A DNA stretch of 64,000 bases. Origin: Thermoplasmata archaeon (lineage in GTDB: Archaea; Thermoplasmatota; Thermoplasmata; Lutacidiplasmatales; UBA184). Positions 1-64,000 of the stretch are shown piece by piece (position 1 is the stretch's first letter; the number at the start of each line of letters is the position of its first letter). The notes beneath the pieces were generated by a model. It was not told the DNA's origin. It made no database searches and was given only the letters and a program-made list of their open reading frames with translations. The stretch covers positions 55,300 through 119,299 of the forward strand of contig JAKIWL010000003.1 in the NCBI GenBank assembly GCA_022750055.1, in the 5' to 3' direction. The translations under genes were made by a program, and so were the position numbers.

Positions 1-198
1 TACGAGGGAGCCTCCGGAATCGGGTTCCGGCTCGGCTACTTCAGCATGCTCGGAGGGGAGCGATTCGAATCCGACCTGCTCTCCCGGGTCCTCTCGGTCT
101 CGCCCGAGGCGGTCCGAGCGGCCGCCGAGCGCCTGTTTCCAGCCGAGCGGCGCGTCGTGGTCGGCTACGAGCCTTCGCGGGAGGCGCCGAATGCGGGA
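1..198 (+). CDS. M16 (pitrilysin/insulinase) family peptidase, C-terminal fragment truncated at the window edge
   Basis: Frame +1 is open from nt 1 to TGA at 196-198 (…RRVVVGYEPSREAPNAG*), with a typical M16 C-terminal domain ending. The stop overlaps the next M16 gene's ATG by 8 nt (ATGCGGGATGA). Confidence 0.45.
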
Positions 199-1477
199 TG
201 ACAACGACCCGCTGATCGTCCGTCGTTCGGAACGCTCGGACGGACTCGTCGTCGCTCGCCAGGCCCCCCCCGCCTCGACCGCGAGCTGCTCCGCCACGTA
301 CCTCGCCCCTGCCGGATCCGCCTACGACCCCCCGAGCCGGGTCGGTCTCGCGATCATGACCAACCATCTCGTCACCAGCGGGGCCGGGTCCCGCGACCGG
401 GTCACGCTCGCCCGGGACCTGGACCGGCTCGGCGCCACGCTTCAAGCCCACTGCCACCCCGAATCCGCGGAGGTGACCGTGTGGGGTCCGGCGGAGGTGC
501 TGTCGACCCTCCTATCGATACTTGCGGACGTCGTGTTGCGCCCGCGGTTCCGGGGGGAGGACCTGGAGCGGGTCCGTCGCCAACTCTTCGAGCGGCAGAT
601 GCGGGAACTCTCCCAACCGGAGAGCCGCGCCGAGCGCGAGATGCTGCGCGCGGTCTTTCCGACCGGCCACCCGTACCGTGAGACGGGCGCCGGCACCCAC
701 ACCTCCGTCTCCCGGATCGATCGCAACGACCTGATTCGGTTCCACCGGGATCACTTTACCGCTTCCGGCGCCCAGGTAGTCGTTACCTCCCCCCGATCCG
801 GTCCCGCCATCCTTTCGGAGGTGAACCGGCGGTTTCGGGATTTCGAGCGGGAGACCTCCCCACCGATGCCCACTCTCCCGCCGACCCGCCGCGTGTCGGC
901 GACTCCCCATCGGATCGACATGCCCGGTCGTTCGCAAGTGGAGATCCTCCTGGGAGGGGCGTCCATCCCTCGGGACGCTCCCGAATTTGCGGGGGCCTTT
1001 CTCGCGAACGAAGTGCTCGGCGGCCGCCCACTGCTCAGCCGGCTCTTCCAGCGCGTCCGGGAGGCCCACGGGCTCGCCTATCACGCCTCGAGCGAATTGG
1101 AGGCGATGCGTTGGGGTGGGCTGTGGATGGCTCAAGCCGGAACCGGTCCCGAGCGAATCGCCCGGGTCCTCCCGATCTTGAGCTCCGAGCTCGAGCGGAT
1201 CCGGTCGGAACGGGTCGGTTCCGGGGAGCTCGACGAGATACGGGAGAGCGCGATCGGAGAGATCCCGCTCGGCGTGGAGACGACTTCCGGCGCCCACGAC
1301 CTCGCCGTCGAGGTGACCTATTTCGGACTCGCACCGGATTTCTTCCGTCGATGGCCCGCGACGTTGCGGTCCGTCACGCCGAAGGAGATCCAGCGGTCCG
1401 CGGAGGTGGCGATGGACTCCTCGGTTGCCTGCACGGTCATCGCCGGACCCAGCCGGTCGCCCCGCGCGTCTCAATAG
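191..1477 (+). CDS. M16 family peptidase-like protein, probably a non-catalytic partner subunit (no HxxEH zinc motif found)
   Basis: 428-aa ORF with the M16 two-domain architecture and a C-terminal …VIAGPSRSP. It is translationally coupled to the upstream M16 fragment. The lack of an HxxEH inverzincin motif suggests the inactive beta-type subunit. Confidence 0.55.
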   Translation: MRDDNDPLIVRRSERSDGLVVARQAPPASTASCSATYLAPAGSAYDPPSRVGLAIMTNHLVTSGAGSRDRVTLARDLDRLGATLQAHCHPESAEVTVWGPAEVLSTLLSILADVVLRPRFRGEDLERVRRQLFERQMRELSQPESRAEREMLRAVFPTGHPYRETGAGTHTSVSRIDRNDLIRFHRDHFTASGAQVVVTSPRSGPAILSEVNRRFRDFERETSPPMPTLPPTRRVSATPHRIDMPGRSQVEILLGGASIPRDAPEFAGAFLANEVLGGRPLLSRLFQRVREAHGLAYHASSELEAMRWGGLWMAQAGTGPERIARVLPILSSELERIRSERVGSGELDEIRESAIGEIPLGVETTSGAHDLAVEVTYFGLAPDFFRRWPATLRSVTPKEIQRSAEVAMDSSVACTVIAGPSRSPRASQ

Positions 1478-1555
1478 GCCATACGCATAAATACCGCGCG
1501 CCCCGTCAGTACGACGATGCGAGGGGGACGTAAGTACACGAGCGATTCTGGTGCC

Positions 1556-1783
1556 ATGCTCCGCAAGAACATCACGATCACTCCCGAGGAAAACCAGTTC
1601 CTCGAGCGGCACCCCGAGATCAACCAGAGCGCGCTGTTCCGACAGATCGTGGAGAGCATGATGCTCGCGGAGCGGGCTCCGCATGTCGCCTCCGTCTCGA
1701 ACGTCCGGCTCGGCAAGGCGATCTACCGCAGCGGCGCGATCATGTTCCAACGCCCGGGCCGGACCCGAGTCCCGCCGAAGTAG
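1556..1783 (+). CDS. ribbon-helix-helix (CopG/Arc-like) small DNA-binding protein
   Basis: MLRKNITITPEENQFLERHPEINQSALFRQIVESMM has the beta-strand plus helix RHH pattern. The frame is strongly GC3-biased. An ATAAATA TATA-like element at ~1488-1494 sits ~60 nt upstream. Start chosen at the internal ATG 1556 of track ORF 1517..1783. Confidence 0.4.
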   Translation: MLRKNITITPEENQFLERHPEINQSALFRQIVESMMLAERAPHVASVSNVRLGKAIYRSGAIMFQRPGRTRVPPK

Positions 1784-2618
1784 TTCGTTCGGACGCGGGG
1801 CCGACGTCCCGACGGGGCGCGTGGCCCTCCGAGAGGCGGGGCCGCAGGCGTTGCGCCGAGACCTCGAGCGCGTCGGAGGCCCGATGGAAGACATACCCCT
1901 CGGAGCCCGGCGTGAGCGTCCCCGCACTCTCGATCGTCTTCGGGTCGGCGTCGGCGAGGGCGTGTCGCGATAGGATGTGGCCGAACGCCCATCGTCGTTT
2001 CAGAGCGAGGTCCGTGAAGTGGGGAGCGTAGTGCCCACCTCCGACCCCGACGACCACGTGATCCCGCTCGTCCTCCTGTAGGACCGGGAGGATCCGGGCG
2101 AGGGCGCGGGCTGCCTCCGCAGGCGGAGAGTCATCCTCCGCGAATCCGATCTCAGCGAACATCGAGGGCAGGTCCAAGGCCGGTCCATGGTGGGTCGCCT
2201 CGTAGGTGGCCGGCAGGCCGAGCTCGCCGCCCGCCTCGTGCATCCGACGCAGGGCGTCGGTGGCGAGCCGCGGGGCCGCCGGGTTGAGCCGGGCTCGCTC
2301 CCCACCCACCTCCGCCTCCCCGACGTTTCCCAAGGAGTGCACCGTGAAGCAGCGCACCCCCCGTTCGCTTCGATGGACCGAGGGGAAGACGAGCGGAATA
2401 CCGGGCGAGCGGAGGCCGGTCGGTAGGTGGCGGTCGAGGTGCTCGTCGTAAATGTGGAGTCCCGGTCTTCGGAGCAGCAAGACCCCTTGCGCGATCCGGC
2501 GGATCGGGGTACCCTCGACCGACTCGCCCGTCGCCTCACCCGAGGGGAGCCCCTCACCAACGAGCGCCGCCACCGGATCCTTCTCCGAGAGGATGACCAG
2601 GTATCGGGGTGCCGCCAC
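1740..2618 (-). CDS. dtdA: D-aminoacyl-tRNA deacylase, archaeal type (DtdA-like, PF04414-like)
   Basis: The N-terminus MAAPRYLVILSEKDPVAALV resembles the DtdA start (xIAIIGSKxDPASxNI). Internal HSLGN and EATHHGP motifs are present. Length is ~290 aa. It lies immediately downstream of the large aaRS-like gene on the same strand. Confidence 0.5.
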   Translation of the reverse strand: MAAPRYLVILSEKDPVAALVGEGLPSGEATGESVEGTPIRRIAQGVLLLRRPGLHIYDEHLDRHLPTGLRSPGIPLVFPSVHRSERGVRCFTVHSLGNVGEAEVGGERARLNPAAPRLATDALRRMHEAGGELGLPATYEATHHGPALDLPSMFAEIGFAEDDSPPAEAARALARILPVLQEDERDHVVVGVGGGHYAPHFTDLALKRRWAFGHILSRHALADADPKTIESAGTLTPGSEGYVFHRASDALEVSAQRLRPRLSEGHAPRRDVGPASERTTSAGLGSGPGVGT

Positions 2619-2701
2619 TCGATGCTCAATGGCCCGGCTCGGATAACCGTATTCCGGTCACCTCGGGCAGATGACCTCCGGCCGCTCCAGTCCGCGCGGG
2701 C

Positions 2702-5700
2702 CTACGAACTCGAGCCCTGGATGGGAGCGTCGGTGGGACCGTGAAAGTTCCCCGCGATGGTCTGCAGGTCATTAGGGTCCATGAGCCCCGTTCTCAGAGG
2801 GACGAAGATCCGAGCCCCACGGTCGCGGGCGATCTCGTCGATCTTGGAGAGGAACGCGGTGATCCGGGCGATCCCGTGGATGGTCACGAGGTACTCGAGG
2901 CTCTCTAGGAAGATCGCCTTCGCGTCGTGATCGTTGAGTTCCGAACGAATGCCGAACTCGATCCCGTCCAGGTCTCCCGGACGGGCGGTCGGATTCGCCG
3001 GCCCAAGCGGGATGTTCGAGAGCCAGACCACCTGGACCACCCGACTCCCGAGGGCCGCCCGTCGGGCTCCGGGCGGTTCGCGGGTGATGCAAACGCCCCG
3101 GCCCCCACCCAGGGTGAGGTCGAGGAAACTCGACCACGCGCCTTCGGCGTCGCTCCCTCGCCAAACCTCGACCCCGGTCGGCTGCGGCGGCGGAGGTGGG
3201 GCGAGGGGGACCGGACGGGGCTCGAACGGGCTGGGGGTCGGGGGTTCGCGCCGTTCGGGCGAGGGGGCGATCGTGGGCACGACCATCGACGGGGCGGGCG
3301 TGGCGGCTGGGCCGGGGAGTATCGATACCGGCACCCCGGGCGGTGGCGGCGGCGTGATCGGGGTCAGCACCGGCGCGGCGAAGCCCCGCGTGGAGGGGAT
3401 CATCTGAACCTTCGGAGGCTGGACCCGAGGCGGGATCCGCGTTACTCGCACGGGGGGGGGCGAAGGCGGAGCTGCGGGGACCTCGGTCACCGGTATGGGT
3501 GGGGGCGGGACGGCTCGTCGGGCCACGGGGGCCGGCTCCGGTGCGGGGACCGGGAGCGGGGGAGGGATCGCGACGACTGGGGAGGGGGTCTTAGGGACCG
3601 AGCGAATCGGAGGGGCCCGGGGCGCGCGTTCCGGGACCGTCCCTCCATACTGATGAACGATCTCGGCGGCCACGAAATACCCGAATCCAGGGAGCTCGGC
3701 GATCTTTTCGAACGGAGCCGAACGGAATTCATCGACCGTACGAAAGCCGGCGTCCCACGCGGCGGCCATCTTGGCCGGACCCAGCAAGGGCCGTCCGACG
3801 TCGGCCGCTAGCTGGTCGGAGAGCTCCAGGATCGAATCGTAGCGCTTCAGGCCCGCCTCGTCGAGTTCGAGCTCCGCGTCGGGCTCCTTGGGTGCGATCC
3901 GGCGCACCCGGGCCCCCCTCGGGCGGGCTTTCGGATTCTTCAGCCGATGCGCTCCGAGCGCCACGCCGGGGATCCAGACGGCCCATCGGTCCCCGCGTCG
4001 AGTCCGCCCGGTGGATCGCTCGGCCAGGGGAAACCGGATGTCGTCTGCTACGAGCTCGAACCGCCCGCAGCGAAGATGCGTCGCGAGCGCGGCGGCGTGG
4101 TGTCCGAGCTCGATCGCGAGCGCCCCGGTCGCCGCGGCGAGGATGCGCTCGGGGGGGGCTTGGAGCCCGGCCCGCCGCAGGCGCTGTCGGATATGCCGGA
4201 TGACCGCGAGACCGTCCAGGGAGAGCGACGGCAGGCTGCCGTGGGCGCTCTCGGTCGGGTCGACGAGCAGGATCTCGCCATCGCGCCAGGGCACCGGGAT
4301 GACGCATTCGGGAAGCGACTCCATGAACTCGAGCATCCCCGGCAGGATCTTCACGGTCTGGCCGTCCAGTACGACGTTCAGGGAGCCGTTGCGCATTCCC
4401 TCCATCGCCTTGCGGCCCGAAAAGCGCTCGAGGAGGTGCAGGATCCGCCCGGTCCGGCTCCCGTAGACCCGTTGGATCTCGGCGGGAACGGGTCGGGCCT
4501 CGATCCGCCGACCCGACCAGGCGTGATTGGGGGAGTCGATCTCGATCTGGCCGGTTCGGCCCACGCGCGCGAGCACAGGGGCGACCTGCTGAAGCTCCGC
4601 TGCGAGGGCGTCGTCCCCGACGAGCAAGACCACACGGGGGAGGATGGAGTCCGCCGGTAAGCCGACCTGTCGGCGGGCCGAGCGGAGCGCTCCGGCAAAT
4701 TCCACCCATCGGTCGAACTCCTTCTCCCGTTCCGCGTCGACCAGCACGTCGCCGATCGCGGTCAGCCTGCGTTCGAAGAGGGACGGGGAGTCCGGCCGGA
4801 AGGCCTGGGCGATCGCCTCCGACGTGAAGGGAGCGATCGGTGCATACTGCTCCACCCACAGGTAGACGACCCGCGCGAGGACCTGACAGGTGGCGGCGCG
4901 CACCGACGGAGACGACGAGGGAAGGAGTCGGGTCCGGGCGAGCGGCAGATACCCGGTACCGACATCCTGTTCCATGAAGCGAGAGAGACGGTCGAGGGCG
5001 CCCTGGAAATCGAGCGCTTCAAACAGCACCCGCACCTCGTTGCGGACTCGTTCGAATCGAGACAGGAGCGCCCGGTCCTCGTCCGGAAGCTCGGTGAGAT
5101 GCTCGATCGAGTAGGCGATCTCGACATGGACCCCGTCCGACTCCATCGTTTCGAGGACGTGGCGGGCCAGCTGCCAGAGCTTGCGGAGTCGCCTCGACTC
5201 GTGCCGGAAGCGGTCGGAGAGGTGACTCGGGCGAAGCGACGGGTTCGTCGCTCGGATCAACGAGGCTCGAAGGGCGTCCGCGCAACCCCCCGCCGACAGA
5301 AGCTCGGCGTCGCTGTCGGTGGCCATCGTCGGGAGTCGGACGAGCTTCAAATCGCCTGGCCGCACTCCGGCGGCCTCTCGGGCGATCAGATGGTGGAGGA
5401 GCGTCGGAACGCGACGCCGGTCCGGGACGAACAGCTGAGCACTCTCCGATGCCCCCACCTCCGCCCACACGGCCAAGGCCCCAGAGATGGCGGGCAGCAG
5501 GTCCCGACGAACCGGGTGCAGGGCCGTGGCCCCGCATGGGCAGCGTTCGTCGAAGGAGGGGGCGTGGAGGCGGTCGCATGAGTCGCATTCGAGGAGCACG
5601 GGAGCCGATGCCTCATGGCTCTCGACCGTCTCGCTCACGGGCCACGGAACCACATCCCGGGCCGGTGGCAGCGAATCGTCCGGGAGGAGGCGGGCGAACT

Positions 5701-6883
5701 CCCGCTCGATCGGCGCAGGCAACCTCGCCATCTCCACGCACCACGCTCGGCCCGGAAGCCAGATGAGGCTCGAGCCGCAGATCGAACAGTGTGGGACGCC
5801 GCGTCGGACCGTCAGTTCGGCAAAGATGAGGCCGGACTCCTTCAGGTCCCGAAGGACGAATGCATCGGCCGCTTCGAGGGGCAGTCCCGTGTACTTGTGG
5901 CGGGGCTCCGGCCGCACGATCCCCCCGGGCGTGACTACGAGCGGCCCGTCGACCCTCAGAGCGGCGGCCGCCTGGGAATCGGCGGCGCCATGCCGTGGAA
6001 CCAATCCGACGATCCCGGTACCCGAGTCGCCCACCTCGCTCGAAGCGAGGACCGTGCCCGCCGGGGGCGTCAGATTCGCGAGCGGCGGACACTCCGTGAG
6101 CAGTGGGTGTACGTACGCGGTCCCGGAGAGCTCACCGCCGGGTCGCTCTTCCAAGACCTCGACCTCGCAACCCGGGAGCCACTCCTTCAGTCTCGGGATC
6201 GCCGATCTGGCAAGAACGATCCGCTCGACCCCGCCCCGCCGTCGGTAGACCGCCGTCACGTACGGGAGGTCCGGGCTGACGAGCACGGCCGACGTCCCGA
6301 GCAGCTTCCACGGATTGTCCGTCCAGACGAGCAGGCTCGTAGGCTGACTCGAGTCCCGGATCGGGAATCGGACGAGGTACGCCGGGCCGCGCTCCGATTG
6401 ATACACGATCGTCTCGGGGGTCCTCGGGGTCTCACACTGCGGGCAGGAGCGGAACGGGAACCCCCGCGCGGCCAGGATCCCCGATTTCGCGAGGCTTTCG
6501 AGCATCCGTTGCCGTTGTGCCGCGCCCTCGGGGGTCGAGAATCCGATGGGTACCCCGTCCGCCGTCCACGCCGCGACTGCTTCGATGGCCGCTCGGGCGA
6601 AGTCGAGCGTAGGGGCGGCGACGCGGGGTCGTTCCGGGACCAGACCGACGGCCCGACGACCGGTCATGGCGAGGTAGCGAGCCTCCACGTCGGCGCTGAC
6701 GAACCGGACCAGCCGGTCGAGGGGGGCCTCGGTCTCCCCGATCGGCCCGAAGAGCTGCCGAACAATCGCCCCGCCCACCGGTCCGACCGTGCCCGGGCTC
6801 GGGGGCAGCCCGCGCGTTGACCAGAGCGCGCGGGTGCTGGCTTCGATGGCGGCTGGGTCGTAGACCGCCGGAAGTATCGGCAT
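2702..6883 (-). CDS. 1393-aa multidomain protein: degenerate class Ia aminoacyl-tRNA synthetase (Ile/Val/Leu-type) paralog, then HhH motif, Pro-rich linker and C-terminal DUF835 domain
   Basis: N-terminus [14 protein letters not shown] is followed by [32 protein letters not shown], which aligns to the P-x-x-N/TG-x-x-HxGH…RY region with both His replaced. The editing-domain signatures CPQCETP and [24 protein letters not shown] (WTTTPWTL-like) and [21 protein letters not shown] are present. KLVRL sits where KMSKS is expected, and an anticodon-binding-type helical region follows ([13 protein letters not shown]…[10 protein letters not shown]). After these come an HhH-like [20 protein letters not shown], a ~150-aa Pro-rich segment (nt ~3165-3620), and a C-terminus with DUF835 hallmarks ([36 protein letters not shown]…IFVPL). 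GC3 was sampled by hand at 4501-4560 and came to 17/20. Confidence 0.7.
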
Positions 6884-7034
6884 GCGTCGGAGGGGCCGGG
6901 TCGCGAGCTCGACCCACCCTCCGAGGAAATTGATGGGAAAGGCGCTCGATAAACCTTGTCAGTCGACGGGCAACGAACTCTGCCGGCAACCCTTATCAAT
7001 CGCGCCGCGTCCCCGCGGTCGAGAGGCTTCGCGA

Positions 7035-7421
7035 ATGGCGTGGACTCAAGCGGAGGTCCGCGAACTCAAGGAGGGCCGATACATGCTGATCGAAGAGGAG
7101 CCGTGCCGGATCATCAGCATCCAAACCTCGAAACCTGGGAAGCATGGCGAGGCCAAGGCCCGGATCGACGCCGTCGGCATCTTTGACGGGTCGAAGCGCA
7201 GCGTAGTCTATCCGGTCAAGCACAAGGTTCAGGTGCCGATGATCGGCAAGAAGTCGGCCCAGGTCCTGTCTCTCACGGACGCCGAGGTCCAGCTCATGGA
7301 CCTCGAAACGTACGAGACCTTCTCGCTCCCCCTAGACGCCGACCTGAAGGGCCAGCTGTCCCCCGGCACCGAGATCCAGTACCTGGACGCGATGGGCAAG
7401 CGCCGAATCACACGGCCCTAG
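7035..7421 (+). CDS. eif5a: translation initiation factor 5A (aIF-5A)
   Basis: Hypusination loop [13 protein letters not shown]. Start set at the internal ATG 7035 ([27 protein letters not shown]), giving the typical ~128 aa. The upstream part of the track ORF is low-complexity. Confidence 0.85.
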
Positions 7422-7653
7422 GCTCGGGTATTGCCCTGTCCAGAACGGACCGCGCCGACTCGACCCCGCGAGCGAACTCCCTCGGTCCCGGTCTCCACCG
7501 GATCCGGCTGGGGCCGGTCCTGGGACCGGATTCCCGTCGGAACCGACGAGCGCGCCCGACGCAAAAGGGAATAAGCCGGGGCTCGCATGATTCGAGCGGC
7601 CTCTTGGCCGCTATCACAACCGGATCCGGTCCAAGGGTCGGGGGAGACGAACA

Positions 7654-10600
7654 ATGACCGGGTCGGGCGGCATGGGAACGATGCCCTCCTCCCGCCTGAC
7701 CCGACTCCTTCAGGAGAAGGCCGAGGCGCTCAGGAAGCGTCGTCAGATCGCGGAGGCCGCGACCGAACAGTCGGAGGGTCGGCTGCGGTTGCTCGCCGAG
7801 GTCGGCGTGGAGCTGCCCGAGACCGCCGCTCGTCAGGAGCGAATCCGGGATTGGCAGCGCAAGTCCGATTGGGAGGCCTCGGACGTCGAGGCGCAATCGC
7901 TCACCCAGTACATCGATGCAACCGCCCCCGAGGCCGTGAGCGTCCGGCGTCACGAATTGTTGGACCGTGTCGAGAGCCTTCGCGCGGCCGGCAGTGCGGT
8001 ACCCCCCGAGTTGGACGAGCTCCTCTCGGAAGTGCGAGAGCTCACGTTTCGCACCGATCTCCTCACCGAGATCACCACCCTCGCCCGGTTCGCGACGTTG
8101 GTTAGGGGGGTCCAGGAGGGCCTGGCGAACGGGGCTCGCCGCCAGGTCATGGCGGTCGCCCGCTGGGTCGGCGTGCCCGCCGACGAAGCGGCCGAGATCG
8201 ACCGGCGAATTTCCGAGATACTGCCCGCCCCGGATGCGGGCCCCTCCGCGGATTGGGTCGACCGACTCCAGGCGGCGATCCCCGAACTGATCCCCGCCGC
8301 GGTGGCGAGGCGCGAGCGAAGCCGGGCGGAGGCGGAAGCGGTGGTGACGCTCGGACGGGACATCGGCCTCGCGGTCGTCGAGCTGGAGGAGGCCCTCGCC
8401 GCCGATGCACGGGCCGCTCCGTCCCAGTGGGGGGAGACCGTACCGAGCGTCGAGCAGGCGACGTCCCGGGTCCGCTCAGAACTTCGCGGCCGGGTGAGCC
8501 AGGTCCTCGGCTACCTCACGACCACGTTGGATTCACTCCCGGAGCACGGGGCCGACCCGGGCGATGCGGTTGCGGAGATCGCCCGAATCCAGGCCCAGGT
8601 CGAGACCGCGGGCGTGATGGAGCTCGGTCCGCTGCTCCAGCGGGCGCGCGAGACCGCCGAGGAGCCGATCGTCTCGGTGGTCGCCGGGTTGCTCGATGAG
8701 GTTCGGCCCAAGCTCGTCGAGGCGCGTGAACTCGGGCGCGACCCGAGCGAGGTGTTCGCTTCCATGAACCGAGCGCGCGAGGCGCTCCGGCTGAAGATCT
8801 ATGGCGAGGCCCTCGCGGCGAGCGTCGAGGCGATCGACCGGGTCAGCCAGCTGACCTCGGACCTGGACGCGGCGCGAGAGGAAGCCGAAGCCCTCGGCCG
8901 ACTCCTCGGCCGGCTGGAGACGTTGAAGGTCTCGGTCGTTCCCTTCCGCGCCGCGCTCGCGGAGGTGACGGCCCAGCTCGACCACTTCACGATCGACCGA
9001 GCCCGCGCCACCCTACGGGACACGGTGCGCGCCCTCGGTCGAGAGACCGCCCGGTACTTCGGAGCGGAGATCCAGCGACTGACCGCCGCCGCCGACACGG
9101 CGCGGCAGCGGGGATTCCTGCCCGAGGGCGTCCCTGACGACCTGGAGAAGGCCCAGCATCACATCGACGCGGGGGCGCTTCCGGAGGCCGGCGAGGCGAT
9201 CGCCCAAGTGGACGTGCGACTGCGTACCGCGGCAGGCCCGTACATCTCCCGGCGGGTCGAGGAGATGCGCCGGGGGTTCGAGGAGATCCGGGATCCGGAC
9301 CTCTCCATCAGCACCCTGCGCTCGCTCGCGGATTCCGATATCGCCCTGCGGGTGAAGGAAGACCTGACCCAATCGCTAGAGAGCCTTCGGCAGGCGGAGC
9401 GCGAGTTTTCGGCCGCGTTCGCGGTCGAGTCCTCCTCCCTCCTCGAGGCGCTCGAGGAACGCCAGCGGGTCCTAGAGGAGATGGGCGGAGCCGGGTCGGA
9501 GTTCCTTCGTCAGACCGACGAGATCCAGCAGATATTCGACATGGGCGATTTCGTGAAGTGCGCGCTCGCGGCCCGCGAATTCCTCACCTCGACCGAGGAG
9601 GTCCAGAAATCTCGGGCCGAGGAGGGGATCTCCCACGCAAAGCTCGACCTCGTCGAGATCGACCAATTTGGGCTCGCCAAGGCAGAGCTCACGAAGCAGT
9701 TCGAATCCGCCCAGCAAGACCTCGCGGCGGGGCGGTTGGTCGAGGCCTACCGGGGCGGGCTGAGCGTCCACTCGGGAGCGGAGAAGGTCCTCGGCGGCGC
9801 CCGGCCCGCGGCCGCGCTGCTCACCCAGTCGAAGGAACGGCTCCTCCAGATCGAACAGAGCGGGACCGACACCGGTGGTTTCCAGGATGAGGTGACGGCG
9901 GCCGAGGCTGCCTTCCGGTCCCTCGATTTCGAGGGGGTGCGCGCGCACCTCGGACGCCTGCAAGAACGCCTCGACCGGGCCGCCCAGGCGGAAGAGGTCC
10001 GCCGGATACTCGGCGAGTCAGACCAGCTCGCGGCCGATGCGACCCGCCTGGGGATCGCGGTCGAGGGGATCGAAGCGAAGCTCACGGAGGCGCGAGGCAG
10101 CCTCGGGGCCGCGGGGGGTCTGGAGGCACGGGCCCTTGCCTACGAGGCCCACCAGGCACTCGTCCAGACGCTGCGGCCGGTCCTGGAGGAGAACCTAAAA
10201 TCCGTCGAGCAGGACTTCGAGATCGCTCGTCGTTTGGGGGTCGACATGGGGCCGTTGTCCGGCCTCCTGTCCGACGCCCGCGGTCGACTCTTCCTCCCCG
10301 TCCCGCTGGGCGCCGCCGATCTGATCGAGAACGCCCGAGGGCAGCTGTCCCAGACCCGCGGCCTCGTGGAACATGCCGAGCGCAGCGCGAAGCGGGTCGA
10401 GGAGGCGTTTGGCCAGGCCGAATTGTTGCGGCTGGCGACGCCGGCCATGCGAACCCGGGTCGAAACGCTCGAGCACCAACTGTCCGAACGCCAGTTCGCG
10501 CGCACCGTCGAGACCGCCGGCCCGCTCGAACAGGAGATCCTTCAAACCACGACCCTTCACCTCACCCGGACGATCGCCGGCCTGCAGGGCCTCGTGGTGC

Positions 10601-12141
10601 GGGCCCGTCAGGAAGGGATCCCGACGGCCGCCGCCGAGCACCTGCTCGCCAAGGCCCGCGAGGCGCTGCAGGAGGGTCGACCGATGGACGCCCTCCAGCT
10701 CGCGGCCCAGAGCGAAGGGGAGATCGAACGGGTGGGACTCCAGACCCGGGTCGCCCGCGGGGCCCTCGAAGCGCTCGACGCCATGCGGGCGCGGCTCGAC
10801 GCGGAAGGGATCCGGTTCCCCCAAGGGCCGTCGATCACGGCGGAGGCTCGATCGTCGTTCGACCGTCGGGAGTACGCCCGGGTGCTCGAGCTCTCGTTGG
10901 AGGCGAGCGAGTTGCTCACGCAGACCCGGGAGCTCTATCGAAAGGCGCACGACGCCCTCACCGTAGCGAGCGGCACGGTCCAGGAGGCGCTCACGATGGG
11001 TGCGGAACCCGCGGAGGTCAACGCGATGCTCGGCCGGGCTCGGGAGCTGTCGGAGGCCGGCGATTACTCCGGGGCCGCCGCCCGGGCTCGCGAAGCGATC
11101 GATCTTTCCTCCTGGGCGATCGAACGCCGTTACTCCGGCACCATCACCGAGGTGCGCGGCCTGCTTCAAGCGACGCGCTCCGAGGGGTCTCCCGAGGCCG
11201 AGGGCGTGGCGAACCTGTTGAAGGAAACGGAGGCGTTCCTGCAGGCCAAGCAGTGGGCGAAGGCGGGGGAGCGGTTGGCGCGAGCCCAGGCAAAGGCGTT
11301 CCAGGTGCTCGACCGAGTGGTCGCCAGCCGAATCGACCGGATCGGCCAGCGGGACGCGCATCTCGAACCCGCGGGCCCGGCGGAGACGGAACGGCGCCGG
11401 GCGTGGCGGGCCGAGGTCGACGAGGCCCGGGCCCGAGGGGCCGTTCCGGAGGTCATGGCCTCGATCGACCAGGAGGAAGAGCGCGCTCAGGACTCTCTGA
11501 GGGCCGGCCTGGAACGCCGAGTCTCTGAGCTCAAGGACCGCCTCTGGGTCGGGGAACGCCTGGGCCTCGACGCGACCCCCGCGATGGAACACTTCAGCGA
11601 GGCTCGAATGGCCCTCGACCAGGGCCGGTTCGACGTCGTGGATCGCGAGGTGGTCCAGGGAAACTCGGCCCTCGAGGGGCTGATCCGAGAGGGGATCTCG
11701 CGCCGCGCGAAGCAGATCGAGACGGAGCTACTGTACGCTCGGGACGGTCTGAGGGTGCGCATCGGGGACATGGACCAACGGCTCTCGTCCGTCGACCTCA
11801 TCGCTCGCGAGGGACGCCTCGTCGAGGCCGGGCGGACCCTGCTCGCGGTCGAGGAGGACCTCAACCAGCGAAAATCGCTCCATCGTCAGCTGATGAACCT
11901 CCACTACCTGATCGAGGCGGCTCTTCGACGCGCCTCGGAGGCACGCCTAGACGCCGGGGACGCCCGACGCCTGTTCGAGGCGTCGGTCCGAGAGTCGGCA
12001 ACGAGCTACGCCGAAGCGATCGTCAAGGCCCGCGCGTCCTTGAAGCTCGTCGACGGCCTGCTCAAGGCCTCCGAGCCGCCGACCGCATTCTGGCCGTTCA
12101 AGCGACCGGCCCCGGACCCTGCGGAGCGTCGCGGTCAGTAG
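7654..12141 (+). CDS. giant (1495 aa) Ala/Glu/Arg/Leu-rich alpha-helical repeat protein of unknown function
   Basis: A 4.5-kb uninterrupted ORF with a hand-sampled GC3 of 17/20 at 9001-9060. There is no P-loop or other catalytic motif. Units of roughly 70-100 aa recur (e.g. AREALQEGRPMDALQLAAQSEGE…, ARMALDQGRFDVVDREVVQGNSALEGL…, ARELSEAGDYSGAAARAREAIDLSSW…). Coiled-coil or spectrin-like character is predicted from composition only. Confidence 0.65.
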   Translation: MTGSGGMGTMPSSRLTRLLQEKAEALRKRRQIAEAATEQSEGRLRLLAEVGVELPETAARQERIRDWQRKSDWEASDVEAQSLTQYIDATAPEAVSVRRHELLDRVESLRAAGSAVPPELDELLSEVRELTFRTDLLTEITTLARFATLVRGVQEGLANGARRQVMAVARWVGVPADEAAEIDRRISEILPAPDAGPSADWVDRLQAAIPELIPAAVARRERSRAEAEAVVTLGRDIGLAVVELEEALAADARAAPSQWGETVPSVEQATSRVRSELRGRVSQVLGYLTTTLDSLPEHGADPGDAVAEIARIQAQVETAGVMELGPLLQRARETAEEPIVSVVAGLLDEVRPKLVEARELGRDPSEVFASMNRAREALRLKIYGEALAASVEAIDRVSQLTSDLDAAREEAEALGRLLGRLETLKVSVVPFRAALAEVTAQLDHFTIDRARATLRDTVRALGRETARYFGAEIQRLTAAADTARQRGFLPEGVPDDLEKAQHHIDAGALPEAGEAIAQVDVRLRTAAGPYISRRVEEMRRGFEEIRDPDLSISTLRSLADSDIALRVKEDLTQSLESLRQAEREFSAAFAVESSSLLEALEERQRVLEEMGGAGSEFLRQTDEIQQIFDMGDFVKCALAAREFLTSTEEVQKSRAEEGISHAKLDLVEIDQFGLAKAELTKQFESAQQDLAAGRLVEAYRGGLSVHSGAEKVLGGARPAAALLTQSKERLLQIEQSGTDTGGFQDEVTAAEAAFRSLDFEGVRAHLGRLQERLDRAAQAEEVRRILGESDQLAADATRLGIAVEGIEAKLTEARGSLGAAGGLEARALAYEAHQALVQTLRPVLEENLKSVEQDFEIARRLGVDMGPLSGLLSDARGRLFLPVPLGAADLIENARGQLSQTRGLVEHAERSAKRVEEAFGQAELLRLATPAMRTRVETLEHQLSERQFARTVETAGPLEQEILQTTTLHLTRTIAGLQGLVVRARQEGIPTAAAEHLLAKAREALQEGRPMDALQLAAQSEGEIERVGLQTRVARGALEALDAMRARLDAEGIRFPQGPSITAEARSSFDRREYARVLELSLEASELLTQTRELYRKAHDALTVASGTVQEALTMGAEPAEVNAMLGRARELSEAGDYSGAAARAREAIDLSSWAIERRYSGTITEVRGLLQATRSEGSPEAEGVANLLKETEAFLQAKQWAKAGERLARAQAKAFQVLDRVVASRIDRIGQRDAHLEPAGPAETERRRAWRAEVDEARARGAVPEVMASIDQEEERAQDSLRAGLERRVSELKDRLWVGERLGLDATPAMEHFSEARMALDQGRFDVVDREVVQGNSALEGLIREGISRRAKQIETELLYARDGLRVRIGDMDQRLSSVDLIAREGRLVEAGRTLLAVEEDLNQRKSLHRQLMNLHYLIEAALRRASEARLDAGDARRLFEASVRESATSYAEAIVKARASLKLVDGLLKASEPPTAFWPFKRPAPDPAERRGQ

Positions 12142-12590
12142 CTCGCCGTGGGACCGGTCGGCGTCGTCGCCGCGACCCCCACCGGAACGGGTGGGGTTCC
12201 CCGAGGCGTTCCGAGGGGAAGCCGGTCGTACTCGACGGAGTGCCGGACCCCTCGGCGGCGGAGCAGCGTGGAGACCTCCTCCGTCAGTTGCACCACCTCC
12301 TGGCATCGCGCGGGCTTGGAGAAGTAGAACTCCGGATGCCTCAGGTCGCACAGCGGAAACACCAGGCGCATCCCAAAGGCGTCGGCGCGATTGTACCCGC
12401 AGGGCTTTCGATTCGCGCGCAGGTCTCGCAAGTTCTCCTCGAGGAGGACCTCGGGCACCATCGGTTCGGCCTCCCTCGCGAACGGCCGGTTCGCTTCCAC
12501 CACCTTCCGGTGGATGTCGGCGTAGACCTTCAGAAGGTCGCCGTAATGGCCGCGTGAGTCGAGGATGATGTGCCCGCTTCGGGCCTTGAC
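12135..12590 (-). CDS. hypothetical protein (conserved-looking C-terminal ~150 aa; start uncertain)
   Basis: Track ORF 12135..12905 has a strongly GC3-biased frame at 12301-12360 (16/19). The frame is at background at 12701-12760 and its 5' end overlaps the tRNA-Glu gene, so only the distal part is considered coding (…GHIILDSRGHYGDLLKVYADIHRKVV…RHPEFYFSKPARCQEVVQLTEEV…). No family recognised. Confidence 0.4.
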   Translation of the reverse strand, partial: VKARSGHIILDSRGHYGDLLKVYADIHRKVVEANRPFAREAEPMVPEVLLEENLRDLRANRKPCGYNRADAFGMRLVFPLCDLRHPEFYFSKPARCQEVVQLTEEVSTLLRRRGVRHSVEYDRLPLGTPRGTPPVPVGVAATTPTGPTASY

Positions 12591-12847
12591 CGGGGGAGTC
12601 ACTTGCGGTGGCACCGACGCCTCGCTATTTCTGGTTGGCGGTTCTGGCAAACCCCCCGTCTCGACGGTTCGATGCGTGGGCCGAATGCCCCTCGGGATGG
12701 GCGCTTCGGCTGGGTGGGAGCCTCGTGGCGCGAACACGACTCTCCGGCCTCCCAGAGAGTTCCTTCCCAGCCGACCGAACCCCTGCCGACGGGCGCGGCC
12801 GGTGAGGCGCAACTCTTTCAATACCAAGCCGAATGGGCGCGCCCGGC

Positions 12848-12950
12848 GCTCCCGTAGTCTAGTGGTCAAGGATAGAGGCCTCTCGAGCCTCTGACGCGGG
12901 TTCAAAACCGCCGGGCGTTCGGCCTGGTGGGGAAACTCCCGCCGGGAGCA
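12848..12950 (+). tRNA. tRNA-Glu (anticodon CUC) with a ~30-nt non-canonical intron in the 3' strand of the T-arm (approx. 12910..12939)
   Basis: Acceptor GCTCCCG pairs with CGGGAGC (12943-12949), discriminator A. D-arm is GTCT/AGTGGTCAA/GGAT. Anticodon stem GAGGC/GCCTC with loop CTCTCGA gives CUC. T-stem GCGGG with loop TTCAAAA pairs with CC…CGC = CCCGC only after removal of GCCGGGCGTTCGGCCTGGTGGGGAAACTCC. The intron-less alternative (12841..12917) has a perfect acceptor but three T-stem mismatches and a poor D-arm. Confidence 0.55.
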
Positions 12951-12953
12951 CCC

Positions 12954-13880
12954 CTACTGACCCGGAGCCCATTCGGATTGTGAGTCGGTGCGGGGCGGCG
13001 CTCCCGACGAGGCAAGGGGCGCGGCACCCGGACCGAGTCGGGAGCGGTCAACGGCGAGCCACCTCCAGCCCTCCTGGGTCTCGACGGTGGCGACGACGAT
13101 GTTCCTCCGCGCGAGCTCGGATCGTAACCCAAGGAGCGAGGCGACCACCTTCCTCGGATCGTCACCGGTTCGGCTGGAGAGTTCCGACGTGGTACCCAGC
13201 CAGACCCCGTCCCGGAGGAGCGAGCGGAGGGCCTCTACGTAGTGGGGCAGGCCCCCCGCGGGCGCTTCCGACATCCGACCACCCGATACCGAGACGGGGG
13301 CGATGGTTCGTTCGAGGTCCGGAAGGACCGAGGGACTGACCACCTCGTTCCACGCGGAGGGGGCCTTCGAAGTGGGAGGCCGAGTTGCCGTCCGGTGCCG
13401 TACGTCGTCGATCTCATGGAGGATCGAGTCCAGCTCCTGGACCATATCGAAGGACGGACCTCCTCGCGGTTCGGTCGGAGCCGCGTCGGTGGGGATGAGG
13501 GTTCGCGGCGCAGGGGGGTCGACTTCGCCGATGTCCGTGGCGGGGACGTGGATGTCAGGGTCGGAGGCACGCGCCTGGGCGATCCGAGTCAACTCGGTCA
13601 TCTCTTGTTCCGGAACGGGCCGGAGGCTCCGGCGCATCCGAAATCGGTCGATCGCCTCCCGGAGTCCCACGCTCGGCACCTGGAAGGTCCGACGATTCTC
13701 CCCGTCCCTCAAGGCGACGAGCGGATTGCCGTCCGCGTCACGCAACAACCTTAGACCTGCGTACAGGACGAGGTCGCGGTATAGCTCGTGGGCCGGAGGT
13801 CCCCCCATCGCCCCGATTGGGGGGATCCACTCTCGCAGGGCCGCCCGCGATAGCTCTCGGATCTTGATCTCTTGCAACAT
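12954..13880 (-). CDS. hypothetical protein with a C-terminal winged-helix-like domain and a Pro-rich central linker
   Basis: 308-aa ORF. The N-terminal ~90 aa form a globular segment (MLQEIKIRELSRAALREW…). The central region is Pro/Thr-rich. The C-terminus …SLLRDGVWLGTTSELSSRTGDDPRKVVASLLGLRSELARRNIVVATVETQEGWRWLAVD is wHTH-like. It ends 4 nt from the tRNA-Glu 3' end. Confidence 0.45.
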   Translation of the reverse strand: MLQEIKIRELSRAALREWIPPIGAMGGPPAHELYRDLVLYAGLRLLRDADGNPLVALRDGENRRTFQVPSVGLREAIDRFRMRRSLRPVPEQEMTELTRIAQARASDPDIHVPATDIGEVDPPAPRTLIPTDAAPTEPRGGPSFDMVQELDSILHEIDDVRHRTATRPPTSKAPSAWNEVVSPSVLPDLERTIAPVSVSGGRMSEAPAGGLPHYVEALRSLLRDGVWLGTTSELSSRTGDDPRKVVASLLGLRSELARRNIVVATVETQEGWRWLAVDRSRLGPGAAPLASSGAPPRTDSQSEWAPGQ

Positions 13881-14394
13881 GAGGCTACGAACCCATCCCT
13901 AGTTCCTAGCCACGGAACTGGCTGGCCGGATGCGACGAGACCACAGGGAATCGTTCGATTCCCAGCTTTAGCCCTTATCGTGGGAGTGGAAAACTTTGGG
14001 CGGACCGAAACCGGGGCTCGACCGAGCCTCGCCAGGGCGCGGCGAATGCCAGCGGCGAGGTGGCCCGCGTGGCTGGGCTCGAGCGCGAGGGTTCGGCTCG
14101 GCCCGGGTTTACCCGGGAGGACGGACCTCGCTCGCAGACAACTCGCCCCAAAGACGGGTCGACGGGCGAGACCCAGGCCGCAGCTGGGCGGGGCTCCCGT
14201 GGGCGCCGAGGTCCTTCGCCCGGAATGGACCGACATTCCATGACCGGCTCCCTCCTGTCCCACCGGGCGCGGGAGTACGTTCGTCGACCCAGCACCGTAT
14301 CATTGTGGGGAGGACCCGCCCCGTAAGGAAGGCTGACGGGGTGACCGATTGGGCTCCCGGGATCGCCTAGCGGAATGCCGACGCGGAATCTGTA
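13881..14394. other. ~510-nt apparently non-coding, hairpin-dense GC-rich region; candidate structured ncRNA or decayed gene remnant
   Basis: No frame shows elevated GC3 (13872 frame 14/20, at background). Many perfect local hairpins are visible, e.g. CTAGTTCC…GGAACTGG, GGCTCG-ACC-GAGCC, CCCGGG-TTTA-CCCGGG, CCCAG-GCCGCAG-CTGGG, GGAATG-GACCGA-CATTCC, CCCCG-TAAGGAAGGCTGA-CGGGG. Flanking ORFs translate to R/P/S-rich nonsense. Confidence 0.2.
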
Positions 14395-14856
14395 GTGGCG
14401 GACATCGCGGGATGCCCTCACCTGCTCCTCAACGTAGCCTTCCCCCCATTCGTCGGCTGGTACGGGAGGGCGCACACCAAGTCCCGCGCGGAGAAGATGA
14501 CCACCTTCGATGAGTTTGTCTTCGTGACCCCCGAATTCAACCATTCCGTGCCAACGGCCGTCATGAACGCGCGCCGTTACCCCCAGACCGGATGGAAAGG
14601 CAAGGCGGCCGGGTTCGTGGGCTACCGGAGCGCGGGCGTGGTGCTCGCCGTCGAGCACGTACGGGGAATCGCCGGCGAGCTTCGGATGGCCGATGCCCAG
14701 GCTGAGGCCATTTCGTCCCTGGCCACGGACTTCGGGAACGATGCGAGACTCTGGCCGGACCCGCAGAAGGAGACGGCGGTCGAACGGATGTTGAACCAAG
14801 GAGCGTGTTGGAGCAACGCCCTAGCGGCGGTCCGAGCGCACACGCCCTCCCCGTAG
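14395..14856 (+). CDS. NADPH-dependent FMN reductase family (PF03358-like) protein lacking the N-terminal phosphate-binding beta-alpha-beta unit; possible truncated gene or pseudogene
   Basis: Matches the family from DEFVFVTPEFNHSVPTAVMNARRYP…WKGKAAGFVGYRSAGV…EHVRGIAGELRMA. It starts at GTG 14395 with an in-frame TAG 27 nt upstream. The expected N-terminal (K)I(A/L)xIxGSxRxxSxN strand is absent. A weak ALIVGVENFGRT fragment occurs ~400 nt upstream in another frame. Confidence 0.5.
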   Translation: MADIAGCPHLLLNVAFPPFVGWYGRAHTKSRAEKMTTFDEFVFVTPEFNHSVPTAVMNARRYPQTGWKGKAAGFVGYRSAGVVLAVEHVRGIAGELRMADAQAEAISSLATDFGNDARLWPDPQKETAVERMLNQGACWSNALAAVRAHTPSP

Positions 14857-14921
14857 CCCCCGAACGACCGGGCGACTCCTGCAGCTAGACTCCAGGGGTG
14901 TCCCGGGTCAGCCCTTTCGCC

Positions 14922-15311
14922 CTAGGCCTTGGGCCACTGGTACAGGCCGACGACGTTCCCTTCGCTGTCCTTGAAGTATCCGGTCCAACCCATGCTGCCG
15001 TCACCGATCGGTTTCTTCCGCGCAAGGATCTTGCCGCCGTGTTTTTCGATGACCTTCTCCGCGTCGTCTATCTCGTCGACCATCACCGTCAACACCGGAT
15101 GTGAGAGATGGCCGCCCCGCTTGCCAATCCCACCTCCGACGACCCCCGGTTCCTTGGGCATCCCTTGATCGTCGACGGCTCCGGTACTGACCATCGTATA
15201 GTCCATACCCGGGACTTCGGTCATCTTCCAGCCGAAGGCCGCCGCGTAGAACTTGCGGGCTCGAGCCGTATCGTCCGCGGGTATCTCAAAATGGCCCACT
15301 TCTCCGCCCAT
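14922..15311 (-). CDS. glyoxalase / bleomycin-resistance (VOC) family protein
   Basis: HFEIPADDTARARKFYAAAFGWKMTEV…GYFKDSEGNVVGLYQ is the classic VOC fold signature. 129 aa. Confidence 0.8.
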   Translation of the reverse strand: MGGEVGHFEIPADDTARARKFYAAAFGWKMTEVPGMDYTMVSTGAVDDQGMPKEPGVVGGGIGKRGGHLSHPVLTVMVDEIDDAEKVIEKHGGKILARKKPIGDGSMGWTGYFKDSEGNVVGLYQWPKA

Positions 15312-15656
15312 GAATCTTCGTCATGCCGAAGGACCCGCAACTATTACTCCTTTGCACGGGCCACGGGTTAGGGCGGGCACACGAGGTTCGATCTTGGGGC
15401 CGAACGAGACCGAGCCTGGGGAACCGGCCTCGGCCACTCGAAACGGCACGCACGTACGGAGGATGGGGCGGGGGCCGTCCCGGTGACGGATACCGAGCGG
15501 GCCCTCATGCGATTTCGTTCCGCCCAAATCCGGTTAGACTTTCCCTGCGCTGGCCATCCGAGGCTCAACCCGAGATTCGAGTCGGACTCCCTATCGTCCG
15601 ACCTCCTCCCCCACCGGGTTTTCCCGTCCTCCACGGGGGCACCCTGTGCCGGCGGT

Positions 15657-16058
15657 TCAGAACGGAGCGCCACAGCTCGGGCATCGAAGCGTACCTTGGT
15701 CAGCGAGCGCACCGCAGTACGGGCAGCGGAGTCTCGGAGCGGTCGGAGGGCCGGCCCAGGGCGCGCCAACGCCGGTCACGATCGGAGGGGGCACCGCCGT
15801 ATTCCATGGGGCGGTCACGTAGGTGGTTCGGGCGGCGCGCGCGACGGTGAGGAGCCCGACCAGCAGGAACAGCACGCCGAACACGACCACGAACAACACA
15901 GCGCCGCACCCCGACGGGTACGCAGTCTGGCCCGACGAACCCGACGTTGGCGCTCCGCCCACCGCCGTGCACGACACGTAGAGCGAGGTTCCGAAGGCCG
16001 CGATGCCGAGACCCACGATCACGAGAACGACCCCGCCAACGACCCCGCCCGCGTTCAC
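15657..16058 (-). CDS. small membrane protein with two predicted TM helices and a C-terminal zinc ribbon (CPYCG…CPSCG)
   Basis: Hydrophobic stretches VVLVIVGLGIAAFGT and VLFVVVFGVLFLLVGLL, and a C-terminal RCPYCGALADQGTLRCPSCGAPF. No homolog recognised. Confidence 0.4.
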   Translation of the reverse strand: MNAGGVVGGVVLVIVGLGIAAFGTSLYVSCTAVGGAPTSGSSGQTAYPSGCGAVLFVVVFGVLFLLVGLLTVARAARTTYVTAPWNTAVPPPIVTGVGAPWAGPPTAPRLRCPYCGALADQGTLRCPSCGAPF

Positions 16059-16091
16059 GATTCCCTTGACCCCCCGCGGCGCCTCCCCCGG

Positions 16092-16976
16092 TTACGCCGG
16101 AGTCAGCGCCAGCTCCACTTCGACGTTCAACCCGAACTCGACGTCGAGGACGGCTTTCGTCGACCAGAACGTTACGAAAAGCTGCCCTTGCCAGGGCCCG
16201 GTCATGGCATCGTTGTTCGGCACGGGGATCTGAAAGGAACCCGAATACGAGGAGGCCGTACCGTCGAGTGGACTCTCGACCACCAACGTCGGCGTCCGAA
16301 AGATGCGGGCCACCCCGCGAGCGTGATACTGGATGACCCGGGTCAGCGCGTACTGAATGTACCTTAATTTCTTCCCGCCCGGATTCTGGACTTCAAAGAA
16401 CGCCTGTAAGGTCCCCCCAGGTAGAAGCGGACTCGGATCCGAAACGCCGACCGAAAGAGCCGGATGCCCCGGATTCGAAGCGCTCTGCATCGTCGGGACG
16501 ATCCCAAGGACTCGACGCGGACTGAAGACGGGAATGATCGCGCGGGCCACCAGGTCCGCCCACAACGGGACCTGGAGCCGAGCTTCGACCGTGTACTCGA
16601 CGAACATGCCGTCCGGGCGAGCATTGAACACCCCTCCACCCGGAGCATATTCGCTCGTGTGGATGGACGGAGTTGCTGTCGGGGGTAACGCGAACTGGAA
16701 GGGCGCCCGATAGACCCCGGGCGCGAGGTGATCGGGATCGACGAACGTAACGTCCTGGTGGATGTCGCACTCTTGTTGGAGGAACACCCTTTCTTCCACG
16801 ACCTTCTCACTCGACTTGCCCGCCTGAACGGTGGCCTGGGCGATCTCCTTCCCTTCGAGGTGGACGGTGAGATTGCGTCCTCTCGCCGGCTTGTCCGCCT
16901 CGACGACGACGGTACCCGCGATGGCCCCCCCGGGCCAGCTGTAGGGAGGCAACCCTTCGAATCCGATGGTGGCCAT
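16092..16976 (-). CDS. arrestin-like / Spo0M-family protein
   Basis: MATIGFEGLPPYSWPGGAIAGTVVVEADKPARGRNLTVHLEGKEIAQA matches the Spo0M/arrestin-N start pattern (…YxPGExIxGxVxV…RxLxVxLxGxE). Start set at the internal ATG 16976 of track ORF 16092..17117. Confidence 0.55.
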   Translation of the reverse strand: MATIGFEGLPPYSWPGGAIAGTVVVEADKPARGRNLTVHLEGKEIAQATVQAGKSSEKVVEERVFLQQECDIHQDVTFVDPDHLAPGVYRAPFQFALPPTATPSIHTSEYAPGGGVFNARPDGMFVEYTVEARLQVPLWADLVARAIIPVFSPRRVLGIVPTMQSASNPGHPALSVGVSDPSPLLPGGTLQAFFEVQNPGGKKLRYIQYALTRVIQYHARGVARIFRTPTLVVESPLDGTASSYSGSFQIPVPNNDAMTGPWQGQLFVTFWSTKAVLDVEFGLNVEVELALTPA

Positions 16977-17276
16977 TCGACGCTCCAGTCCAGAGAGGAA
17001 CATCAATCCACCTCCCACCCGCGGCGCTCGGGGCTCATCCTGAGATCCAAGTGCGGGGATCCTGAACGGGCCGACGCTAGAAGTCTCCCCGTTCCCGGAC
17101 CCCTCCTGTACCGACAAAATGGGAGAGCGCTGCCGAGCTCGGCCCGTGCGACAAATTCGAACTCGCGGCGAGGTCCGTCGTCGAATCCAACGACCGCCCG
17201 AACGGACCTAGTCATCCGCGACGCAGCGGCCCCCGCCGGATGGCTCCTAGGATCGCCTCGGCGATCCCGGGCTCCT

Positions 17277-17291
17277 CGATGTTTAACACGG
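17277..17291 (+). repeat. 15-mer CGATGTTTAACACGG, copy 1 (identical to 18811..18825)
   Basis: Exact 15-nt AT-rich repeat in a 68% GC background. It lies in the 337-nt intergenic region between the arrestin-like gene and the M29 aminopeptidase gene. Confidence 0.5.
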
Positions 17292-17456
17292 GGGGCAAGG
17301 CGTCTCCCAATCCACTTTCTCCAGACCACCGCAGCATTGACCTCCCGCGGCGACCGTTCCATCTCTCCTCTCCATGCCACTTGAACTGCGCGAGCTGAAC
17401 GTGTCGCTGAGGAGTGATTTCGGTTCAAATAGTGGCCCTGCCTCGGCCCTCTCGCC

Positions 17457-18578
17457 ATGAGCGGGAGTCCCTCGTCCCTCGAGCGCGCCGCCGCCCGCAC
17501 CTTGGTCAAAAATTACCTCCACGTCCAGCCCGGCGAGAACGTGATCGTCGAATCCTGGACACACACGCTCCCCATGGCGTCGGCGATGGTCGACGAGGTC
17601 CGCCGAGTCGGCGCGGGTGCCTCACTGACATACGAGAACGATGACGCCTGGTGGCGCACGGTGGAACGGAAGCAGACCAAGCTCCTCGGCCGCTTGACCG
17701 ATCCGGATTGGGCCGCGCTCAAGGCGGCGGACGCCTACGTGATGTTCTGGGGCCCGGGGGACTCGGCCCGGGTAGAGGAGACCCCCGTAAAGAACATGGA
17801 CGAGACCGCGAACTGGTTCGACCGCTGGTACAGGGTCGCGCAATCGACCGGCTTGCGCGGGTTGCGGATGGACATGGGGTTCGTGACGGACACCCGGGCC
17901 CGTCAATGGGGGGTCCGCACGAAGACGTGGACCAACAGGCTACTAGAGGGATGCCTCGTCGACCCGAAGGAGTTGGCAGCGAACGGCAAACGCCTCTCCC
18001 GCTCATTCAGCGGGACGAAGAAGGTCCGGATCACCCACCCCAATGGGACCGACGTCGAGGTGGCCCTGGCCGGGGTGCCCGCCCGAATCTTCGAGGGTTA
18101 CCCCCACCCCAGGGACAAGGCCTACGGCCCGTACGACATGATGGCGAACGTCCCCGCGGGGAAGTTCCTCGTCGCGCTGGACGCCAAGACCGCCGAAGGG
18201 AGGATCGTTTCGACCCACCCCAGCTACGACCTCACCTGGTACCCATGGCAGAGGTATTCGGGAGGCACCTTCGAGTTCTCCGAGGGCAAGCTTGCCTCGT
18301 TCTCGTTCGAGCACGGAGAGGCCGAGTTCGCCAAGCACTACGCCCAGGGCACGCCGGGGAAGGAACGGACCGGCCAGCTCGAAATCGGACTTAACCCGAA
18401 GATCAAGGACGTCCCGTATGCGGACGACAAGGAGCGCGGCCGCATCCGCTTGAGGGTGGGGGGGAACGAGTATTCGGGGGGGAGCAACCCCTCGGACTTC
18501 ACCGGATGCATCTCCCTTGCGGGTTCGGAGATCATCGTCGACGGGACCTCGGTTATCCGCGCGGGAAAGATCCTGTAG
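17457..18578 (+). CDS. aminopeptidase, peptidase M29 (AmpS/aminopeptidase T-like) family
   Basis: 373 aa. The N-terminus LVKNYLHVQPGENVIVESW and the overall pattern are typical of M29 thermophilic metalloaminopeptidases. Assignment is by pattern memory only. Confidence 0.6.
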   Translation: MSGSPSSLERAAARTLVKNYLHVQPGENVIVESWTHTLPMASAMVDEVRRVGAGASLTYENDDAWWRTVERKQTKLLGRLTDPDWAALKAADAYVMFWGPGDSARVEETPVKNMDETANWFDRWYRVAQSTGLRGLRMDMGFVTDTRARQWGVRTKTWTNRLLEGCLVDPKELAANGKRLSRSFSGTKKVRITHPNGTDVEVALAGVPARIFEGYPHPRDKAYGPYDMMANVPAGKFLVALDAKTAEGRIVSTHPSYDLTWYPWQRYSGGTFEFSEGKLASFSFEHGEAEFAKHYAQGTPGKERTGQLEIGLNPKIKDVPYADDKERGRIRLRVGGNEYSGGSNPSDFTGCISLAGSEIIVDGTSVIRAGKIL

Positions 18579-18810
18579 GTCCGCGAGATTCGTCCGCGCG
18601 GCGGGGTCCTCCCCCGAGGTCCCCCGGCGCCGGCCGCCGTCGAAGAGGCAGGAACCCCAACGCGCCAGCACGTCCCAGGCTGCGGTGGAGAACGGACCCT
18701 CGATTCAGTCGCGACGTATCGTCGCAGATCATGAGCGGGAGCTACAGCGCACCAAGGCCCGGGTCGCTACTGCAGGCCTCGCGTTGCAGGGTTTAGAGAC
18801 ACCCTGCCCC

Positions 18811-18825
18811 CGATGTTTAACACGG
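18811..18825 (+). promoter_or_regulatory. 15-mer CGATGTTTAACACGG, copy 2, inside an AT-rich promoter-like region upstream of the RHH gene
   Basis: Identical to 17277..17291 and contains a TTTAAC TATA-like core. It is followed by the unusually AT-rich ACACAATATCTAAATAATCGTTGAATTCTGTTAAACGTC before ATG 18867. A hairpin GCAGGG-TTTAGAGACAC-CCTGC lies just upstream. Confidence 0.4.
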
Positions 18826-18866
18826 AGACACAATATCTAAATAATCGTTGAATTCTGTTAAACGTC

Positions 18867-19265
18867 ATGCGCTTTGCCCGAGGCTCGAGACCCGCCGACC
18901 GATTCCTTGGCGTCCGACTGACGCACGAGGAACTCGAGCAGCTCGACCGCCATGGCGGCGCGATCGGTTCGTCCAACCGGTCGGAGACGGTTCGCGCGTT
19001 GGTCCGCGGCGCCCAAGGACCCACGCACGACCAGGTGGAGCTCCCCCCGAGCCTTCGGGAGCAGCTCAACGTTCTCGTCGAGGATGGATGGGCGCCGGAC
19101 GAGGGGGCCGCGTTGACAGCGGTGCTGACGCTGGGCCTCCAGGAGTTCGCCCGGACCCACGCCGAACGGATCCCGAACCTTCGCCAGGCGGCTCGGGACG
19201 GAGCAGAACGCCGGAAGGCCCGGAGGGCGGCCGACCGCGAGGGGCGGGGACTCCTCGACCGATAG
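18867..19265 (+). CDS. ribbon-helix-helix (CopG-like) DNA-binding protein
   Basis: FLGVRLTHEELEQLDR…GSSNRSETVRALVRG is a canonical RHH. A second RHH-like unit is PPSLREQLNVLVEDG…ALTAVLTLGLQEF. Confidence 0.55.
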   Translation: MRFARGSRPADRFLGVRLTHEELEQLDRHGGAIGSSNRSETVRALVRGAQGPTHDQVELPPSLREQLNVLVEDGWAPDEGAALTAVLTLGLQEFARTHAERIPNLRQAARDGAERRKARRAADREGRGLLDR

Positions 19266-19388
19266 CCCTCAGAAAAACACGGGTGGTTGCATGGAGACCT
19301 TAGGGATAGCGTGGAGCGAACGGTGCGGGTTCATCTGCCGATTGTGCCGACAGGACGCCAAGCATAATGAGGTGCTTCACATCTCGTT

Positions 19389-20006
19389 TTGCCCCGTTCA
19401 TGGGCTGGCTTCACCGCTAGACCAGTTGCCGGGGAGACCGGAGGCTCGAGCGGTACGCGGCTTTACACACGCACCGGTGACCGGGGAGAGACCGGCCTCG
19501 CTGGTGGCGCCCGCGTACTGAAGGACTCGGCCCGGATCACCGCGTTCGGGACGTACGACGAGCTGGGCGCTTCGCTCGGCTTGGCGGAGGCCTTCCTGCC
19601 TCCGCCGGCCACCGCCCTCCGCGCCCTGCTCGTCCGGCTCCAGCACGAGATCTACATCGCCCAGAGCGAGCTCGCCGTCCCTCCAAGCAGCCCGCCCACG
19701 AAGCACCGGATCGAGGAACGGCACGTCCGCCGGCTCGAACTCGACATCGACCGGTACTCCGCCCGGCTCGAGCCGCTGCATTCCTTCGTTCTCCCGCGGG
19801 GCTCCCGGGCCGGCGCCCAGCTCCACGTCTGCCGGACCCTCGCGCGCCGGGCCGAGCGGAGCCTCTGGCGCCTGAATCGGGAATCCCCCTTGCGTCCCGC
19901 GATCCTCCAATGGTCGAATCGGTTGAGTGACCTTCTGTTCGCCCTCGCGCTCCACGTCAACCGCATCCAAAAGGTCGTCGAGCTGCCACCCAACTACTCG
20001 ACCTGA
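19389..20006 (+). CDS. pduO: ATP:cob(I)alamin adenosyltransferase, PduO/MMAB type
   Basis: RLYTRTGDRGETGLAGGARVLKDSARITAFGTYDELGASLGLA matches the family N-terminus (IYTKTGDKGETSL…RVEAYGTVDELNSxIG). The track start is TTG 19389, and the true start is uncertain. Confidence 0.75.
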   Translation: MPRSWAGFTARPVAGETGGSSGTRLYTRTGDRGETGLAGGARVLKDSARITAFGTYDELGASLGLAEAFLPPPATALRALLVRLQHEIYIAQSELAVPPSSPPTKHRIEERHVRRLELDIDRYSARLEPLHSFVLPRGSRAGAQLHVCRTLARRAERSLWRLNRESPLRPAILQWSNRLSDLLFALALHVNRIQKVVELPPNYST

Positions 20007-20030
20007 GGTCGCGCGCCCGAGAGGTGGTAG

Positions 20031-21227
20031 ATGGAGGTCGGAGTCGTTGGGAAACCGAACGTCGGCAAGTCGACGACGTTCAACGCGCTGACGCTGCTCG
20101 ACGTTCCCATGGCGCCGTACCCCTTCACCACGACCACACCGAACCGGGGCGTCGGGGCGGTTCGAGTCGCCTGCCCGCACGCCGAGAAGGGAGCGCCGTG
20201 CGACCCGGGGAACGCGAAGTGCTTGGACGGGGTCCGATGGGTGCCCGTGAACCTGGTGGACGTTCCTGGACTGGTACCCGGGGCCCATGAGGGGAAGGGA
20301 CTCGGCCACAAGTTCCTCGACGACCTGCGGGCCTCGGCGGGTTTTCTCCAGGTCGTCGACGCCTCGGGGGCCACGAACCCGGAGGGGGAGATCGTGGCAC
20401 CGGGTACTTCCGACCCGTCCGAGGAGGTCCATTGGCTCGAGCGGGAGCTCGTCGCCTGGGTCACGGAGATCCTCACGCGCGACTTTGCGAAGACGATGCG
20501 GTCGGTCGAGCTCGAGGGGGCCAAGGTCGAGGAGTTCCTCCAGGCCCGGCTCACGGGGCTGTCGATCACCCCGGCCGAAGTGAGTGCGGCCCTCCGGGCT
20601 GTACCCGTCGACCGGGACCGACCCTCTACCTGGACAGCATCGGATCGGGCGCGGCTCTCGGAGGCGCTGTTACGCGCCTCGAAGCCGCGCGTCGTGTCGG
20701 CCAACAAGTGCGACCGATCGACCCCCGAGGCGGTCGAGATGCTGTCGGAGCGATCGGCGCCCATCCCCGTCGTCCCCACCTGCGCCGAGGCGGAGCTGAC
20801 CCTTCGCCGGGCCTCGCGCGGAAACCTGGTCCGTTACCGGCCGGGGGACCCCACCTTCGAGGTCGCGCCGGGCGCCCCGCTGTCCGATCGCCAGGAGCGG
20901 GCGCTCGCAGAGGTCCGCGCCGTCATGAAACGATGGGGCTCGACCGGCGTACAGGCGGCCCTAGAGCGGTTGGTCTTCGGCGAGCTTCGCCAGATCTCGG
21001 TCTTTCCGGTCGAGGACGAGGCCCGGTGGGTCGATTCGCGGGGACGACGACTGCCCGACGTGCTGCTCGTCCCGGCGGGCACGACCGCCCACGCGATGGC
21101 CTATCGGGTGCACACGGACCTCGGGGAGAATTTCATCCGGGCCATCGATGGTCGCACCCACCGGGCGCTCGCCGCAGAGCATCCGCTATCGGACGGCGCG
21201 GTCATCCGGGTCGTCGCCCGGAAGTGA
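20031..21227 (+). CDS. Obg-like GTPase (YchF/OLA1-Ygr210 subfamily) with C-terminal TGS domain
   Basis: G1 motif VGKPNVGKSTTFNALT and a C-terminal TGS-like region PAGTTAHAMAYRVHTDLGENFIRAIDGRT…VIRVVA. Confidence 0.8.
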   Translation: MEVGVVGKPNVGKSTTFNALTLLDVPMAPYPFTTTTPNRGVGAVRVACPHAEKGAPCDPGNAKCLDGVRWVPVNLVDVPGLVPGAHEGKGLGHKFLDDLRASAGFLQVVDASGATNPEGEIVAPGTSDPSEEVHWLERELVAWVTEILTRDFAKTMRSVELEGAKVEEFLQARLTGLSITPAEVSAALRAVPVDRDRPSTWTASDRARLSEALLRASKPRVVSANKCDRSTPEAVEMLSERSAPIPVVPTCAEAELTLRRASRGNLVRYRPGDPTFEVAPGAPLSDRQERALAEVRAVMKRWGSTGVQAALERLVFGELRQISVFPVEDEARWVDSRGRRLPDVLLVPAGTTAHAMAYRVHTDLGENFIRAIDGRTHRALAAEHPLSDGAVIRVVARK

Positions 21228-22220
21228 TCGGCCCGAGACCGCGCCCGCTGTGGCCGGAGGGACGAGGCCCGCGCCGAGACGCGCGACCCGGACCACGAAC
21301 GGAACGCCCCCGGCTCGGGCGATCCTTCGGACCGCCTCGACCTCCCGGCCGGGGTGGGGGAGGACCACGATCGAACCGCCGGCCCCGGCTCCCGTGAGCT
21401 TGCCGCCGAAGCTCGCCGGGGCCGCCGCCTCGAGGAGTGCCTCGAGCCGGGGGTGGGAGACCCCAACCTCTCGAAGGAGACGTTGGTTCTCCGTCAGCAG
21501 CCGGCCGACCTCCTCGCGACGTTCCTCGCCGATCGCTTCGATCCCGGCGAGGGCCACGGTGCGGAAGCGCTCGAGCAGCCCGGGCCCGTCCGGCTCGCTC
21601 AATCGCCGGCTCACGGTCCGGACGGTCTCGGCCGTATTCCTTGGGATCCCGCTGTACGCGACGACCCACAGCCACCCCGGGTCGGACACGCGACGCACGG
21701 CCCAGGTCCGCTCCCCATCGGACACGCTCCAGAGGCTCGCCCCCGCCCCGGCGTTGAGGGCGACGTACCCTCCGGCGACCGTTGCAGACGTGTCTCCGGG
21801 ACTGCCGACGCCCTGCGCCCCGCGCTCCACTTCGAACGCCCGCTCCGCGAGATGAGCCCTCGACAGGCCGCCGGTCGCCGAGCCGAGGAGCGCAGCGATC
21901 GCGCTGCAGAACGCCGCGGAGGATCCTAGGCCGGCGGAGCGAGGCACTCGGGAGGTAACGGTGAGCGCGATCGGGGGTCGAGTTCCCCACAGACGATGCA
22001 ATCCCTCCTGGAAGTACGGGTTCTCCTCGGCGGATTGGGTGCTTCCATTCAGGGAGGGGCGGGGCGCGGCCCGCGCGCCGACTTGGACGTAGAGGTCGAT
22101 CGCGACGACCAGCTCGGGTCCGCCGTGCACGACCGCATGCTCCCCGAACACGATGCACTTGCCCGGCGAGCGAGCCGCCAATGGCAAGGATCCAGCCGGG
22201 ACGTCCTCCCCTTCGATCAT
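21186..22220 (-). CDS. mvk: mevalonate kinase (GHMP kinase family)
   Basis: KCIVFGEHAVVHGGPELVVAID and the GHMP motif PRSAGLGSSAA. ATGA start/stop overlap with trm56. Confidence 0.7.
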   Translation of the reverse strand: MIEGEDVPAGSLPLAARSPGKCIVFGEHAVVHGGPELVVAIDLYVQVGARAAPRPSLNGSTQSAEENPYFQEGLHRLWGTRPPIALTVTSRVPRSAGLGSSAAFCSAIAALLGSATGGLSRAHLAERAFEVERGAQGVGSPGDTSATVAGGYVALNAGAGASLWSVSDGERTWAVRRVSDPGWLWVVAYSGIPRNTAETVRTVSRRLSEPDGPGLLERFRTVALAGIEAIGEERREEVGRLLTENQRLLREVGVSHPRLEALLEAAAPASFGGKLTGAGAGGSIVVLPHPGREVEAVRRIARAGGVPFVVRVARLGAGLVPPATAGAVSGRSLPGDDPDDRAVR

Positions 22221-22756
22221 CCTACCGTCCGCACCCGCTTGCCGCGGGCGCTCGGAACGATCCTCTGTCGGGCTCCCTGCCAGGCCCGGGGTCCGGGGGA
22301 ACCCAGAAGGCGAGAGAGGAAGACCGCCAAGGCGGCCACTTCACTATGCGGTTGGTGGCCGATGGCGACGTTTTCAGACGCCATCGAGAACATCGGGGCA
22401 GGGACCTTCGCCCCGCCGACCACGACCAGGATCCTCGGCCTCCGGCGGAGCGAATCGATGACCCGCTCGACCGGTCGTCCGTACATCGTCAGGTGGACCG
22501 TCGTTCCGTCGAACTCTCGGACCGCGCGCTTCCAGTCCGAGCAGCCTTCGATCGCGAACCGTCCCCCCCAGCGTTGCGCCAAGGAGTGGATCCGGTCGGC
22601 GAGGGCGGGGTCCGGTGGGTTGAGCCACATCCGCTCCGCCCCGAACGCCCGGGCGGTAAGCGCGAGGTGGGTCGTGAGCCGTGGGTCTCGACCGGCCCGG
22701 TGCCCGAGGCGGAGCACCTCGACCGCGGGAGGACTACGATCCCGGCGGAGGGGCAT
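22217..22756 (-). CDS. trm56: tRNA (cytidine56-2'-O)-methyltransferase (aTrm56, SPOUT)
   Basis: VLRLGHRAGRDPRLTTHLALTARAFGAERMWL matches the Trm56 signature (VLRLGHRxxRDxRxTTHxxLxARAFGA). Confidence 0.65.
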   Translation of the reverse strand: MPLRRDRSPPAVEVLRLGHRAGRDPRLTTHLALTARAFGAERMWLNPPDPALADRIHSLAQRWGGRFAIEGCSDWKRAVREFDGTTVHLTMYGRPVERVIDSLRRRPRILVVVGGAKVPAPMFSMASENVAIGHQPHSEVAALAVFLSRLLGSPGPRAWQGARQRIVPSARGKRVRTVG

Positions 22757-23273
22757 GGAAACGTTCGATCCGGTGTCCTCGGTACTCGAGCTTGTCGGAG
22801 CGGCGTACGAGCCCCTTCAGCCGCGTCGGAGACATCTCGAGTTCCTCGGCGACGTCCGAGAAGAAGCGGCCGGTGTCGCCGACCGCGTCGAAGATGCGCT
22901 TCTCGAGCTTGGAGTAGTCCTTGTCAGACATGCTCGCGATCGACAGGATCTCGGAGACCTCGGCGAGAGGAGCGGAGGTGCTGATGTTGATCGTCGAGTA
23001 GTAAAAGTGGTAGCTCTTATCCGGCTGCCGCCGCCCTTCCCGCGCCACCCACCGGGTGTCGATCAGCTTGAGCTTCTCGAAGAACTGGAGGGCCTTGATC
23101 CCGTCCTTGCCGAACTCCTTTTCGACGTCCGCTTCCGTCAGCCACGTCTCCCCGAGGCGCTGCACGAGCTTCAGCTTCACCGGGGAATCCACGGCCCGCA
23201 GGATCGGGACGAGCTCGCTCACGTCGTTGACGACCTTGATCCGATGCATCGACGAGGCGACCGAGAATCCCAT
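22734..23273 (-). CDS. winged-helix DNA-binding protein, possibly TFE (TFIIE-alpha)-like; Lys-rich, compositionally distinct from neighbours
   Basis: ELVPILRAV…LTEADVEKEFG…ALQFFEKLKLIDTRWVAREGRRQPDKSYHFYYSTI resembles the TFE winged helix (…[20 protein letters not shown]…). There is no C-terminal zinc ribbon. It is abutted to nop10 in the conserved operon. Confidence 0.45.
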   Translation of the reverse strand: MGFSVASSMHRIKVVNDVSELVPILRAVDSPVKLKLVQRLGETWLTEADVEKEFGKDGIKALQFFEKLKLIDTRWVAREGRRQPDKSYHFYYSTINISTSAPLAEVSEILSIASMSDKDYSKLEKRIFDAVGDTGRFFSDVAEELEMSPTRLKGLVRRSDKLEYRGHRIERFHAPPPGS

Positions 23274-23456
23274 CTACGCTCCCCCGGGGGCCGCTCGGGC
23301 CTCGGCCATGAGGGCCCGCCGGTACTTCCCCCACCGGTCCTGGGGTGAGAATCGAGCGGGGTGGGGCGATCGGGTCGACGCCCCGCACGACGGGCAGGAA
23401 ACGTCCAACGAATACCGCTGACAGGCGAGACAGAATCGCAAGATGGACTCGTTCAT
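23274..23456 (-). CDS. nop10: H/ACA ribonucleoprotein complex subunit Nop10
   Basis: 60 aa. CLACQRYSLDVSCPSCGASTRSPHPARFSPQDRWGKYR matches the Nop10 zinc ribbon plus HPxRFSP motif. Confidence 0.85.
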   Translation of the reverse strand: MNESILRFCLACQRYSLDVSCPSCGASTRSPHPARFSPQDRWGKYRRALMAEARAAPGGA

Positions 23457-24229
23457 GCGCGAGCGAAGCTCCCCTGACCGCCGGCCTGTCGGATCGCGCC
23501 GAGCGCGGCCTCGGTCGCTCGCTTCAGGACCTCTTCCGCTTGTTTGTACTGGGTCCCAGAGACTTGGACCCGGTAGCGGGGCGCGCCGACGTATTGGACC
23601 TTCACCGACGTCGGGTCGGTCTTCTCGGCGGCGGCCAAGGCCTCGCGGATGTGCCCGACCCCGTCGGGGGAAGGGTCCGTGAGTTCGAGGACGCCGCGAA
23701 CCGCGATATGAGGCGGGACCAGGTTTTCCTCGGCGACCTTCAAAAAGGCCGAGACCCAGGGAACCTTGCCGTTCTCCGTGGCGAAGCGCTTCGGGTCCGC
23801 CGAGGCGACCTCAAACGCGGCGAACAGGCTCCCGTACTTTTCCACGAGGGAAGCCCCAAAGAGAGCGTAGGCCCCCTCGACGTCGCTCTTGAGCTGCTCC
23901 GCGACGACGGCGACCAGCCGGTTGGCACGCTGCTCGTTCTTCCAACCCTGGACCTTCTCCCGGCGCTGGTGGTCGTTGATCCGTTTGAGCGACAGGTCGA
24001 CCTGGTTCTTGACCGGGTCGATCCGCAGGACCCGGGCGACGATCTTCTGCCCTTCGCGGATGTGATCCCGGATGTACTTGACCCACCCGGTGGCCACTTC
24101 GGACAGATGGATGAACGCCTCCCGCCCACCGAACTCGTCGAGGGTCACGAACGCGCCGAAGTTGCGGATCGAGGTGACGGTCCCAACGACGAGTTCGCCT
24201 TCCTCCGGCAGTTCGCCTCGGAGCGGCAT
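23453..24229 (-). CDS. eif2a: translation initiation factor 2 alpha subunit (aIF-2alpha)
   Basis: S1 domain GELVVGTVTSIRNFGAFVTLDEFGGREAFIHLSEVATGWVKYIRDHIREGQKIVARVLRIDP. Start set at the internal ATG 24229 (MPLRGELPEEGELVV). The upstream extension of the track ORF overlaps rps27e in another frame. Confidence 0.85.
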   Translation of the reverse strand: MPLRGELPEEGELVVGTVTSIRNFGAFVTLDEFGGREAFIHLSEVATGWVKYIRDHIREGQKIVARVLRIDPVKNQVDLSLKRINDHQRREKVQGWKNEQRANRLVAVVAEQLKSDVEGAYALFGASLVEKYGSLFAAFEVASADPKRFATENGKVPWVSAFLKVAEENLVPPHIAVRGVLELTDPSPDGVGHIREALAAAEKTDPTSVKVQYVGAPRYRVQVSGTQYKQAEEVLKRATEAALGAIRQAGGQGSFARA

Positions 24230-24249
24230 CGGAGGAGCGGACTTGGCGC

Positions 24250-24426
24250 TCACGCGATCGTCTTCACCAGCTCGCCCCGGAGCTTGGCTTGGCCGCCTGT
24301 TGGGGTGGCGAGGGTGGCCCCGCAGACCGAACAGTTCACACCGGTCGACGGGCGGCTGAAGATCGTCTGCTCGCCGGAACAGTCCGGACACTTGACGACC
24401 CAGAACGGAGAAGGTGCGCGCGACAT
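24250..24426 (-). CDS. rps27e: 30S ribosomal protein S27e
   Basis: Hand translation of the minus strand gives MSRAPSPFWVVKCPDCSGEQTIFSRPSTGVNCSVCGATLATPTGGQAKLRGELVKTIA* (58 aa). The C4 zinc finger and EQxIF…PTGGKA signature are present. The ORF was too short to appear in the track. Confidence 0.8.
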   Translation of the reverse strand: MSRAPSPFWVVKCPDCSGEQTIFSRPSTGVNCSVCGATLATPTGGQAKLRGELVKTIA

Positions 24427-24436
24427 CGACTCGGTC

Positions 24437-24721
24437 CTATCGGTGCTCGACGAGCTCGAGTTGGCCCGCGCGCCAGCTCGCTGGCTGAACCGTGTACTTG
24501 CACTTCTTGCATCGGTACTTCAGATAGACCCGACGTACCGCCTTGGCGCGACCCTCAGGCTTGGGCCTGGGGAATCCGCCGTATCCCGACGTAGCCCGTC
24601 GGAACCGCCTCTGCCCCCACTTCAGCTCGGAGGCCGGCCGCTTCTTCCCCTTCTCGACATCATGGGCGGTGTGCGTACGGCATTTGGGGCAGTACGTCGA
24701 CACGACCTTTGGATAATGCAT
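24437..24721 (-). CDS. rpl44e: 50S ribosomal protein L44e
   Basis: YCPKCRTHTAHDV…KKR…WGQRRFRR…CKKCKY matches the L44e zinc-ribbon signature. It lies 10 nt upstream of rps27e. Confidence 0.8.
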   Translation of the reverse strand: MHYPKVVSTYCPKCRTHTAHDVEKGKKRPASELKWGQRRFRRATSGYGGFPRPKPEGRAKAVRRVYLKYRCKKCKYTVQPASWRAGQLELVEHR

Positions 24722-24884
24722 CGCCTCGCGGCGAGGCGCGATTCCTATTTACGCCTTGTTCCGCACCGATGGGCCTCGTTTTCTGCCTCCCGCTCGGCGA
24801 AGGGTCATACGCTCCGGGTCACGCGCCCGGTCCGTCAACCTTTAAGTAGCATGGCCAATTCGCCGCCCCCACGAGAGTCCATCG

Positions 24885-25523
24885 ATGGCTGACCGCACTC
24901 CGCTCGACGCCGTGAACGAGGCCCTCCAGGGCGCGCCCGAACGGAAGTTCCCGGAAACCGTCGAGGTCTCGATCAACCTGAAGGAACTCGACCTCTCGGT
25001 CCCGAAGAACCGTATCGAGGACGACGTTCCGCTTCCGAACGGACGGGGTCGCAACGTCAAGATCGCCCTGTTCGGCACCCCCGAGATGTGTCAAAAGGTC
25101 CAGAATGTGGCGGACCTCGTCTTCGTCCCCGCCCAGCTCGACGACCTTCTCAAGGACAAGCGCGCTGCGAAGAAGCTCGTCGAGGAGGTGGATTTCTTCC
25201 TCGCCGAGGCCCCATTGATGCCGACCATCGGAAAGCGGCTGGGAGTCGTCCTAGGGCCACGCGGCAAGATGCCGAAGCCCGTCGCGCCCGGAAGCGATCC
25301 GACGAACCTGATCCAGGCGCTCAAGCGGTCGATCCGCATCCGATCGAAGGGCAATCGCACGTTCCACGCGCCCGTCGGCATCCGGACGATGCCTCCGCTG
25401 CAGATCGCCCAGAACGTGGACGCCGTACTCGCGAGGGTCCTCGGCAAGCTCGAGCGGGGACGGAACAACATCGATTCGGTCTACGTCAAGACGACGATGG
25501 GACCGGCGGTCCGGATCTGGTGA
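24885..25523 (+). CDS. rpl1: 50S ribosomal protein L1
   Basis: 212-aa protein with L1-family features (…[13 protein letters not shown]…[12 protein letters not shown]…[12 protein letters not shown]…). Confidence 0.9.
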
Positions 25524-25531
25524 GAGGGCCG

Positions 25532-26392
25532 ATGCCGGGACGGGAGTCGGTACGCCCGGAGCGGCTGGAGTCCGTCGCCCGATTGAAACGCACCCTCGTG
25601 GCCGCCCCCATGACGGCGCTCGTGGGAATTCGCGGCGTTCCGGCGTCCGCCTTGCAACGCATGCGGCGAGAGCTGCGGGAGCGGGGCCACCCAATCGCCG
25701 TCTCAACGAACACACAACTCCGACACGCGATCGAGGAAGCGAGCGAGCAACGCCCCGCGTTGAGGCCGCTGCTGGAACATGTCGTCGACCAGACGGCGGT
25801 GTTGACGGCCCAGGGGAATCCCTTCTCGTTGGCAGGCGAGTTTGCCCGAACCCGCTCCCCGACGCCGGCCCGAGGGGGCGAGGTGGCCCCGAAGGACATC
25901 CTGGTGCCCGCCCAGACCACGAGCTTCAAGCCCGGGCCGATCGTCGGCGAATTGCAACACGCCGGCTTTCCCGCGGCCATCGAAAAGGGGAAGGTGGTCC
26001 TGAAGCGGGACATCATGATCGTGAAGTCGGGGGCGACGATCTCCAGGGAGGTCGCCGGGATGTTGACCCGTCTGGAGATCTTTCCGCTCGAGGTTGGCCT
26101 CGAGCTTCGGGCTCTCCTCGACGGCGACACGTTCTACCAACCGCAGGTCTTGTCGGTCGACCTCGACGCGCGGCGGGCCGACCTGTCTCGGGCCCATCAC
26201 CAGGCGCTCGCCCTCGCGATGGAGATCGGCTACACGACCCCGGCCACGATCCCGCTCCTGCTCGCCAAGGCGCACCGCCGGGCCATCGCGCTGGCGGTCG
26301 GCGCTGGCTACCCGACGAAGGCGACCCTTCCGGCCTTGCTCGCGCGCGGTCTGAGAGAGGCCGCCGCGCTTCAGAACCTCACGGGTGCCTAA
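25532..26392 (+). CDS. rpl10: 50S ribosomal protein L10 (acidic ribosomal protein P0 homolog)
   Basis: Start ATG 25532 ([23 protein letters not shown]…), 9 nt after the L1 stop. L10/P0 N-terminal domain pattern. It lacks the acidic tail shared with L12. Confidence 0.85.
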
Positions 26393-26424
26393 GGTCCGTC
26401 ACCAACCAAACGGAGGAAACACAA

Positions 26425-26739
26425 ATGGAGTATGTCTACAGCGCGTTGTTGCTCAACGCCGCCGGAAAGCCGATCGATGAGAAGGGACTTTCGAACGTCC
26501 TCACCGCCGCGGGGATCCCCCCCGATGCGGCGCGGGTGAAGGCGCTCCTGGCCTCGTTGGAGGGAGTCAACATCGCTGACGTCCTCGCCAAGGCCGAGAC
26601 GTTCAGCACTCCCGCCAGCGCTCCCGCCCCGACCGACAAGAAGGAAGGGAAGGGCGAGAAGAAGGAAGAGGAGAAGAAGGAAGAGAAAGGCGTCTCCGAA
26701 GAGGAGGCCGCCGAGGGCCTGTCCGCGCTCTTCGGGTAA
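26425..26739 (+). CDS. rpl12: 50S ribosomal protein L12 (P1 stalk protein)
   Basis: [31 protein letters not shown]…[23 protein letters not shown]. The acidic/Lys-rich hinge and GLSALFG tail are characteristic. Confidence 0.85.
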
Positions 26740-26778
26740 TCCGGGGCGCTTCGTTTAAGACGCTCGTCCGGGTAGGCA

Positions 26779-26806
26779 CCGAGGGAGGCGGGTTCGACTC
26801 CCTCGG
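26779..26806 (+). other. perfect 9-bp inverted repeat hairpin (CCGAGGGAG-GCGGGTTCGA-CTCCCTCGG) with a T-loop-like GGTTCGA loop, 6 nt before the purF ATG
   Basis: Seen directly in the sequence between the rpl12 stop (26739) and the purF start (26812). It is preceded by TTCGTTTAAGA. Confidence 0.4.
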
Positions 26807-26811
26807 TCCTT

Positions 26812-28218
26812 ATGCCGGCGAGAGAGGCGTGCGGCGTCGTCGGGGTATCGCTCCAGGGTAAGGGGGCGACACCGTACCTCTACCGAGGGCTTCGCGCGCT
26901 CCAGCACCGAGGTCAGGAGTCCGCAGGGATCGCCACGAGCTCGCACGGGGCCCTCCACCATCGCCGGGGGATGGGCCTCGTTCACGACATCTTCACCCAG
27001 GACGTCATCGATGCGCTCCGCGGGACCGTCGGGATCGGCCACACTCGATATTCAACGACGGGGGGGTCGGGGGTCGAGAACGCGCAGCCGATCGTCTTCA
27101 AGCTGCGCGATGAGGATGGCGCGCTCGCCCACAACGGTGACATCGTCAACTACGAGCGTGTTCGACGGCGGCTCCAGATGCAGGGAGTCGAGTTCCTCGG
27201 GAGCGCCGACTCCGAGACGATGGCGCAGATGATCGCGCTCGAGTACGGCCGCTCTCGCGACCTGGAGGCGTCGGTCCGTCGGGCGTGCGCGGAGCTGGTC
27301 GGAGGCTATGCCGTGACGATGCTCGTCGGCAGCAAGCTCGTTGCCTTCCGAGACCCGCTCGGGATCCGTCCGCTCGTCCTCGGCACCGTGGATGGGGGCT
27401 TCGCCGTCGCGAGCGAATCGGTGGCGATCGAACTGATGGGGGGCCATCTCGTTCGGGACGTCCTGCCCGGCGAGGTCATCGTCATCGAACGCGGTCAGAC
27501 GCTCCACAGCTCCCGGATGGCCGGGATCGGCGAGCGGGCCCACTGCATGTTCGAGTGGGTCTACTTCTCGCGACCCGACTCGATCGCCGAGGGCCGCATG
27601 GTCTACGACGTCCGCCATCGTATCGGACGGCGCCTGGCGAAAGAGTCCCCCTCGGAATCCGACCTCGTCATCCCGGTGCCGGACTCCTCCCGCCCGCAGG
27701 CGCTCGGGTACTCCGAGGCGACGGGTATACCGTACGCCGAGGGGCTGATCAAGAACCGTTTCGTTGAGCGCACGTTCATCCTTCCGGACCAGAAGCGGCG
27801 CGAGGACGAAGTCCGGGTCAAGCTCCATCCGGTCCCCGGACTTCTGGAAGGGAAGCGGATCGTCCTCCTCGACGATTCGATCGTGCGCGGGACCACGCTT
27901 CGGGAGATCGTCCAGATGGTCCGGGCGGCCGGTGCGAAGCGCGTGGACGTTCGGATCGGCTGCCCGCCGATCATCGCCCCGTGCTACTTTGGCGTCGACA
28001 TGAAGGAACGCAAGGAACTCGTCGCGAACGGACGGACCGAGACGGAGGTGGCGGAAGTGGTCGGCGCCGACTCGGTCCACTACCTGTCGATGGCCGGCCT
28101 GGTCGAGGCCCTCGGACTTCCCCAGGAGAGCCTGTGCCTGGGCTGCCTGACCGGCCGCTACCCGGTCGAGGTGCCGGCGGAGCGCCGACGGTTCCAGAAA
28201 CTTCTCGAGGAGTACTAG
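26812..28218 (+). CDS. purF: amidophosphoribosyltransferase (glutamine PRPP amidotransferase)
   Basis: N-terminal ACGVVGV with a Cys nucleophile after a short propeptide. Ntn glutaminase domain, PRTase motif VLLDDSIVRGTT, and C-terminal cysteines CYFGVDM…CLGCLTG. Confidence 0.9.
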   Translation: MPAREACGVVGVSLQGKGATPYLYRGLRALQHRGQESAGIATSSHGALHHRRGMGLVHDIFTQDVIDALRGTVGIGHTRYSTTGGSGVENAQPIVFKLRDEDGALAHNGDIVNYERVRRRLQMQGVEFLGSADSETMAQMIALEYGRSRDLEASVRRACAELVGGYAVTMLVGSKLVAFRDPLGIRPLVLGTVDGGFAVASESVAIELMGGHLVRDVLPGEVIVIERGQTLHSSRMAGIGERAHCMFEWVYFSRPDSIAEGRMVYDVRHRIGRRLAKESPSESDLVIPVPDSSRPQALGYSEATGIPYAEGLIKNRFVERTFILPDQKRREDEVRVKLHPVPGLLEGKRIVLLDDSIVRGTTLREIVQMVRAAGAKRVDVRIGCPPIIAPCYFGVDMKERKELVANGRTETEVAEVVGADSVHYLSMAGLVEALGLPQESLCLGCLTGRYPVEVPAERRRFQKLLEEY

Positions 28219-28221
28219 CGC

Positions 28222-29118
28222 GTGCCGGCCGCCGTCCTCGTTCGAGGGGGCGGGAAGCTGTTCCTCGTCGACGTCGACTCTCGCCAGGTTCAGCCCCTCG
28301 GTCCGGACCCGGCCCGATCGCCCGGCGACCCAGCGGAACCGGATCCGCTTCGATCGGCCTTGTCGCGAACGGCTCTCGTCGGTTCGGTCCGAGCGACCGA
28401 CCCCTGGTTGCTCGAACGCCTCCAGCGTGCGCAGGTCCCGGCCCAGATCGCCTCGCTCGCCGAGTTCCGGATCGGCCGGGAAGCGATCCCATGGCCGCTG
28501 TTCCGGGCCGAGCGAGCGGCGGTGCTCTCGATGGCCCAGGAACGGTTCGCCGAGCTCCTCGCGTCGCCGGAGGAGACGCTGATCGCCCTCGCTCGGGAGG
28601 AGGAACGCCTCGAGCGGGTCCGGTCCCGCGAGCACGGCGCGGCGGGGCACTGGATCACTCCCGAGGTCGGCCCGATGGCCGAGTACGCATCGGACTGGGA
28701 CCGATTCCGGGGTGAGCTCGACCGCCATCACGACTCCTTGCTGGCTCGGCTCGAACGCGAGGCCGAGCGGACCGTGCCCAACCTCGCGGCGATCGTGGGT
28801 CCCCGCGTCGCCGCGCGGCTCGTGGCGGCCGCCGGGGGGCTCGGCGCGCTTGGACGCATGTCCGCGTCGCGATTGCAACTTCTCGGCGCTCGTCGCCGCG
28901 CCGGAGGGAACCGCGGACCGAAGTACGGCGTCCTCGCGAGGAGCGTCTATGCGCCGGAGGTACCGCCCGGAGCACGCGGCGGATATGCGAGGAGCCTCGC
29001 GGCCCTCGCGGCCATCGCCGCCCGGGCGGATGCGAGCACCCGTGCGTCCGTCGCTCCGGCCCTGCTCGCCCGTCGCGACCGCCGGCTCCGGACCCTGCAG
29101 CGGAGGTACGCGACATGA
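28222..29118 (+). CDS. nop5: C/D box sRNP protein Nop5 (Nop56/58 homolog)
   Basis: NOP domain NLAAIVGPRVAARLVAAAGGLGALGRMSASRLQLLGA…PKYGVL. ATGA overlap with the fibrillarin start. Confidence 0.8.
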   Translation: MPAAVLVRGGGKLFLVDVDSRQVQPLGPDPARSPGDPAEPDPLRSALSRTALVGSVRATDPWLLERLQRAQVPAQIASLAEFRIGREAIPWPLFRAERAAVLSMAQERFAELLASPEETLIALAREEERLERVRSREHGAAGHWITPEVGPMAEYASDWDRFRGELDRHHDSLLARLEREAERTVPNLAAIVGPRVAARLVAAAGGLGALGRMSASRLQLLGARRRAGGNRGPKYGVLARSVYAPEVPPGARGGYARSLAALAAIAARADASTRASVAPALLARRDRRLRTLQRRYAT

Positions 29119-29885
29119 GAACGAGGACCCCGTACACTTCGCTCGCTCGATCGCCTCGTCTCCACCGCCGTTCCGGCGACGACCCGGAGAGCTACTGGAC
29201 CCAGGCGCTCGGGGCTCCGCCCTCCGTCTACGGGGAACGGATCGTCGAAGCGGCGATGGGAACACTTCGCCGGTGGGACCCGAACCGAAGCAAGCTCGGA
29301 GCCGCGATCACCAAGGGTTGGACGGAGCCGCTTCCCCAGCCCGGCGAGCGATGGCTCTACCTGGGTGCGGCCTCGGGCACGACGGCTTCCCACCTCGCCG
29401 ACCTGCTCGGCCCGGACGGCGCGCTCTATGCTGTCGAGAAGAGCATCCGACCCTTCGGCCGCCTGCTCGAGCTCGCCGGGCGGTATCCAAACCTAGCGCC
29501 CCTGCTCTCCGACGCGCGTCACTGGGAGGAGTTCGTGGGGATCGTTCCGCCGGTCGAGGGCCTCTACGTGGACATCGCCCAACCGGATCAGGTCGGGATC
29601 GCTCTGGACTGCGCGCGGCGGTTCCTGAAGGGAAGCGGCGCGCTCCTGCTCGCGCTGAAGACCTCGAGCATGGGAAGGGAGGCCGGCCCTCGGGGCCACC
29701 TCGACCGTTCCCTCGAGGCGATCGAGGACGGATTCGTGGTCGAAGCGACCCTCGCGCTCGACCCGTTCCATCGCAAACACTATCTCATCGGCGCCCGGGC
29801 GACGCGTCGACTGGTCCGCCCGGCGGAGCGGGCTGGCGGGGCGAGGCTCACGCGCCCCGCGACCCACGCTGCACGACCACGGTGA
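29115..29885 (+). CDS. flpA: fibrillarin-like rRNA/tRNA 2'-O-methyltransferase
   Basis: SVYGERIVEAAMGTLRRWDPNRSKLGAAI…WLYLGAASGTTASHLADLLGPDGALYAVEKSIR matches the fibrillarin SAM-binding region. Confidence 0.85.
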   Translation: MRTRTPYTSLARSPRLHRRSGDDPESYWTQALGAPPSVYGERIVEAAMGTLRRWDPNRSKLGAAITKGWTEPLPQPGERWLYLGAASGTTASHLADLLGPDGALYAVEKSIRPFGRLLELAGRYPNLAPLLSDARHWEEFVGIVPPVEGLYVDIAQPDQVGIALDCARRFLKGSGALLLALKTSSMGREAGPRGHLDRSLEAIEDGFVVEATLALDPFHRKHYLIGARATRRLVRPAERAGGARLTRPATHAARPR

Positions 29886-30963
29886 CGACGTCCTCGTCGG
29901 CCAGGACATGCTCCCGTCCGACCGTCTGACCGGGGAAGCGCGCACTCGGCCCCCAGATCTGCGCCGCCTTGAAAGAGCGGTCGAGCTCGCCGGGGAGCCG
30001 TATCAGCAGCTCGGCGACCCGCTGACCTCGCCGGAGGATGACCGGCTCTTCGCGGTCGGGCGGCTTGCCGGGGGGTTTCATGTAGATCCGGATGAACGCG
30101 AGCGCCCGGCCCACCCCGTCCACCAGCTCCCGCAGCCCGACCCGATCCCGCGCCGAGGTGAACAGGACCTCGAAGGGGCGAAGTTTGGCCGCCAGACTGA
30201 CGCGCTGACTCAGGGTCATGAGGTCGGCCTTGTTGACCGTCAGGATCGCCGGAATGTACACCCGATTCCCGGCGAGGGCGTCGATCAGGTCGTCCGGGGT
30301 GCTGTCCTCTCGAAAGACGATCTGTCCGTTGTGCAAACCGAACTCCCGGGCGATCGGGCTCGCGAGGCCCCCCGCGAGGTGGGTGAGCTTCACGGTGCTC
30401 GTGACAGTGAGCCCGCCCCGGTCGGCCCGGGTGATCACGATCTTAGGTGGCCGTCCATTGATCCGGACCCCGGCTCCCTCGAGCTCGTTGCGAAGCGCCC
30501 AGAAGTCGGTGTGGTCCGGGTCGATCATGAACAAGATCAGGTCGACCGAGCGGACGACGGAGAGGACCTCCCGGCCCCGCCCCCGGCCCTTCGCCGCGCC
30601 CGGTACCAGACCGGGCATGTCCAGGATCTGGATCGATGCGCCGCCCCAGCGCAGCATCCCCGGAATGATCGAGACCGTGGTGAAGTCGTAGGCCGCGGCC
30701 TCGCTTGCCGCGCCGGTCAAGGCCGTGAGGAGCGTCGATTTCCCGACCGACGGATACCCGACCAGCCCGACGGTCGCATGTCCGGATTTGCGGACGGCGT
30801 ACCCGAGGCCGCCTCCCTTGCCCTTGGCCCGAGTCTCCCGTTCGAGTCGCAGGACCGCAAGCTTCGCCTTCAGGCGCCCGATGTGATGCTGGGTCGCCTT
30901 GTTGTACTGGGTGTTTCGGATCTCGTCCTCGACCTCCGTGATCTGCTCTTCGAGCGAGGACAC
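29848..30963 (-). CDS. developmentally regulated GTP-binding protein (DRG/Rbg1-like Obg-family GTPase with TGS domain)
   Basis: N-terminal EIRNTQYNKATQHHIGRLKAKLAVLR. G1 motif GYPSVGKSTLLTALTG. C-terminal TGS. Confidence 0.8.
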   Translation of the reverse strand: MSSLEEQITEVEDEIRNTQYNKATQHHIGRLKAKLAVLRLERETRAKGKGGGLGYAVRKSGHATVGLVGYPSVGKSTLLTALTGAASEAAAYDFTTVSIIPGMLRWGGASIQILDMPGLVPGAAKGRGRGREVLSVVRSVDLILFMIDPDHTDFWALRNELEGAGVRINGRPPKIVITRADRGGLTVTSTVKLTHLAGGLASPIAREFGLHNGQIVFREDSTPDDLIDALAGNRVYIPAILTVNKADLMTLSQRVSLAAKLRPFEVLFTSARDRVGLRELVDGVGRALAFIRIYMKPPGKPPDREEPVILRRGQRVAELLIRLPGELDRSFKAAQIWGPSARFPGQTVGREHVLADEDVVTVVVQRGSRGA

Positions 30964-31187
30964 GGGAGAACTGACCCCGCCGAACGGACCGGGGAGCCTA
31001 CTTGACGATGGCGCGGTGCCAGTCGAGGTATCCGACGGAGGATTCCGACCTTCCGGGAGCTACGGCGCGCTCCAGCGCAGAAACGCTTTTAACGAGGGTC
31101 ACACTCGTTCAGTCGAATGCGACGGTCGTCGTTGGGTGGGTAACCCCCCCGCGGGTCCCCAACCTGGGTTTTTCGCCGGTCTTCTCG

Positions 31188-31730
31188 ATGGATGTCTTCG
31201 AGGCCATTCGCACATTCCGACCCTGCCGGCAGTTCCAGCCGCGGCCGGTGCCCACCGAGAAGCTCCGCGCCGTCCTCTCGGCCGCCCGGCTAGCACCCTC
31301 CCAAGGTAATCTTCAACCCTGGCGGTTCGTCGTGGTTCAGGACGACGAACGCAAGCGGCTCCTCGCCCAGGCCTGCGTCAAGGGGAAACCCGTCGCCGAG
31401 GCGCCGGTCGTCGTCGTCGCCTTCTCGGTCGAGGAGGACATCCCCGTCACCGTCGGCGGGTACATGTCGGCCTATCCCCTCGATGTGGCCGTGGCCGTGG
31501 GTCATCTCCAATTGGCGGCTACGTCGGAGGGTCTGGGCAGCGCGTGGATCGTCGACTTCCACGAGGAGAAGGTTCGCGCGGTCCTGAAGGTCCCCGAGGG
31601 AATCCACCCGATCGCGATCATCCCGATCGGCTACGCCGCCGACCAGAACGGCGGGGTTCGAGTCCCGGTCCCTGGCGAGGGCAGGAAGAGCCCGGACGAG
31701 ATCGTGGCCTACAACGAGTACGCCTGGTAG
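31188..31730 (+). CDS. nitroreductase family protein
   Basis: Start at the internal ATG 31188. MDVFEAIRTFRPCRQFQPRPVPTEKLRAVLSAARLAPSQGNLQPWRFVVVQDDE is the nitroreductase N-terminal signature. Confidence 0.7.
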   Translation: MDVFEAIRTFRPCRQFQPRPVPTEKLRAVLSAARLAPSQGNLQPWRFVVVQDDERKRLLAQACVKGKPVAEAPVVVVAFSVEEDIPVTVGGYMSAYPLDVAVAVGHLQLAATSEGLGSAWIVDFHEEKVRAVLKVPEGIHPIAIIPIGYAADQNGGVRVPVPGEGRKSPDEIVAYNEYAW

Positions 31731-31733
31731 GGC

Positions 31734-32303
31734 ATGCGCGTCACCTTCGTGACGTCGAATCCGAACAAATACCGCGAGGTTCGACGGATTCTCCGTCCGT
31801 TCGGGATCTCGGTGGACTGGCGTCGACTCGAACTGCCGGAACCTCAGGCGGACTCCCTGGCGGAGGTCGTTCGAGCGAAGCTCGCGCACATCCCTCGTCG
31901 ACGGGGGGTATTGCTCGTCGAGGACTCGGGCCTCTTCCTCAAGGGATTGGGGGGGTTTCCCGGGGTCTACGCGCGCTACGTTTACGGAACGATCGGACTT
32001 CCCGGAGTACTACGTCTCCTGAAGGGGAAGGGTCGGAGTGCGGTGTTCCGAACCGTGGCCGGGGTACGCCATGGACGCTCGGTCTGGCTGATCGAAGGAC
32101 GCTCTACCGGATCGATCGCCCTGACCGCCCGAGGGTCGAACGGATTCGGATACGACCCGGTCTTCGTCCCCACCGGGAGCGATCGGACCTACGCCCAGAT
32201 GACCGCCGTCGAGAAGGACCGGACCTCCCACCGCGCTCGAGCGATGCGCGGGGTCGGGCGGAAGCTCGTCAAGGCTCGGGCACGCCGAAACGGGTCGGCG
32301 TGA
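31734..32303 (+). CDS. non-canonical purine NTP pyrophosphatase (RdgB/HAM1 ITPase)
   Basis: MRVTFVTSNPNKYREV… and …GFGYDPVF, as in the HAM1 family. Confidence 0.8.
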   Translation: MRVTFVTSNPNKYREVRRILRPFGISVDWRRLELPEPQADSLAEVVRAKLAHIPRRRGVLLVEDSGLFLKGLGGFPGVYARYVYGTIGLPGVLRLLKGKGRSAVFRTVAGVRHGRSVWLIEGRSTGSIALTARGSNGFGYDPVFVPTGSDRTYAQMTAVEKDRTSHRARAMRGVGRKLVKARARRNGSA

Positions 32304-32402
32304 TCCGGGTCGAACGAAACGGGGTCCATCGGTGAACGGGCCGCTCCCGGGCGATCGGCCCGGTGAGCCGCGAAGTGGTTGGTCTGGGGGCGAACGGCCG
32401 CC

Positions 32403-34076
32403 CTAGTCCTCGCCGAAGTCGCCGCCGCCCATTCCGCCCATGCCACCCATGCCGCCCATCCCGCCGCCGCCTCCCCCGCCGCCCCCGGAGGGCGGTGGGC
32501 TTGACTTCGACGCGATGACGTCATCGATGCGCAGGATCATCACCGCAGCGTCGGTGGCCGACTCGATCGCCTGGCGACCCACGCGGATCGGCTCGATCAC
32601 GTGCAGGGTCAGCATGTCGTCGACCTTTCCGTCGCGGACGTTCACACCGGCGTTCCTCTTCCCACCCTTGTGCGACTTGCGTAGTTCGATGAGGATGTCG
32701 ATCGGGTCAAGACCTGCGTTCTCCGCGAGCGTCCTCGGCACGGTCTCGAGCGCCTCGGCGAAGCTCTCGAACGCGAGCTGCTCCCGCCCTCCGACCTTGG
32801 ACGCCTCGTCCCGCAGGGCCATCGCGATCTCGGAGGCCGCCGCGCCTCCGCCGATCACGTAACGGCCATCCTCGACGGCGACCGCCACGACGTTGAGTGC
32901 ATCTTCGAGCGAGCGCTCGATCTCGTCCAGTACGTGCTCGGTCCCACCGCGGATGAGGATCGAGACGGCCTTGGCCTTCTTCGCGCCGGTGACGAACGTG
33001 AGCGAGTCCTCCCCGATCTTGCGTTCCTCGACCAATCCAGCAGTTCCGACGTCCTCCGGGGTCAGTTCGCTCACCTTGGAGACGATGTTCGCGCCCGTCG
33101 CCTTGGCGAGCTTTTCCATGTCCGACTTCTTGACCCGCCGGACCGCGTAGATCCCCTCCTTTGCGAGGTAGTGTTGCGCGAGGTCGTCGATCCCCTTCTG
33201 GCAGAACACGGCGTTGGCTCCGCTCTTCTTCACCTGGTCGACCATGCGGCGGAGCATGCTCTCCTCCTCCTGGAGGAAGGCGTTCAACTGCGACGGGTCG
33301 TTGATCTCGATCTTCGCGTCGATCTCGGTCTTCTTGATCTCGAGAGCGGCATCAAGGAGGGCGATCTTCGGCTCGGCGACCCGGGTGGGCATCCCGGAAT
33401 GGACCTTCTCCTTGTCAACGATGACCCCTTCGATCAGCTGGGTGTCGGTCATGGCGCCGCCCTGCTTCTTGACGATCTGAATGTTGTCGAGGTCCACATA
33501 GGTGGAGGCCTCGTTCTTCTCTGCCACGGCGGTGACAGCCTTCACGGCGATCTCCCCTAGGGCATCGCGGTTGTACGAGACCGACTTCGAGGCCATCGAG
33601 GTGACGGCGATCCGCTGGAGCGTCTCGTAGTCGTCGGTCTTCAGCGAGGTGGAGATCGAGTTCAGGACCTCGAGAGCCTTCTTGGACGCGAGCCGGTACC
33701 CTTGCGAGATGATCGTCGGGTGGATGTTCTGCTCGATGAGGCCCTCGGCCCGCTTGAGGAGCTCCCCGGCGAGGATCACGGCGGTCGTGGTGCCATCTCC
33801 CGCCTCCTGGTCCTGGGTCTTGGCGACCTCGACGAGCATCTTCGCCGCGGGATGCTCGACGTCCATCTCCTTTAGGATCGTGACCCCGTCGTTCGTCACG
33901 ACCACGTCACCCATCGAGTCCACGAGCATCTTGTCGAGGCCCCGCGGGCCCAGGGTCGAACGGACCGCATCGGCGATCGCCTTTGCGGCCGCAATATTGT
34001 TCGAGAGCGCGCCGCGTCCCTTCTCTCGCCTCGTCCCTTCGCGCAGCACCAGAATCGGCGTTTGACCAGACATCAT
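32403..34076 (-). CDS. ths: thermosome subunit (group II chaperonin, Cpn60/TCP-1 family)
   Basis: [26 protein letters not shown]…[16 protein letters not shown] and a C-terminal [12 protein letters not shown] tail. Confidence 0.95.
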
Positions 34077-34325
34077 GGTTGTTTTCCTAGCCCGAGATTA
34101 CTCTCGGTCGTCAGCACAAGTAGATTAGCACTCGTATTTAAAGTAGAGCTATCGGTCCTCTGGAGTCCTGGAATCGTTTCCGCCTCCCGGCGGATCGCCG
34201 AACCACTGGCTCGCCGATCTCCCTGACCGTGCTTGGCAGGCCGGGGTCGGAGGAACGTGGGGCCCAGAGGGGTCAGGGTCCAGAGCCGGTGCCGCCCTTG
34301 CCGAAAGTGTGGGGGGGGTCCGGTC

Positions 34326-35129
34326 TCATCGACCCAACCGTCTCTGTCTCGTCTGGAACGACCGGATCGCCCGGAGAAAATCGATCTTTGTGAGCCCGGG
34401 CCACATGACGTCGGCGAAATAGAGCTCCGCGTAGGCCGACTGCCACAGAAGGAAGTTGGAGATCCGTTCCTCGCCGCTCGTACGGAACACGAGGTCGGGA
34501 TCGGGCATGTCAGCGGTGTAGAGGCGTCCCGAAACGGTCCCGGAATCGATCGCTTCGGGAGAGATCCGGCCTGCCGCGACGTCCCGGGCGATCGCTCGGA
34601 TGGCCTCGACGATCTCCTCCCTCCCCCCGTAGGCGATGGCGATGTTGTACCGGTAGTCGTCATAGGCCTCGGTGGCGGCCTCCGCCTTGCGGATCGCCTC
34701 CTGGACCTCGGGCGGCAGCATCGAGAGGTTCCCGATCGTCTTGACCCGTATTCGGTACCGGTGCACCCGTTCGTCAACGGCGATCTTCTCGAAGCTCTCC
34801 CGGAACAGCGCCATGAGCGTGCGGAGCTCCTCCTCGGATCGGCCGAGGTTCTCCGTCGAGAGTGCGTAGACGGTTAGGATCCGAATTCCGATCTCGAGGC
34901 ACCAGTCGAGGAGCTCCTCGAGCTTGTCCTTGCCCCTCAGGTGGCCCTCCTCGACCAGGAGGCCGTGCCCGACGGCGAAGCGTCGGTTCCCGTCCATGAT
35001 GATGGCGACATGGCGAGGGATCGGTTCGGCCCGGACCCGGGAGAGCAGAGTTTTCTCGGTGGCGTCCCGGAAGGCGCCGGCCACCGCCTGGGAGAGGTAC
35101 TTGGGAGGAGGCTGATCCCGGGCCGGCAC
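34326..35129 (-). CDS. uppS: cis-prenyltransferase (undecaprenyl/tritrans,polycis-polyprenyl diphosphate synthase)
   Basis: HVAIIMDGNRRFA and RTSGEERISNFLLWQSAYAELYF motifs. Confidence 0.85.
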   Translation of the reverse strand: MPARDQPPPKYLSQAVAGAFRDATEKTLLSRVRAEPIPRHVAIIMDGNRRFAVGHGLLVEEGHLRGKDKLEELLDWCLEIGIRILTVYALSTENLGRSEEELRTLMALFRESFEKIAVDERVHRYRIRVKTIGNLSMLPPEVQEAIRKAEAATEAYDDYRYNIAIAYGGREEIVEAIRAIARDVAAGRISPEAIDSGTVSGRLYTADMPDPDLVFRTSGEERISNFLLWQSAYAELYFADVMWPGLTKIDFLRAIRSFQTRQRRLGR

Positions 35130-35216
35130 GGCCCCGGCGCGAGTCCGGGCCGGGGATTAAGCTATGCAGTCGTTCGCTGACGAGCGAGGGGCCGACGCCT
35201 CGCCCGGGGCGAGGAG

Positions 35217-35322
35217 CGCCCTGGTCGGGATTTCCGGCACCGGAGGGTGCGCCTCCGGGGACGTTCGAACCCGAGTCCCAGGCTCGACAGACCTAGATCC
35301 TAGACCACTAGACTACCAGGGC
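35217..35322 (-). tRNA. tRNA-Asp (anticodon GUC) with a ~33-nt non-canonical intron between T-loop and T-stem 3' strand (plus coordinates ~35230..35262)
   Basis: The minus strand reads GCCCTGG-TA-GTCT-AGTGGTCTA-GGAT-C-TAGGT-CTGTCGA-GCCTG-GGAC-TCGGG-TTCGAAC-[GTCCCCGGAGGCGCACCCTCCGGTGCCGGAAAT]-CCCGA-CCAGGGC-G. Acceptor and T-stems are perfect only with the bracketed segment removed. The D-arm is nearly identical to that of tRNA-Glu. Confidence 0.5.
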
Positions 35323-35719
35323 ACTCGGACGGCGGTAGGTTCCCCCTCTCTTGAACCTTGCGAAGGAGGACGCAGTGGGGACCGAAATCCGGTCGGCCCC
35401 ATCGATCGGAAGCGCCCGGGTCCGACCTCTCGAGGGTAGGACTCGACGGTCCGCGCTCCCGCTCTTCCAGTGGAGCTTTTCGTTTTATCTAGGGGAACCG
35501 CACCAAACCGGTAACCCCAGGGGTAGGAATATGGGGGCAACGTTGGCGTGGTTTACGACGGTAGTGCTGATCTATGCGGGGGTCCTCCTGCTGGTCCATA
35601 TGGGAGTGGACACCGGAGGGATCTTGGGAACTTTCCTGACGGGCGCGGAACATTCTCTCGCCCACCCCGTCTCGTTCCCGTAGCGGTACTCGGTTCCAAG
35701 GCCCCCGGCCGAGGTCGCC

Positions 35720-36712
35720 CTAGGTCGTCCGACCCATCTGGCGGATCGTTCGGACTCGACTGGGAGGGATCACCCCGAGCGGGGTGACGAATCCGGTGAC
35801 GTAGCGAGACGGGGTCACATCGAACGCCGGGTTGCGGACCCCGCTCCGTCCGGGAGCGAGGCGCCGCGAGCCGAGGGAGCGGACCTCCTCAGCGCCCCGC
35901 TCTTCGACCGGGATGCCCGCCCCCGTCGGCATGCGCGGGTCGAAGGTGCTGAACGGCGCAGCCACGTAGAATGGGATCCCGTTCTCGTGCGCCACGACGG
36001 CCTTCTCGTACGTACCTACCTTGTTGGCCACATCGCCATTCCGCGCGATCCGATCCGCCCCGACGATGACCGCGTCGACGTCCCCCCGGAGCATGAAGTA
36101 ACCGGCGGCGTTGTCGACGATCACCGCGTGAGGAATGTGCTCCTGGGCGAGCTCCCAGGCCGTAAGCCGGGATCCCTGGAGCAAGGGCCGTGTCTCGTCG
36201 ACCCAGACGAAGAGGTCCACCCCGTGGTCGTGCGCGACGCGGATCGGCGCGAGTGCGGTGCCCCATTCGACCGTGGCGAGAGCGCCTGCGTTGCAATGAG
36301 TAAGGACGTTCGTACGCTTCGAGAACAGGGGGGCGCCCACCTCCCCGATCGCCTGGCACTCTGCGACGATGCGCTCCCGGTACCAGTGGGCCGATTCCAC
36401 GGGATCCTCCCCCGCCGTCCAGGCCGACCGCACCGCCTCGATCCCGACGAAGAGGTCGTGGGCCGTTGGGCGGGTCGATGCGAGGAGCTTGGCGGCCCGC
36501 GTGGGGGTCCAACCGCGTTGCTGGGAGGCGATCGCCATGCCGTACGCGGCGGCGACCCCGATGGAAGGCGCCCCGCGTACCACCATCGTGCGGATCGCTT
36601 CTGCGACGCCCTCGACCTTCCGGTAGGTCCTCACGACCCGAGCGTTGGGCAGGCGCCGCTGGTCGATCAGATGCAGCCCGAGGCGATCGTACCAGAGTGC
36701 GCGTACCCGCAT
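35720..36712 (-). CDS. mtnA: eIF-2B alpha/beta/delta-like protein: methylthioribose-1-phosphate isomerase / ribose-1,5-bisphosphate isomerase family
   Basis: Start at the internal ATG 36712 (MRVRALWYDRLGLHLIDQRRLP, typical of MtnA/e2b2). 331 aa. The upstream part of the track ORF is low-complexity. Confidence 0.75.
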   Translation of the reverse strand: MRVRALWYDRLGLHLIDQRRLPNARVVRTYRKVEGVAEAIRTMVVRGAPSIGVAAAYGMAIASQQRGWTPTRAAKLLASTRPTAHDLFVGIEAVRSAWTAGEDPVESAHWYRERIVAECQAIGEVGAPLFSKRTNVLTHCNAGALATVEWGTALAPIRVAHDHGVDLFVWVDETRPLLQGSRLTAWELAQEHIPHAVIVDNAAGYFMLRGDVDAVIVGADRIARNGDVANKVGTYEKAVVAHENGIPFYVAAPFSTFDPRMPTGAGIPVEERGAEEVRSLGSRRLAPGRSGVRNPAFDVTPSRYVTGFVTPLGVIPPSRVRTIRQMGRTT

Positions 36713-36719
36713 GGCACCC

Positions 36720-37742
36720 CTACGGCTCGAACGTATGCAGGAGGTCGCGCCAATCGGCGGGCACGGTCTTCGGGGTCCGCAGGGCTTCCGCGAAGGGGAC
36801 GCCCACGACCTCACTGCCTCGCAGGACAGCGACCTGTCCGAACTTTCCCTCGACAGCGAGGTCGACCGCCTTGGCGCCAAGCCGGGTCGCGAGGATCCGG
36901 TCGAACAGGGTCGGAGAGCCCCCGCGCTGGATGTGCCCGATGGCGGCGCTGCGACTCTCAACCCCGGTCGCGGCTTCGATACGCCTTGCGACCTCCTCGC
37001 CGACGCGACGTTCCTTCAACAGCTCGTGATCGAAATCGTCCTGGTTCCCGGCTGTCCCTTTTCGCGGCCCCAGCTCGATCCCCTCCGAGGCGACCACCAG
37101 GGCGAACCCGCGATCCGCGATCGCCTTTTTCACGTGCCCCATCAGTGCATCCTCATCGAATGGTTCCTCGGGAATCAGCGTCGCGTCGGCGGCCCCGGCG
37201 AGCCCTGTTGCGAGCGCGACCCAACCGGCGTTCCGCCCCATCACCTCGAGGACGAGCGCTCGATGGTGGCTCGCGGCCGTGTCCCGCAATCGCCCCAGCG
37301 CGTCCATCGAGACCGAGGCGGCCGAATCAAATCCGAAGGTCCAGTCGGTTGCTCCTACGTCGTTGTCCATCGTCTTCGGCACCCCTACGACCTTGCCCCC
37401 GAGCCGATGGAGCGCCTGGGCGGCGCTCAGCGTGTCGTCCCCGCCGATCGCCACGAGGGCCTCCACGCCCAACCGGTGGAGCGTGTCGGTGACGCGCGCG
37501 GACCCCTCCGGGGTCTTGAAGGGATTCGTCCGGGTCGTCCCGAGTACGGTCCCGCCCCGCAGGATGCCGTCGGCGAGGTCCTCCGGAACGAGGTCGCGGG
37601 TCTGGCCCTCGAGGACTCCCTTCCAGCCGTCGAGGAACCCGATCGTGCGGTGACCTCCTCGGTGGGCTCGGAAGACCACCGCGCGGACGGCGGCGTTGAG
37701 GCCGGGGCAGTCCCCCCCGCCGGTAAGGACGCCGAACTTCAC
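36720..37742 (-). CDS. pfkA: 6-phosphofructokinase (PfkA family)
   Basis: (V)KFGVLTGGGDCPGLNAAVR, GGDDTLSAAQ, MGRNAGW. GTG start at 37742 overlaps the stop of the upstream prolidase gene (GTGA). Confidence 0.8.
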   Translation of the reverse strand: MKFGVLTGGGDCPGLNAAVRAVVFRAHRGGHRTIGFLDGWKGVLEGQTRDLVPEDLADGILRGGTVLGTTRTNPFKTPEGSARVTDTLHRLGVEALVAIGGDDTLSAAQALHRLGGKVVGVPKTMDNDVGATDWTFGFDSAASVSMDALGRLRDTAASHHRALVLEVMGRNAGWVALATGLAGAADATLIPEEPFDEDALMGHVKKAIADRGFALVVASEGIELGPRKGTAGNQDDFDHELLKERRVGEEVARRIEAATGVESRSAAIGHIQRGGSPTLFDRILATRLGAKAVDLAVEGKFGQVAVLRGSEVVGVPFAEALRTPKTVPADWRDLLHTFEP

Positions 37743-38848
37743 GCCGGAACCTCGATGTACCCGCGCGGGGCCGTGGTCAGGAACTCGTACCCGCCTCGGG
37801 TGACCACAATATCGTCCTCGATGCGGACCCCGCCCTTGCCCGGGAGATAGATCCCCGGTTCCACGGTGATCGCCATGCCCTCTTCGAGCGGCTCGTCTAC
37901 CAGTTGATTCATTCCGAACCCATCGTGGACGGCGAGGCCGATGGAGTGGCCGAGACCATGGATGAACCGCCCCTTCCACGGGGAGGCGTCGATCACGCGC
38001 TGCGCCGCGAGGTGGGCGTCCTTGGCCAGGAGTCCGGGCCGGATGACGCTTAGAGCGGCCTCTTGCGCCTCGAGGACCTTCTCGTGGACGCCCTTGAGTT
38101 CCGCGTCGGCCGGTCCGAATCGGAACGACCGGGTGATGTCGCTCGCGTAGCGCTGGTACAGCGCGCCGAAGTCGCACACGATGCTCGTGCCGGGGGTGAG
38201 GCGACGATTCTGGGGCGCATAATGCGGCTCCGCTCCCATAGCGCCGAACGCAGTGATCGTCGAAAAGCTGCGACCCGAGGCGCCCCCGCGAACCATCCGG
38301 TACTCCATCTCAGCCGCGAGATCGAGTTCGGTCATCCCCGCCTTCAGGAGCGAGGGGATCTCGACCGCAACGGCCGAAGCGATCTCCGCCGCCCGGCGCA
38401 GCCGCGCGATCTCCTCGGCGTCCTTGATCATGCGGGCGGAGCGGATCGAATCGCTCGCATCGACCCATCGCGCCTTCGGAAGGGCCTTCTCCAGCGACAG
38501 GAAGCTGTCGTGCGTCAGCTCTCGGTAGTTCAGGGCCACGGTCGCATCCGAACGGATGAGCCTCGACAGAATCTGGTCGCGCTCGGGCCGGGTGGTAGGA
38601 ACCTCGATCGTAACCGTCGGGTCCCTCTTGGCAGCCTGCCGGGCGCTCTCCTCTTCGAGGAGCGAGCTGAGGATCGTTAGGCGGCCGTCGGGGAAGGCCA
38701 CGGCGCACGAGCCCTCGAACATGCCGCTGGGCACATCGAACACGTAGACGAAACTCTGGTCGAGGTGAGGCTCCGTGCTGTTCACGAGAAGCATCACGTC
38801 CGCAGGGGAGCGCAGGTGTTCGAAGATCTTCTGGACCCGAGCTTTCAT
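37739..38848 (-). CDS. Xaa-Pro aminopeptidase / prolidase (peptidase M24B)
   Basis: Start at the internal ATG 38848 (MKARVQKIFEHL). The C-terminal pita-bread domain shows HGLGHSIGLAVHD and VEPGIYLPGKGGVRIEDDIVVT. 369 aa. Confidence 0.8.
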   Translation of the reverse strand: MKARVQKIFEHLRSPADVMLLVNSTEPHLDQSFVYVFDVPSGMFEGSCAVAFPDGRLTILSSLLEEESARQAAKRDPTVTIEVPTTRPERDQILSRLIRSDATVALNYRELTHDSFLSLEKALPKARWVDASDSIRSARMIKDAEEIARLRRAAEIASAVAVEIPSLLKAGMTELDLAAEMEYRMVRGGASGRSFSTITAFGAMGAEPHYAPQNRRLTPGTSIVCDFGALYQRYASDITRSFRFGPADAELKGVHEKVLEAQEAALSVIRPGLLAKDAHLAAQRVIDASPWKGRFIHGLGHSIGLAVHDGFGMNQLVDEPLEEGMAITVEPGIYLPGKGGVRIEDDIVVTRGGYEFLTTAPRGYIEVPA

Positions 38849-39073
38849 CGGCGCCCTTACCGGGTGAGCGGCTTCAAGCTTTCCGAGCGTTGGGATCGGT
38901 CGGCGAAGACGGAGCGCCCGCTGCGTGAAGGCACGGCGGGGCCCCCACTCACTCCAGCCCAGCCGGCCCGAAAAGCCCTGCGCTGCGACGACGAACCTGA
39001 AGGTCCATCCACTTGACTGCGGGCGACACGAGCTCTTATACGGCGCTGCCCCGGAAGGTACGGGGGGAGCCAC

Positions 39074-39910
39074 GTGACCTCGTCCACGGCCGTCAAGAAG
39101 ACTGTCGTGGTCCTTGGGATGCACCGGTCGGGTACCTCCCTCGTCGCAGGGATCCTGCACGCCCTCGGCGTGAACATGGGGGCCCGCGCCGAGGGTGAGG
39201 CGTGGGTTGGGCGGCATTGGTCCAATCCGACCGGCCATTTTGAGAATGCGGAGTTCGTCTCCCTCGACTATCGCATCCTCGGTGGAGATGCGACCGGGAT
39301 CCGCGGTCCCCCCCGCTGGGAGGACGTAGCTGCCCGCTCGGCACAGTTCGAGGCGGAGGCGAGGGCGCTGATCCGCCGCCACGAGGCAGAGATGTGGGGA
39401 TGGAAGGACCCGTGGACGGTGCTCACGCTCGAGGTCTTCCTCCCACTCCTTCGGTCCCCCTACTTCGTCATGGTCCGTCGCCCGAAGGAGGAGGTGCTCG
39501 CCTCGCTCCGAAAGCGCTCTACCTCCCAGGACTCGGACATTGCGGAGCTGTTCGACGTGTACGAGCAGCGCTTGGCCGAGCTCAAGGAGCGACTGCGGTC
39601 GTTCCCCGTGATCGAGGTCGATTATCCCACCCTTCTTCGGGAGCCCAGCCCAACCGTGGGCCGCCTGATCGAGTTCTTGGGACTCAGGCCAACCCGGGAG
39701 GAACTGGACCGCGCTCTCGGCATGGTCTTGGGCGGTGCGGAGCTCCGCCGGGAGAGTCAGCGGATGGCGATCCGGGGGGTCTTCGGCTTTCCGCGGTGGG
39801 TGGGTTGGGTCTTGAAGCGGGACCTAAGAAACAATCCCGATGTCGTGGCCACGGACCTCTTCTCCTCGGTCCCCAAAGAGCTTTTTCAGATGTTCCGGAC
39901 CCTTCTGTAG
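39074..39910 (+). CDS. sulfotransferase family protein
   Basis: The N-terminal 5'-PSB-type loop VVVLGMHRSGTSLVAGIL is typical of PAPS-dependent sulfotransferases. Context includes sat and cysC. Confidence 0.6.
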   Translation: MTSSTAVKKTVVVLGMHRSGTSLVAGILHALGVNMGARAEGEAWVGRHWSNPTGHFENAEFVSLDYRILGGDATGIRGPPRWEDVAARSAQFEAEARALIRRHEAEMWGWKDPWTVLTLEVFLPLLRSPYFVMVRRPKEEVLASLRKRSTSQDSDIAELFDVYEQRLAELKERLRSFPVIEVDYPTLLREPSPTVGRLIEFLGLRPTREELDRALGMVLGGAELRRESQRMAIRGVFGFPRWVGWVLKRDLRNNPDVVATDLFSSVPKELFQMFRTLL

Positions 39911-39917
39911 TCTCGTG

Positions 39918-41078
39918 GACGAACCCGGCGGGCCGCCCGCGGAGGATGGAGGGGGAGCGACAGAGAGCGATACGGAGCCTCGCCGCACGAACGGATGGCA
40001 CGGGGGCACCCGACCGGCACCCCCGGGAGGATCTGATCTCGCCTCTCCGCCCACGAGTCGGCCGTACTTTTCGGTCGTGATCACGGCCTACAGTCGGCCC
40101 CGGTTCCTCCCCCAGGCCATCGACTCGGTGTTGGGGCAGACCCTGCCGCGGGCGCAATACGAGGTCATCGTTGTCAAGAACTTCGCCGACGAGGAGAGCG
40201 ACCGCCGGATCCGAGAGAACGGACTGGTCGGCCTATTCCGAACGGAGAAGCCGCTCGGGATCCATCTCAAGGCCGCGCTGGACCGCGCGCAGGGAGAGGT
40301 CGTGGCCCTGCTCAACGACGACGACCTGTGGGAGCCGGATCGACTACGGATCGTGCGCGAGCGATTCACGACGGACCCGAAGCTCGGCTTCCACGCGACG
40401 AGTTACACGGTCGTCGATGAGCGGAATCGATCGATCGCCGGCACCCGGGATCGGTTCACCGCGGTGGGCCGGTTCGAGCGGAACGCCGGGGCGGAGTTTC
40501 GCGTGGGACCCGAGTCTTCGTCCCTCGAGTTGGACCGCTTCGTCGAAGCGAATCCGGGAAGCGACAGTACCATTACCATTCGGACTGCGATCCTCCGCCG
40601 ATTCCAAGTGGAGCTCGCCGACTTGCCTTCCTCGGTGGACACGTTCATGCTCACCTGCGGGTTCCTTTCGGGAATGGACCTGCAGATCGAGTACCGGCCC
40701 CTCACTCGGCTTCGGGTACATGTCGACAACATGTCCCGATCGACGGACGCCTCGTTCCACGCATATCTCATGAAGTACGCCGAAACGATGGGCGGATTCG
40801 CCCGGGCGACGGATCATATGCTCCGAATGACCGATCCGGTGTCGAATCCCTGGTGGCACGAGCGCCTGGAAGCGAAGTACCGGAGTCTCGACCACTTCGC
40901 TCGGATGGCCCAGGGCAGCCTGGGAAGAGCGGAAGCTCTTCGGGACCTGGGGGGGGAGCTCCATCGGTACGGGACCTCCCACCCTGGGCTCCTCGGTTCC
41001 CAGATCCTGTACGCCGCGCTGCCCCCGCTCTCGCAGGCCGTCAATTTCCTCGTGGGTCGTCGGATCGCCGGAGGGTGA
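39918..41078 (+). CDS. glycosyltransferase family 2
   Basis: YFSVVITAYSRPRFLPQAIDSVLGQT and the DDD/DxD region VALLNDDDLWEPDR. Start set at the in-frame GTG 39918 to avoid a 70-nt overlap with the sulfotransferase. The track start is ATG 39840. Confidence 0.7.
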   Translation, partial: DEPGGPPAEDGGGATESDTEPRRTNGWHGGTRPAPPGGSDLASPPTSRPYFSVVITAYSRPRFLPQAIDSVLGQTLPRAQYEVIVVKNFADEESDRRIRENGLVGLFRTEKPLGIHLKAALDRAQGEVVALLNDDDLWEPDRLRIVRERFTTDPKLGFHATSYTVVDERNRSIAGTRDRFTAVGRFERNAGAEFRVGPESSSLELDRFVEANPGSDSTITIRTAILRRFQVELADLPSSVDTFMLTCGFLSGMDLQIEYRPLTRLRVHVDNMSRSTDASFHAYLMKYAETMGGFARATDHMLRMTDPVSNPWWHERLEAKYRSLDHFARMAQGSLGRAEALRDLGGELHRYGTSHPGLLGSQILYAALPPLSQAVNFLVGRRIAGG

Positions 41079-41079
41079 G

Positions 41080-41925
41080 ATGCGGGCTCGCGACCGATCC
41101 GGCTCGGAGGAACTCCGTCCGACGTCGGATACCGATGCTCGGTGGAAGCGAAGCCCGGCCCATCGCCCCCTTCATGTCTGGATCGACTTCGACGGCACCC
41201 TCGTGGTTCCCAACGTCGCAGTGGAGCTGGTCGGCCGATTCGGTCAGAATGGCACCGTGGTGGCCCACGAGGTCGATGAGCTCCTCCATCGAGGGGCGAT
41301 CACGCTCCGGGAGGCCTGGGAGAGGGAGATCGCGATCTTGCCGCTCGACCGTCTCGACGAGATGATCGAGTATGCCTGCGAGCATGCCCCGCTCCGTCCG
41401 GGGGCCCGGGAACTCATCGCCCTGCTCGATCGGAAGGGCGTCCCCACCACCGTTCTTTCCGGTGGGGTGGACTTCTACATTCGTCCCGTCCTGGAGCGCA
41501 AGGGGATCCGATGGCCGTTCCGGTCGGATTCACTCACTCGAACCCCTCAGGGCCAACTCGGGATCGCCCACCCGTACGGGCACGCCACCTGCCGTCTCTG
41601 CGGGATATGCAAGGCCCAGGCCGTACGCTCGGAGCCGGATCGCACGGCCGTGTTCATCGGCGACGGAGGTACCGATCGGTACGCGGCGGAGGTAGCGGAC
41701 GTGGTGTTCGCCCGCGGGCGTCTGCACGAATACTGCCGGGCCCGCGGCATCCCAAGCCACCCATTCGAGGATTTCGGACCGGTCGTCCAGTGGCTGGAAT
41801 CGCGCCTATCGGGGGACACGGTCCCGCTCGATCCCGTCGGAAGTGGACTGAGCGGCTCGGAGTGTCCGATCTCCCGAGAGCTGACTGCGTCGGGGGACCC
41901 GAGTTCCGTGCCCACCCCTCGGTAG
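41080..41925 (+). CDS. HAD-superfamily phosphatase, MtnX-like (subfamily IB) with Cys-rich insert
   Basis: VWIDFDGTL (DxDGT), LSGGVDFYIRPVL, the Cys cluster HATCRLCGICK, and FIGDGGTDRYAAEVADVVFARGRL. These parallel B. subtilis MtnX (DFDGT…ISGGMDFF…CKGTCSNQCGCCK…GDSVTD…FAR). Confidence 0.6.
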   Translation: MRARDRSGSEELRPTSDTDARWKRSPAHRPLHVWIDFDGTLVVPNVAVELVGRFGQNGTVVAHEVDELLHRGAITLREAWEREIAILPLDRLDEMIEYACEHAPLRPGARELIALLDRKGVPTTVLSGGVDFYIRPVLERKGIRWPFRSDSLTRTPQGQLGIAHPYGHATCRLCGICKAQAVRSEPDRTAVFIGDGGTDRYAAEVADVVFARGRLHEYCRARGIPSHPFEDFGPVVQWLESRLSGDTVPLDPVGSGLSGSECPISRELTASGDPSSVPTPR

Positions 41926-42069
41926 GCCCGAGAGGTCCAAACCGCCATGGAACGAACTGCTTTACCGCCGACCGCGTAGGCCCCAGCACATGGCGCCCAT
42001 TCCAAGAGCAACTGCCTCGGGGAGGATCGGCTCGGGAACGTCCGAACCGATCGGCAGCCGAGGTCGCCC

Positions 42070-43236
42070 ATGATCCCTCGGCCCCACGGCGGGCGCCTCG
42101 TCAGCCGGCTCCTCTCGGACCCCGATCGAGCGCGACGGGAGGCGGAATTGGACGACATGATGCGGCTGCACCCGGGCGTCGACGCGATCTACGATGCCGA
42201 GAAGATCGGCCTCGGCGCCTACAGTCCCCTCGAGGGTTTCATGAACCGGACCACCCTGGATTCGGTGCTCTCGACCGGCCGACTTCCGAACGAGTTGCCG
42301 TGGTCGATCCCGATCCTCCTCGCCCCAGCCGGTCGGGAGAACGACAAGGTCGTGGCTTCCGCGAGGGCCGGCGATTCGATCGCCCTCTTGGACGCGTCGG
42401 AGAGGCCTTTCGCCGTGCTCCAACTAGAGGAGAAATTTCCCTACGACCGGACGGCCGTGGCGCGGACCACCTACGGGACCACCGATCCCGCCCATCCCAA
42501 CGTCGCGGACCTTCAGGCCGCCGGGGAGGTGGCCCTCGGAGGGCGGATCGACCTCCTCCGACGCCTCGACCTCCCTACCGGTCCGCTCGAACTCTCTCCC
42601 TCAGAATCGAGGGCGGCGTTCGAGCGACGCGGTTGGAAAAACGTCGCCGCGTATCAGTGCCGGAATCCCCCCCATACCGCCCACGAGTACCTTCAGCGCC
42701 TGACCCTCGAACGTGAGGACGTCGACGCCCTCTTCATCCAACCGGTCGTCGGCCGCCTGAAGAAGGGGGACTACCGACCGGAGATCATCCTGCAGGCCTA
42801 CGAGGCGCTGGTTCGGCACTACCATCCTTCGGACCGCGTGATGCTCGCGTCGTTGTCGATCACGATGCGATATGCCGGTCCGAAGGCGGCGCTGTTCCTC
42901 GCCATCGTCCGGAAGAACTTCGGCTGTTCCCACTACATCGTAGGCCGAGACCAGGCCGGGGTGGGAACCTACTACGACCCGTATGCGGCCCATCGGATCT
43001 TCGACGAGTACCCGATCGGCATCCAACCCCTTCGCTACGAGGAAACCTTCTACTGCCGTTCGTGCGGCTGGATGGCGACGAAGAAGACCTGCCCTCATCC
43101 GGCGACCGACCGATTGGACACGAGCCAGACCCGGATCCGCAAGGCGCTGGCCGAGGGGATCGATCCCCCGACCGAGCTGCTTCGGCCCGAGGTGGCGAAG
43201 GTCCTCCGGCAACCGAACGTCCTCTTGGAATCCTGA
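42070..43236 (+). CDS. sat: sulfate adenylyltransferase (ATP sulfurylase)
   Basis: QCRNPPHTAHEYL and GRDQAGVG (GRDHAG-like) motifs. 388 aa. Confidence 0.85.
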   Translation: MIPRPHGGRLVSRLLSDPDRARREAELDDMMRLHPGVDAIYDAEKIGLGAYSPLEGFMNRTTLDSVLSTGRLPNELPWSIPILLAPAGRENDKVVASARAGDSIALLDASERPFAVLQLEEKFPYDRTAVARTTYGTTDPAHPNVADLQAAGEVALGGRIDLLRRLDLPTGPLELSPSESRAAFERRGWKNVAAYQCRNPPHTAHEYLQRLTLEREDVDALFIQPVVGRLKKGDYRPEIILQAYEALVRHYHPSDRVMLASLSITMRYAGPKAALFLAIVRKNFGCSHYIVGRDQAGVGTYYDPYAAHRIFDEYPIGIQPLRYEETFYCRSCGWMATKKTCPHPATDRLDTSQTRIRKALAEGIDPPTELLRPEVAKVLRQPNVLLES

Positions 43237-43283
43237 CCCGCGGACCCCGTCGGCCCGGAACCGGGGCCACCGCCGCGGGGGGC

Positions 43284-43865
43284 CTAGCTGGGAGATCCGG
43301 CGAGCCGACCGAGGCGCTGGAGCTCCGCGATGACGAAATCGGCCTCCTCCCCGGGAGTCCGGCCGGTCGTATGGACGACGATCTCCGGATGATCCGGAGG
43401 CTCGTACGGGTCATCGACCCCGGTCATGCCCGTGATCGCGCCCGAGCGGGCCTTCTTGTACAGGCCCTTGACGTCCCGTTCTTCGCAGAGCGGGAGCGGC
43501 GTGTCCACGTAGACCTCGACGAAGTGGCCTATCTCCGCCCTCGCCTTGGCCCGGGAGGACCGGTACGGCGAGATGAGAGCGACGATCGCCACGACCTCGT
43601 TTCGGGCGAGGAGCTTCGCCACGAAGCTCACCCGGGCGGCGTGGGTCTCTCGCGAGACGCGGTCGAAACCGAGGTCGGCCGACAGTCCCTGCCGGACCTC
43701 GTCTCCGTCGAGGAGCTCGACGTGGAGGCCCCGCCCCCTCAGGCGCGGAAGGAGTTCCCGCGCGATCGTCGTCTTCCCGGCGCTCGGGAGTCCGGTGAGC
43801 CACAGGCAGAAGCCCCGTCCTCCGGGGGACTGGGGCACGGGTCCGGGCAGAGTCGAAGAGGGCAT
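43284..43865 (-). CDS. cysC: adenylylsulfate kinase (APS kinase)
   Basis: P-loop GFCLWLTGLPSAGKTTIA and LDGDEVRQGL, DPYEPP. Confidence 0.85.
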   Translation of the reverse strand: MPSSTLPGPVPQSPGGRGFCLWLTGLPSAGKTTIARELLPRLRGRGLHVELLDGDEVRQGLSADLGFDRVSRETHAARVSFVAKLLARNEVVAIVALISPYRSSRAKARAEIGHFVEVYVDTPLPLCEERDVKGLYKKARSGAITGMTGVDDPYEPPDHPEIVVHTTGRTPGEEADFVIAELQRLGRLAGSPS

Positions 43866-43868
43866 GGA

Positions 43869-45416
43869 TCACCGAGGGGAGCCGCTGGAGGGAGCCGGGG
43901 AGCCGACGGGACCTTCCGGCAGGGCCGGGGAACCCGGCGGTCGCGGGGGCGAGGTGGGCGCCGTCGGGGGTTCCCGAAGGTCCCGCCACGACAGGCGCAG
44001 TTCCCGGGCCGCCAGGACCTCGTCGACACGCCGAACGGAAGTATGTCGAGGTGCGGCGTGTAGGTTCTGCGTGGTGTCTGTCGCCGCCCTCTGGAACGCC
44101 TCGACGAACCGGTCCAGGTCGTGGCGGCTCTCGGTCTCGGGCATCTCGATCATCAGCGCCTCGTCGACGAGGGCCGGGAAGTAGATGGTCGGGGCGTGGA
44201 TCCCTTCGTCGAGCAATCGTTTGGCGAGGTCGAGCGTCCGAGCGCCCCTCGCCTTGAGCGGGGCGCCCGACAGGAGGAATTCGTGCTTCACGAGGGAGCG
44301 GAACGGCCTCGGCAGGGTCTGCGAGAGCGCGCGGGCAAGGTAGTTCGAGTTCAGGACCGCCCGACGGGAGATGTGCTTCAACCCCTCCTCGCCGTGGTAC
44401 AGCAAGTAGGCGTAGGCCCGTAGGTCGAGGCCGAAGTTGCCGTAGGCGGTCTTGATCTTCCCGATCGATTTCGGTCGGTCGTAGTCCAAGCGGAACTTCC
44501 GGCCGACCTTGACCACCCTCGGCACGGGCAGGTAGGGGGCCAATCGTTCCCCCGCGGCGAGCACCCCCGCGCCCGGACCTCCCCCACCGTGGGGCGTGGC
44601 GAACGTCTTGTGGAGGTTCAGATGAGCTACGTCGAAGCCCATCCGCCCGGGGTTCGTCACGGCGAGGATGGCGTTCAGGTTCGCGCCATCGTAGTAGAGC
44701 AGACCGCCGGCCCCGTGGATCGCTTTCGCGATCTCGTCGATCTCGCTCTCGAAGAGCCCGGTGGTGTTCGGATTCGTCAGCATGAACGCGGCGGTCCGGT
44801 CCGAGACGGCGGCACGGAGCGCCGCGACGTCGACGCACCCCTCCTTCGACGGAATCTCTCGCGCGGTGAAACCGGCCATGGCCGCGGAGGCGGGGTTCGT
44901 CCCGTGGGCGGTATCCGGTAGGAGCACCTCGGTCCTCCGGTCCAGCTCTCCGCGGTCCCGGAAGTAAGCGCGAATCATCAGCAGCGCGGAGTACTCCCCG
45001 TGAGCTCCGGCGGCCGCCTGGAGCGAGACCTCAGGAAGACCCGTGACCCGTTGGAGCCCCCGTTCCAGCCGCCAGATCACCTCGAGCGAACCCTGGACGG
45101 TCTCCTCGGGCTGGTACGGATGCACCTCGGCGGCACCGCGTCGCCGGGCGAGCTGTTCGGAGACCGCAGGGTTGTACTTCATCGTGCACGACCCGAGGGG
45201 GTAGGAGGAGGTGTTGATCCCGAAGTTCATCTGCGAGAGACGCGTGAAATGCCGGATCAGCTCGAGCTCCGAAAGCTCGGGCCAGGCAATGAGGCGTTGC
45301 CGACGGAACCGCTCGGGAATCCCCGGAATAGCGACGGCCGGGGGGTTTCCCTCTGGGGAGGTCCGTCGGATGTCCCATAGGAGAGGCTCGTCGTATCGTG
45401 CCTGCCGAAACGTCAC
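43869..45416 (-). CDS. gcvPB: glycine dehydrogenase (decarboxylating) subunit 2 (P-protein C-terminal subunit)
   Basis: PLGSCTMKYNP and NLHKTFATPHGGGGPG. Confidence 0.9.
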   Translation of the reverse strand: MTFRQARYDEPLLWDIRRTSPEGNPPAVAIPGIPERFRRQRLIAWPELSELELIRHFTRLSQMNFGINTSSYPLGSCTMKYNPAVSEQLARRRGAAEVHPYQPEETVQGSLEVIWRLERGLQRVTGLPEVSLQAAAGAHGEYSALLMIRAYFRDRGELDRRTEVLLPDTAHGTNPASAAMAGFTAREIPSKEGCVDVAALRAAVSDRTAAFMLTNPNTTGLFESEIDEIAKAIHGAGGLLYYDGANLNAILAVTNPGRMGFDVAHLNLHKTFATPHGGGGPGAGVLAAGERLAPYLPVPRVVKVGRKFRLDYDRPKSIGKIKTAYGNFGLDLRAYAYLLYHGEEGLKHISRRAVLNSNYLARALSQTLPRPFRSLVKHEFLLSGAPLKARGARTLDLAKRLLDEGIHAPTIYFPALVDEALMIEMPETESRHDLDRFVEAFQRAATDTTQNLHAAPRHTSVRRVDEVLAARELRLSWRDLREPPTAPTSPPRPPGSPALPEGPVGSPAPSSGSPR

Positions 45417-46798
45417 GGCCCCCCCGGGTGGTGAACGACCGCGCCACGGGCGGCCTTCGCGAATTTCTGGATGTCCTTGTCCGTCGTCATCTCGGTGGCG
45501 GCGGTAAGGAACCAGCCCTCCATCCGGCCGCCGTGGGCCGGACGCGGGTCGGCGAGGGGATGGCCACCGAGGACCTTGCGAGCTCGAAGCCGCCGCAGGA
45601 AGTCCACGGCGGAGCCGCTCGAGAGCCCGACTGTGAATTCGGAGAGGTACGGCGCATCGAACCGGGGCGCGGCGAGCCCCTCGATCCCACCGAGCGCGGA
45701 GGCCAAGGTCCGGGCCTTTTCGGCGAGCCGTCCCTGCAACTCCGCGAGTCCTTTCGGTCCGACGGAGGAGGCGTAGACGACGAACGCGAGGGCTAGCAGC
45801 GACTGGTTAGTGCAGATGTTCGACGTGGCCCGGGATCGGCGGATGTGTTGCTCCCGGGTCTGAAGGGTGAGCGTGAAGGCTCGACGACCCTCCGCGTCCT
45901 TGGTCCCTCCGACGATGCGCCCGGGCGCGTAGCGGACGTGCTCCCGACGGCAGGCGAACAGCCCGAGAAGAGGGCCTCCGAACGAGGGCGGTTGGCCGAA
46001 CCCCTGCCCTTCCCCGACGACCACGTCAGCGCCCCAATCCCCGGGCGGCCTGAGGACGGACAGTGCCAACGGGTCGGCCGACACGGCGAGCGGGATCTCT
46101 CCGAGGATCCCCTTGAGATCGAGGACTCCCTCGTCGACGTGGCCGAAGCCGTTCGGAACGTCGGCAAGCGCCCCGAAGACATCGCCCGAAGCCACCGCCG
46201 CTCGAACCGTCCCTAGGTCCATCCGGCCGGTCCGATCATCGAACGGGATCTCCTCGATCCGGATCGGATGGCCGATGGCGTAGTTGGCGAGGACGCTCTT
46301 CTCCTCCCACGGCAGGCTCGCGGGGATGAGGAAGCGATGGCCCTCGTGGAGGCGACGGCACAATAGCAGCGCCTCGCCCGCGGCCGTCGCCCCGTCGTAG
46401 AGGGAGGCGTTTGCGACATCCATCCCCGTGAGCTCGACCACGAGGCTCTGGAACTCGAACAGCGACTGGAGCATCCCCTGGCTCGCCTCGGGTTGGTACG
46501 GGGTATAGGAGGTGTAGAACTCACTGCGCGAGAGGATCGCGTCGACCGCGGCCGGAATGTATCGGACCGGCATCCGCCCTCCGAGGAAGGTCGAAAACTT
46601 CGAGTACGGCTTGTTGCGGTCGAGGATCTTGTCGATCGCCTGGACGACGTCGAGCTCTTCCTTCGCCTCCCCGACGCCGAGCTTCCCCATGCGGACACGC
46701 CGTGGAATGTCGGCGAACAACTCCTCGAACGAGGCGAATCCCGCCGCCTTCAGCAGCTCGGCTTCGTCCTCTGAGGTATCGGGAATCCAGCGAGGCAC
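45413..46798 (-). CDS. gcvPA: glycine dehydrogenase (decarboxylating) subunit 1 (P-protein N-terminal subunit)
   Basis: YTSYTPYQPEASQGMLQSLFEFQ. 4-nt overlap with gcvPB. Confidence 0.9.
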   Translation of the reverse strand: MPRWIPDTSEDEAELLKAAGFASFEELFADIPRRVRMGKLGVGEAKEELDVVQAIDKILDRNKPYSKFSTFLGGRMPVRYIPAAVDAILSRSEFYTSYTPYQPEASQGMLQSLFEFQSLVVELTGMDVANASLYDGATAAGEALLLCRRLHEGHRFLIPASLPWEEKSVLANYAIGHPIRIEEIPFDDRTGRMDLGTVRAAVASGDVFGALADVPNGFGHVDEGVLDLKGILGEIPLAVSADPLALSVLRPPGDWGADVVVGEGQGFGQPPSFGGPLLGLFACRREHVRYAPGRIVGGTKDAEGRRAFTLTLQTREQHIRRSRATSNICTNQSLLALAFVVYASSVGPKGLAELQGRLAEKARTLASALGGIEGLAAPRFDAPYLSEFTVGLSSGSAVDFLRRLRARKVLGGHPLADPRPAHGGRMEGWFLTAATEMTTDKDIQKFAKAARGAVVHHPGGP

Positions 46799-46933
46799 GT
46801 GGTGACCCCGAGTGCCGCGCGAGCCGGGCGCGGCTTAAATCGTTCGCGCCCGCTCGCAACGGGTCCGGACACGTCGAGCCGCGGCGCCCCTTCACGGCAC
46901 CCTTTTCACGCCGCCCCTCGTGGCGAGCCGGGC

Positions 46934-47989
46934 ATGCCGACGCGCAGGGGCCGAGAGGATCGCGGCGCCGCCGGAGGCGCCCGCCCCGGAACGCCCCCGT
47001 CCTCGGCGATCCTCGATACGGCGTTTCACACGGCGTACAAGGCGACGGCCCACGGGGACACGCCCCTCGACCGGGCCCGTCGTCGAGCCCTCCTCAAGAT
47101 CGTCCGGTCCTCTGCGATCGTCGTGCGCCACCTGCGCCTGTCGATACAGACCGCCACGAAGCCGGAGCTGACCGATTTTGACCATGCCATGCTCGACCGC
47201 CGGTTCGGTCGCGGCTCCTTCGACCGGTCGGCCCGCCGAGTCCTCCGAGCCGTCGAGCGGATCCGAGGACTGACCGCCGAGGAGCAGCGACTCCTCCGAA
47301 AGGCATCGACCCGGGAGGCCTTCGGTGAATCGGTTCGGAGATTCTACGGAAGGCTTGCGAGCTTCACTCGGGAGGTCGACCCGGACCTTGCGTTCCTTGG
47401 TGAGGTGGCCCGATTCCGTCGGAACCACCCGCACCTCGACCCCGACGCCCCCGTGCTCGCGGTCGCCGGGTTCCCCAACGTCGGGAAGTCCTCGCTCGTC
47501 GCCCGTCTGTCCCCCGCTCGACCGAAGATCGCCCCCTACCCCTTCACCACGGTCGCCCTTGAGGTGGGTCACGCCGACCTCGGGTTCGACCGATTGCAGG
47601 TCGTGGACACTCCCGGCGTCCTCAATCGAACGCGCCGGGGCAATCCGGCCGAGGCCGAGGCGGAAACCGCCGTCTCTCATGCGGCCACGGTCGTCCTGTT
47701 CGTCCTCGACCCGTCGGAGTCATGCGGGTACTCGTTGGAGGAGCAGGAACGCCTGCTCGCCCGATGGAAAGACGAGCTGCCGGCGGTGCGGATCATCGAA
47801 GTGGAAACGAAATCTGACCTGACGAAACGGGGGAATCAACGCCTCACCGTTTCGGCGACCACCGGAGAGGGGATCGAACGGCTCGTCGAAGAGATCGCCC
47901 GGGCGATCCGGGAGGCCCAGCCGGCCCGTACTCCCCCCCCGCCCGTCGAAGGGGACGAGTTCATCGTTGAGCCCCCCGGCCGTTCCTGA
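46934..47989 (+). CDS. NOG1-family GTPase (archaeal Nog1-like)
   Basis: N-terminal helical domain SAILDTAFHTAYKATAHGD…LKIVRSS. G1 motif LAVAGFPNVGKSSLV. G3 motif VVDTPG. Start set at the internal ATG 46934. Confidence 0.7.
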   Translation: MPTRRGREDRGAAGGARPGTPPSSAILDTAFHTAYKATAHGDTPLDRARRRALLKIVRSSAIVVRHLRLSIQTATKPELTDFDHAMLDRRFGRGSFDRSARRVLRAVERIRGLTAEEQRLLRKASTREAFGESVRRFYGRLASFTREVDPDLAFLGEVARFRRNHPHLDPDAPVLAVAGFPNVGKSSLVARLSPARPKIAPYPFTTVALEVGHADLGFDRLQVVDTPGVLNRTRRGNPAEAEAETAVSHAATVVLFVLDPSESCGYSLEEQERLLARWKDELPAVRIIEVETKSDLTKRGNQRLTVSATTGEGIERLVEEIARAIREAQPARTPPPPVEGDEFIVEPPGRS

Positions 47990-48087
47990 CGGAACGCCCG
48001 GGGGCGCGGGGGACACCGAGCGATCGAGCCCGGGTGAGTCGACGGGGGGCCGGCCCGCGGCGCGGGCCGAGGCTCCCCTCGATCCGG

Positions 48088-49320
48088 TCAGACTTCGAAG
48101 CGGTGGCCGTTCTCAGGAAGGACCACGTCGAGCTCGCCGCGCAGCGCGTCGGCAAGCGCTTCGCGCTGGTCCCCATGCATCAAGACGAGGGTCTTCGCTC
48201 CCGTATCGCGGACGATCCGGATCAGGTCCGAGTGGCCGGCGTGCGCCGAGAAGTCGAACTTCAGGACCTCGCACTCCGGTCGGATCGTCACCCCATCCAC
48301 GGTGATCGTTCCCTGGTCGATGAGCTGGCGCCCGTTCGAGCCGTCGACCTGGAATCCGGTCAGTAGGATCGAGCTGCGCGGGTCCTTGTAGTGTTCGGCG
48401 ATGTACGTGAGGACGGGCCCCCCATCGAGCATCCCACCGGTGGTGATGATCACCTCGCCTTCTCGGGCCGCATGGCGACGCTCCTCCGAGCTGGCCACAG
48501 TGTGGACGGATTCGACGGCCCGGCGGAAGCGCCGCGAGTCGGCGAGGTATCGGGGGTGGTTGAGGTAGATCGAGTTGACCTTCTTCGCCATGCCGTCGAG
48601 CCAGATGTCGTGCCCGGTGCCCTGCAACGCGAGCAGGACCTCCTGAGCGCGCCCGACCGCGAACGCAGGAACGATCGCCTGCCCGCCGCGCGCCACCGTC
48701 TCGGCGACCTTCTCCCGGAACTCCCTCTCGGTCACCTTTCGGTCCGGATGCTCCCGGCCGGCGTAGGTCGATTCCATCACGAGCACGTCGCCCTTCGGAG
48801 GCTCGGCCGCGGGGACGAGGTGGGTGGCCTGCAAAAGCACGTCCCCGGAAAAGATGAGGTCCTTGGCGCCCCGATATCGGAACATCGCCGCGCCCGGGAT
48901 GTGCCCCGCCGGCGCCACGTCCACCTCGATGCCGTGGTGGCGAACGGACCCGCCCGGGTCGGTCTCGGTGAAGCGGCTTCGCAGCGTCTGGATGTCGTCC
49001 GAGGTGTAGGGCGGAAGGTACCCTTCCAGGCGGGCGACCTTGAGATTGTCGCGCGCGAGCAGGTCCGTGACCGCGGTCGTGACGGCCGTGGCCACGATGC
49101 GCGTCTTCGGAAGGCGGCTGACGATCGGGCTCATGCCCGTGTGGTCGAGGTGCGCGTGCGAGATGAAGGCCGCGTCGATCGTCGATGGGAGCGGTCTCGG
49201 GTACGACGGCGGGTCGCTGGGGGTGATCCCGTAGTCGAACAGGATCGTCCGTCCCTGGTCCCGGACCACGAGTCCGAGCGAGCCGATCTCGGAAGCGCCG
49301 CCGAGGAATTGCAGTTCCAT
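48088..49320 (-). CDS. metallo-beta-lactamase / beta-CASP family ribonuclease (aCPSF2-like, no KH domains)
   Basis: Start at the internal ATG 49320 (MELQFLGGASEIG). HxHxDH as ISHAHLDHTG. Beta-CASP motifs. 410 aa. Confidence 0.75.
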   Translation of the reverse strand: MELQFLGGASEIGSLGLVVRDQGRTILFDYGITPSDPPSYPRPLPSTIDAAFISHAHLDHTGMSPIVSRLPKTRIVATAVTTAVTDLLARDNLKVARLEGYLPPYTSDDIQTLRSRFTETDPGGSVRHHGIEVDVAPAGHIPGAAMFRYRGAKDLIFSGDVLLQATHLVPAAEPPKGDVLVMESTYAGREHPDRKVTEREFREKVAETVARGGQAIVPAFAVGRAQEVLLALQGTGHDIWLDGMAKKVNSIYLNHPRYLADSRRFRRAVESVHTVASSEERRHAAREGEVIITTGGMLDGGPVLTYIAEHYKDPRSSILLTGFQVDGSNGRQLIDQGTITVDGVTIRPECEVLKFDFSAHAGHSDLIRIVRDTGAKTLVLMHGDQREALADALRGELDVVLPENGHRFEV

Positions 49321-49340
49321 CCCGCGCGCGAGCTGGGCGG

Positions 49341-49351
49341 TCGATTTAACA
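49341..49351. promoter_or_regulatory. TTTAAC TATA-like element (CGATTTAACAC) in a divergent promoter region
   Basis: It lies ~25 nt upstream of the minus-strand beta-CASP start codon (49320), so spacing is right for a leaderless archaeal promoter. It is also ~70 nt upstream of the GTG of the plus-strand IMPase gene. It resembles the 15-mer at 17277 and 18811. Confidence 0.35.
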
Positions 49352-49418
49352 CCTCGGTCCGCCCGAGTGCGACGACGACTCCGCACGTCGTTATAGTCGG
49401 GGCCGGGGTCCTCCGGAC

Positions 49419-50231
49419 GTGACGGAGGGGGAACCCGGTGAGCTTGACGTTCTCTTCCGGATTGCGTACGCCGTTCACCGCGCGGTCAACCAGTCCCGTC
49501 GGTCCCCGAGCCGCGGGACGATCGTCGGAATGGGTGCGTTCGGAAGTCCCACCGAGGAGATCGACCGGGCCGCCGAGGCCCAGGTGTTCTCCTCCCTCGA
49601 GGCGGAGGGGGTCGATTGGGACGTCCTCAGCGAGGAGGCCGGCCTCGTTCGGCGCGGAGGGCGGCGCACGCTCGTGCTCGACCCGGTTGACGGAAGCCAC
49701 AACGCGCTGCGCGGCGTGCCGTTCGCCACGGTCTCCCTTGCCCTCGGTTCGAAGAACCTCGCAGGGGTCGACATCGGCGTGGTCCACGACCTCTACCGGG
49801 GCCACACCTTCTGGGGGGTGCGGGGGGAGGGAGCGTTCCGGGACGGCCATCGGATCCACCCCCGCGCGTGGGACCCTCGAACCGAGCTCTTCCTTCTCAA
49901 CCTCGGCCGCCACGCGTCTCCGCGGTCCGCCACCTGGGCCGCGAAGGGCCGGCGGATCCGATCGCTGGGCTGCGCGTCGTATGAGATGGCCCTGATCGCC
50001 GAGGGGGCGGCCGACGCCTACTTCTTCGAGAACGACCCACCGACGAGCAACCTGCGGGTCACCGACATCGCTGCAGGATACCGGATCCTGCTCGAGGCCG
50101 GCGGCGGGGCCACCGACGCGCTCGGGAAGCCGGTGGACCGGGTGCCCCTGCATCTCGACGAGCGGACGAGCGTCTTCGCCTGGGGGGACGCGACGTTCGC
50201 CTCGAAGGCCCATTCGGAGGGATACCTCTGA
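49419..50231 (+). CDS. inositol monophosphatase / fructose-1,6-bisphosphatase family (IMPase/FBPase; possible NADP phosphatase)
   Basis: GTG start. Motifs DPVDGS and EE…, and WDPRTELFLLN. 270 aa. Confidence 0.8.
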   Translation: MTEGEPGELDVLFRIAYAVHRAVNQSRRSPSRGTIVGMGAFGSPTEEIDRAAEAQVFSSLEAEGVDWDVLSEEAGLVRRGGRRTLVLDPVDGSHNALRGVPFATVSLALGSKNLAGVDIGVVHDLYRGHTFWGVRGEGAFRDGHRIHPRAWDPRTELFLLNLGRHASPRSATWAAKGRRIRSLGCASYEMALIAEGAADAYFFENDPPTSNLRVTDIAAGYRILLEAGGGATDALGKPVDRVPLHLDERTSVFAWGDATFASKAHSEGYL

Positions 50232-50269
50232 AGATCGGGATCGCGGCGAACCCGAACAAGCCGCTCGCG

Positions 50270-51109
50270 GTGACGCTCGCGCGGCGCGCGATCGACCTGA
50301 TCGGGTCCCGGGCCGAGATCGTGCTGACCGCTGAGACCCGGGCGGCGCTCGGCACGGTGGGGCCGAGCGTACCCCTAGAAGAGCTCGACGCCGACGCCCT
50401 CGTCGTGTTGGGGGGGGACGGGACGATCCTGTACACCCTGCAACGATCTCGCATCCCGATCCTGCCCATCAACGCCGGCACCGTCGGCTTCCTCGCCGAG
50501 ATCGACGGGGAGAACCCCAAGGCGTTCGAGGGGGCGGTCGAGCGGCTGCTCCGGGGCGCCTATCACGTCGAGGACCGGATGAAGCTCGCTTCCTCGATCG
50601 GACGAGTCCCGCTGCCGGACGCGACGAACGAGGTGGTGGTCCACACGGGCCAGGTCGCGAAGATGCGCCTGTTCGAGATCCTCGTCGACCGGAGGCCGGT
50701 CGGGCGGCTGCGGGCTGACGGCGTGATCGTGGCGACGTCGACCGGGTCGACCTCGTACGCCCTTTCGGCGCTCGGCCCGATCGTGGACCCGTCGATCGAA
50801 GGGATCCTCGTCGCCGCCCTCGCGCCGTTCCAATCCACCCAGCGGGCGGTCCTCATCGATCCGCTCCGCATCGTCGGGGTCCGACTCGTCCAGGAGGGGA
50901 AGGACGGGGTGGTCGTGGTGGATGGTCAGGAGGAGCGCCCGGTCGCGGGTGGGGCGACCGTGACGGTCTATCGGTCCCCCCGGCGGAGCTCGTTCATCCG
51001 CTTGGGAGGAAGCTTCTTCCGGCGCCTCCAGGGAAAGCAGATCCTTCCGTGGAACCAGCCCGCCCAGGGTCCGGAGGCGTTGGATGCCGATCTTCCGCCC
51101 ACGCCGTAA
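50270..51109 (+). CDS. nadK: NAD kinase
   Basis: GGDGT, NAGTVGFL, DGVIVATSTGSTSYALSALGP. The conserved N-terminal strand (L)KIGIAANPNKPLAV is encoded upstream of GTG 50270 (from ~50228) with no canonical start codon. It overlaps the IMPase stop. Confidence 0.75.
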   Translation: MTLARRAIDLIGSRAEIVLTAETRAALGTVGPSVPLEELDADALVVLGGDGTILYTLQRSRIPILPINAGTVGFLAEIDGENPKAFEGAVERLLRGAYHVEDRMKLASSIGRVPLPDATNEVVVHTGQVAKMRLFEILVDRRPVGRLRADGVIVATSTGSTSYALSALGPIVDPSIEGILVAALAPFQSTQRAVLIDPLRIVGVRLVQEGKDGVVVVDGQEERPVAGGATVTVYRSPRRSSFIRLGGSFFRRLQGKQILPWNQPAQGPEALDADLPPTP

Positions 51110-51620
51110 GAACGCGAGCCGGGCGCGGATCGGGGTCACCCCTAAGGCCATCACTCGGCGCTGCCTGGACTCGGCGCTCGCCTGTGCCGCCTCGGCGTAT
51201 CCGAACGAATTCGGTGGAATCCTGCGCGCCGACTCGCCCGGAACGATCTCGGAGCTCCTCTTGCTTCCCGGGACGACGGCGGGCCACCGCCACGCAAACT
51301 TCCAGCTGTACATGATGCCCGTCGACCTCGGCACGGCCGGCACCGTGCACTCGCATCCGTCGGGCGCCCTGCACCCGTCCGAGGCCGACGTCCGGCTCTT
51401 CCGGCATTGGGGCCGGCGGCACTTCATCCTCGGGTACCCGTTCGGACCCGGCCAGTGGCGCGCCTACGACGGGAACGGCGAGGAGGTCTCGATGGACGTG
51501 GTCGGAGTGGGGGGGGGTTCGTCGACCCTATCGACGTTCGAGCGTCGACGCGGACACCGGGAACTCGGCGACCGCGCTAGGCCGATCCCCGACGAGGCTT
51601 CGCCGGGGGACTCCGAGTAA
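51084..51620 (+). CDS. JAB/MPN (JAMM) domain metalloprotease
   Basis: JAMM motif E…HSHPSGALHPSEAD. The start is uncertain, and the track ORF overlaps the nadK 3' end. Confidence 0.6.
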   Translation: MPIFRPRRKNASRARIGVTPKAITRRCLDSALACAASAYPNEFGGILRADSPGTISELLLLPGTTAGHRHANFQLYMMPVDLGTAGTVHSHPSGALHPSEADVRLFRHWGRRHFILGYPFGPGQWRAYDGNGEEVSMDVVGVGGGSSTLSTFERRRGHRELGDRARPIPDEASPGDSE

Positions 51621-51631
51621 CGCGCGCGAGG

Positions 51632-53227
51632 CTATTCTCGCATCGGTATCGTCGGGATCGGGATCCGTTCCGGATGAGCGAGCGGGCTCTCGAGACGACC
51701 GGCCGGCGCCTTGCGGGGGGGACTCCACAGACCCTGGCTCTTTGCGATCACATCGAGGAAGGTGATGAAGCCGCGGAACGTCGCCCGATAGGCGGTGGGG
51801 TGGCCGGTCTCCCAGTCGAAGAAGTCGCGCAGGAGGCCCTTTGACTGGCGTAGCCCGTGGCTGAGCGCGCGCTTGAACAGTTCCTGTTGGACCTCGGAGA
51901 GCCGGTCCCGCCGGAACCAATCCGTGTTCTTCAGGTGGCCCAGCGGAACGAAGAACATCGGCACGAGGATCGCCTTGAAATCCCAGAGGTCGTCGATGAG
52001 TTCGATCGTCTTCAGGACGTCGTCCTCGGTCTCCTGGGGAAGGCCGACGATGAACGTGCAGGCGGGGAAGACCTTGTTGTCGTTCATCAGGCCGGCGGCC
52101 TGCACCACGAGTTCCGGCCATTGGGAGGCCTTGAAGGGAGCGACCTTGCCCGGCATCGCCGCGGTGATCATCCGGGGGCTGCCCGTCTCCACGCCGACCT
52201 CGACGCCCCACCAGGACTGCTTCTCGTCGATGAGCACCTCGGCGCACTTCCCGAGGAGCTTCGGTTTGGTCATCAGCGAGGCGATCGCGACGTGGCTCCA
52301 ACCCACTTGATCGTAGTATCGCTTCGCGAGCGCGAGGAGGGGGAGGAGCTTCTCTTCCCGGGGCATCACGTTCGGACTGCCGTAGAAATACACGTCGTCG
52401 GAGTGAAGCAGCCCCTTCTTGATCCCGATTTTCGCATTGACCTTGAGCTCCTCTTCGACCTTCTCGAGCGGGTACCAGCGGGTCGGGCGGGTGGTCACGG
52501 AGCAGAACGAGCAGCCCCGGCAGCATCCGCGTCCGATCTCGATCAGGCCGTTGACGCTCGGATACTTGATCGAGGAGATCTCTTCGACCTTCGGAGATTC
52601 CTTGGGGGTCAGCACGACGTGAGGCGGGAGGTACTCGTCGTTGAGCGCCTTTCGGACGATCTCACGGACAAAGAGGTCCGACTCGCCTTCGACCACGGAG
52701 TCGACGCCGCCGATCGATTCGACGAACTCCCCGACCCACGGTAGCTTCTGCCGGGTCGCTGGCGCGAGCTGCCAGGCGCACGGACCGCCCGCGATGAGCT
52801 TCATACCCTGTTTTCGGGCCTCGAGCACGTGCGGCTGGCGAAGCATCCGCTTGAAGTTCACGCTGTTGAGCGGTTCCTTGTGCATCACGCCACCAAACGT
52901 CGAGGACGGCGGGTTCAGGCCGAAGTAGTCGTGGCCGGAGACCAGCAGCACCTTCGCCTTCCCGGGCATGTACCGGTCGAGGAAGCTCGGGTGGACGATC
53001 CGGGCGTCGAATCCGGCGTCGATCAGCGACGCCTCAATCTTCCGCATCCCGTAGGGTGCCTCGCGAGGATACCCGTTCTCGTCCGTCTCCATGGTCGGGA
53101 AGAACAGCCTTTGGTAGACCCGCTCGGGAAAGATGTAGGCCGGCGTGGTGGTGCCGAAGCCCAGGAACTCCTTCCCGTGATGGTTGCTCATCATCGTCCA
53201 ATCGCAGGTGATGACGACCTCTGGCAT
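51632..53227 (-). CDS. B12-binding-domain radical SAM protein
   Basis: CxxxCxxC as GRGCCRGCSFCS. The N-terminal region resembles a B12-binding Rossmann-like domain. 531 aa, Lys-rich. Confidence 0.75.
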   Translation of the reverse strand: MPEVVITCDWTMMSNHHGKEFLGFGTTTPAYIFPERVYQRLFFPTMETDENGYPREAPYGMRKIEASLIDAGFDARIVHPSFLDRYMPGKAKVLLVSGHDYFGLNPPSSTFGGVMHKEPLNSVNFKRMLRQPHVLEARKQGMKLIAGGPCAWQLAPATRQKLPWVGEFVESIGGVDSVVEGESDLFVREIVRKALNDEYLPPHVVLTPKESPKVEEISSIKYPSVNGLIEIGRGCCRGCSFCSVTTRPTRWYPLEKVEEELKVNAKIGIKKGLLHSDDVYFYGSPNVMPREEKLLPLLALAKRYYDQVGWSHVAIASLMTKPKLLGKCAEVLIDEKQSWWGVEVGVETGSPRMITAAMPGKVAPFKASQWPELVVQAAGLMNDNKVFPACTFIVGLPQETEDDVLKTIELIDDLWDFKAILVPMFFVPLGHLKNTDWFRRDRLSEVQQELFKRALSHGLRQSKGLLRDFFDWETGHPTAYRATFRGFITFLDVIAKSQGLWSPPRKAPAGRLESPLAHPERIPIPTIPMRE

Positions 53228-53349
53228 TGTGGAACCCCCGTCGTAGAATCGGACGGTCGTTCTGCATATAGAGATTCTGGCGGGGCCGATCGGCTCCCCC
53301 TTCCAACGGGGCCCACTCGGAGGCTCGTTACGCCGGACCGACGTTCCGA

Positions 53350-53622
53350 TCAGCCGAAGTCAGACTCGTCGTCATCCCGCGACAGCCCCCCTTCAGAAGG
53401 CTCCGAAGTCTCCTCCGTCGCCTCCTCGCCCCCTCCCCCCTCGCGGAAGGCGGGGTCGCGTTGCAGGAGATGAATTCGCACGCAATCCCGGTGCGCCGGA
53501 TTCCCATTCCACGAGCTCGTTTCATCGGGTTGCGTGAGGGGCTCCTTGCATAGACAGCAGATTTCGGGGGGTGCGATGATCCAGGCGATACGCCTGGGGG
53601 GGGCTGTCACAGTAGTACTCAT
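53350..53622 (-). CDS. small acidic Cys-containing protein (putative zinc-binding), hypothetical
   Basis: Internal ATG 53622: MSTTVTAPPRRIAWIIAPPEICCLCKEP…HRDCVRIHLL… with an acidic tail. The rest of the track ORF is low-complexity. Confidence 0.3.
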   Translation of the reverse strand: MSTTVTAPPRRIAWIIAPPEICCLCKEPLTQPDETSSWNGNPAHRDCVRIHLLQRDPAFREGGGGEEATEETSEPSEGGLSRDDDESDFG

Positions 53623-53946
53623 CAGACATACCTCGACGGGCGCTTTGTAGATTTCGATACCCCATTCGATCCTTCGCCGACTCCATGACCCGAGAGGAGG
53701 AGGTTGGGATCCGACGAGGGCCCGTCGAGGTCCACGATCGCGGCCAGGCGAGCGCTTGGCTAGACCACACTCGGTCGAAGCTGCCGGCCGGTCCATCGAA
53801 CTGGAGGGGGTGGACCGAACGGCGATCCGCACGGAGCCCCGTCCGAACCGGCTGCCCCGGGCCGGGAGACCGACCAAGAAGGCCCCGACCCCGTTCCCTG
53901 CTCAGCACGCAACTCCCATTAGCGCCCGACGGTCACGGTTCGAGGC

Positions 53947-54543
53947 ATGGACACTCTGTCCGAGATCCGCAAGCGGCGTACGGCGCTCGGTATCCCGCTG
54001 AACGAGATCGCGAAGGCGGTGGGCCGTAGCGATTCGACCCTGTCCCGAATCGAACGAGGTCAGATCCGCCCATCGTACGACCTCGTTCAACTCATCCTCA
54101 ACTATCTCGAAGAACGGGAGGGGGTCGAGGCACCCAGATTGCACGCCGGGGACCTGATGAACCGAACGCTCGTGTTCGCCGAAGGCTCTGCCACCTTGGC
54201 CTCCGCAGCCCAGGCGATGGAGCGGGGTGCGTTCTCCCAGGTGCCCGTGATCGAGAACGGCCGGGTGACCGGATCGATCTCGGAGGCCCGGATCCTGCGC
54301 GCCCTCGCGAGGCCGGAGGGCCGCCGCACTCGCGTGCGCGAGGTGCAAGAGGAAGCCTATCCGCAGGTCGACGAGGCGTTTCCCGCGGACCTGCTCGCTG
54401 GTCTGTTTGCGCGGTACCCGGCGGTCCTCGTCGCTCACCGGGGCGAGCTTCGGGGGATCCTGACGAAAACCGACCTCATCCGCGGTCTGCGAGGGAACGC
54501 CTTGCGCCGGACGGCGGCGTCGCCTCCGTCCAAGGGACCTTGA
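53947..54543 (+). CDS. HTH (XRE-type) plus CBS-domain transcriptional regulator
   Basis: HTH LNEIAKAVGRSDSTLSRIERGQIRPS. A CBS pair follows (…FSQVPVIENGRVTGSISEARIL… and VLVAHRGELRGILTKTDLI). Confidence 0.7.
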   Translation: MDTLSEIRKRRTALGIPLNEIAKAVGRSDSTLSRIERGQIRPSYDLVQLILNYLEEREGVEAPRLHAGDLMNRTLVFAEGSATLASAAQAMERGAFSQVPVIENGRVTGSISEARILRALARPEGRRTRVREVQEEAYPQVDEAFPADLLAGLFARYPAVLVAHRGELRGILTKTDLIRGLRGNALRRTAASPPSKGP

Positions 54544-55483
54544 CCGCGCGCAGGATGGCGCCGCCGACGAGCCATTGTACGATGACCCCCAGGTGGTCGA
54601 CGATAGCGCCCGGATACGGCTCCCTGCGGCGGGATCGAACGTCGTTCGTAGTCGACACAAACACGACGTCTCCGTCGGTTGCCGAGTGGGCGGGATCGAC
54701 CGCCCGGGCCATGCCGTCGTGCGCGTAGACCGCCAATCGCTGGAGCGCGGCGCGGCCCAATGGGACATCCGTAACCACCGCAACGAGGGTGGTTCCCCGC
54801 TGCCGGGCGATTCGACTGCCGAAGCCTCGGACGGTATGGAGCGGGATGACCGCACCCGTACGATCCCGGGGACCCTCAACGAACACGCCCGATTCCGGGT
54901 CGCGTACGGCGCCAACGGAGTTGACGGCAACGAGCGCGCCGACCCGGCCGAGCCCGCGTTGCTCGAACGCCGCCGACCCGATCCCTCCACGAGCGGCCCG
55001 CTCCCGGCCCAGGTACTTACCGACCGTCGCACCGGCGCCCGCCCCGACCGACCCCATGGTGACCGGCGATCGGGAGGCGATCTTCGCCGCTCGGTATCCG
55101 AGCCTCTCATAGTTCGGAAGGCGACCTGCCGTCCCGGGGAGGTCGAAGAGTATCGCTCCGGAGATCGGGACGATCAAGTTCGGGTTGTCGAACACCCGGA
55201 CGCCCCCGCCTCGCTCGAGAATGGCTCTGCGGATCCCGCTCGCCGCGTCGAGGCCGTAGAGGCTGCCCCCCGAGAAGAAAATCGCCTGACGATACCCGAA
55301 GGTGGCGTCCAGGGCGAGAGAGGCGGTGTCGTAGGTTCCGGAGGCGCCCCCACGCACATCTACCACCGTCGGGGACGGAGAGTCGAAGACGACCGCGCTG
55401 ACCCCGCTCCCGTTCCCGCTCGACTCGGCCTGACCGACGGAGACGCCTCGGACATCCGCCAGGGTGGAGGGAGCCGGCACCAC
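54476..55483 (-). CDS. DmpA/ArgJ-like peptidase S58 (L-aminopeptidase/D-Ala-esterase family)
   Basis: VVDVRGGASGTYDT…, Gly-rich Ntn-hydrolase pattern. 335 aa. Confidence 0.7.
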   Translation of the reverse strand: MVPAPSTLADVRGVSVGQAESSGNGSGVSAVVFDSPSPTVVDVRGGASGTYDTASLALDATFGYRQAIFFSGGSLYGLDAASGIRRAILERGGGVRVFDNPNLIVPISGAILFDLPGTAGRLPNYERLGYRAAKIASRSPVTMGSVGAGAGATVGKYLGRERAARGGIGSAAFEQRGLGRVGALVAVNSVGAVRDPESGVFVEGPRDRTGAVIPLHTVRGFGSRIARQRGTTLVAVVTDVPLGRAALQRLAVYAHDGMARAVDPAHSATDGDVVFVSTTNDVRSRRREPYPGAIVDHLGVIVQWLVGGAILRAVKVPWTEATPPSGARRSLADRG

Positions 55484-55573
55484 GCGCCCCTATCCCGTCT
55501 CGGGCGTAAGAAACCGCGCCCGTTCCACGGGGTCCCGGACACGCTTAAGGGGATTCGCCAATACTGACTCCGA

Positions 55574-56158
55574 ATGGCTGCTCGTCGTCGATCGGAGAAG
55601 GAGGCCAAGCTGCCGTCCGGGTTCACGATCACGCGGGAGCTGCCGCCGGGACGACACCCGCTTCTCGCCGCGTTCCCCGATCTCGGCCGACTCGAAGCGG
55701 CCGGGCGACTCGAACCGGATTCGGCCGCCCGTACCCGCCTGTTCGAGGAGACCTGCGTTCAAGTGGTCGAGCAGGACGTCTGGATGTACGTCGCCCCGCA
55801 CTCCCTACCGAAGGCGATGCGCCGACGCTGGAAACCCCACGTCTCGCCCGGTTCGGATTGCATCGTCGTCGGCGCCGAACACCTGAAGGAGAGCCCGGCC
55901 CTCATCCTCTACCTCGACATCTTCCACGAGCTCTGCCACATCCGACAACGACAGGCGGGGCTGGAGCTGTTCGACCGATCGGAGAGCTACGTGCGGCGAC
56001 CCACCGAGATCGAGGCGTACCGCTTCGCGGTCGAGGAGGCCCGTCGGCTGGGCGTCTCCGACGAGGTTCTGAGAGACTACCTGAGGGTGGAGTGGGTCAC
56101 CGAGGACGAGCTGCTCGACCTGTTCAAATCGGTCGGGGTCTCCCCGGCCTCGACCTGA
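55574..56158 (+). CDS. hypothetical protein with HExxH motif (putative zinc metallopeptidase-like)
   Basis: LDIFHELCHIRQ carries H-E-x-x-H. No family recognised. Confidence 0.45.
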   Translation: MAARRRSEKEAKLPSGFTITRELPPGRHPLLAAFPDLGRLEAAGRLEPDSAARTRLFEETCVQVVEQDVWMYVAPHSLPKAMRRRWKPHVSPGSDCIVVGAEHLKESPALILYLDIFHELCHIRQRQAGLELFDRSESYVRRPTEIEAYRFAVEEARRLGVSDEVLRDYLRVEWVTEDELLDLFKSVGVSPAST

Positions 56159-56252
56159 ACCGGTCCGGGCCGGACCGCCTTCGGCCGGAACCGAGGATTT
56201 ATCGGCAACCGCCCTCGTCAGAACCCTCCGCACGACCGGGAGGGGGGAGTCG

Positions 56253-57656
56253 TTGGACATCAAGACCCCGGCCCCCATCCGCCCCTCGACGAGCGACCTG
56301 TGGTTCTTCTCCTACCTTCCCCTCGCCATCTCCGACGGCATCGCCACCCCGCTGATCCCGCTCCTGGCGCTGCAGGAGTTCGGAGCCTCGGCCTTCGTCG
56401 TGACGATCATCGTCGCCGCGAGCGCGATGAGCCAGGTCCCGTTCACGATCCTGTGGGGCAACCTCTCGGACCGGGTCGCGCACCGCAAGTTCTTCCTCGT
56501 GGGGTCGTTCCTCGCGACGGGCGTCTCGATCGTCCTCATCGCGGCCGCGTCGACGCTGATGAGCTACTTCTGGCTGAATGTGGTCGAAGGATTGGCGTCC
56601 GCGGCGAGCGCCCCGATCGGCACGATGCTCCTTCTGGAGACGCGTCAGAAGCGCTGGTGGCCCCAGGACATCGGGATGTTCGGGCTGATCTCCGGTGTCG
56701 GTAGCACCGTCGGGCTCGCCATCGGCATCCTGTGGCTGTTCGTCGTCGGCCTCCACCAGCCGGTCGTCGAGACGATGCGCGGCCTGCTGGTGCTCTCCGG
56801 GGCGCTCTCGCTTCTCGCGGCGGGGATCGCGTGGGTTTGGATCGAGGAGCCGGCGGTCCGCCTCGAACGGCGGAGTCTCGCCGACCTCGTCAACCTGCAC
56901 CGGGGCGTCATCGAACGGGTCCGCCACTTCCGAAGCCGCGTGCTCAACATCGTCGACCTGACCCGGGGGGGCCCGGAGCGGATCCCCCGCCGGGAGGTCC
57001 TCTTCCTGGCCGCCCTCGGGGTCATGTGCGTCGGGTTCGACATGTTCTACGGTCCGTTCCCGGTCTTCCTCTGGCAGACGGCCCGGTTCTCCGATGCGGG
57101 GGTCTTCATCGCCTACCTCGCAGCGAGCGCCGCGTCCTCGGCGCTGTTCTACCATTCCGGTCTGGCGGTCGAGATCCATTCGCCGAAGAACGTCTTTCTC
57201 GAATCGCTCGGCGCGCGGGTGGTGCTGCTGTTACTTTTCCTGTGGGGCCCGGCCTACGTCCTGTTCGGACTCGGGTCCCCGGCGCTCCTGGGTTGGGTGA
57301 GCGTGCTCAATGCCCTGATGGGTGTCTCCTGGGCATTCGTCAGCACCGCGAGTACCCTGTTCCTGGTGCGGCTCGTCGGGAGGACGAACCGAGGTCGCGC
57401 CCTCGGGCTGTACAATGCGATCGGCGGCGCCGGAGGATTGCTCGGGACCCTCCTCGGCGGCTGGATGTTCGTCACCTTCGGTGTCACCTTCGCGTACGAC
57501 GTGGCCGCGCTGACCATCGGGCTCGGCGCCGTTCTGCTCCTTCCGATCCCCTACCACATGTTCCTCGTCCCCCACACGGCCCGAGCCCGCCGCCCCACCC
57601 GCGCCCCCGAGCGGGTCCCGGTCGCGTTCGACACGCTGCCGAAGATCCCTCGATGA
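56253..57656 (+). CDS. MFS transporter
   Basis: 467 aa, ~12 hydrophobic segments, an MFS-like loop between TM2 and TM3 (GNLSDRVAHRK). TTG start. Confidence 0.8.
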   Translation: MDIKTPAPIRPSTSDLWFFSYLPLAISDGIATPLIPLLALQEFGASAFVVTIIVAASAMSQVPFTILWGNLSDRVAHRKFFLVGSFLATGVSIVLIAAASTLMSYFWLNVVEGLASAASAPIGTMLLLETRQKRWWPQDIGMFGLISGVGSTVGLAIGILWLFVVGLHQPVVETMRGLLVLSGALSLLAAGIAWVWIEEPAVRLERRSLADLVNLHRGVIERVRHFRSRVLNIVDLTRGGPERIPRREVLFLAALGVMCVGFDMFYGPFPVFLWQTARFSDAGVFIAYLAASAASSALFYHSGLAVEIHSPKNVFLESLGARVVLLLLFLWGPAYVLFGLGSPALLGWVSVLNALMGVSWAFVSTASTLFLVRLVGRTNRGRALGLYNAIGGAGGLLGTLLGGWMFVTFGVTFAYDVAALTIGLGAVLLLPIPYHMFLVPHTARARRPTRAPERVPVAFDTLPKIPR

Positions 57657-57708
57657 ACCGTCGTGGACCGCACCCCGATTTTCGGAAAAGGGAATATACG
57701 CCACCACG

Positions 57709-58278
57709 ATGAGCGGCCCCATGGCCGGGATGAATTCGCCGACGGTCGTCGGCGACCCGACCGGCGTAGGACCGAGCCCCGCCTCGTCGGGAGCACCTAC
57801 CGGATCGGGATTCGCGGCCACGCCCCCTGTCCAGCCGACTCGCTCCGCGGGTGCCTGGAAAGGATGGGTCGTGCTGATCGCCACGGTCCTGATCGTGGCG
57901 GGGGCTGTGGCCTATGTTTCGTTCGGGGGTTCTGGACCGAAGCCGAAGGTCTTGTTGAAGAGCGGGACCGGGATCGAGATCCCCGCCGGAGAGTACTTTG
58001 CCGTCCCGGTCTCCGTCTCGAAGAGCGCGACCCTCTCAGGTAGCCTCGATTCCGGCGACGGGGTCGCGGTCTACCTGATGAACCCGTCCACGTACAACGT
58101 GTTCCACGGCTCGGGACGAACCGCGGGATCGCAGTGGAGCTCGGGGGTCGTTCACAACGGGTCTTTCGAGGTGTTCTTCGGCTCCGGTTCCTGGGAGGTC
58201 GTTTTCGAGGCGACCGATCCGAGCCTGCCGACGGAGTTCATCGCGACGAGCGATCTCACCGTCACGACCTCGACGTAG
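57709..58278 (+). CDS. membrane-anchored protein with predicted extracytoplasmic beta-rich domain, hypothetical
   Basis: Ser/Pro/Gly-rich N-terminus, one TM helix (WVVLIATVLIVAGAVAYV), then a ~110-aa domain. Confidence 0.45.
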   Translation: MSGPMAGMNSPTVVGDPTGVGPSPASSGAPTGSGFAATPPVQPTRSAGAWKGWVVLIATVLIVAGAVAYVSFGGSGPKPKVLLKSGTGIEIPAGEYFAVPVSVSKSATLSGSLDSGDGVAVYLMNPSTYNVFHGSGRTAGSQWSSGVVHNGSFEVFFGSGSWEVVFEATDPSLPTEFIATSDLTVTTST

Positions 58279-58351
58279 GGGAACCGGCCGACCGAGTGGC
58301 GGTACGCCCGCCACGCGAGCCGCTATACGGGAGGCTTGGTACTGAGGAACC

Positions 58352-58804
58352 ATGGTCGTCGATTTTGAGCTGAAGAAGAGTCCGAAGTATCGGGTCGCTT
58401 CCCTGAGCCGCCGGGGGCCGTGGAAGCCCGACCATCTGCGAACCGAGTTCAGGACCCTGGCTGCCTGGGCCAAGAAAGGTCGAGTACGGTCCGGACGATG
58501 GATCTTCGTCCACGGAGCCGACGACCGCTTCCTCGCCTGCCTGGAGGTGTTCGGAGCGGCCCGACCCGAGGGTCCGATCCGGCTGCGGACGCTCCCGGCG
58601 ACGATGGTCGCGAGCGTCACCTTCGACCCCGATCAGGTCTCGCCCCGCCTCGTCTATCATGGATTGCAGGACTGGCTGCGCTGGCGCAGGCGAGAGAAGA
58701 AGATCCGCCGGGTCGGCTCGTCCCGCGAAGTTTATTCCGGGGACCCGTGGACCAATCCGAGAGCCTGGGCCCGTTGCGAAGTCCAGTTCATCGTCCGGAC
58801 CTAA
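58352..58804 (+). CDS. GyrI-like small-molecule-binding domain protein
   Basis: SPKYRVASLSRRGPWKPDH… resembles AraC-effector/GyrI-like domains. 150 aa. Confidence 0.6.
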   Translation: MVVDFELKKSPKYRVASLSRRGPWKPDHLRTEFRTLAAWAKKGRVRSGRWIFVHGADDRFLACLEVFGAARPEGPIRLRTLPATMVASVTFDPDQVSPRLVYHGLQDWLRWRRREKKIRRVGSSREVYSGDPWTNPRAWARCEVQFIVRT

Positions 58805-58902
58805 CGTCCGGGGGGACGCGCCCTCGCCCCGGTCGGAAGGCAGCCGGGACCCGAGCCATCCCATCCTGTCGAGGTGGGGCCCGGAGCGCGGGCCGTCGTC
58901 GT

Positions 58903-60045
58903 GTGGACCGCTCCCCGCTCGTCGAGATCTCGTGGGCCGTGACGCCCTCCGTGACCTTCAATTCCCCGCGCGCGTGCGTTCCGTCCTTGGACGCGTGGGC
59001 CGAAGTCGACTTGTCCCTGCTCGAGGGCGTCTCCTTTCGATGCCGCCCTGGCTGCGGCCTCTGCTGCTTCACCACTCCCGCCGCCGACCCGAGGGAAGCC
59101 GAGCGGCTCATCCAGCTCGATCCGAACGTCCCCTGGTTGGAGGGGGAAGACGGGTGGCGATTCGTTGCGGGCCAGGGTGACGGGGGAGCGTGTGGCTTCC
59201 TTTCCCGATGCGAGTGCCGAGCCTATCCAGCACGCCCGTTCTGCTGTCGGGAGTACCCGCTTTCCGTCCACCTCGGATTCCGCGCCCAGGCGACGGTTGT
59301 CCTCTCCTGTCCGGGGGTCACAGTGGCGGGCTGGGGGAATCCGACGGACGCGGCCTCCCTCCGCTTACCGCCATCAGGCCTGTCGGAAGAACTCGAAGCG
59401 GCGCACGAGGAGTTCGAGCACCAACCTCACGCGCATCGACTCGCGGAGTGCGCACGCCGTTGGAGGGTCCTCGAGGGTCGCCTCCGCCGTCGAGGGAGCT
59501 GGTCGACCCCCGAGGAGATCTCCGATTCCCTTCGCCCGCATCTGCGGATCCTGGCTCGATCCGGCTTCCCGCCCCCACCACCGCCGCCCAGCTCCGGTGG
59601 GGTGGAGAACCTGCCTCTGGTCTTCGACCCGGACCTTGGGTTGATCTCGATCGCAGACCATCCGGCGGGTTGGGAGGTCCTCTCCGTCGAGGAGAAGGGA
59701 GGGCCGCCTCGATCGTTGGGGGTCTGGCCGGCTCCCGACCAACCGCCTTCGGTGACCGCCGACGGGAATCGCGTCCTTGAGTCGTACCTCGAGTACCTGT
59801 TACGACGAGACTTCACGTACTGGTCCGCGGCGGAACGACTCCGGACGAATCGGGGCGGTTCCCTACTCGAGGAGGTCGGGGCGGACCTCGAACGGTTCGG
59901 CGCGCTCGTCCTCGCCCGGGCCCAGCTGCTGGAGCGACTTCACCCGAGCGAGGGGGGACCCCTGACGGCCGAGCGGGTCTGGGATGGCGTCCGCGCCACC
60001 GACGGGGAGTATCTCGACCGTCCTACCCTCGGATGGGTCCTCTGA
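58903..60045 (+). CDS. YkgJ/UPF0153-family Fe-S or zinc-chelating domain protein with long C-terminal extension
   Basis: FRCRPGCGLCCF…GGACGFL…CECRAYPARPFCCREYP is the CxxCxxCC-type cluster. The start is uncertain (in-frame GTG 58903 or 58939). Upstream track-ORF sequence overlaps the GyrI-like gene. Confidence 0.5.
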   Translation: MDRSPLVEISWAVTPSVTFNSPRACVPSLDAWAEVDLSLLEGVSFRCRPGCGLCCFTTPAADPREAERLIQLDPNVPWLEGEDGWRFVAGQGDGGACGFLSRCECRAYPARPFCCREYPLSVHLGFRAQATVVLSCPGVTVAGWGNPTDAASLRLPPSGLSEELEAAHEEFEHQPHAHRLAECARRWRVLEGRLRRRGSWSTPEEISDSLRPHLRILARSGFPPPPPPPSSGGVENLPLVFDPDLGLISIADHPAGWEVLSVEEKGGPPRSLGVWPAPDQPPSVTADGNRVLESYLEYLLRRDFTYWSAAERLRTNRGGSLLEEVGADLERFGALVLARAQLLERLHPSEGGPLTAERVWDGVRATDGEYLDRPTLGWVL

Positions 60046-60139
60046 GGTCTGCGGCCGGACCCGGAGTCCACGACCGGTCTCTTATCCTAGGCGAAACTGG
60101 GGACGCCAGGCCGGGACCCTCGAACGTCCGCCCCATCTG

Positions 60140-61489
60140 ATGAACGACGCCGAGCGACCGAACCCACCCTCGACCTCCCAAGAAGAGGGCGGGACCTTCG
60201 AGGATCTGCCGCTCCACCCGAAGATTCGCCAAGGGATCCGTGAACTCGGGTATCGTTCTCCGACCCCGATCCAACGTCGGACGATCCCCGACGCGGTCGG
60301 GGGGCGGGACCTGATCGGAACGGCGCAGACCGGTACGGGCAAGACCGCGGCGTTCCTGCTTCCGATCCTGGAACGACTCCTCGATCAACCGACGGGCCGC
60401 ATCCTGGCGCTCGCCCTCACACCGACCCGGGAACTCGCGATCCAGGCGGAGGACTTCCTCCACAAGCTCGGCCGTCACACACGTCTGCGGGGCGCCGCCG
60501 TCTACGGAGGGGTCGGGATGGGGGACCAGGAGCGCGCGCTTCGGGGAGGGGCCGAGATCATCGTAGCCACGCCCGGTCGCCTCCTCGACCATATGTCCCG
60601 CGGGTACGTCCGATTCCAGGACGTCCGCATCGTCGTGCTCGACGAGGCGGACCGAATGCTCGACATGGGCTTCCTCCCGGACGTTCGCCGGATCCTCTCC
60701 GAGCTTCCCCGACAACGCCAGACGATGCTCTTCTCGGCCACGATGCCGCCGGAGGTCGTTCGGCTCGCGAAGGACTTCCTCGTCGATCCGAAGACGGTCC
60801 AGGTCGGGCCGACGACCGCGGCCGCCGTCGGGGTGAGCCACCTCGCGCTGCCGGTTCCGGCCCATCTGAAGACCGACCTCCTCGTCGAGCTTCTGCACGA
60901 CGAAACGATGACGAGCGTGCTCGTCTTCGTCCGGACGAAGCACCGGGCCGACCGGGTCGCGCGCCAACTCGAGCACTCCGGCGTGCCGGCCTCGATCATT
61001 CACGGCGACCGGAGCCAGGGCCAGCGGATCCGCGCGCTCGAGGGATTCCGCGAGGGCCGTAGCCGGATCCTCGTGGCGACGGACATCGCAGCGCGGGGGA
61101 TCGACGTGGAGGGCGTGAGTCACGTGGTCAACTACGACGTGCCCCACGAGGCCGACATCTACATCCACCGGGTCGGTCGGACCGCTCGGGCGAAGAAGCT
61201 AGGGGATGCGTTTACCCTTGTCGCGCCGGAGGAGGAAGAGGACTTTCTGCGGATCGAGCAGTTGATCGGGTTCACCATCCGGCGCGCAACGATCCCCGGC
61301 TTCACCTACAACCGGGCCGCCCCCGAACGCCGCGAGATGTTCCGGGGCCCTCGTGGCGGTGGCCGTGGCCCCCCGCGCGGGCGGGGACGCGGCGGTCCGC
61401 CCCCGCGGGACCGTTCCGGTCGACGTCCGTCTAGCGGCCGGCGACGTCCCGACGCGTCCCCCGGCCGCGACCGGCGTCCGACGTGGTGA
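60140..61489 (+). CDS. DEAD-box ATP-dependent RNA helicase with RGG-rich C-terminal tail
   Basis: Q-motif PTPIQ, AQTGTGKT, VLDEADRMLDMGF, SAT, HRVGRTAR. C-terminal GGGRGPPRGRGRGGPP. Start set at the internal ATG 60140. Confidence 0.9.
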   Translation: MNDAERPNPPSTSQEEGGTFEDLPLHPKIRQGIRELGYRSPTPIQRRTIPDAVGGRDLIGTAQTGTGKTAAFLLPILERLLDQPTGRILALALTPTRELAIQAEDFLHKLGRHTRLRGAAVYGGVGMGDQERALRGGAEIIVATPGRLLDHMSRGYVRFQDVRIVVLDEADRMLDMGFLPDVRRILSELPRQRQTMLFSATMPPEVVRLAKDFLVDPKTVQVGPTTAAAVGVSHLALPVPAHLKTDLLVELLHDETMTSVLVFVRTKHRADRVARQLEHSGVPASIIHGDRSQGQRIRALEGFREGRSRILVATDIAARGIDVEGVSHVVNYDVPHEADIYIHRVGRTARAKKLGDAFTLVAPEEEEDFLRIEQLIGFTIRRATIPGFTYNRAAPERREMFRGPRGGGRGPPRGRGRGGPPPRDRSGRRPSSGRRRPDASPGRDRRPTW

Positions 61490-61499
61490 GGGCCGAGGC

Positions 61500-62660
61500 C
61501 TAGGGCGGCGCGGGGAACGCGACCCCGAGCTCCTCCGAAAGCTCCTCGACGAGGAATCGGGAGGTCTCGCCGGCACCCGGTCGCTTCGGAGCGCCGGGCG
61601 GATCGGTCCACGAAACTGGGGCCTCTTCGCCGGTTTCCCGCTCGAATTCGGCGCGCCACGACCCGGGGAGCGGACCGTCCCCCCGATCCGACCCGGCGAG
61701 GAGGAGGCCCGCCCGAGCGAGAACTCGCGCGACGTGGGCGGGTGCGTAGCCGCCCCCGCCGGTGACGAGGATCCGGCCCCCACAGAGTTCCTCCGCGAGC
61801 CCTACCAGTTCGCGGAGGACCGAGGCGTACCCCTCGGGACCGTAGCGCAGCCCGGCAAGGCGATCTCCGGCATGGCCATCGACCCCGTGTTGGAGGATGA
61901 TGAGGTCCGGCCGGAACGTTCGAAACATCGTCGGCATCACGCTGTGAAGCGTCGGGACTAGCACCTCGTCGCCCGCGCCGGGGGGCACGGGGAGATTCAC
62001 TTTCAGGCCGGCGCCGTCCCCGGTCCCGGACTCCCCGATCCGGCCCGTGCCGGGGAACAGGGTGCGCCCATCCTGGTGCACGTCGATGTCCAAGACCCGG
62101 CCGTTCCCATAGAATCCGTACATCACGCCGTCGCCATGGTGCGCATCGATGTCCACGTAGGCGACCTTCCCGAACGGGCGGCCGGGGCCGACGAACGACG
62201 CGATGGCCACCGCCACGTCGTTGAAGATGCAGAATCCGCTCGCCGAACCGGGGTGGGCGTGATGGAGGCCGCCGGCGGGATGGAAGGCTCGTCGGCTCGG
62301 TCCGGAGGCGATCGACTCCAGACCCCGGAGCGCGCCGTTGACGATCCGTCCCGCCGCCTCGTAGCATCCCGGGAACGACGGTGTGTCGCCGGAGTCGAGC
62401 GGGGGGGCGCCTTTTTCGGAGGACCTTTGTTCGACCAGGTCGAGAAACTCCTCTTGGTGAAACCGCGCGAGCTCGGTCCGCCCCGCCGGGGATATCCCGG
62501 AGACGAGGGCGGCCCGAGCAGGATCCCGAAACAGACCTGACCGTTCCATCAAGTGGACCGCCAGCTCGCGGGTCCCTTCCTGGAACGGATGGTTCGGACC
62601 GAAGTCATACGAGCGAAACGCCGGATCCCAAAGGACGGGTAGCACCGGGCCTCGGGCCAT
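61500..62660 (-). CDS. histone deacetylase / acetoin utilization AcuC / acetylpolyamine amidohydrolase family
   Basis: FCIFNDVAVA, YVDIDAHHGDGV, GGGGY. Confidence 0.85.
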   Translation of the reverse strand: MARGPVLPVLWDPAFRSYDFGPNHPFQEGTRELAVHLMERSGLFRDPARAALVSGISPAGRTELARFHQEEFLDLVEQRSSEKGAPPLDSGDTPSFPGCYEAAGRIVNGALRGLESIASGPSRRAFHPAGGLHHAHPGSASGFCIFNDVAVAIASFVGPGRPFGKVAYVDIDAHHGDGVMYGFYGNGRVLDIDVHQDGRTLFPGTGRIGESGTGDGAGLKVNLPVPPGAGDEVLVPTLHSVMPTMFRTFRPDLIILQHGVDGHAGDRLAGLRYGPEGYASVLRELVGLAEELCGGRILVTGGGGYAPAHVARVLARAGLLLAGSDRGDGPLPGSWRAEFERETGEEAPVSWTDPPGAPKRPGAGETSRFLVEELSEELGVAFPAPP

Positions 62661-62828
62661 CGAAGTCGGCTGGGCGCGAACGCGGATAGGCCCTTCGCGG
62701 TCGGCCGATGGCGCGTCCCGTCCGTCCCGGCGTCCCCCCCCGGGGTCACGGGAGGCGAGAGGCCCGCCTCGGCTCCGGACCCGCTCGTCTTAAGAGCCGG
62801 ACCTCGTCGACGAGACGGGAAGCAGGCG

Positions 62829-63053
62829 ATGGCGATCGAGGACGAGCTCTCCGGGAATGCGGTAAAGGTGTACAAGGCGATGAAGGAGCTCGGCTATCTG
62901 AACGAAGAGAAGATGGGTACCGCCGAACGGATCACCCAATCGGCAAAGCTTCCCAAGACGATGGTCATGAACGCCCTGCAGGACCTTCAGACGAAGGGAT
63001 TTGCCCGCCGGAAGGTGCGCGAGAAGGCGGCGGGCTACTTCCTAACGAAGTAA
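62829..63053 (+). CDS. small winged-helix protein (74 aa), hypothetical
   Basis: AVKVYKAMKELGYLNEEKMGTAERITQSAKLPKTMVMNALQDLQTKGFARRK has the wHTH pattern. Confidence 0.4.
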   Translation: MAIEDELSGNAVKVYKAMKELGYLNEEKMGTAERITQSAKLPKTMVMNALQDLQTKGFARRKVREKAAGYFLTK

Positions 63054-63061
63054 GCCAGCCC

Positions 63062-63991
63062 CTACGCGGGGCCCGGCGGGGCCGGCCGCGGGATCAGGTT
63101 CTCGAGCAGCCGGCTCGTGGATCGGAGGGTAACTTCCGTCACCGCGCTGACGCGCGCGACCTGGGCGCGGGATCGACGCTCTCCGGAGCGCTCTGAAGCG
63201 ACATAGATGAGGGCCGCGACCAACCCGTGGGCCGAGATACCCGACACCTCCGGGCTCTGGTCCACCTCCTCGAGCATCTCCTCAACGCTGGAACGGACGG
63301 TCTGCGAGAGCGCGAGCTCCTCGGCGTACCGCGCGAGGAACGCCCTCGCCGCGATCGTCGGCACTCCGATCCCTCCCGATCGACGAAGGAGCTTGAAGAC
63401 CCGCCCGACCTCCGAGCGGCTCGCCCCGGCCCCCCTCGCCATCTCGCCGAGGGTACGCGGGATCGAGTACCGTCGGCAGGCCGCATAGAGGGTCGCGCCC
63501 ACGCTCGACGGCAGGTTGCGGCCCCGGAACACCCCCCGGGCCTTGCATTCCCGGTAGATCCGCTCGGCTTCCTCGATGACCACGGCGGGGAACTCCATCC
63601 GCTGCCCGACGAGCTCGATCTCCGATCGGGCCTGTGAACGGTCGAGGACCCCCTCGACAGCGCGCGCGGTCTGGCGGTGCATCACGCGCTTGAGGTGTTG
63701 AAAGGTGTAACGGGCATGCCAGTCGAGCGGGCGACCCTGCCCGTCGCGGTACCCCGAGAGCGTGGACCCGAGGGTCCTCCGTCGGTTGACGGGATTGGAA
63801 TACGGACCGATCCCACGGCCACTGCCCTCCCCCGAAAGGGTCGTCGAGGCGAGCGGGGGCGTGGCGATGAGTTCGGACCCCTCGAACACGATCCCACACT
63901 GCTCGCAGGTCTCCTCGCAGCGTATCGGGTCGATGATGCGATGCCCCCCGCAGCTCGGGCAAAGTGGGGTCGTGCCGATCCCGGAGACCAC
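63062..63991 (-). CDS. tfb: transcription initiation factor IIB (TFB)
   Basis: N-terminal zinc ribbon CPSCGG…CEQCGIVFE. B-reader and two cyclin-like repeats. 309 aa. Confidence 0.9.
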   Translation of the reverse strand: MVSGIGTTPLCPSCGGHRIIDPIRCEETCEQCGIVFEGSELIATPPLASTTLSGEGSGRGIGPYSNPVNRRRTLGSTLSGYRDGQGRPLDWHARYTFQHLKRVMHRQTARAVEGVLDRSQARSEIELVGQRMEFPAVVIEEAERIYRECKARGVFRGRNLPSSVGATLYAACRRYSIPRTLGEMARGAGASRSEVGRVFKLLRRSGGIGVPTIAARAFLARYAEELALSQTVRSSVEEMLEEVDQSPEVSGISAHGLVAALIYVASERSGERRSRAQVARVSAVTEVTLRSTSRLLENLIPRPAPPGPA

Positions 63992-64000
63992 CGCCCGGCC

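What the first reader, a model, noticed from the sequence alone, without database searches (positions are those of the whole stretch)
1740..6883. Catalytically dead class Ia aaRS paralog fused to HhH, a Pro-rich linker and DUF835, co-oriented with a D-aminoacyl-tRNA deacylase
Seen in sequence: the 1393-aa ORF has the fold signatures of an Ile/Val/Leu-type synthetase. These are the N-terminal YDPxxIExxxxxxW, the CP1 editing signatures CPQCETP and [24 protein letters not shown], the C-x-x-C knuckle [11 protein letters not shown], and an anticodon-binding-type helical region. The HIGH position reads APLDRL and the KMSKS position reads KLVRL, so ATP-dependent aminoacylation is implausible. Downstream in the same polypeptide come an HhH-like motif, ~150 residues of Pro-rich low complexity, and a C-terminus matching DUF835 ([32 protein letters not shown]). 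Established knowledge: HIGH and KMSKS are essential for class I activation. CP1 editing domains and DtdA both act on misacylated or D-aminoacyl-tRNA. DUF835 is an archaeal domain without assigned function. Inference: a two-gene tRNA-quality-control or tRNA-sensing module in which a pseudo-synthetase scaffold delivers tRNA to or senses it through the DUF835 module, with DtdA as the downstream gene. I know of no description of this architecture.
Basis: partly seen in the sequence, partly recalled or inferred. Interest (0 to 1): 0.75.

Follow-up and report, generated by a model that had tools for sequence, protein, structure and literature searches.

The report
Dead IleRS copy with KaiC-like tail
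This gene encodes a copy of the isoleucine tRNA-charging enzyme that has lost its charging site but kept its tRNA-binding parts, proofreading domain and a KaiC-like tail, and its conservation across a whole order of soil archaea points to an unknown tRNA-linked, non-charging job.

Summary
ORF 2702..6883(-) encodes a 1393-aa protein with a full type-2 IleRS fold, a helix-hairpin-helix module, a Pro-rich linker and a C-terminal DUF835 domain. DUF835 folds like KaiC/RecA but has no Walker A motif. HIGH, GWDxHG, WFDSG, DQxRGWF and the KMSKS loop are all missing, here and in every aligned family member. The fusion is not an assembly artefact: relatives occur in at least 140 species-level Thermoplasmata genomes, which include Ca. 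Lutacidiplasma silvani, a Ca. Lutacidiplasmatales MAG and UBA184.

- The DtdA link is local. dtdA lies directly downstream in only 2 of 50 other genomes. The conserved neighbour is a divergent aIF5A gene (72 of 73 genomes), followed by a giant helical protein (57 of 57).
- The architecture is not unique. IleRS-HhH-DUF835 is the annotated, motif-intact IleRS of Methanomassiliicoccus luminyensis, other Methanomassiliicoccales and Ca. Sysuiplasma. The window protein is a catalytically dead branch of that fusion.

CP1 is the most conserved domain but its pocket is remodelled.

Best reading (inferred, about 0.4): a non-charging tRNA-binding adaptor or sensor that keeps the second, unknown job of the fused IleRS. 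I rate it a new variant of a known kind, with moderately high interest.

The parts
2702..6883 (-). Whole ORF: 1393-aa catalytically dead IleRS-HhH-linker-DUF835 protein (the NCBI record calls it 'class I tRNA ligase family protein')
6479..6883 (-). Residues 1-135: shortened, degenerate first half of the Rossmann fold. The HIGH position reads PLD..RL and GWDxHG is absent. This is the least conserved domain (5% of positions at least 90% conserved).
5729..6478 (-). Residues 136-385: CP1 (editing-type) domain with the Zn knuckle C147/C150 + C366/C369. It is the most conserved domain (27% of positions at least 90% conserved). The pocket is remodelled: W187, D189 (invariant), W192, K/R193, GTG 288-290, H298, D302 (invariant).
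5204..5728 (-). Residues 386-560: second half of the Rossmann fold with the invariant Zn ribbon C433/C436/C448/C450. WFDSG and DQxRGWF are lost and the KMSKS loop is deleted.
4649..5203 (-). Residues 561-745: helical anticodon-binding domain (Pfam Anticodon_1)
3884..4648 (-). Residues 746-1000: C-terminal tRNA-binding-type domain of type-2 IleRS. It gives no Pfam hit here, is DUF5915 in relatives, and is matched by structure. It is strongly basic across the family (median pI 11, net charge +10).
3629..3862 (-). Residues 1008-1085: helix-hairpin-helix module (HHH_5, 24.4 bits, below the cut-off of 27; above the cut-off in relatives). The model shows five helices.
3182..3628 (-). Residues 1086-1234: Pro-rich linker (about 37% Pro here). 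The model, which ends at residue 1100, has pLDDT below 50 for residues 1090-1100. Linker length is 79-616 residues across the family.
2705..3181 (-). Residues 1235-1393: DUF835, a KaiC/RecA-like fold without Walker A (an 'inactivated KaiC' domain)
6884..7034 (.). Divergent intergenic region shared with aIF5A. It holds two conserved A/T-rich (TATA-like) boxes, one facing each gene.
7035..7421 (+). aIF5A (128 aa). It is the conserved divergent neighbour (72 of 73 species-level loci).
7654..12141 (+). 1495-aa A/L/E/R-rich protein of unknown family. It always follows aIF5A in this order (57 of 57 loci).
1740..2618 (-). DtdA (D-aminoacyl-tRNA deacylase, PF04414). It is co-oriented downstream in the window, but this position is not conserved, so it is probably not part of the system.

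Best explanation
The gene encodes a non-aminoacylating descendant of the Thermoplasmatota-type isoleucyl-tRNA synthetase. In this phylum that enzyme normally carries a C-terminal HhH module and an inactivated KaiC-like (DUF835) domain.

In the lineage that includes Lutacidiplasmatales/UBA184, this copy has lost the whole adenylation site. It still keeps, under purifying selection:
- the CP1 domain with a remodelled 3'-end/aminoacyl-binding pocket;
- both zinc knuckles;
- the anticodon-binding bundle;
- a very basic C-terminal tRNA-binding domain;
- the HhH module;
- a flexible Pro-rich tether;
- the DUF835 domain.

It therefore most likely works as a tRNA-binding adaptor or sensor, probably for tRNA-Ile. 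The aaRS-like body holds the tRNA. The CP1 pocket may read its 3' end. The tethered DUF835 docks the complex onto a RecA/KaiC-type partner or makes it oligomerise. On this view it has kept the non-charging 'second job' of the fused IleRS, while charging is done by another IleRS.

Shown: the fold, the loss of motifs, the conservation pattern, the phyletic spread, the synteny, and the relationship to active fused IleRS.

Inferred: tRNA binding, what CP1 reads, what DUF835 docks to, and the biological output.
For: Fold:
- The model of residues 1-1100 (pLDDT 89.7) matches type-2 IleRS best. That includes the structure with a fully resolved C-terminal tRNA-binding domain and the yeast IleRS-tRNA complex. 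ValRS and LeuRS rank lower.

Dead synthetic site in all aligned family members:
- HIGH, GWDxHG, WFDSG and DQxRGWF are absent and the KMSKS loop is deleted.
- There is no Pfam tRNA-synt_1 hit.

Selection:
- The ORF is intact in at least 140 species-level genomes at 36-73% identity.
- CP1 has 27% of positions at least 90% conserved, against 5% in the N-terminal Rossmann half.
- The CP1 Asp anchor (D302), W192, GTG and the Zn ligands are invariant.

Nucleic-acid binding is plausible:
- Anticodon_1 is retained.
- The C-terminal domain has median pI 11 and net charge +10. The aaRS-like body has median net charge +3, against -17 to -61 in five canonical IleRS.
- An HhH module is present.

DUF835:
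- The literature lists DUF835 as an inactivated KaiC output domain of archaeal response regulators.

Origin:
- Active, motif-intact IleRS with the same HhH-DUF835 tail are the annotated IleRS of M. luminyensis, other Methanomassiliicoccales and Ca. Sysuiplasma.
- The window protein aligns colinearly with the M. luminyensis enzyme over residues 134-900 (E 9e-52), and separately over DUF835 (E 2e-13).

Precedent: GCN2 is activated when uncharged tRNA binds its HisRS-related domain (abstract of PMC4335047).
Against: - There is no direct evidence that the protein binds tRNA.
- The CP1 pocket has lost residues known to matter in IleRS editing, namely the Thr-rich peptide, the specificity His and the Tyr that stacks on A76. 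Its ligand could be something other than a tRNA 3' end.
- No KaiC-like ATPase or other obvious partner for DUF835 lies in the conserved neighbourhood.
- I could not show that the same genomes carry a separate active IleRS. None lies in about 1.5 Mb of fetched loci. The only lead is an unfused canonical IleRS on 71% GC Thermoplasmata contigs of unknown order.
- The tree that groups the dead forms is a rough NJ tree and is prone to long-branch attraction.
Confidence: 0.4

Rival explanations
1. Trans-acting proofreading factor. The conserved CP1 domain still hydrolyses mischarged tRNA (for example Val-tRNA-Ile, or another aminoacyl-tRNA) in trans. The dead synthetase body serves only to hold the tRNA. 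This is the quality-control half of the first reader's idea.
For: - CP1 is the most conserved domain.
- The Asp that anchors the alpha-amino group in IleRS editing (T. thermophilus D328) is invariant as D302. W192, GTG and the archaeal P-x-H-G motif are also kept.
- The tRNA-binding domains are retained.
- DtdA, another deacylase, lies in the same broad region in about half of the genomes.
Against: - The Thr-rich peptide WTTTPWT, intact in every active IleRS aligned, is W[TV]D..W[KR] here.
- The specificity His (T. thermophilus H319) is not conserved.
- The A76-stacking Tyr (T. thermophilus Y386) is Val.
- Loss of these residues goes together with loss of the synthetic site across the wider family.
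- DtdA adjacency is not conserved (2 of 50 loci).
Confidence: 0.2
2. Partner of the aIF5A module. The protein acts with aIF5A and/or the giant helical protein encoded divergently next to it. It might, for example, tether tRNA or aIF5A at the ribosome. Its own Pro-rich linker might also make its synthesis depend on aIF5A.
For: - aIF5A is divergent and upstream in 72 of 73 species-level loci, and within 400 bp in 67 of them.
- The giant protein follows aIF5A in 57 of 57 loci.
- The genes on the other side of the ORF vary.
- A distant dead homologue in a 37% GC Thermoplasmatota contig also has aIF5A one gene away.
- The linker has PPP runs, and eIF5A/EF-P-type factors are known to help translate polyproline (established knowledge).
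- A bacterial precedent exists for a synthetase paralogue acting on the aIF5A homologue: PoxA/EpmA modifies EF-P (established knowledge; a related passage appears in PMC9437257).
Against: - The synteny lies within what appears to be a single order, so it could be inherited gene order.
- The active fused IleRS of Ca. Sysuiplasma and another dead homologue have no aIF5A nearby.
- PoxA keeps its active site, whereas this protein has none.
- No physical-interaction evidence exists.
Confidence: 0.12
3. Decaying relic. A redundant IleRS copy is drifting toward pseudogenisation and has no function of its own.
For: All catalytic motifs are lost. The N-terminal Rossmann half is shortened and poorly conserved.
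Against: - The 4.2-kb ORF is intact in at least 140 species-level genomes.
- 49 positions of residues 1-1100 are invariant, and CP1, the Zn ligands and DUF835 are strongly conserved.
- The structure models are confident.
Confidence: 0.03

Closest known systems
IleRS-HhH-DUF835 isoleucine--tRNA ligases of Methanomassiliicoccales, Ca. Sysuiplasma and other Thermoplasmata (e.g. Methanomassiliicoccus luminyensis, P0295, 1301 aa)
   Same: - Same domain order: type-2 IleRS body, DUF5915-type C-terminal domain, HhH, Pro/Ala-rich linker, DUF835.
- The window protein aligns colinearly with the M. luminyensis enzyme.
- Same phylum.
   Different: - Those proteins keep H[ILV]GT, G[FWY]DMHG, WTTTPWT, DQTRGW and xM[SH]KS, and score about 400 bits on tRNA-synt_1.
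- The window protein has none of these motifs and no tRNA-synt_1 hit.
HisRS-like regulatory domain of the kinase GCN2
   Same: Both are synthetase-derived domains that no longer charge tRNA, fused to a non-synthetase effector module. GCN2 uses its domain to bind uncharged tRNA (PMC4335047 abstract).
   Different: - GCN2's domain is class II HisRS-like, eukaryotic, and its effector is a protein kinase.
- Here the body is class Ia IleRS-like with an editing domain, and the effector is an ATPase-dead KaiC-like domain of unknown output.
LeuRS-I, the non-canonical LeuRS paralogue of Sulfolobaceae
   Same: Both are archaeal class Ia synthetase paralogues that do not aminoacylate tRNA yet are retained. 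LeuRS-I matters for growth (PMC9437257).
   Different: LeuRS-I still makes leucyl-adenylate and has a disrupted CP1. The window protein is the reverse: dead adenylation site, well-conserved CP1, plus a DUF835 tail.
SbzA, the IleRS-like aminoacyl transferase of Streptomyces
   Same: Both are IleRS paralogues with full IleRS architecture used for something other than charging tRNA (PMC12945691).
   Different: SbzA keeps HYGH and AMSKA and uses the synthetic site. The window protein lacks both motifs.
REC-DUF835 / REC-PAS-DUF835 archaeal response regulators (inactivated KaiC output domain)
   Same: Same C-terminal DUF835 domain placed after an input module, in Methanomicrobia and Thermoplasmata (PMC5847659).
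   Different: The input there is a phospho-receiver or PAS domain. Here it is a 1000-residue synthetase-like body.
Free-standing trans-editing factors (AlaX, YbaK/ProX, DTD/DtdA)
   Same: These are proteins that carry an editing activity without a working synthetic site.
   Different: They are small single domains unrelated to CP1. As far as I know, no natural free-standing CP1 editing factor has been described (my own knowledge, not tested here).

Membership tests
Class Ia aminoacyl-tRNA synthetase, IleRS (functional enzyme) | HIGH (archaeal H-x-G-T) and KMSKS signature motifs in a Rossmann fold | tested here: not met
   The HIGH position reads PLD..RL and the KMSKS loop is deleted. GWDxHG, WFDSG and DQxRGWF are also absent. 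This holds in all aligned family members.
Class Ia aminoacyl-tRNA synthetase, IleRS (functional enzyme) | Score above the curated equivalog cut-off (NCBIfam TIGR00392) or a Pfam tRNA-synt_1 hit | tested here: not met
   TIGR00392 scores 120 bits against a cut-off of 621. PF00133 gives no hit even at E 10 on the separate pieces.
IleRS fold (homology, not activity) | Overall type-2 IleRS architecture: Rossmann fold, CP1 insertion, Zn knuckles, helical anticodon-binding domain, C-terminal tRNA-binding domain | tested here: met
   Foldseek top 14 hits are all IleRS (E 4e-46 to 4e-32), aligned over about 1100 columns to type-2 IleRS; ValRS first appears at rank 15. Anticodon_1 E 1e-13. CP1 matches 1ile at E 7e-22.
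IleRS CP1 post-transfer editing site | Thr-rich peptide WTTTPWT, specificity His (T. thermophilus H319), Asp anchoring the alpha-amino group (T. thermophilus D328), Tyr stacking on A76 (T. thermophilus Y386) | tested here: inconclusive
   Asp is kept and invariant (D302), as are Trp (W192) and GTG. The Thr-rich peptide is W-T/V-D-x-x-W-K/R, the His is not conserved, and the Tyr is Val. Activity cannot be read from sequence.
DUF835 (PF05763) / inactivated KaiC-like domain | Pfam score above the gathering cut-off | tested here: met
   41.2 to 46.8 bits against a cut-off of 33.1. All 27 aligned C-termini hit PF05763.
DUF835 (PF05763) / inactivated KaiC-like domain | RecA/KaiC-type fold lacking the Walker A P-loop | tested here: met
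Helix-hairpin-helix (HHH_5, PF14520) | Pfam score above the gathering cut-off | tested here: inconclusive
   24.4 bits against a cut-off of 27 for the window segment. Relatives score above the cut-off, up to 78 bits. The model shows helices at 1009-1078.
   dtdA is directly downstream in 2 of 50 species-level loci. In 22 of 42 loci it lies upstream of the gene, beyond the aIF5A and giant-protein genes. It is absent from the flanks of the rest.
GCN2-type tRNA sensor (works-like comparison only) | Binding of uncharged tRNA by the dead synthetase-like domain, coupled to an effector output | not testable with these tools
   Only indirect support is available: tRNA-binding domains are retained and the C-terminal domain is basic.
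Paralogue coexisting with an active IleRS | A second, motif-intact IleRS in the same genome | tested here: inconclusive
   None was found in about 1.5 Mb of fetched Lutacidiplasmatales loci. A candidate unfused IleRS (P0211) lies on 71% GC Thermoplasmata contigs, but I could not link it to a genome that carries the dead copy.

The most novel reading that the evidence does not exclude
The protein is the sensor of an archaeal pathway that monitors tRNA charging or amino-acid supply. The dead IleRS body captures tRNA-Ile. The remodelled CP1 pocket distinguishes a charged from an uncharged 3' end, or binds the free amino acid. The tethered inactivated-KaiC domain passes the result to the KaiC-type signalling network or to the translation apparatus, including the adjacent aIF5A module. 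This would be a functional analogue of GCN2, or of the LeuRS-to-TORC1 link, in a domain of life where no such sensor is known.
Probability: 0.15. Interest if true: 0.85.

Novelty: new variant of a known kind. Interest (0 to 1): 0.6.

Why it matters
Synthetase-derived proteins that have stopped charging tRNA are a recurring source of regulators and quality-control factors. Very few are known in archaea, and I know of none that keeps a well-conserved CP1 domain while losing the whole adenylation site.

This work also shows that a large part of the Thermoplasmatota, including the cultivated methanogen Methanomassiliicoccus luminyensis, has a housekeeping IleRS fused to an ATPase-dead KaiC-like domain. 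I found no paper describing that fusion.

The dead version isolates whatever this extra module does from aminoacylation itself. It is therefore a natural separation-of-function variant. If the extra job is tRNA or amino-acid sensing linked to the proposed KaiC signalling hub, it would give a first handle on how these archaea couple translation status to regulation. The active fusion in a culturable organism makes the question open to experiment.

Tried and rejected
- Assembly artefact or false fusion: rejected. The same single ORF occurs in more than 80 protein clusters and 140 species-level genomes.
- DtdA operon: rejected as a conserved feature.
- ValRS or LeuRS origin: rejected. NCBIfam valS matched the anticodon-binding half, but the fold search ranks IleRS first throughout. 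The C-terminal domain and the colinear alignment point to type-2 archaeal IleRS.
- Searching for the true IleRS of the same genomes: no result. tblastn of canonical IleRS against all fetched loci and the window found only the dead copy. High-GC candidates from the representative search gave no link: P0215 is named Halobacteria by its source, P0237 sits on a 68% GC contig of unidentified origin with a YkuD-type neighbour, and P0211 is an unlinked Thermoplasmata MAG.
- Profile search with the DUF835 alignment in the word-indexed protein database: unproductive, with only 5 fragments returned.
- Sequence search of DUF835 against PDB: nothing significant. The fold search was needed.
- Giant neighbouring protein: no Pfam, NCBIfam or PDB hit and no internal repeats.
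- The afdb50 fold library was unavailable.
- The Makarova 2017 KaiC paper could not be read.
- The NJ tree is kept only as a rough indication because of long branches.
Full report
WHAT IS THERE

The window is about 70% G+C. ORF 2702..6883 on the minus strand encodes 1393 residues.

Profile searches on this ORF gave the following.
- Pfam Anticodon_1 at residues 603-745, E 1e-13.
- Pfam DUF835 at residues 1255-1377, above its gathering score.
- A weak HHH_5 match of 24.4 bits against a cut-off of 27.
- No tRNA-synt_1 hit, even when the protein was cut into pieces.
- NCBIfam ileS at 120 bits over CP1, far below the equivalog cut-off of 621, and valS over the anticodon-binding half.
- Best PDB match by sequence: the CP1 region of T. 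thermophilus IleRS, E 7e-22.

The downstream co-oriented ORF 1740..2618 is a DtdA. The divergent upstream gene 7035..7421 is aIF5A.

STRUCTURE

An AlphaFold model of residues 1-1100, built on a 59-sequence family alignment, is confident (pLDDT 89.7, pTM 0.80).
- Its best Foldseek matches in the PDB are type-2 IleRS from Priestia megaterium, including the entry with a fully resolved C-terminal tRNA-binding domain, and yeast IleRS bound to tRNA.
- These align over about 1100 columns with E down to 4e-46.
- ValRS appears at rank 15 and LeuRS from rank 21.
- The body is therefore a complete IleRS fold, including the C-terminal tRNA-binding domain that Pfam did not detect here.

The C-terminal 160 residues also model with high confidence (pLDDT 93.8).
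- The P-loop position carries R-E-x-P-x-R instead of a Walker A motif.
- This agrees with the one paper found that mentions DUF835. It lists the domain as an inactivated KaiC-like output domain of archaeal response regulators (PMC5847659).

THE SYNTHETIC SITE IS GONE AND CP1 IS KEPT BUT CHANGED

The family was aligned with canonical IleRS.
- HIGH, GWDxHG, WFDSG and DQxRGWF are absent.
- The KMSKS loop is deleted in every aligned member.

By domain, CP1 is the most conserved part. It has 27% of positions at least 90% conserved, against 5% in the N-terminal Rossmann half and 7-9% in the tRNA-binding domains.

Mapped onto the T. thermophilus editing site through the alignment, the pocket compares as follows.
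- Retained and invariant: the Asp that anchors the substrate amino group (D328 becomes D302), Trp232 (W192) and the GTG motif.
- Changed: the Thr-rich peptide WTTTPWT reads W-T/V-D-x-x-W-K/R, with an invariant Asp189.
- Changed: the specificity His319 is not conserved.
- Changed: Tyr386 is Val.

The pocket is therefore remodelled under selection rather than decayed. Whether it still hydrolyses anything cannot be told from sequence.

Other conserved features:
- Both zinc sites are invariant.
- The C-terminal domain is strongly basic across the family (median pI 11).
- The whole body is near neutral, whereas five canonical IleRS are strongly acidic.
- The linker varies from 79 to 616 residues at 20-37% proline in most members.

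DISTRIBUTION AND SYNTENY

The exact protein is an NCBI entry from a Thermoplasmata MAG named 'class I tRNA ligase family protein'. About 85 clusters share the architecture.

A scan of one genome per GTDB species found 140 relatives, and the best 80 loci were kept. All 80 are Thermoplasmata or Thermoplasmatota MAGs. They include Ca. Lutacidiplasma silvani, a Ca. Lutacidiplasmatales MAG and UBA184. That order is described as having about 69% G+C and living in acidic soil (PMC9287336).

Among the kept loci:
- aIF5A lies divergently upstream in 72 of 73 loci with enough flank, and within 400 bp in 67 of them.
- A 1100-1500-residue helical protein homologous to window 7654..12141 follows aIF5A in 57 of 57 loci.
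- dtdA is directly downstream in only 2 of 50 loci, both close relatives of the window.
- In 22 of 42 loci dtdA lies upstream of the gene, beyond the aIF5A and giant-protein genes, usually next to the M16 peptidase gene.

The genes downstream of the ORF differ from locus to locus. The DtdA pairing is therefore a local rearrangement and not a module.

The 150-bp divergent spacer carries two conserved A/T boxes, one facing each gene.

THE WIDER FAMILY

An exhaustive phmmer search of 1.84 billion representatives returned the Lutacidiplasmatales family first. It then returned long (1200-2300 residue) proteins at 21-29% identity.

All twelve of these that were scanned have tRNA-synt_1, Anticodon_1, DUF5915 and DUF835, and ten of the twelve also have an HhH module. 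Their motifs form a series:
- some are fully intact (H-x-G-T, G-F/W-DMHG, WTTTPWT, xM[SH]KS);
- some lack only KMSKS;
- some are as dead as the window protein, and these have an even more degenerate CP1.

Source names are 'isoleucine--tRNA ligase [Ca. Sysuiplasma acidicola]' for an intact one, and 'class I tRNA ligase family protein [Ca. Thermoplasmatota archaeon]' for dead ones.

I then searched with the Sysuiplasma enzyme.
- All 120 best hits except one truncated partial sequence carry DUF835 together with tRNA-synt_1.
- The named ones are the isoleucine--tRNA ligases of Methanomassiliicoccus luminyensis, Methanomassiliicoccus sp., other Methanomassiliicoccales and Thermoplasmata.
- The M. 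luminyensis protein has HLGT, GYDMHG, WTTTPWTL, DQTRGW and AMHKS, then HhH, a short Pro/Ala linker and DUF835.
- The window protein aligns colinearly with it over residues 134-900 (E 9e-52), and again over DUF835 (E 2e-13).

A rough NJ tree places the dead and intermediate forms together inside the Thermoplasmatota fused-IleRS radiation. Long-branch attraction cannot be excluded.

The fusion is therefore ordinary in this part of the archaeal tree. What is unusual in the window is the complete loss of the charging site.

MECHANISM

Shown:
- an IleRS fold without an adenylation site;
- strong selection on CP1, the Zn sites, the tRNA-binding domains and DUF835;
- a flexible tether;
- descent from, or sisterhood to, active fused IleRS;
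- a tight link to aIF5A within the lineage.

Inferred: the protein binds tRNA, probably tRNA-Ile. Its CP1 pocket binds the 3' end or an aminoacyl group. DUF835 docks the complex to a RecA/KaiC-type partner or drives oligomerisation. In other words, it keeps the non-charging job of the fused IleRS (confidence about 0.4).

Rivals:
- trans-editing through CP1 (0.2), weakened by the loss of the catalytic Thr-rich peptide;
- a role tied to aIF5A and the giant protein (0.12), supported only by synteny, which may simply be inherited;
- a decaying relic (0.03), contradicted by the conservation.

Known analogues are the HisRS-like domain of GCN2 (PMC4335047), LeuRS-I of Sulfolobaceae and SbzA (PMC9437257 and PMC12945691). 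Each differs in which site is kept.

GAPS

- I could not show that the same genomes carry an active IleRS. They must, if the motif loss means what it normally means. None was in the fetched loci. The best candidate is an unfused canonical IleRS on 71% G+C Thermoplasmata contigs of unknown order.
- No partner for DUF835 was identified.
- No literature on IleRS-DUF835 fusions was found in the held library. That library is incomplete, and the key KaiC paper could not be read.

VERDICT

The dead synthetase fusion is right. The DtdA module and the claim of a unique architecture are wrong.
- It is a new variant of a known kind (a synthetase-derived pseudoenzyme).
- Interest is about 0.6. That score rests on the order-wide conservation, the retained and remodelled CP1, and the undescribed IleRS-KaiC-like fusion it exposes in culturable methanogens.

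Noticed in passing
window 7654..12141 (+): A 1495-aa protein that is 50% Ala/Leu/Glu/Arg. It has no Pfam, NCBIfam or PDB match and no internal repeats. An ortholog follows aIF5A in 57 of 57 species-level loci of this lineage. Function unknown.
   Followed up: partly
window 12135..12905 (-) and 12848..12920 (+): Only the C-terminal ~150 residues of this mechanical ORF are conserved across loci, next to the giant gene. Its 5' part overlaps a tRNA-Glu(CTC) gene on the other strand, so the real gene is shorter than listed.
   Followed up: partly
window 6884..7034: The divergent spacer between the dead IleRS gene and aIF5A holds two conserved A/T boxes in an otherwise 70% G+C genome. A GATAAGGGTT-type box lies about 40 nt before the aIF5A ATG. 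A GGTTTATCG-type box lies about 50-65 nt before the other ATG. They are seen in 68 loci and are probably back-to-back TATA elements.
   Followed up: partly
P0295, P0284, P0197 and the 120 best hits (not in the window): The annotated housekeeping IleRS of Methanomassiliicoccus luminyensis, other Methanomassiliicoccales and Ca. Sysuiplasma carries a C-terminal DUF835 (KaiC-like, no Walker A), usually preceded by an HhH module. I found no paper that mentions this.
   Followed up: partly
L089 and L090 (36-37% G+C Thermoplasmatota contigs); proteins P0209, P0191, P0202, P0206, P0207, P0210, P0212: Other Thermoplasmatota lineages hold IleRS-HhH-DUF835 proteins whose synthetic site is dead and whose CP1 is also heavily degenerate. 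Inactivation may have happened more than once, or along a gradient. In L089, aIF5A again lies one gene away.
   Followed up: partly
P0201 and P0244 (Logan assemblies, ~1048 aa): These are IleRS-like proteins rich in Gly/Ala/Arg/Pro. They lack HIGH, GWDxHG and KMSKS and have no DUF835. P0201 has WTAAPWT in place of the Thr-rich peptide. They form a separate motif-less IleRS-like lineage of unknown origin.
   Followed up: no
L092-L094 (71% G+C 'Thermoplasmata archaeon' contigs), protein P0211: An unfused, motif-intact archaeal IleRS (1123 aa; tRNA-synt_1, Anticodon_1, DUF5915). It is a candidate for the real IleRS of the high-GC lineage. Co-occurrence with the dead copy was not shown.
   Followed up: partly
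window 191..1477 (+) with 1740..2618 (-): The M16-family peptidase gene and dtdA travel together as a pair in many loci of this lineage. They usually lie upstream of the dead IleRS gene, beyond the aIF5A and giant-protein genes. In the window's subclade the pair sits downstream of the dead IleRS gene instead.
   Followed up: partly

Follow-up and report, generated by a model that had tools for sequence, protein, structure and literature searches.

The tRNA-Glu(CUC) gene at 12848-12950 on the plus strand raises the question of what the roughly 30 extra bases in its T-arm are, between which two nucleotides of the tRNA they are inserted, and by what kind of machinery they could be removed. The gene lies in the window, by which we mean the whole 64,000-nt stretch of archaeal DNA analysed here (G+C, 67.8%). 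The original prediction was a T-arm intron of about 30 nt at the non-canonical position 62/63, leaving a mature T-loop TTCAAAA and depending on a splicing endonuclease of relaxed specificity. Every element on which this prediction drew was found in the window at the place given for it. For the acceptor 5' strand GCTCCCG (12848-12854), the sole exact complement is CGGGAGC at 12943-12949; the anticodon arm reads GAGGC-CTCTCGA-GCCTC with the anticodon CTC at 12882-12884, and the T-stem strand GCGGG (12896-12900) meets its complement only past about 30 extra bases.

We put the probability at about 0.9 that this is a functional tRNA-Glu(CUC) gene with a 30-nt intron of the endonuclease-removed, bulge-helix-bulge (BHB) type at position 59/60, between tRNA nucleotides 59 and 60. 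With this reading, the gene is divided as follows.

12848-12950, plus strand: tRNA-Glu(CUC) gene, interrupted by the proposed 30-nt intron.
12848-12906, plus strand: 5' exon, tRNA-Glu nucleotides 1-59, with the acceptor 5' strand, D-arm and anticodon arm; its 3' part holds the variable loop TGAC, the T-stem strand GCGGG (12896-12900) and T-loop nucleotides 54-59, TTCAAA (12901-12906).
12907-12936, plus strand: proposed intron of the BHB type, 30 nt, position 59/60, ACCGCCGGGCGTTCGGCCTGGTGGGGAAAC.
12937-12950, plus strand: 3' exon, nucleotides 60-73, with T60, CCCGC (12938-12942), CGGGAGC (12943-12949) and the discriminator A73 (12950).

Removal of an insert restored a canonical cloverleaf by the scores of two programs: deletion of the 30 nt raised the ARAGORN score from 111.3 for the native gene to 123.8, and the Rfam tRNA model gave 44.1 bits for the native gene and 68.2 bits for orthologues identical to the spliced product. 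The cloverleaf was restored in the window by four different 30-nt registers, three of which leave the T-loop TTCAAAA and one TTCAAAT. In a BHB, a 4-bp helix separates two 3-nt bulges, in which the splice sites lie (PMC4090602), and we scanned all pairs of cut sites for an outer helix, a 4-nt central strand, a 3-nt bulge cut after its second nucleotide and an inner helix, a geometry derived from the canonical 37/38 case and from PMC4090602. When all registers of the window were scanned, the full hBHBh' motif appeared in one only, with the cuts at 12906/12907 and 12936/12937, where the outer helix h has 5 bp, the central helix H has three of its four pairs and the inner helix h' has 9 bp. The parts of the motif in this register are listed below.

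12896-12900, plus strand: 5' strand of the outer helix h, which is the T-stem; pairs with 12938-12942, invariant and 100% paired.
12901-12904, plus strand: exon strand of the central helix H, U54 U55 C56 A57, set against intron nucleotides 12931-12934 as U-A, U-A, C-G and an A57xG mismatch.
12905-12907, plus strand: bulge 1, A58 A59 / A, with the predicted 5' splice site at 12906/12907; geometry according to PMC4090602.
12908-12930, plus strand: inner helix h', a 9-bp intron hairpin formed by CCGCCGGGC (12908-12916) and GCCTGGTGG (12922-12930) with the loop GTTCG (12917-12921).
12931-12934, plus strand: intron strand of the central helix H, GGAA.
12935-12937, plus strand: bulge 2, A C / T60, with the predicted 3' splice site at 12936/12937.

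The A57xG mismatch at the inner end of H is the sole departure from the strict 3-4-3 form in the window. In a relaxed motif a bulge or a flanking helix is missing or the bulges are irregular; here, the two 3-nt bulges and the two flanking helices are all in place, and we therefore class the motif with the canonical hBHBh' and not with the relaxed HBh' or hBH forms. Contrary to the original prediction, a near-canonical motif of this kind, with a central helix of 3-4 bp, does not call for an endonuclease of relaxed specificity.

Motifs of this quality are rare: among 200,000 shuffles of the intron, an equally good BHB arose 11 times in the same register, and about 29 motifs of equal strength occur in 128 kb (both strands of the window, 89 intron lengths). 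In the unconstrained fold of the 103-nt precursor, the acceptor strand pairs with the distal 3' strand, the T-stem is kept and the intron hairpin stands beyond a 7x7 internal loop (z = -3.76). RNAfold did not form the central helix unaided and predicted the 7x7 internal loop instead, and a hand-drawn structure combining the cloverleaf with the BHB lies 5.3 kcal/mol above the minimum free energy (MFE). Because the central helix is absent from the MFE structure, we used spacing and covariation as evidence and not the MFE itself.

Homologues were retrieved from species-representative genomes with a pattern made from the D-arm and the anticodon loop, which gave at least 119 loci, nearly all of them in Thermoplasmata MAGs. 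At least 97 genes, the window counted, carry an insert of 26-32 nt at the same site, which together with the scores and the BHB motif bears out the prediction of a T-arm intron of about 30 nt; uninterrupted genes among the matches listed numbered 12, eight from Thermoplasmata and four from Micrarchaeota. All counts over 97 genes given here and below refer to the interrupted genes among the matches listed. Their 97 intron sequences are all distinct, and the 3' exon TCCCGCCGGGAGCA is invariant in 97/97. The 5' exon is the same in 79/97, and the other 18 differ solely at anticodon-stem positions, with pairing kept.

The motif was conserved in a manner that follows the geometry of the BHB. In the 97 listed genes, U54 faces A (85) or G (12), U55 likewise faces A (87) or G (10), and C56 faces G without exception. 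A57 faces U in 23 genes, which thus have the full 4-bp helix, G in 71 including the window, and A or C in three, so the BHB geometry is general in these genes but the strict 4-bp central helix is confined to a minority of them (23/97). The third nucleotide of bulge 1 varies (T 41, G 29, A 26, C 1), and in bulge 2 T60 is invariant and the sequence ACT is found in 77/97. Unconstrained folds of the T-arm plus intron kept the T-stem in 97/97 listed genes, and most of them showed a 7x7 internal loop followed by a hairpin of 8-11 bp, which is the spacing of a BHB.

Covariation was counted in an alignment without gaps, obtained by removing nothing but the variable tip of the hairpin. Pairing as hBHBh' was found in 89.6% of cells, compared with 81.0% in shuffles (none of 500 reached the observed value) and 32-60% in slid registers. 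In h', double-sided changes were seen in all 8 scored pairs, amounting to 108 cells compared with 31.5 in shuffles. The helices are held by compensatory change while the intron sequence drifts.

The same genes decide between the registers. A constant T-loop, TTCAAAT, across the 97 listed genes is obtained in the 59/60 register only. The exons of the window joined at 59/60 give exactly the sequence of the intron-less orthologues L016, L028 and L100, and the intron-less orthologues carry T60, not A60; the mature loop is accordingly TTCAAAT and not the TTCAAAA first proposed. Whereas the window read by itself leaves four registers, the comparative evidence picks 59/60, and we place the predicted junction there, at 12906/12907 and 12936/12937.

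Position 62/63 would put the intron at 12910-12939, in the 3' strand of the T-stem, with a relaxed BHB built by a helix between the intron and the nucleotides just upstream of the gene. These belong to the following feature.

12835-12847, plus strand: putative 5' leader, containing GCCCGGC, with a presumed start point and presumed removal by RNase P.

A perfect cloverleaf is restored by this register in the window, and the leader sequence GCCCGGC (12841-12847) is indeed complementary at 7/7 positions to GCCGGGC (12910-12916) of the intron, so that this part of the original observation stands. In the 97 listed genes, however, the 62/63 register restores the T-stem in only 63 and fails in 34, and position 60 of the T-loop, T in the intron-less orthologues, becomes variable. 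The all-register scan found no BHB at these junctions. The leader pairing is a property of this window only, being the one place where GCCCGGC is complementary to intron nucleotides 4-10: in a permutation over the 97 listed loci, the leader matched its own intron at 3.82/7 positions and the intron of another locus at 3.83/7, and the best leader-intron helix scored 5.58 for own introns and 5.63 for the between-locus control. The proposal that a BHB is built from leader-intron pairing thus fails, and we consider a 62/63 intron very improbable.

Gene finders read the locus differently. On the native gene, ARAGORN called a contiguous tRNA at 12848-12920 and Rfam one at 12848-12919, and the intron mode of ARAGORN (-i), which handles anticodon-loop introns only, left the call in the window unchanged. 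Taken literally, these calls describe an intron-less tRNA of 72-73 nt (12848-12919/12920), the downstream CCCGCCGGGAGCA being a leftover duplicate of the 3' end; its scores (ARAGORN, 111.3; Rfam, 44.1 bits, above the gathering score of 29) and a direct repeat, CCGCCGGG, at 12908 and 12939 fit such a duplication. An intron-less gene should have a contiguous conserved 3' half and a 7-nt T-loop, but in this model nucleotides 1 and 72 pair as G-U, U3xC70 and G53xA61 are mismatched and the T-loop is 6 nt long. The intron hairpin, which is different in every homologue, supplies the 3' part of the model, whereas the distal 3' end is invariant in 97/97 listed genes and is the strand with which the acceptor pairs in the MFE structure of the precursor.

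The behaviour of the programs on the homologues argues against the contiguous model as well. Of the 97 listed native genes, ARAGORN missed 23 and called the other 74 with shifting 5' ends, a 3' end that was always wrong and scores of 100-116; the spliced versions were called in 97/97 cases with scores of 123-126. The Rfam tRNA model, applied to nine other intron-bearing genes, gave 32-39 bits for six (four of them partial) and no match for three. A covariance-model match to the intron-less gene had been named in advance as evidence against an intron. Such a match formally exists, at 44.1 bits, but it is a partial mis-alignment whose score falls 24 bits short of that of the spliced sequence and whose 3' part shows no conservation in relatives. 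We regard the intron-less gene as barely credible. The companion expectation, that standard scans would mis-call or miss the gene, proved right for both ARAGORN (23/97 listed genes missed, 74/97 with wrong ends) and Rfam (partial, low or no matches).

tRNAscan-SE 2.0 in archaeal mode looks for non-canonical introns by default (PMC8450103) and is the tool that was applied to these MAGs (PMC9287336), so the intron may already sit silently in the annotation. We found no published mention of this tRNA-Glu intron in a literature search of partial coverage, in which "59/60" could not be searched literally.

The scans also returned observations on other tRNA sequences. In the GC-rich Thermoplasmata loci (L002-L120), ARAGORN -i reported many implausible tRNAs with introns of 100-2500 nt and scores of about 100-110, and such calls are a false-positive hazard in DNA of about 70% G+C. 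A permissive Rfam scan showed no further partial tRNAs in the window, and the fetched Thermoplasmata loci contained no other credible tRNA genes. Matches L043 (~6891-7071), L105, L066 and L120, from Nanoarchaeia/Nanoarchaeota MAGs, follow tRNA-Glu(CUC) through the anticodon loop and then run into unrelated A/T-rich sequence, which points to a split gene or to a long intron located at 37/38 or close by. For L043, ARAGORN -i gave a 181-nt gene with an 89-nt intron and a mislabelled anticodon.

Could the insert be kept? The gene anatomy is read from DNA, and neither the T-stem nor the acceptor helix is prevented from forming by the insert, so one may imagine a mature tRNA with an enlarged T-loop and an extra hairpin, or a decaying pseudogene. 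We judge this very improbable. A retained insert would disrupt the T-loop/D-loop core, and the conservation tracks the needs of a BHB, namely the exact 7x7 spacing, the wobble-compatible changes opposite U54 and U55 and the covarying hairpin, which is the mark of a splicing signal and would not be expected of an extra arm with a function. Invariant exons in 97 listed species, across a neighbouring protein with 36-67% identity, are not expected of a pseudogene, and GAG is the main Glu codon in the genome. In five long ORFs, GAG was used 273 times and GAA 90 times; with GAG as the main Glu codon, the tRNA-Glu(CUC) gene is needed.

The neighbouring protein is encoded by a 1495-aa ORF at 7654-12141 (plus strand), without a Pfam match and directly upstream of the tRNA gene. 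The same gene is syntenic upstream in at least 82 Thermoplasmata loci, of which 79 carry the intron and 3 do not, and the tRNA locus is therefore orthologous. Its product in intron-bearing loci is 36-67% identical to the window copy (median, 40%), and that in the intron-less syntenic loci about 30% identical. The ORF encodes a large, conserved, clade-specific protein. These data fit a single old acquisition of the intron, which was then inherited vertically while its hairpin drifted freely, and this is the history that we infer.

Mobile elements often integrate into the 3' halves of tRNA genes, and the insert has a short direct repeat on either side. Both would suit a scar of a mobile element, either an att-site duplication left by an integrase or the remnant of a group I/II self-splicing intron. 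However, the insert is only 26-32 nt long with no element inside, compared with the hundreds of nucleotides and conserved helices of a ribozyme core, it occupies the same nucleotide in 97 listed species and it has the architecture of a BHB. For the 30-nt insert of the window, no group I/II model matched, no Rfam family other than tRNA did so at this place, and no Rfam intron family appeared even at E up to 1. The chance of such a scar is, in our view, close to negligible.

The host is archaeal, as had been predicted, since a thermosome (634 bits) is encoded in the window together with a P0 protein that has the archaeal/eukaryotic insert. The lineage is not that of the Thermoproteales, which had been implied, but Thermoplasmatota, order UBA184 (Lutacidiplasmatales). 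This placement came from the thermosome, which mapped to contig JAKIWN010000002.1 of GCA_022750015.1; JAKIWN appears in the supplement of PMC9287336 as the MAG SubAcS11-52 of that order, obtained from subsurface acidic soil in Scotland. A conserved box stands 23-37 nt upstream of the mature 5' end in homologues and 24-38 nt upstream in the window; its form in the window is given here.

12810-12824, plus strand: promoter-like A/T-rich box CAACTCTTTCAATAC, the window variant of the homologue box GAAAGSCTCAAAGAG, with a putative BRE/TATA role.

In the 95 homologous upstream regions among the matches listed, which are otherwise of about 70-80% G+C, A/T content peaks at -37..-35 and -31..-27. A TA peak follows at about -14/-13 in homologues, corresponding to about 12833-12834 in the window.

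Several other features of the window were recorded in passing. The 1393-aa ORF at 2702-6883 (minus strand) matches only a tRNA-ligase anticodon-binding domain (residues 603-745) and DUF835 (residues 1255-1377), and no catalytic synthetase domain was found in it at E <= 1e-3; an unusual fusion, a divergent synthetase and a pair of genes merged into one ORF are all possible readings. In the 434-aa P0/L10 ORF at 25088-26392 (plus strand), the L10 domain begins at residue 157, and translation probably begins at a codon much further downstream than the first in-frame start. Three sub-threshold Rfam matches were a bZIP/Hac1-type non-canonical intron (RF04247) at 50038-50103 (minus strand; 27.3 bits, E 0.69), CRISPR-DR20 at 23599-23632 (plus strand; 26.2 bits) and the C/D-box sRNA sR44 at 62876-62928 (plus strand; 21.6 bits). 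All three are probably due to chance, although a genuine C/D-box sRNA is conceivable at the sR44-like site.

Given an intron at 59/60, splicing may proceed as follows. The T-stem would stay intact in the precursor and act as the outer helix, U54-U55-C56(-A57) would pair with the 3' end of the intron in a short central helix, and the rest of the intron would fold into the 9-bp hairpin as the inner helix. This would leave two 3-nt bulges on opposite strands, A58-A59/A and A-C/U60. Each bulge would be cut by the archaeal splicing endonuclease (EndA) between its second and third nucleotides, and an RtcB-type ligase would join the exons into a 73-nt tRNA with the standard T-loop UUCAAAU, the intron being released. 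The predicted spliced junction is GGGTTCAAA/TCCCGCCGGGAGCA (RNA: ...GGGUUCAAA/UCCCGCC...), and that of a circularised intron would read ...GGGGAAAC/ACCGCCGG....

The genes for EndA and RtcB were found neither in the window nor in the fetched loci; for EndA, we used a loose catalytic-motif regular expression and tblastn with the M. jannaschii EndA (query checked against PDB 1a79). Every form of EndA cleaves a canonical BHB whatever the tRNA body around it, T-arm loops included, and the EndA of Ferroplasma (Thermoplasmatales) is a homodimer that cuts minimal BHBs (PMC8707768). The alpha'2 type of EndA has been assigned to the euryarchaeal Cluster II (PMC5829648), which we take to include Thermoplasmata, and from this phylogenetic position the enzyme of the host is presumably of the alpha'2 type. 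The alpha4 and alpha2 types need the strict 3-4-3 motif (PMC3239211), a caveat for the proposed splicing because the window and 73 other genes among the matches listed are mismatched at the fourth central pair.

A further proposal, which we consider unlikely, is that a single ancient acquisition has been carried at the same nucleotide of the sole GAG-specific tRNA through an order expected to have the "strict" alpha'2 EndA, with three quarters of the genes having a non-standard central pair. If this were true, either the EndA of the order would be broader in specificity than is credited to alpha'2, or the intron would be kept for a function. Possible roles would then be to force the T-loop modifications at 54-56 to take place after splicing, or to shield the 3' half from integrating elements.

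The mechanism proposed here is textbook, and the value of the locus lies in annotation and comparison and not in new concepts. It supplies the correct model of a gene whose tRNA decodes the dominant Glu codon of widespread acid-soil archaea, a group in which simple finders give a truncated, low-scoring or absent gene. The 97 independent introns at one site, among the matches listed, form a data set for the sequence rules of BHBs in the T-loop. They also represent an intron at a non-canonical position that is stably inherited outside TACK and DPANN, where such introns are usually discussed. What is notable is that the intron is conserved in about 100 species within one euryarchaeal order and that its central helix so often contains a non-standard pair.

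The position itself has a precedent. Pre-tRNA-Pro(GGG) of ARMAN-2 (Ca. Micrarchaeum acidiphilum) has an intron at 59/60 with a strict hBHBh' (PMC3239211), and the combination of 59/60 with hBHBh' is thus already documented and the mechanism ordinary. The insertion point in the T-loop and the class of motif are the same as in our gene, and an hBHBh' at 59/60 implies that the T-stem serves as the outer helix and nucleotides 54-57 as the exon strand of the central helix. Unlike the present case, the ARMAN-2 tRNA-Pro belongs to a DPANN host with the broad-specificity epsilon2 EndA and has a second intron at 53/54, whereas here the gene is a tRNA-Glu with a single intron, found in about 100 species of a Thermoplasmatota order, and A57 is usually opposite G. 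Pre-tRNA-Cys(GCA) of ARMAN-2 has a 13-nt intron at 59/60 with a relaxed hBH/BHL motif, which was cleaved in vitro (PMC3239211). It shares the position with our gene and is the experimental proof that an archaeal EndA can excise an intron at 59/60, but its motif lacks the second bulge and the inner helix, while here both bulges and both flanking helices are present.

The introns of Thermoproteales, Thaumarchaeota and DPANN (PMC4033280, PMC5829648, PMC8450103) are likewise of the BHB type away from 37/38 and likewise hamper tRNA finders. Those lineages have (alpha-beta)2, epsilon2 or loop-bearing EndAs and many introns per genome, often with relaxed motifs; here, a single near-canonical intron is found where an alpha'2 EndA is expected. 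With the canonical introns at 37/38 (PMC4090602), the intron shares the 3-4-3 plan of the BHB, the predicted cut after the second bulge nucleotide, the expected use of EndA and RtcB, and constraint on the BHB part alone while the rest varies freely. The difference lies in the part of the tRNA that is used, which is the anticodon stem with nucleotides 32-35 in the canonical introns and the T-stem with nucleotides 54-57 here.

Follow-up and report, generated by a model that had tools for sequence, protein, structure and literature searches.

The question raised by this locus is whether a tRNA gene that is interrupted within its T-arm can still give rise to a regular tRNA, and by which means the interruption would be removed. 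In the window, i.e. the whole stretch of 64,000 nucleotides that was analysed, the minus strand carries the elements of a tRNA-Asp with the anticodon GUC, and the two halves of its T-stem, TCGGG and CCCGA, are split by TTCGAA, 33 further nucleotides and a T. It is highly probable that the locus encodes the tRNA-Asp(GUC) of a soil-dwelling Thermoplasmata archaeon with a high GC content, and that the 33 nt represent a protein-spliced intron of the archaeal type, inserted in the T-loop between positions 59 and 60. The gene and its upstream region are composed as follows:

35217..35322, minus strand: pre-tRNA-Asp(GUC), complete gene, 106 nt (sequence read; spliced form passes ARAGORN; 24 orthologues aligned)
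35264..35322, minus strand: 5' exon, tRNA positions 1-59 (sequence read; ARAGORN on the spliced form)
35231..35263, minus strand: intron, 33 nt, CGTCCCCGGAGGCGCACCCTCCGGTGCCGGAAA, between positions 59 and 60 (deletion test, BHB geometry, covariation)
35217..35230, minus strand: 3' exon with T60, CCCGA T-stem strand, CCAGGGC acceptor strand and discriminator G (sequence read, ARAGORN)
35346..35361, minus strand: promoter-like box GCAAGGTTCAAGAGAG, ~24-39 nt upstream of the gene (same-distance box in orthologues)

On the minus strand, the layout is GCCCTGG-TA-GTCT-AGTGGTCTA-GGAT-C-TAGGT-CTGTCGA-GCCTG-GGAC-TCGGG-TTCGAA-[CGTCCCCGGAGGCGCACCCTCCGGTGCCGGAAA]-T-CCCGA-CCAGGGC-G, the 5' exon thus comprising the acceptor 5' strand, the D-arm, the GUC anticodon arm, a 4-nt variable loop, the T-stem 5' strand and the T-loop part TTCGAA. 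The initial annotation had pointed to the acceptor pairing GCCCTGG...CCAGGGC, the anticodon loop CTGTCGA, a T-stem pairing across a skipped segment of ~33 nt, and a perfect 7-bp hairpin CCGGAGG/CCTCCGG within that segment. All of these are present: the insert has 33 nt, the spliced form is called tRNA-Asp(gtc) by ARAGORN, and the hairpin is the distal helix h' of an hBHBh' motif. The D-arm, GTCT-AGTGGTCTA-GGAT, had been described as being designed like that of the tRNA-Glu gene at 12848, and indeed only a single loop base differs. The identity as tRNA-Asp is apparent from the GUC in a 7-nt loop with U33, the class I cloverleaf and the discriminator G73; CCA is not encoded. The anticodon stem (TAGGT/GCCTG) contains two G-U pairs, which had been considered a potential obstacle to this identity. 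They do not speak against it, as among the 25 listed orthologues U27-G43 occurs in all and U31-G39 in 20, the other five having C-G at the latter position.

The host is an archaeon, as judged from the Thermoplasmata MAG and from a thermosome gene that lies in the window 1.1 kb from the tRNA-Asp gene and whose closest relatives (85-95% identity) are named Thermoplasmata archaeon. The thermosome sequence matches contig JAKIWN010000002.1 of the NCBI assembly GCA_022750015.1 exactly. The window has a GC content of ~68% and probably belongs to the Lutacidiplasmatales. With respect to expression, the tRNA-Asp orthologues share an upstream A/T-rich box with the consensus GCAAGGTTCATAGC at a similar distance (~25-38 nt), and the tRNA-Glu orthologues have a box with the consensus CGAAAGGCTCAAAGAG, also ~25-38 nt upstream. 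The box GCAAGGTTCAAGAGAG is likely the BRE/TATA region of the tRNA-Asp gene, and the kept boxes, which resemble archaeal BRE/TATA promoters, would support expression.

ARAGORN and Rfam at its gathering threshold gave no call at the tRNA-Asp locus, and the sole tRNA called by them in the 64 kb was the tRNA-Glu at 12848. In E-value mode, Rfam reached 22.7 bits at the tRNA-Asp locus, compared with a cut-off of 29, and built a false 3' half from bases of the intron. We turn to the sequence after removal of the insert: every possible deletion of 25-39 nt was made at the locus, and the products were fed to ARAGORN. A canonical cloverleaf was regained, since 33-nt deletions after position 57, 58 or 59 result in a 73-nt tRNA-Asp(gtc) with the T-loop TTCGAAT, the product being the same in the three cases because bases repeat. 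The predicted junction of the spliced RNA is GGGUUCGAA|UCCCGA, which in DNA form corresponds to ...CUCGGGUUCGAA|UCCCGACCAGGGCG.

Which other kinds of insert could be considered? Group I and group II introns possess ribozyme cores of at least about 200 nt, are usually found in the anticodon loop, and are usually bacterial or organellar. A self-splicing intron of these groups was ruled out, as the insert is a simple hairpin of 33 nt and matches no Rfam intron family. Elsewhere in the window, Rfam reports the Hac1/Xbp1 (bZIP) intron model at 50038-50103 with a weak score below threshold; an ORF of 360 aa encloses this site, and the match is regarded as fortuitous. Archaeal tRNA-Trp introns encode a box C/D guide RNA, and this possibility was ruled out as well, as CGTCCCCGGAGGCGCACCCTCCGGTGCCGGAAA has neither a C box RUGAUGA nor a D box CUGA and is too short.

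Splice site and BHB motif

The initial annotation had assigned the intron to the junction of T-loop and T-stem at ~60/61. An intron in the T-arm is indeed present, but its exact site is 59/60, inside the T-loop, as can be seen from the elements of the BHB motif:

35266..35269, minus strand: central 4-bp BHB helix, 5' strand, T54 T55 C56 G57 (4/4 pairs in all 25 listed tRNA-Asp genes)
35265-35263, minus strand: bulge 1, A58 A59 | C, predicted cut after A59 (BHB geometry)
35240..35258, minus strand: intron hairpin CCGGAGG-CGCAC-CCTCCGG, distal helix h' (sequence, MFE and constrained folds, covariation)
35233..35236, minus strand: central BHB helix, 3' strand, intron CGGA (geometry, covariation)
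35232-35230, minus strand: bulge 2, A A | T60, predicted cut before T60 (BHB geometry)

The motif of the tRNA-Asp is a strict hBHBh' of the 3-4-3 type, in which the 5-bp T-stem (49-53/61-65) is followed by two 3-nt bulges on opposite strands that enclose a helix of 4 bp (U54-A, U55-G, C56-G and G57-C). Relaxed motifs are those in which a bulge is missing, disrupted or not 3 nt long; here both bulges have 3 nt and the helix has 4 bp. The first bulge base is A in bulge 1 of all 25 listed tRNA-Asp genes and in bulge 2 of 24 of them. G61-C86 and U62-G85 link the central helix to the distal intron hairpin, and in the window's intron these two pairs (G-C, U-G) are the only ones beside bulge 1, followed by a small internal loop. 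In BHB motifs, cleavage occurs at the phosphate behind bulge nucleotide B2, the second of the three (PMC5829648), and the geometry consequently separates A59 from the intron on the one side and T60 on the other, which makes 59/60 the intron site of the tRNA-Asp.

When the entire precursor or the T-arm with intron is folded to its MFE, the T-stem and the hairpin are present and the 4-bp central helix is opened to an internal loop. The BHB was therefore examined by explicit geometry, constrained folding and covariation. The BHB-constrained fold lies above the MFE by a mean of 2.9 kcal/mol for tRNA-Asp and 2.7 kcal/mol for tRNA-Glu, and in case of tRNA-Asp the opening of the 4-bp helix is the sole difference between the two folds.

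The window contains a second tRNA gene with an intron at the same site, as had already been recognized in the initial annotation. Its parts, each supported by pattern parse, ARAGORN on the spliced form, and alignment, are:

12848..12950, plus strand: pre-tRNA-Glu(CUC), 103 nt
12848-12906, plus strand: exon 1
12907-12936, plus strand: intron, 30 nt, at 59/60
12937-12950, plus strand: exon 2

ARAGORN and Rfam call this gene as 12848-12920 only, again with a false 3' half, and the Rfam score is 44.1 bits. Intron-less tRNA-Glu(CTC) genes exist in three Thermoplasmata MAGs among the listed matches (L054, L080 and L102), and their T-loop TTCAAAT is exactly the product of splicing at 59/60. In L054 and L102, the gene is identical to the predicted spliced tRNA-Glu of the window and reaches 68.2 bits in Rfam, versus the 44.1 bits of the unspliced and mis-ended call. 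For tRNA-Glu, the 59/60 junction is thus supported by intron-less orthologues. At the fourth position of the central helix, 22 of the 29 listed tRNA-Glu genes, including that of the window, have an A57-G mismatch, and six have an A-U pair. Apart from this terminal mismatch, the tRNA-Glu motif conforms to the strict form.

Could the junction nevertheless be a different one, i.e. 60/61 as initially annotated, or 57/58 or 58/59? The deletion products leave some room for this, as the deletions after 57, 58 and 59 are equivalent and a 33-nt deletion after position 60, corresponding to the first version, gives an acceptable T-loop, TTCGAAC. However, the 3-4-3 geometry makes A59 the last base of the 5' exon and T60 the first base of the 3' exon in each of the 25 tRNA-Asp and 29 tRNA-Glu genes listed, TTCAAAT of the intron-less tRNA-Glu genes can be obtained from 59/60 only, and in case of a 60/61 cut the splice sites would fall outside the bulges. 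We thus give another junction a low probability and continue with 59/60.

Conservation of the T-arm introns in related assemblies

On L002, a JGI contig with conserved synteny, the same tRNA-Asp lies upstream of an undecaprenyl-diphosphate synthase gene; its 33-nt intron occupies the same site but differs in sequence. In a scan of one genome per GTDB species with the D-arm pattern that is shared by the two tRNAs, at least 120 loci were obtained and parsed together with the window and L002. This resulted in at least 25 tRNA-Asp(GTC) genes (that of the window and 24 from other assemblies) with inserts of 28-33 nt, and in at least 29 tRNA-Glu(CTC) genes, the window's included, with inserts of 28-32 nt, always at the same site. 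The listed source MAGs are nearly all labelled Thermoplasmata, one is labelled Candidatus Lutacidiplasmatales, and a few carry the labels Thermoplasmatales, Methanobacteriota or "bacterium" (L025). The scan matches include the AcS/SubAcS soil MAGs JAKIVS, JAKIVW, JAKIVX, JAKIWD, JAKIWH, JAKIWS and JAKIWX, and the accession prefix of the window falls within this series. These MAGs are presumably those published in the Lutacidiplasmatales paper (PMC9287336), as the series, the soil origin and the GC content of ~69% fit, and the probable membership of the window in that order is deduced from this.

As the source is a metagenome-assembled genome, one might suspect that the insert is an artefact of assembly or binning. 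The same structure is found in dozens of independent assemblies from JGI, ENA and NCBI, including contigs of 0.7-1.8 Mb and the 2.18-Mb chromosome record OY970259.1 (L069), and because of this independent recurrence an artefact can be dismissed as having a next to negligible probability.

In the alignment of the 25 listed tRNA-Asp genes, only five exon columns are variable, all of them in the 5' exon, and the 3' exon is invariant; the invariance of the D-arm is partly by construction, because the orthologues were gathered with the D-arm pattern. Within the intron, the only invariant columns are C87 and G88, the partners of G57 and C56 in the central helix. Pairing was found in 94.5% of the cells, versus 28-60% when the partners were slid by 1-3 columns, and in the central helix 100% of the cells are paired. 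Two-sided changes occur in 8 of the 9 distal intron pairs, and the covariation score was reached by none of 500 shuffles. Outside the intron, positions 26-44 covary among the listed tRNA-Asp orthologues (C/G to G/C). The alignment of the 29 listed tRNA-Glu genes behaves in the same way, with near-invariant exons, drifting introns and kept pairing. The BHB is hence kept through compensatory changes while the intron sequence drifts. The initial annotation had argued from the second tRNA that a chance arrangement is improbable, and chance is excluded by the recurrence of the architecture in 24 other listed tRNA-Asp genes with covarying intron helices.

The same data bear on the idea that the gene is a pseudogene, i.e. 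a tRNA-Asp killed by 33 inserted nucleotides that remain in place permanently. Such a state would be in line with the fact that the unspliced sequence is recognized neither by ARAGORN nor by Rfam. However, a pseudogene would not hold its exons invariant while the insert varies freely, and the 25 listed genes from different assemblies do keep invariant exons together with an insert at one and the same site. The compensatory changes that preserve the BHB and the conserved promoter boxes argue in the same direction, as does the MAG AcS1-45, in which the sole tRNA-Asp and tRNA-Glu(CUC) genes that match the D-arm pattern are both intron-bearing. A pseudogene is therefore very unlikely indeed, and a functional, intron-containing gene remains the preferred reading.

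A search for further tRNAs with T-arm inserts, which the initial annotation had suggested for the rest of the genome, was carried out in the window and 54 related loci by T-stem pairing and by ARAGORN on spliced candidates, and in this set there are no T-loop-interrupted tRNAs beyond the known Asp and Glu genes. A tRNA-Pro(CGG) candidate in L090 was discarded as spurious, since it lies within sequence that resembles a coding region.

For annotation, this means that general tRNA finders overlook the tRNA-Asp and assign a false 3' end to the tRNA-Glu in the window and in many relatives. As the gene is missed by such programs, a genome of this abundant soil lineage can seem to be devoid of tRNA-Asp if it is not searched in an archaeal mode that allows for introns. 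tRNAscan-SE 2.0 models introns at non-canonical sites such as 59/60 (PMC8450103), and with version 2.0.5 in archaeal mode tRNAs for all 20 amino acids were reported for the type genome in the Lutacidiplasmatales paper, in which introns go unmentioned (PMC9287336).

The splicing endonuclease of the lineage

Reviews link non-canonical introns to (alpha-beta)2 and epsilon2 splicing endonucleases (PMC5829648, PMC3239211, PMC4090602) and describe Euryarchaeota with alpha4 or alpha'2 EndA as having introns at the canonical position only (PMC4090602). The type of EndA is therefore of interest, and the initial annotation had proposed to inspect it. In tBLASTn searches with the M. jannaschii EndA, no EndA gene was found in the window, and the window together with the first 125 loci yielded only two DPANN genes. 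EndA fragments of T. acidophilum from PDB alignments led via a metagenome scan to full-length Thermoplasma-like EndA, whereas a 68-aa catalytic fragment of the T. acidophilum enzyme gave no candidates in a word-indexed protein search. Among 80 mostly low-GC metagenome loci from the EndA alignment, two high-GC loci (L194 and L199) encode single-unit proteins of 173-177 aa; they could not be tied to the clade and were discarded. Later, a homologue search led to high-GC two-unit proteins, followed by a profile search of cluster representatives and by a look-up of neighbouring genes. The profile search revealed ~278 strong two-unit EndA relatives, and the sole large 90%-identity cluster among the best 10 of them comprises 46 members of 354 aa, named tRNA-intron lyase of Thermoplasmata archaeon, on contigs with a GC content of ~70%.

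These EndA contigs and L033, a locus with an intron-bearing tRNA-Glu, have the gene order M16-M16-UbiA-PcrB-DUF2070-M28 in common. Via the neighbouring M16 peptidase, three 21-kb loci from contigs of 270-444 kb were retrieved (L226-L228). In each of them, the gene for the 354-aa EndA (1313-2377) is accompanied, at a distance of ~16 kb, by a tRNA-Glu(CTC) gene (18520-18621) whose T-loop is interrupted by an intron of 29 nt. In L226, the tRNA-Glu is absent from the position expected from the synteny with L033 and is present elsewhere on the locus.

The 354-aa EndA consists of two N-terminal-plus-catalytic units (Pfam PF02778 + PF01974, twice) and aligns colinearly over both units with the alpha'2 enzyme of A. 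fulgidus. In this alignment, the C-terminal unit retains the Tyr/His/Lys triad; the N-terminal unit, as judged by eye from the sequence, has no Tyr. At the site of the crenarchaeal specificity loop, the alignment with the A. fulgidus enzyme indicates no insertion in the 354-aa EndA (YGSRVGDRLELSL versus YGSEKGDLVTLSL). Judged by the sequences of these close relatives, the EndA of the lineage is assigned to the alpha'2 type without specificity loop, which is the type attributed to cluster II Euryarchaeota (PMC5829648).

It could still be argued that an intron outside the anticodon loop needs a broad-specificity EndA, either (alpha-beta)2 or epsilon2 with specificity loop, or an enzyme of another kind altogether. 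The above-mentioned reviews point to such enzymes, and so does the A-G mismatch as fourth central pair in 22 of the 29 listed tRNA-Glu genes. In contrast, the tRNA-Asp motif is strictly 3-4-3, as required by alpha4 and alpha'2 enzymes (PMC3239211), and a two-unit alpha'2 enzyme without loop insertion shares contigs with an intron-bearing tRNA-Glu. Moreover, archaeal EndA does not need the mature tRNA domain to recognize the BHB, and the homodimeric EndA of Ferroplasma (Thermoplasmatales) cleaves minimal BHB substrates (PMC8707768). A need for a broad-specificity enzyme thus appears quite improbable. Only the mismatch might place a demand on the enzyme that goes beyond the textbook motif.

For this genome, we infer an EndA of its own, a ligase, and the cleavage and ligation steps that these would carry out. 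The precursor would be transcribed from the upstream promoter, and its T-stem 49-53/61-65 would stack on the 4-bp helix of T54-G57 with the intron's CGGA, which would be flanked by the 3-nt bulges A58 A59|C and A A|U60, with the distal intron hairpin beyond. A homodimeric alpha'2 EndA may recognize this T-arm BHB and cut after the second nucleotide of each bulge, i.e. after A59 and before U60. An RtcB-type RNA ligase would then join A59 to U60, giving the T-loop UUCGAAU and a normal 73-nt tRNA, and CCA would be added afterwards, because it is not encoded. As the central helix engages the universally conserved T54-Psi55-C56-R57, the tertiary fold of T-loop and D-loop is impossible before splicing.

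Relation to known tRNA introns

The new aspects are the lineage and the instances, as the mechanism itself is already known. It comes as a mild surprise that an alpha'2 euryarchaeal lineage keeps 59/60 introns: the rule that alpha4 and alpha'2 Euryarchaeota have introns at 37/38 only is confronted with strict-BHB introns at 59/60 in two tRNAs of dozens of species. The Thermoplasmata introns agree with earlier biochemistry, according to which the archaeal enzyme responds to the BHB and not to its position. In addition, ~54 orthologous introns that drift under structural constraint, together with three intron-less alleles, provide a natural series for the study of gain, loss and constraint of tRNA introns.

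It is conceivable, if rather doubtful, that the T-loop introns are more than neutral passengers, namely an order-wide, stably kept feature of both acidic amino-acid tRNAs in a lineage that has only the loop-less alpha'2 enzyme. If so, the type of endonuclease would not limit the position of archaeal introns, provided that the BHB is strict, and the alpha'2 enzyme of the lineage would accept a central helix of 3 bp plus A-G, as it is present in most tRNA-Glu genes. The introns may then be under selection, for example by breaking the segment from the T-arm to the 3' end that serves as integrase attachment site, or they could alternatively set the order of T-loop modification and folding.

How do these introns compare with those of other systems? 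Introns at 59/60 occur in many Thermoproteales tRNAs. The position is an established non-canonical site, known for example from tRNA-Cys and tRNA-Pro of ARMAN-2 (PMC3239211), and the ARMAN-2 introns share with those described here the T-loop site, the short length, the BHB at the exon-intron boundaries and the presumed removal by EndA and a ligase. ARMAN-2 tRNA-Pro(GGG) even has a strict hBHBh' at 59/60, whereas the 13-nt intron of ARMAN-2 tRNA-Cys has a relaxed hBH, unlike the strict motif and the 28-33 nt found here. The ARMAN-2 and crenarchaeal hosts differ by their epsilon2 or (alpha-beta)2 EndA from the cluster II Thermoplasmata with a predicted alpha'2 enzyme without loop, and their introns are scattered, while those of the present lineage are fixed in tRNA-Asp and tRNA-Glu(CUC) across at least 50 assemblies.

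The geometry is identical to that of canonical 37/38 introns, which also combine a 5-bp stem with a 4-bp helix of the first four loop bases and the 3' part of the intron, and which have two 3-nt bulges that are each cut after the second base. The difference is that the canonical motif forms in the anticodon arm and the present one in the T-arm, which mirrors the anticodon arm with its 5-bp stem, its 7-nt loop and a cut between loop bases 6 and 7. [quoted passage not shown] In the Thermoplasmata introns, by comparison, the site is in the T-loop, the motif is strict or nearly so, and the EndA, as judged from close relatives, is of the alpha'2 type.

The tRNA-Glu(CUC) gene: false 3' half and intron-less relatives

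The sister gene of tRNA-Asp in the window carries its intron at the same position, 59/60, and is composed as follows:

12848-12950, plus strand, pre-tRNA-Glu(CUC) with a 30-nt intron at 59/60
12907-12936, plus strand, the 30-nt intron
12937-12950, plus strand, the true 3' exon

ARAGORN and Rfam place this gene at 12848-12920 (44.1 bits), as the first intron bases, ACCGCCGGGCGTT, are taken, with mismatches, for a T-stem and acceptor 3' half that are false, and the wrong 3' half is likewise called in many orthologues. Three Thermoplasmata MAGs contain intron-less tRNA-Glu(CTC) genes:

L054, 1284-1356, intron-less tRNA-Glu(CTC)
L080, 1987-2059, intron-less tRNA-Glu(CTC)
L102, 7161-7233, intron-less tRNA-Glu(CTC)

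The exons of the window's gene are identical in the L054 and L102 genes, whereas the L080 gene has a single base difference, located in its anticodon stem. The tRNA-Glu intron is therefore polymorphic within the wider clade, some members having lost it or never gained it.

The tRNA-Asp gene and its surroundings

Within the alignment of 25 tRNA-Asp genes with T-loop introns, positions 26 and 44 (columns 27 and 45) change jointly, being C26/G44 in 15 of the 25 genes and G26/C44 in the other 10, and so form a covarying tertiary 26-44 pair. The gene is surrounded by archaeal housekeeping genes, all within window positions 29848-39382:

Obg/DRG-type GTPase with a TGS domain
thermosome
undecaprenyl-diphosphate synthase
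IF-2B family protein
M24 peptidase

As L001 shows, fibrillarin follows just past this neighbourhood. An archaeal tRNA-Asp with a 33-nt BHB intron is also found on a contig (L025, DAIDCO010000070.1) whose record title reads 'bacterium isolate clean3188'; this bin is probably mislabelled or mixed.

Three further Rfam matches in the window, all below the gathering score, are probably due to chance:

50038-50103, minus strand, Hac1/Xbp1 bZIP intron model (27.3 bits), located within an ORF of 360 aa
23599-23632, plus strand, CRISPR-DR20 (26.2 bits)
62876-62928, plus strand, box C/D sRNA sR44 (21.6 bits)

DPANN tRNA-Gln genes and EndA neighbourhoods

A tRNA-Gln(CTG) gene of a Woesearchaeota MAG (L085, contig WJJV01000086.1), which lies on the minus strand and starts at index 389 of the reverse complement, has a 38-nt T-loop insert with the boundaries TTCGAA/ACGGG...GCATC/TCCGTG. 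Among the matches listed in the D-arm scan, many other DPANN tRNA-Gln genes have long canonical anticodon-loop introns. In two DPANN MAGs, one from Woesearchaeota and one from Nanoarchaeota, a single-unit EndA homologue lies within a few hundred bases of the D-arm-matched tRNA-Gln, and on two high-GC archaeal contigs (L206 and L208; 63% and 73% GC) purS-purL-purQ are found immediately upstream of a two-unit EndA:

L121, 343-855, single-unit EndA homologue
L078, about 828-1337, single-unit EndA homologue
L206, 10001-11041, two-unit EndA
L208, 2483-3526, two-unit EndA

The neighbourhood in L206 and L208 differs from that of the Thermoplasmata EndA cluster, whose gene is located between a phosphoribosyltransferase gene and shikimate-pathway genes.
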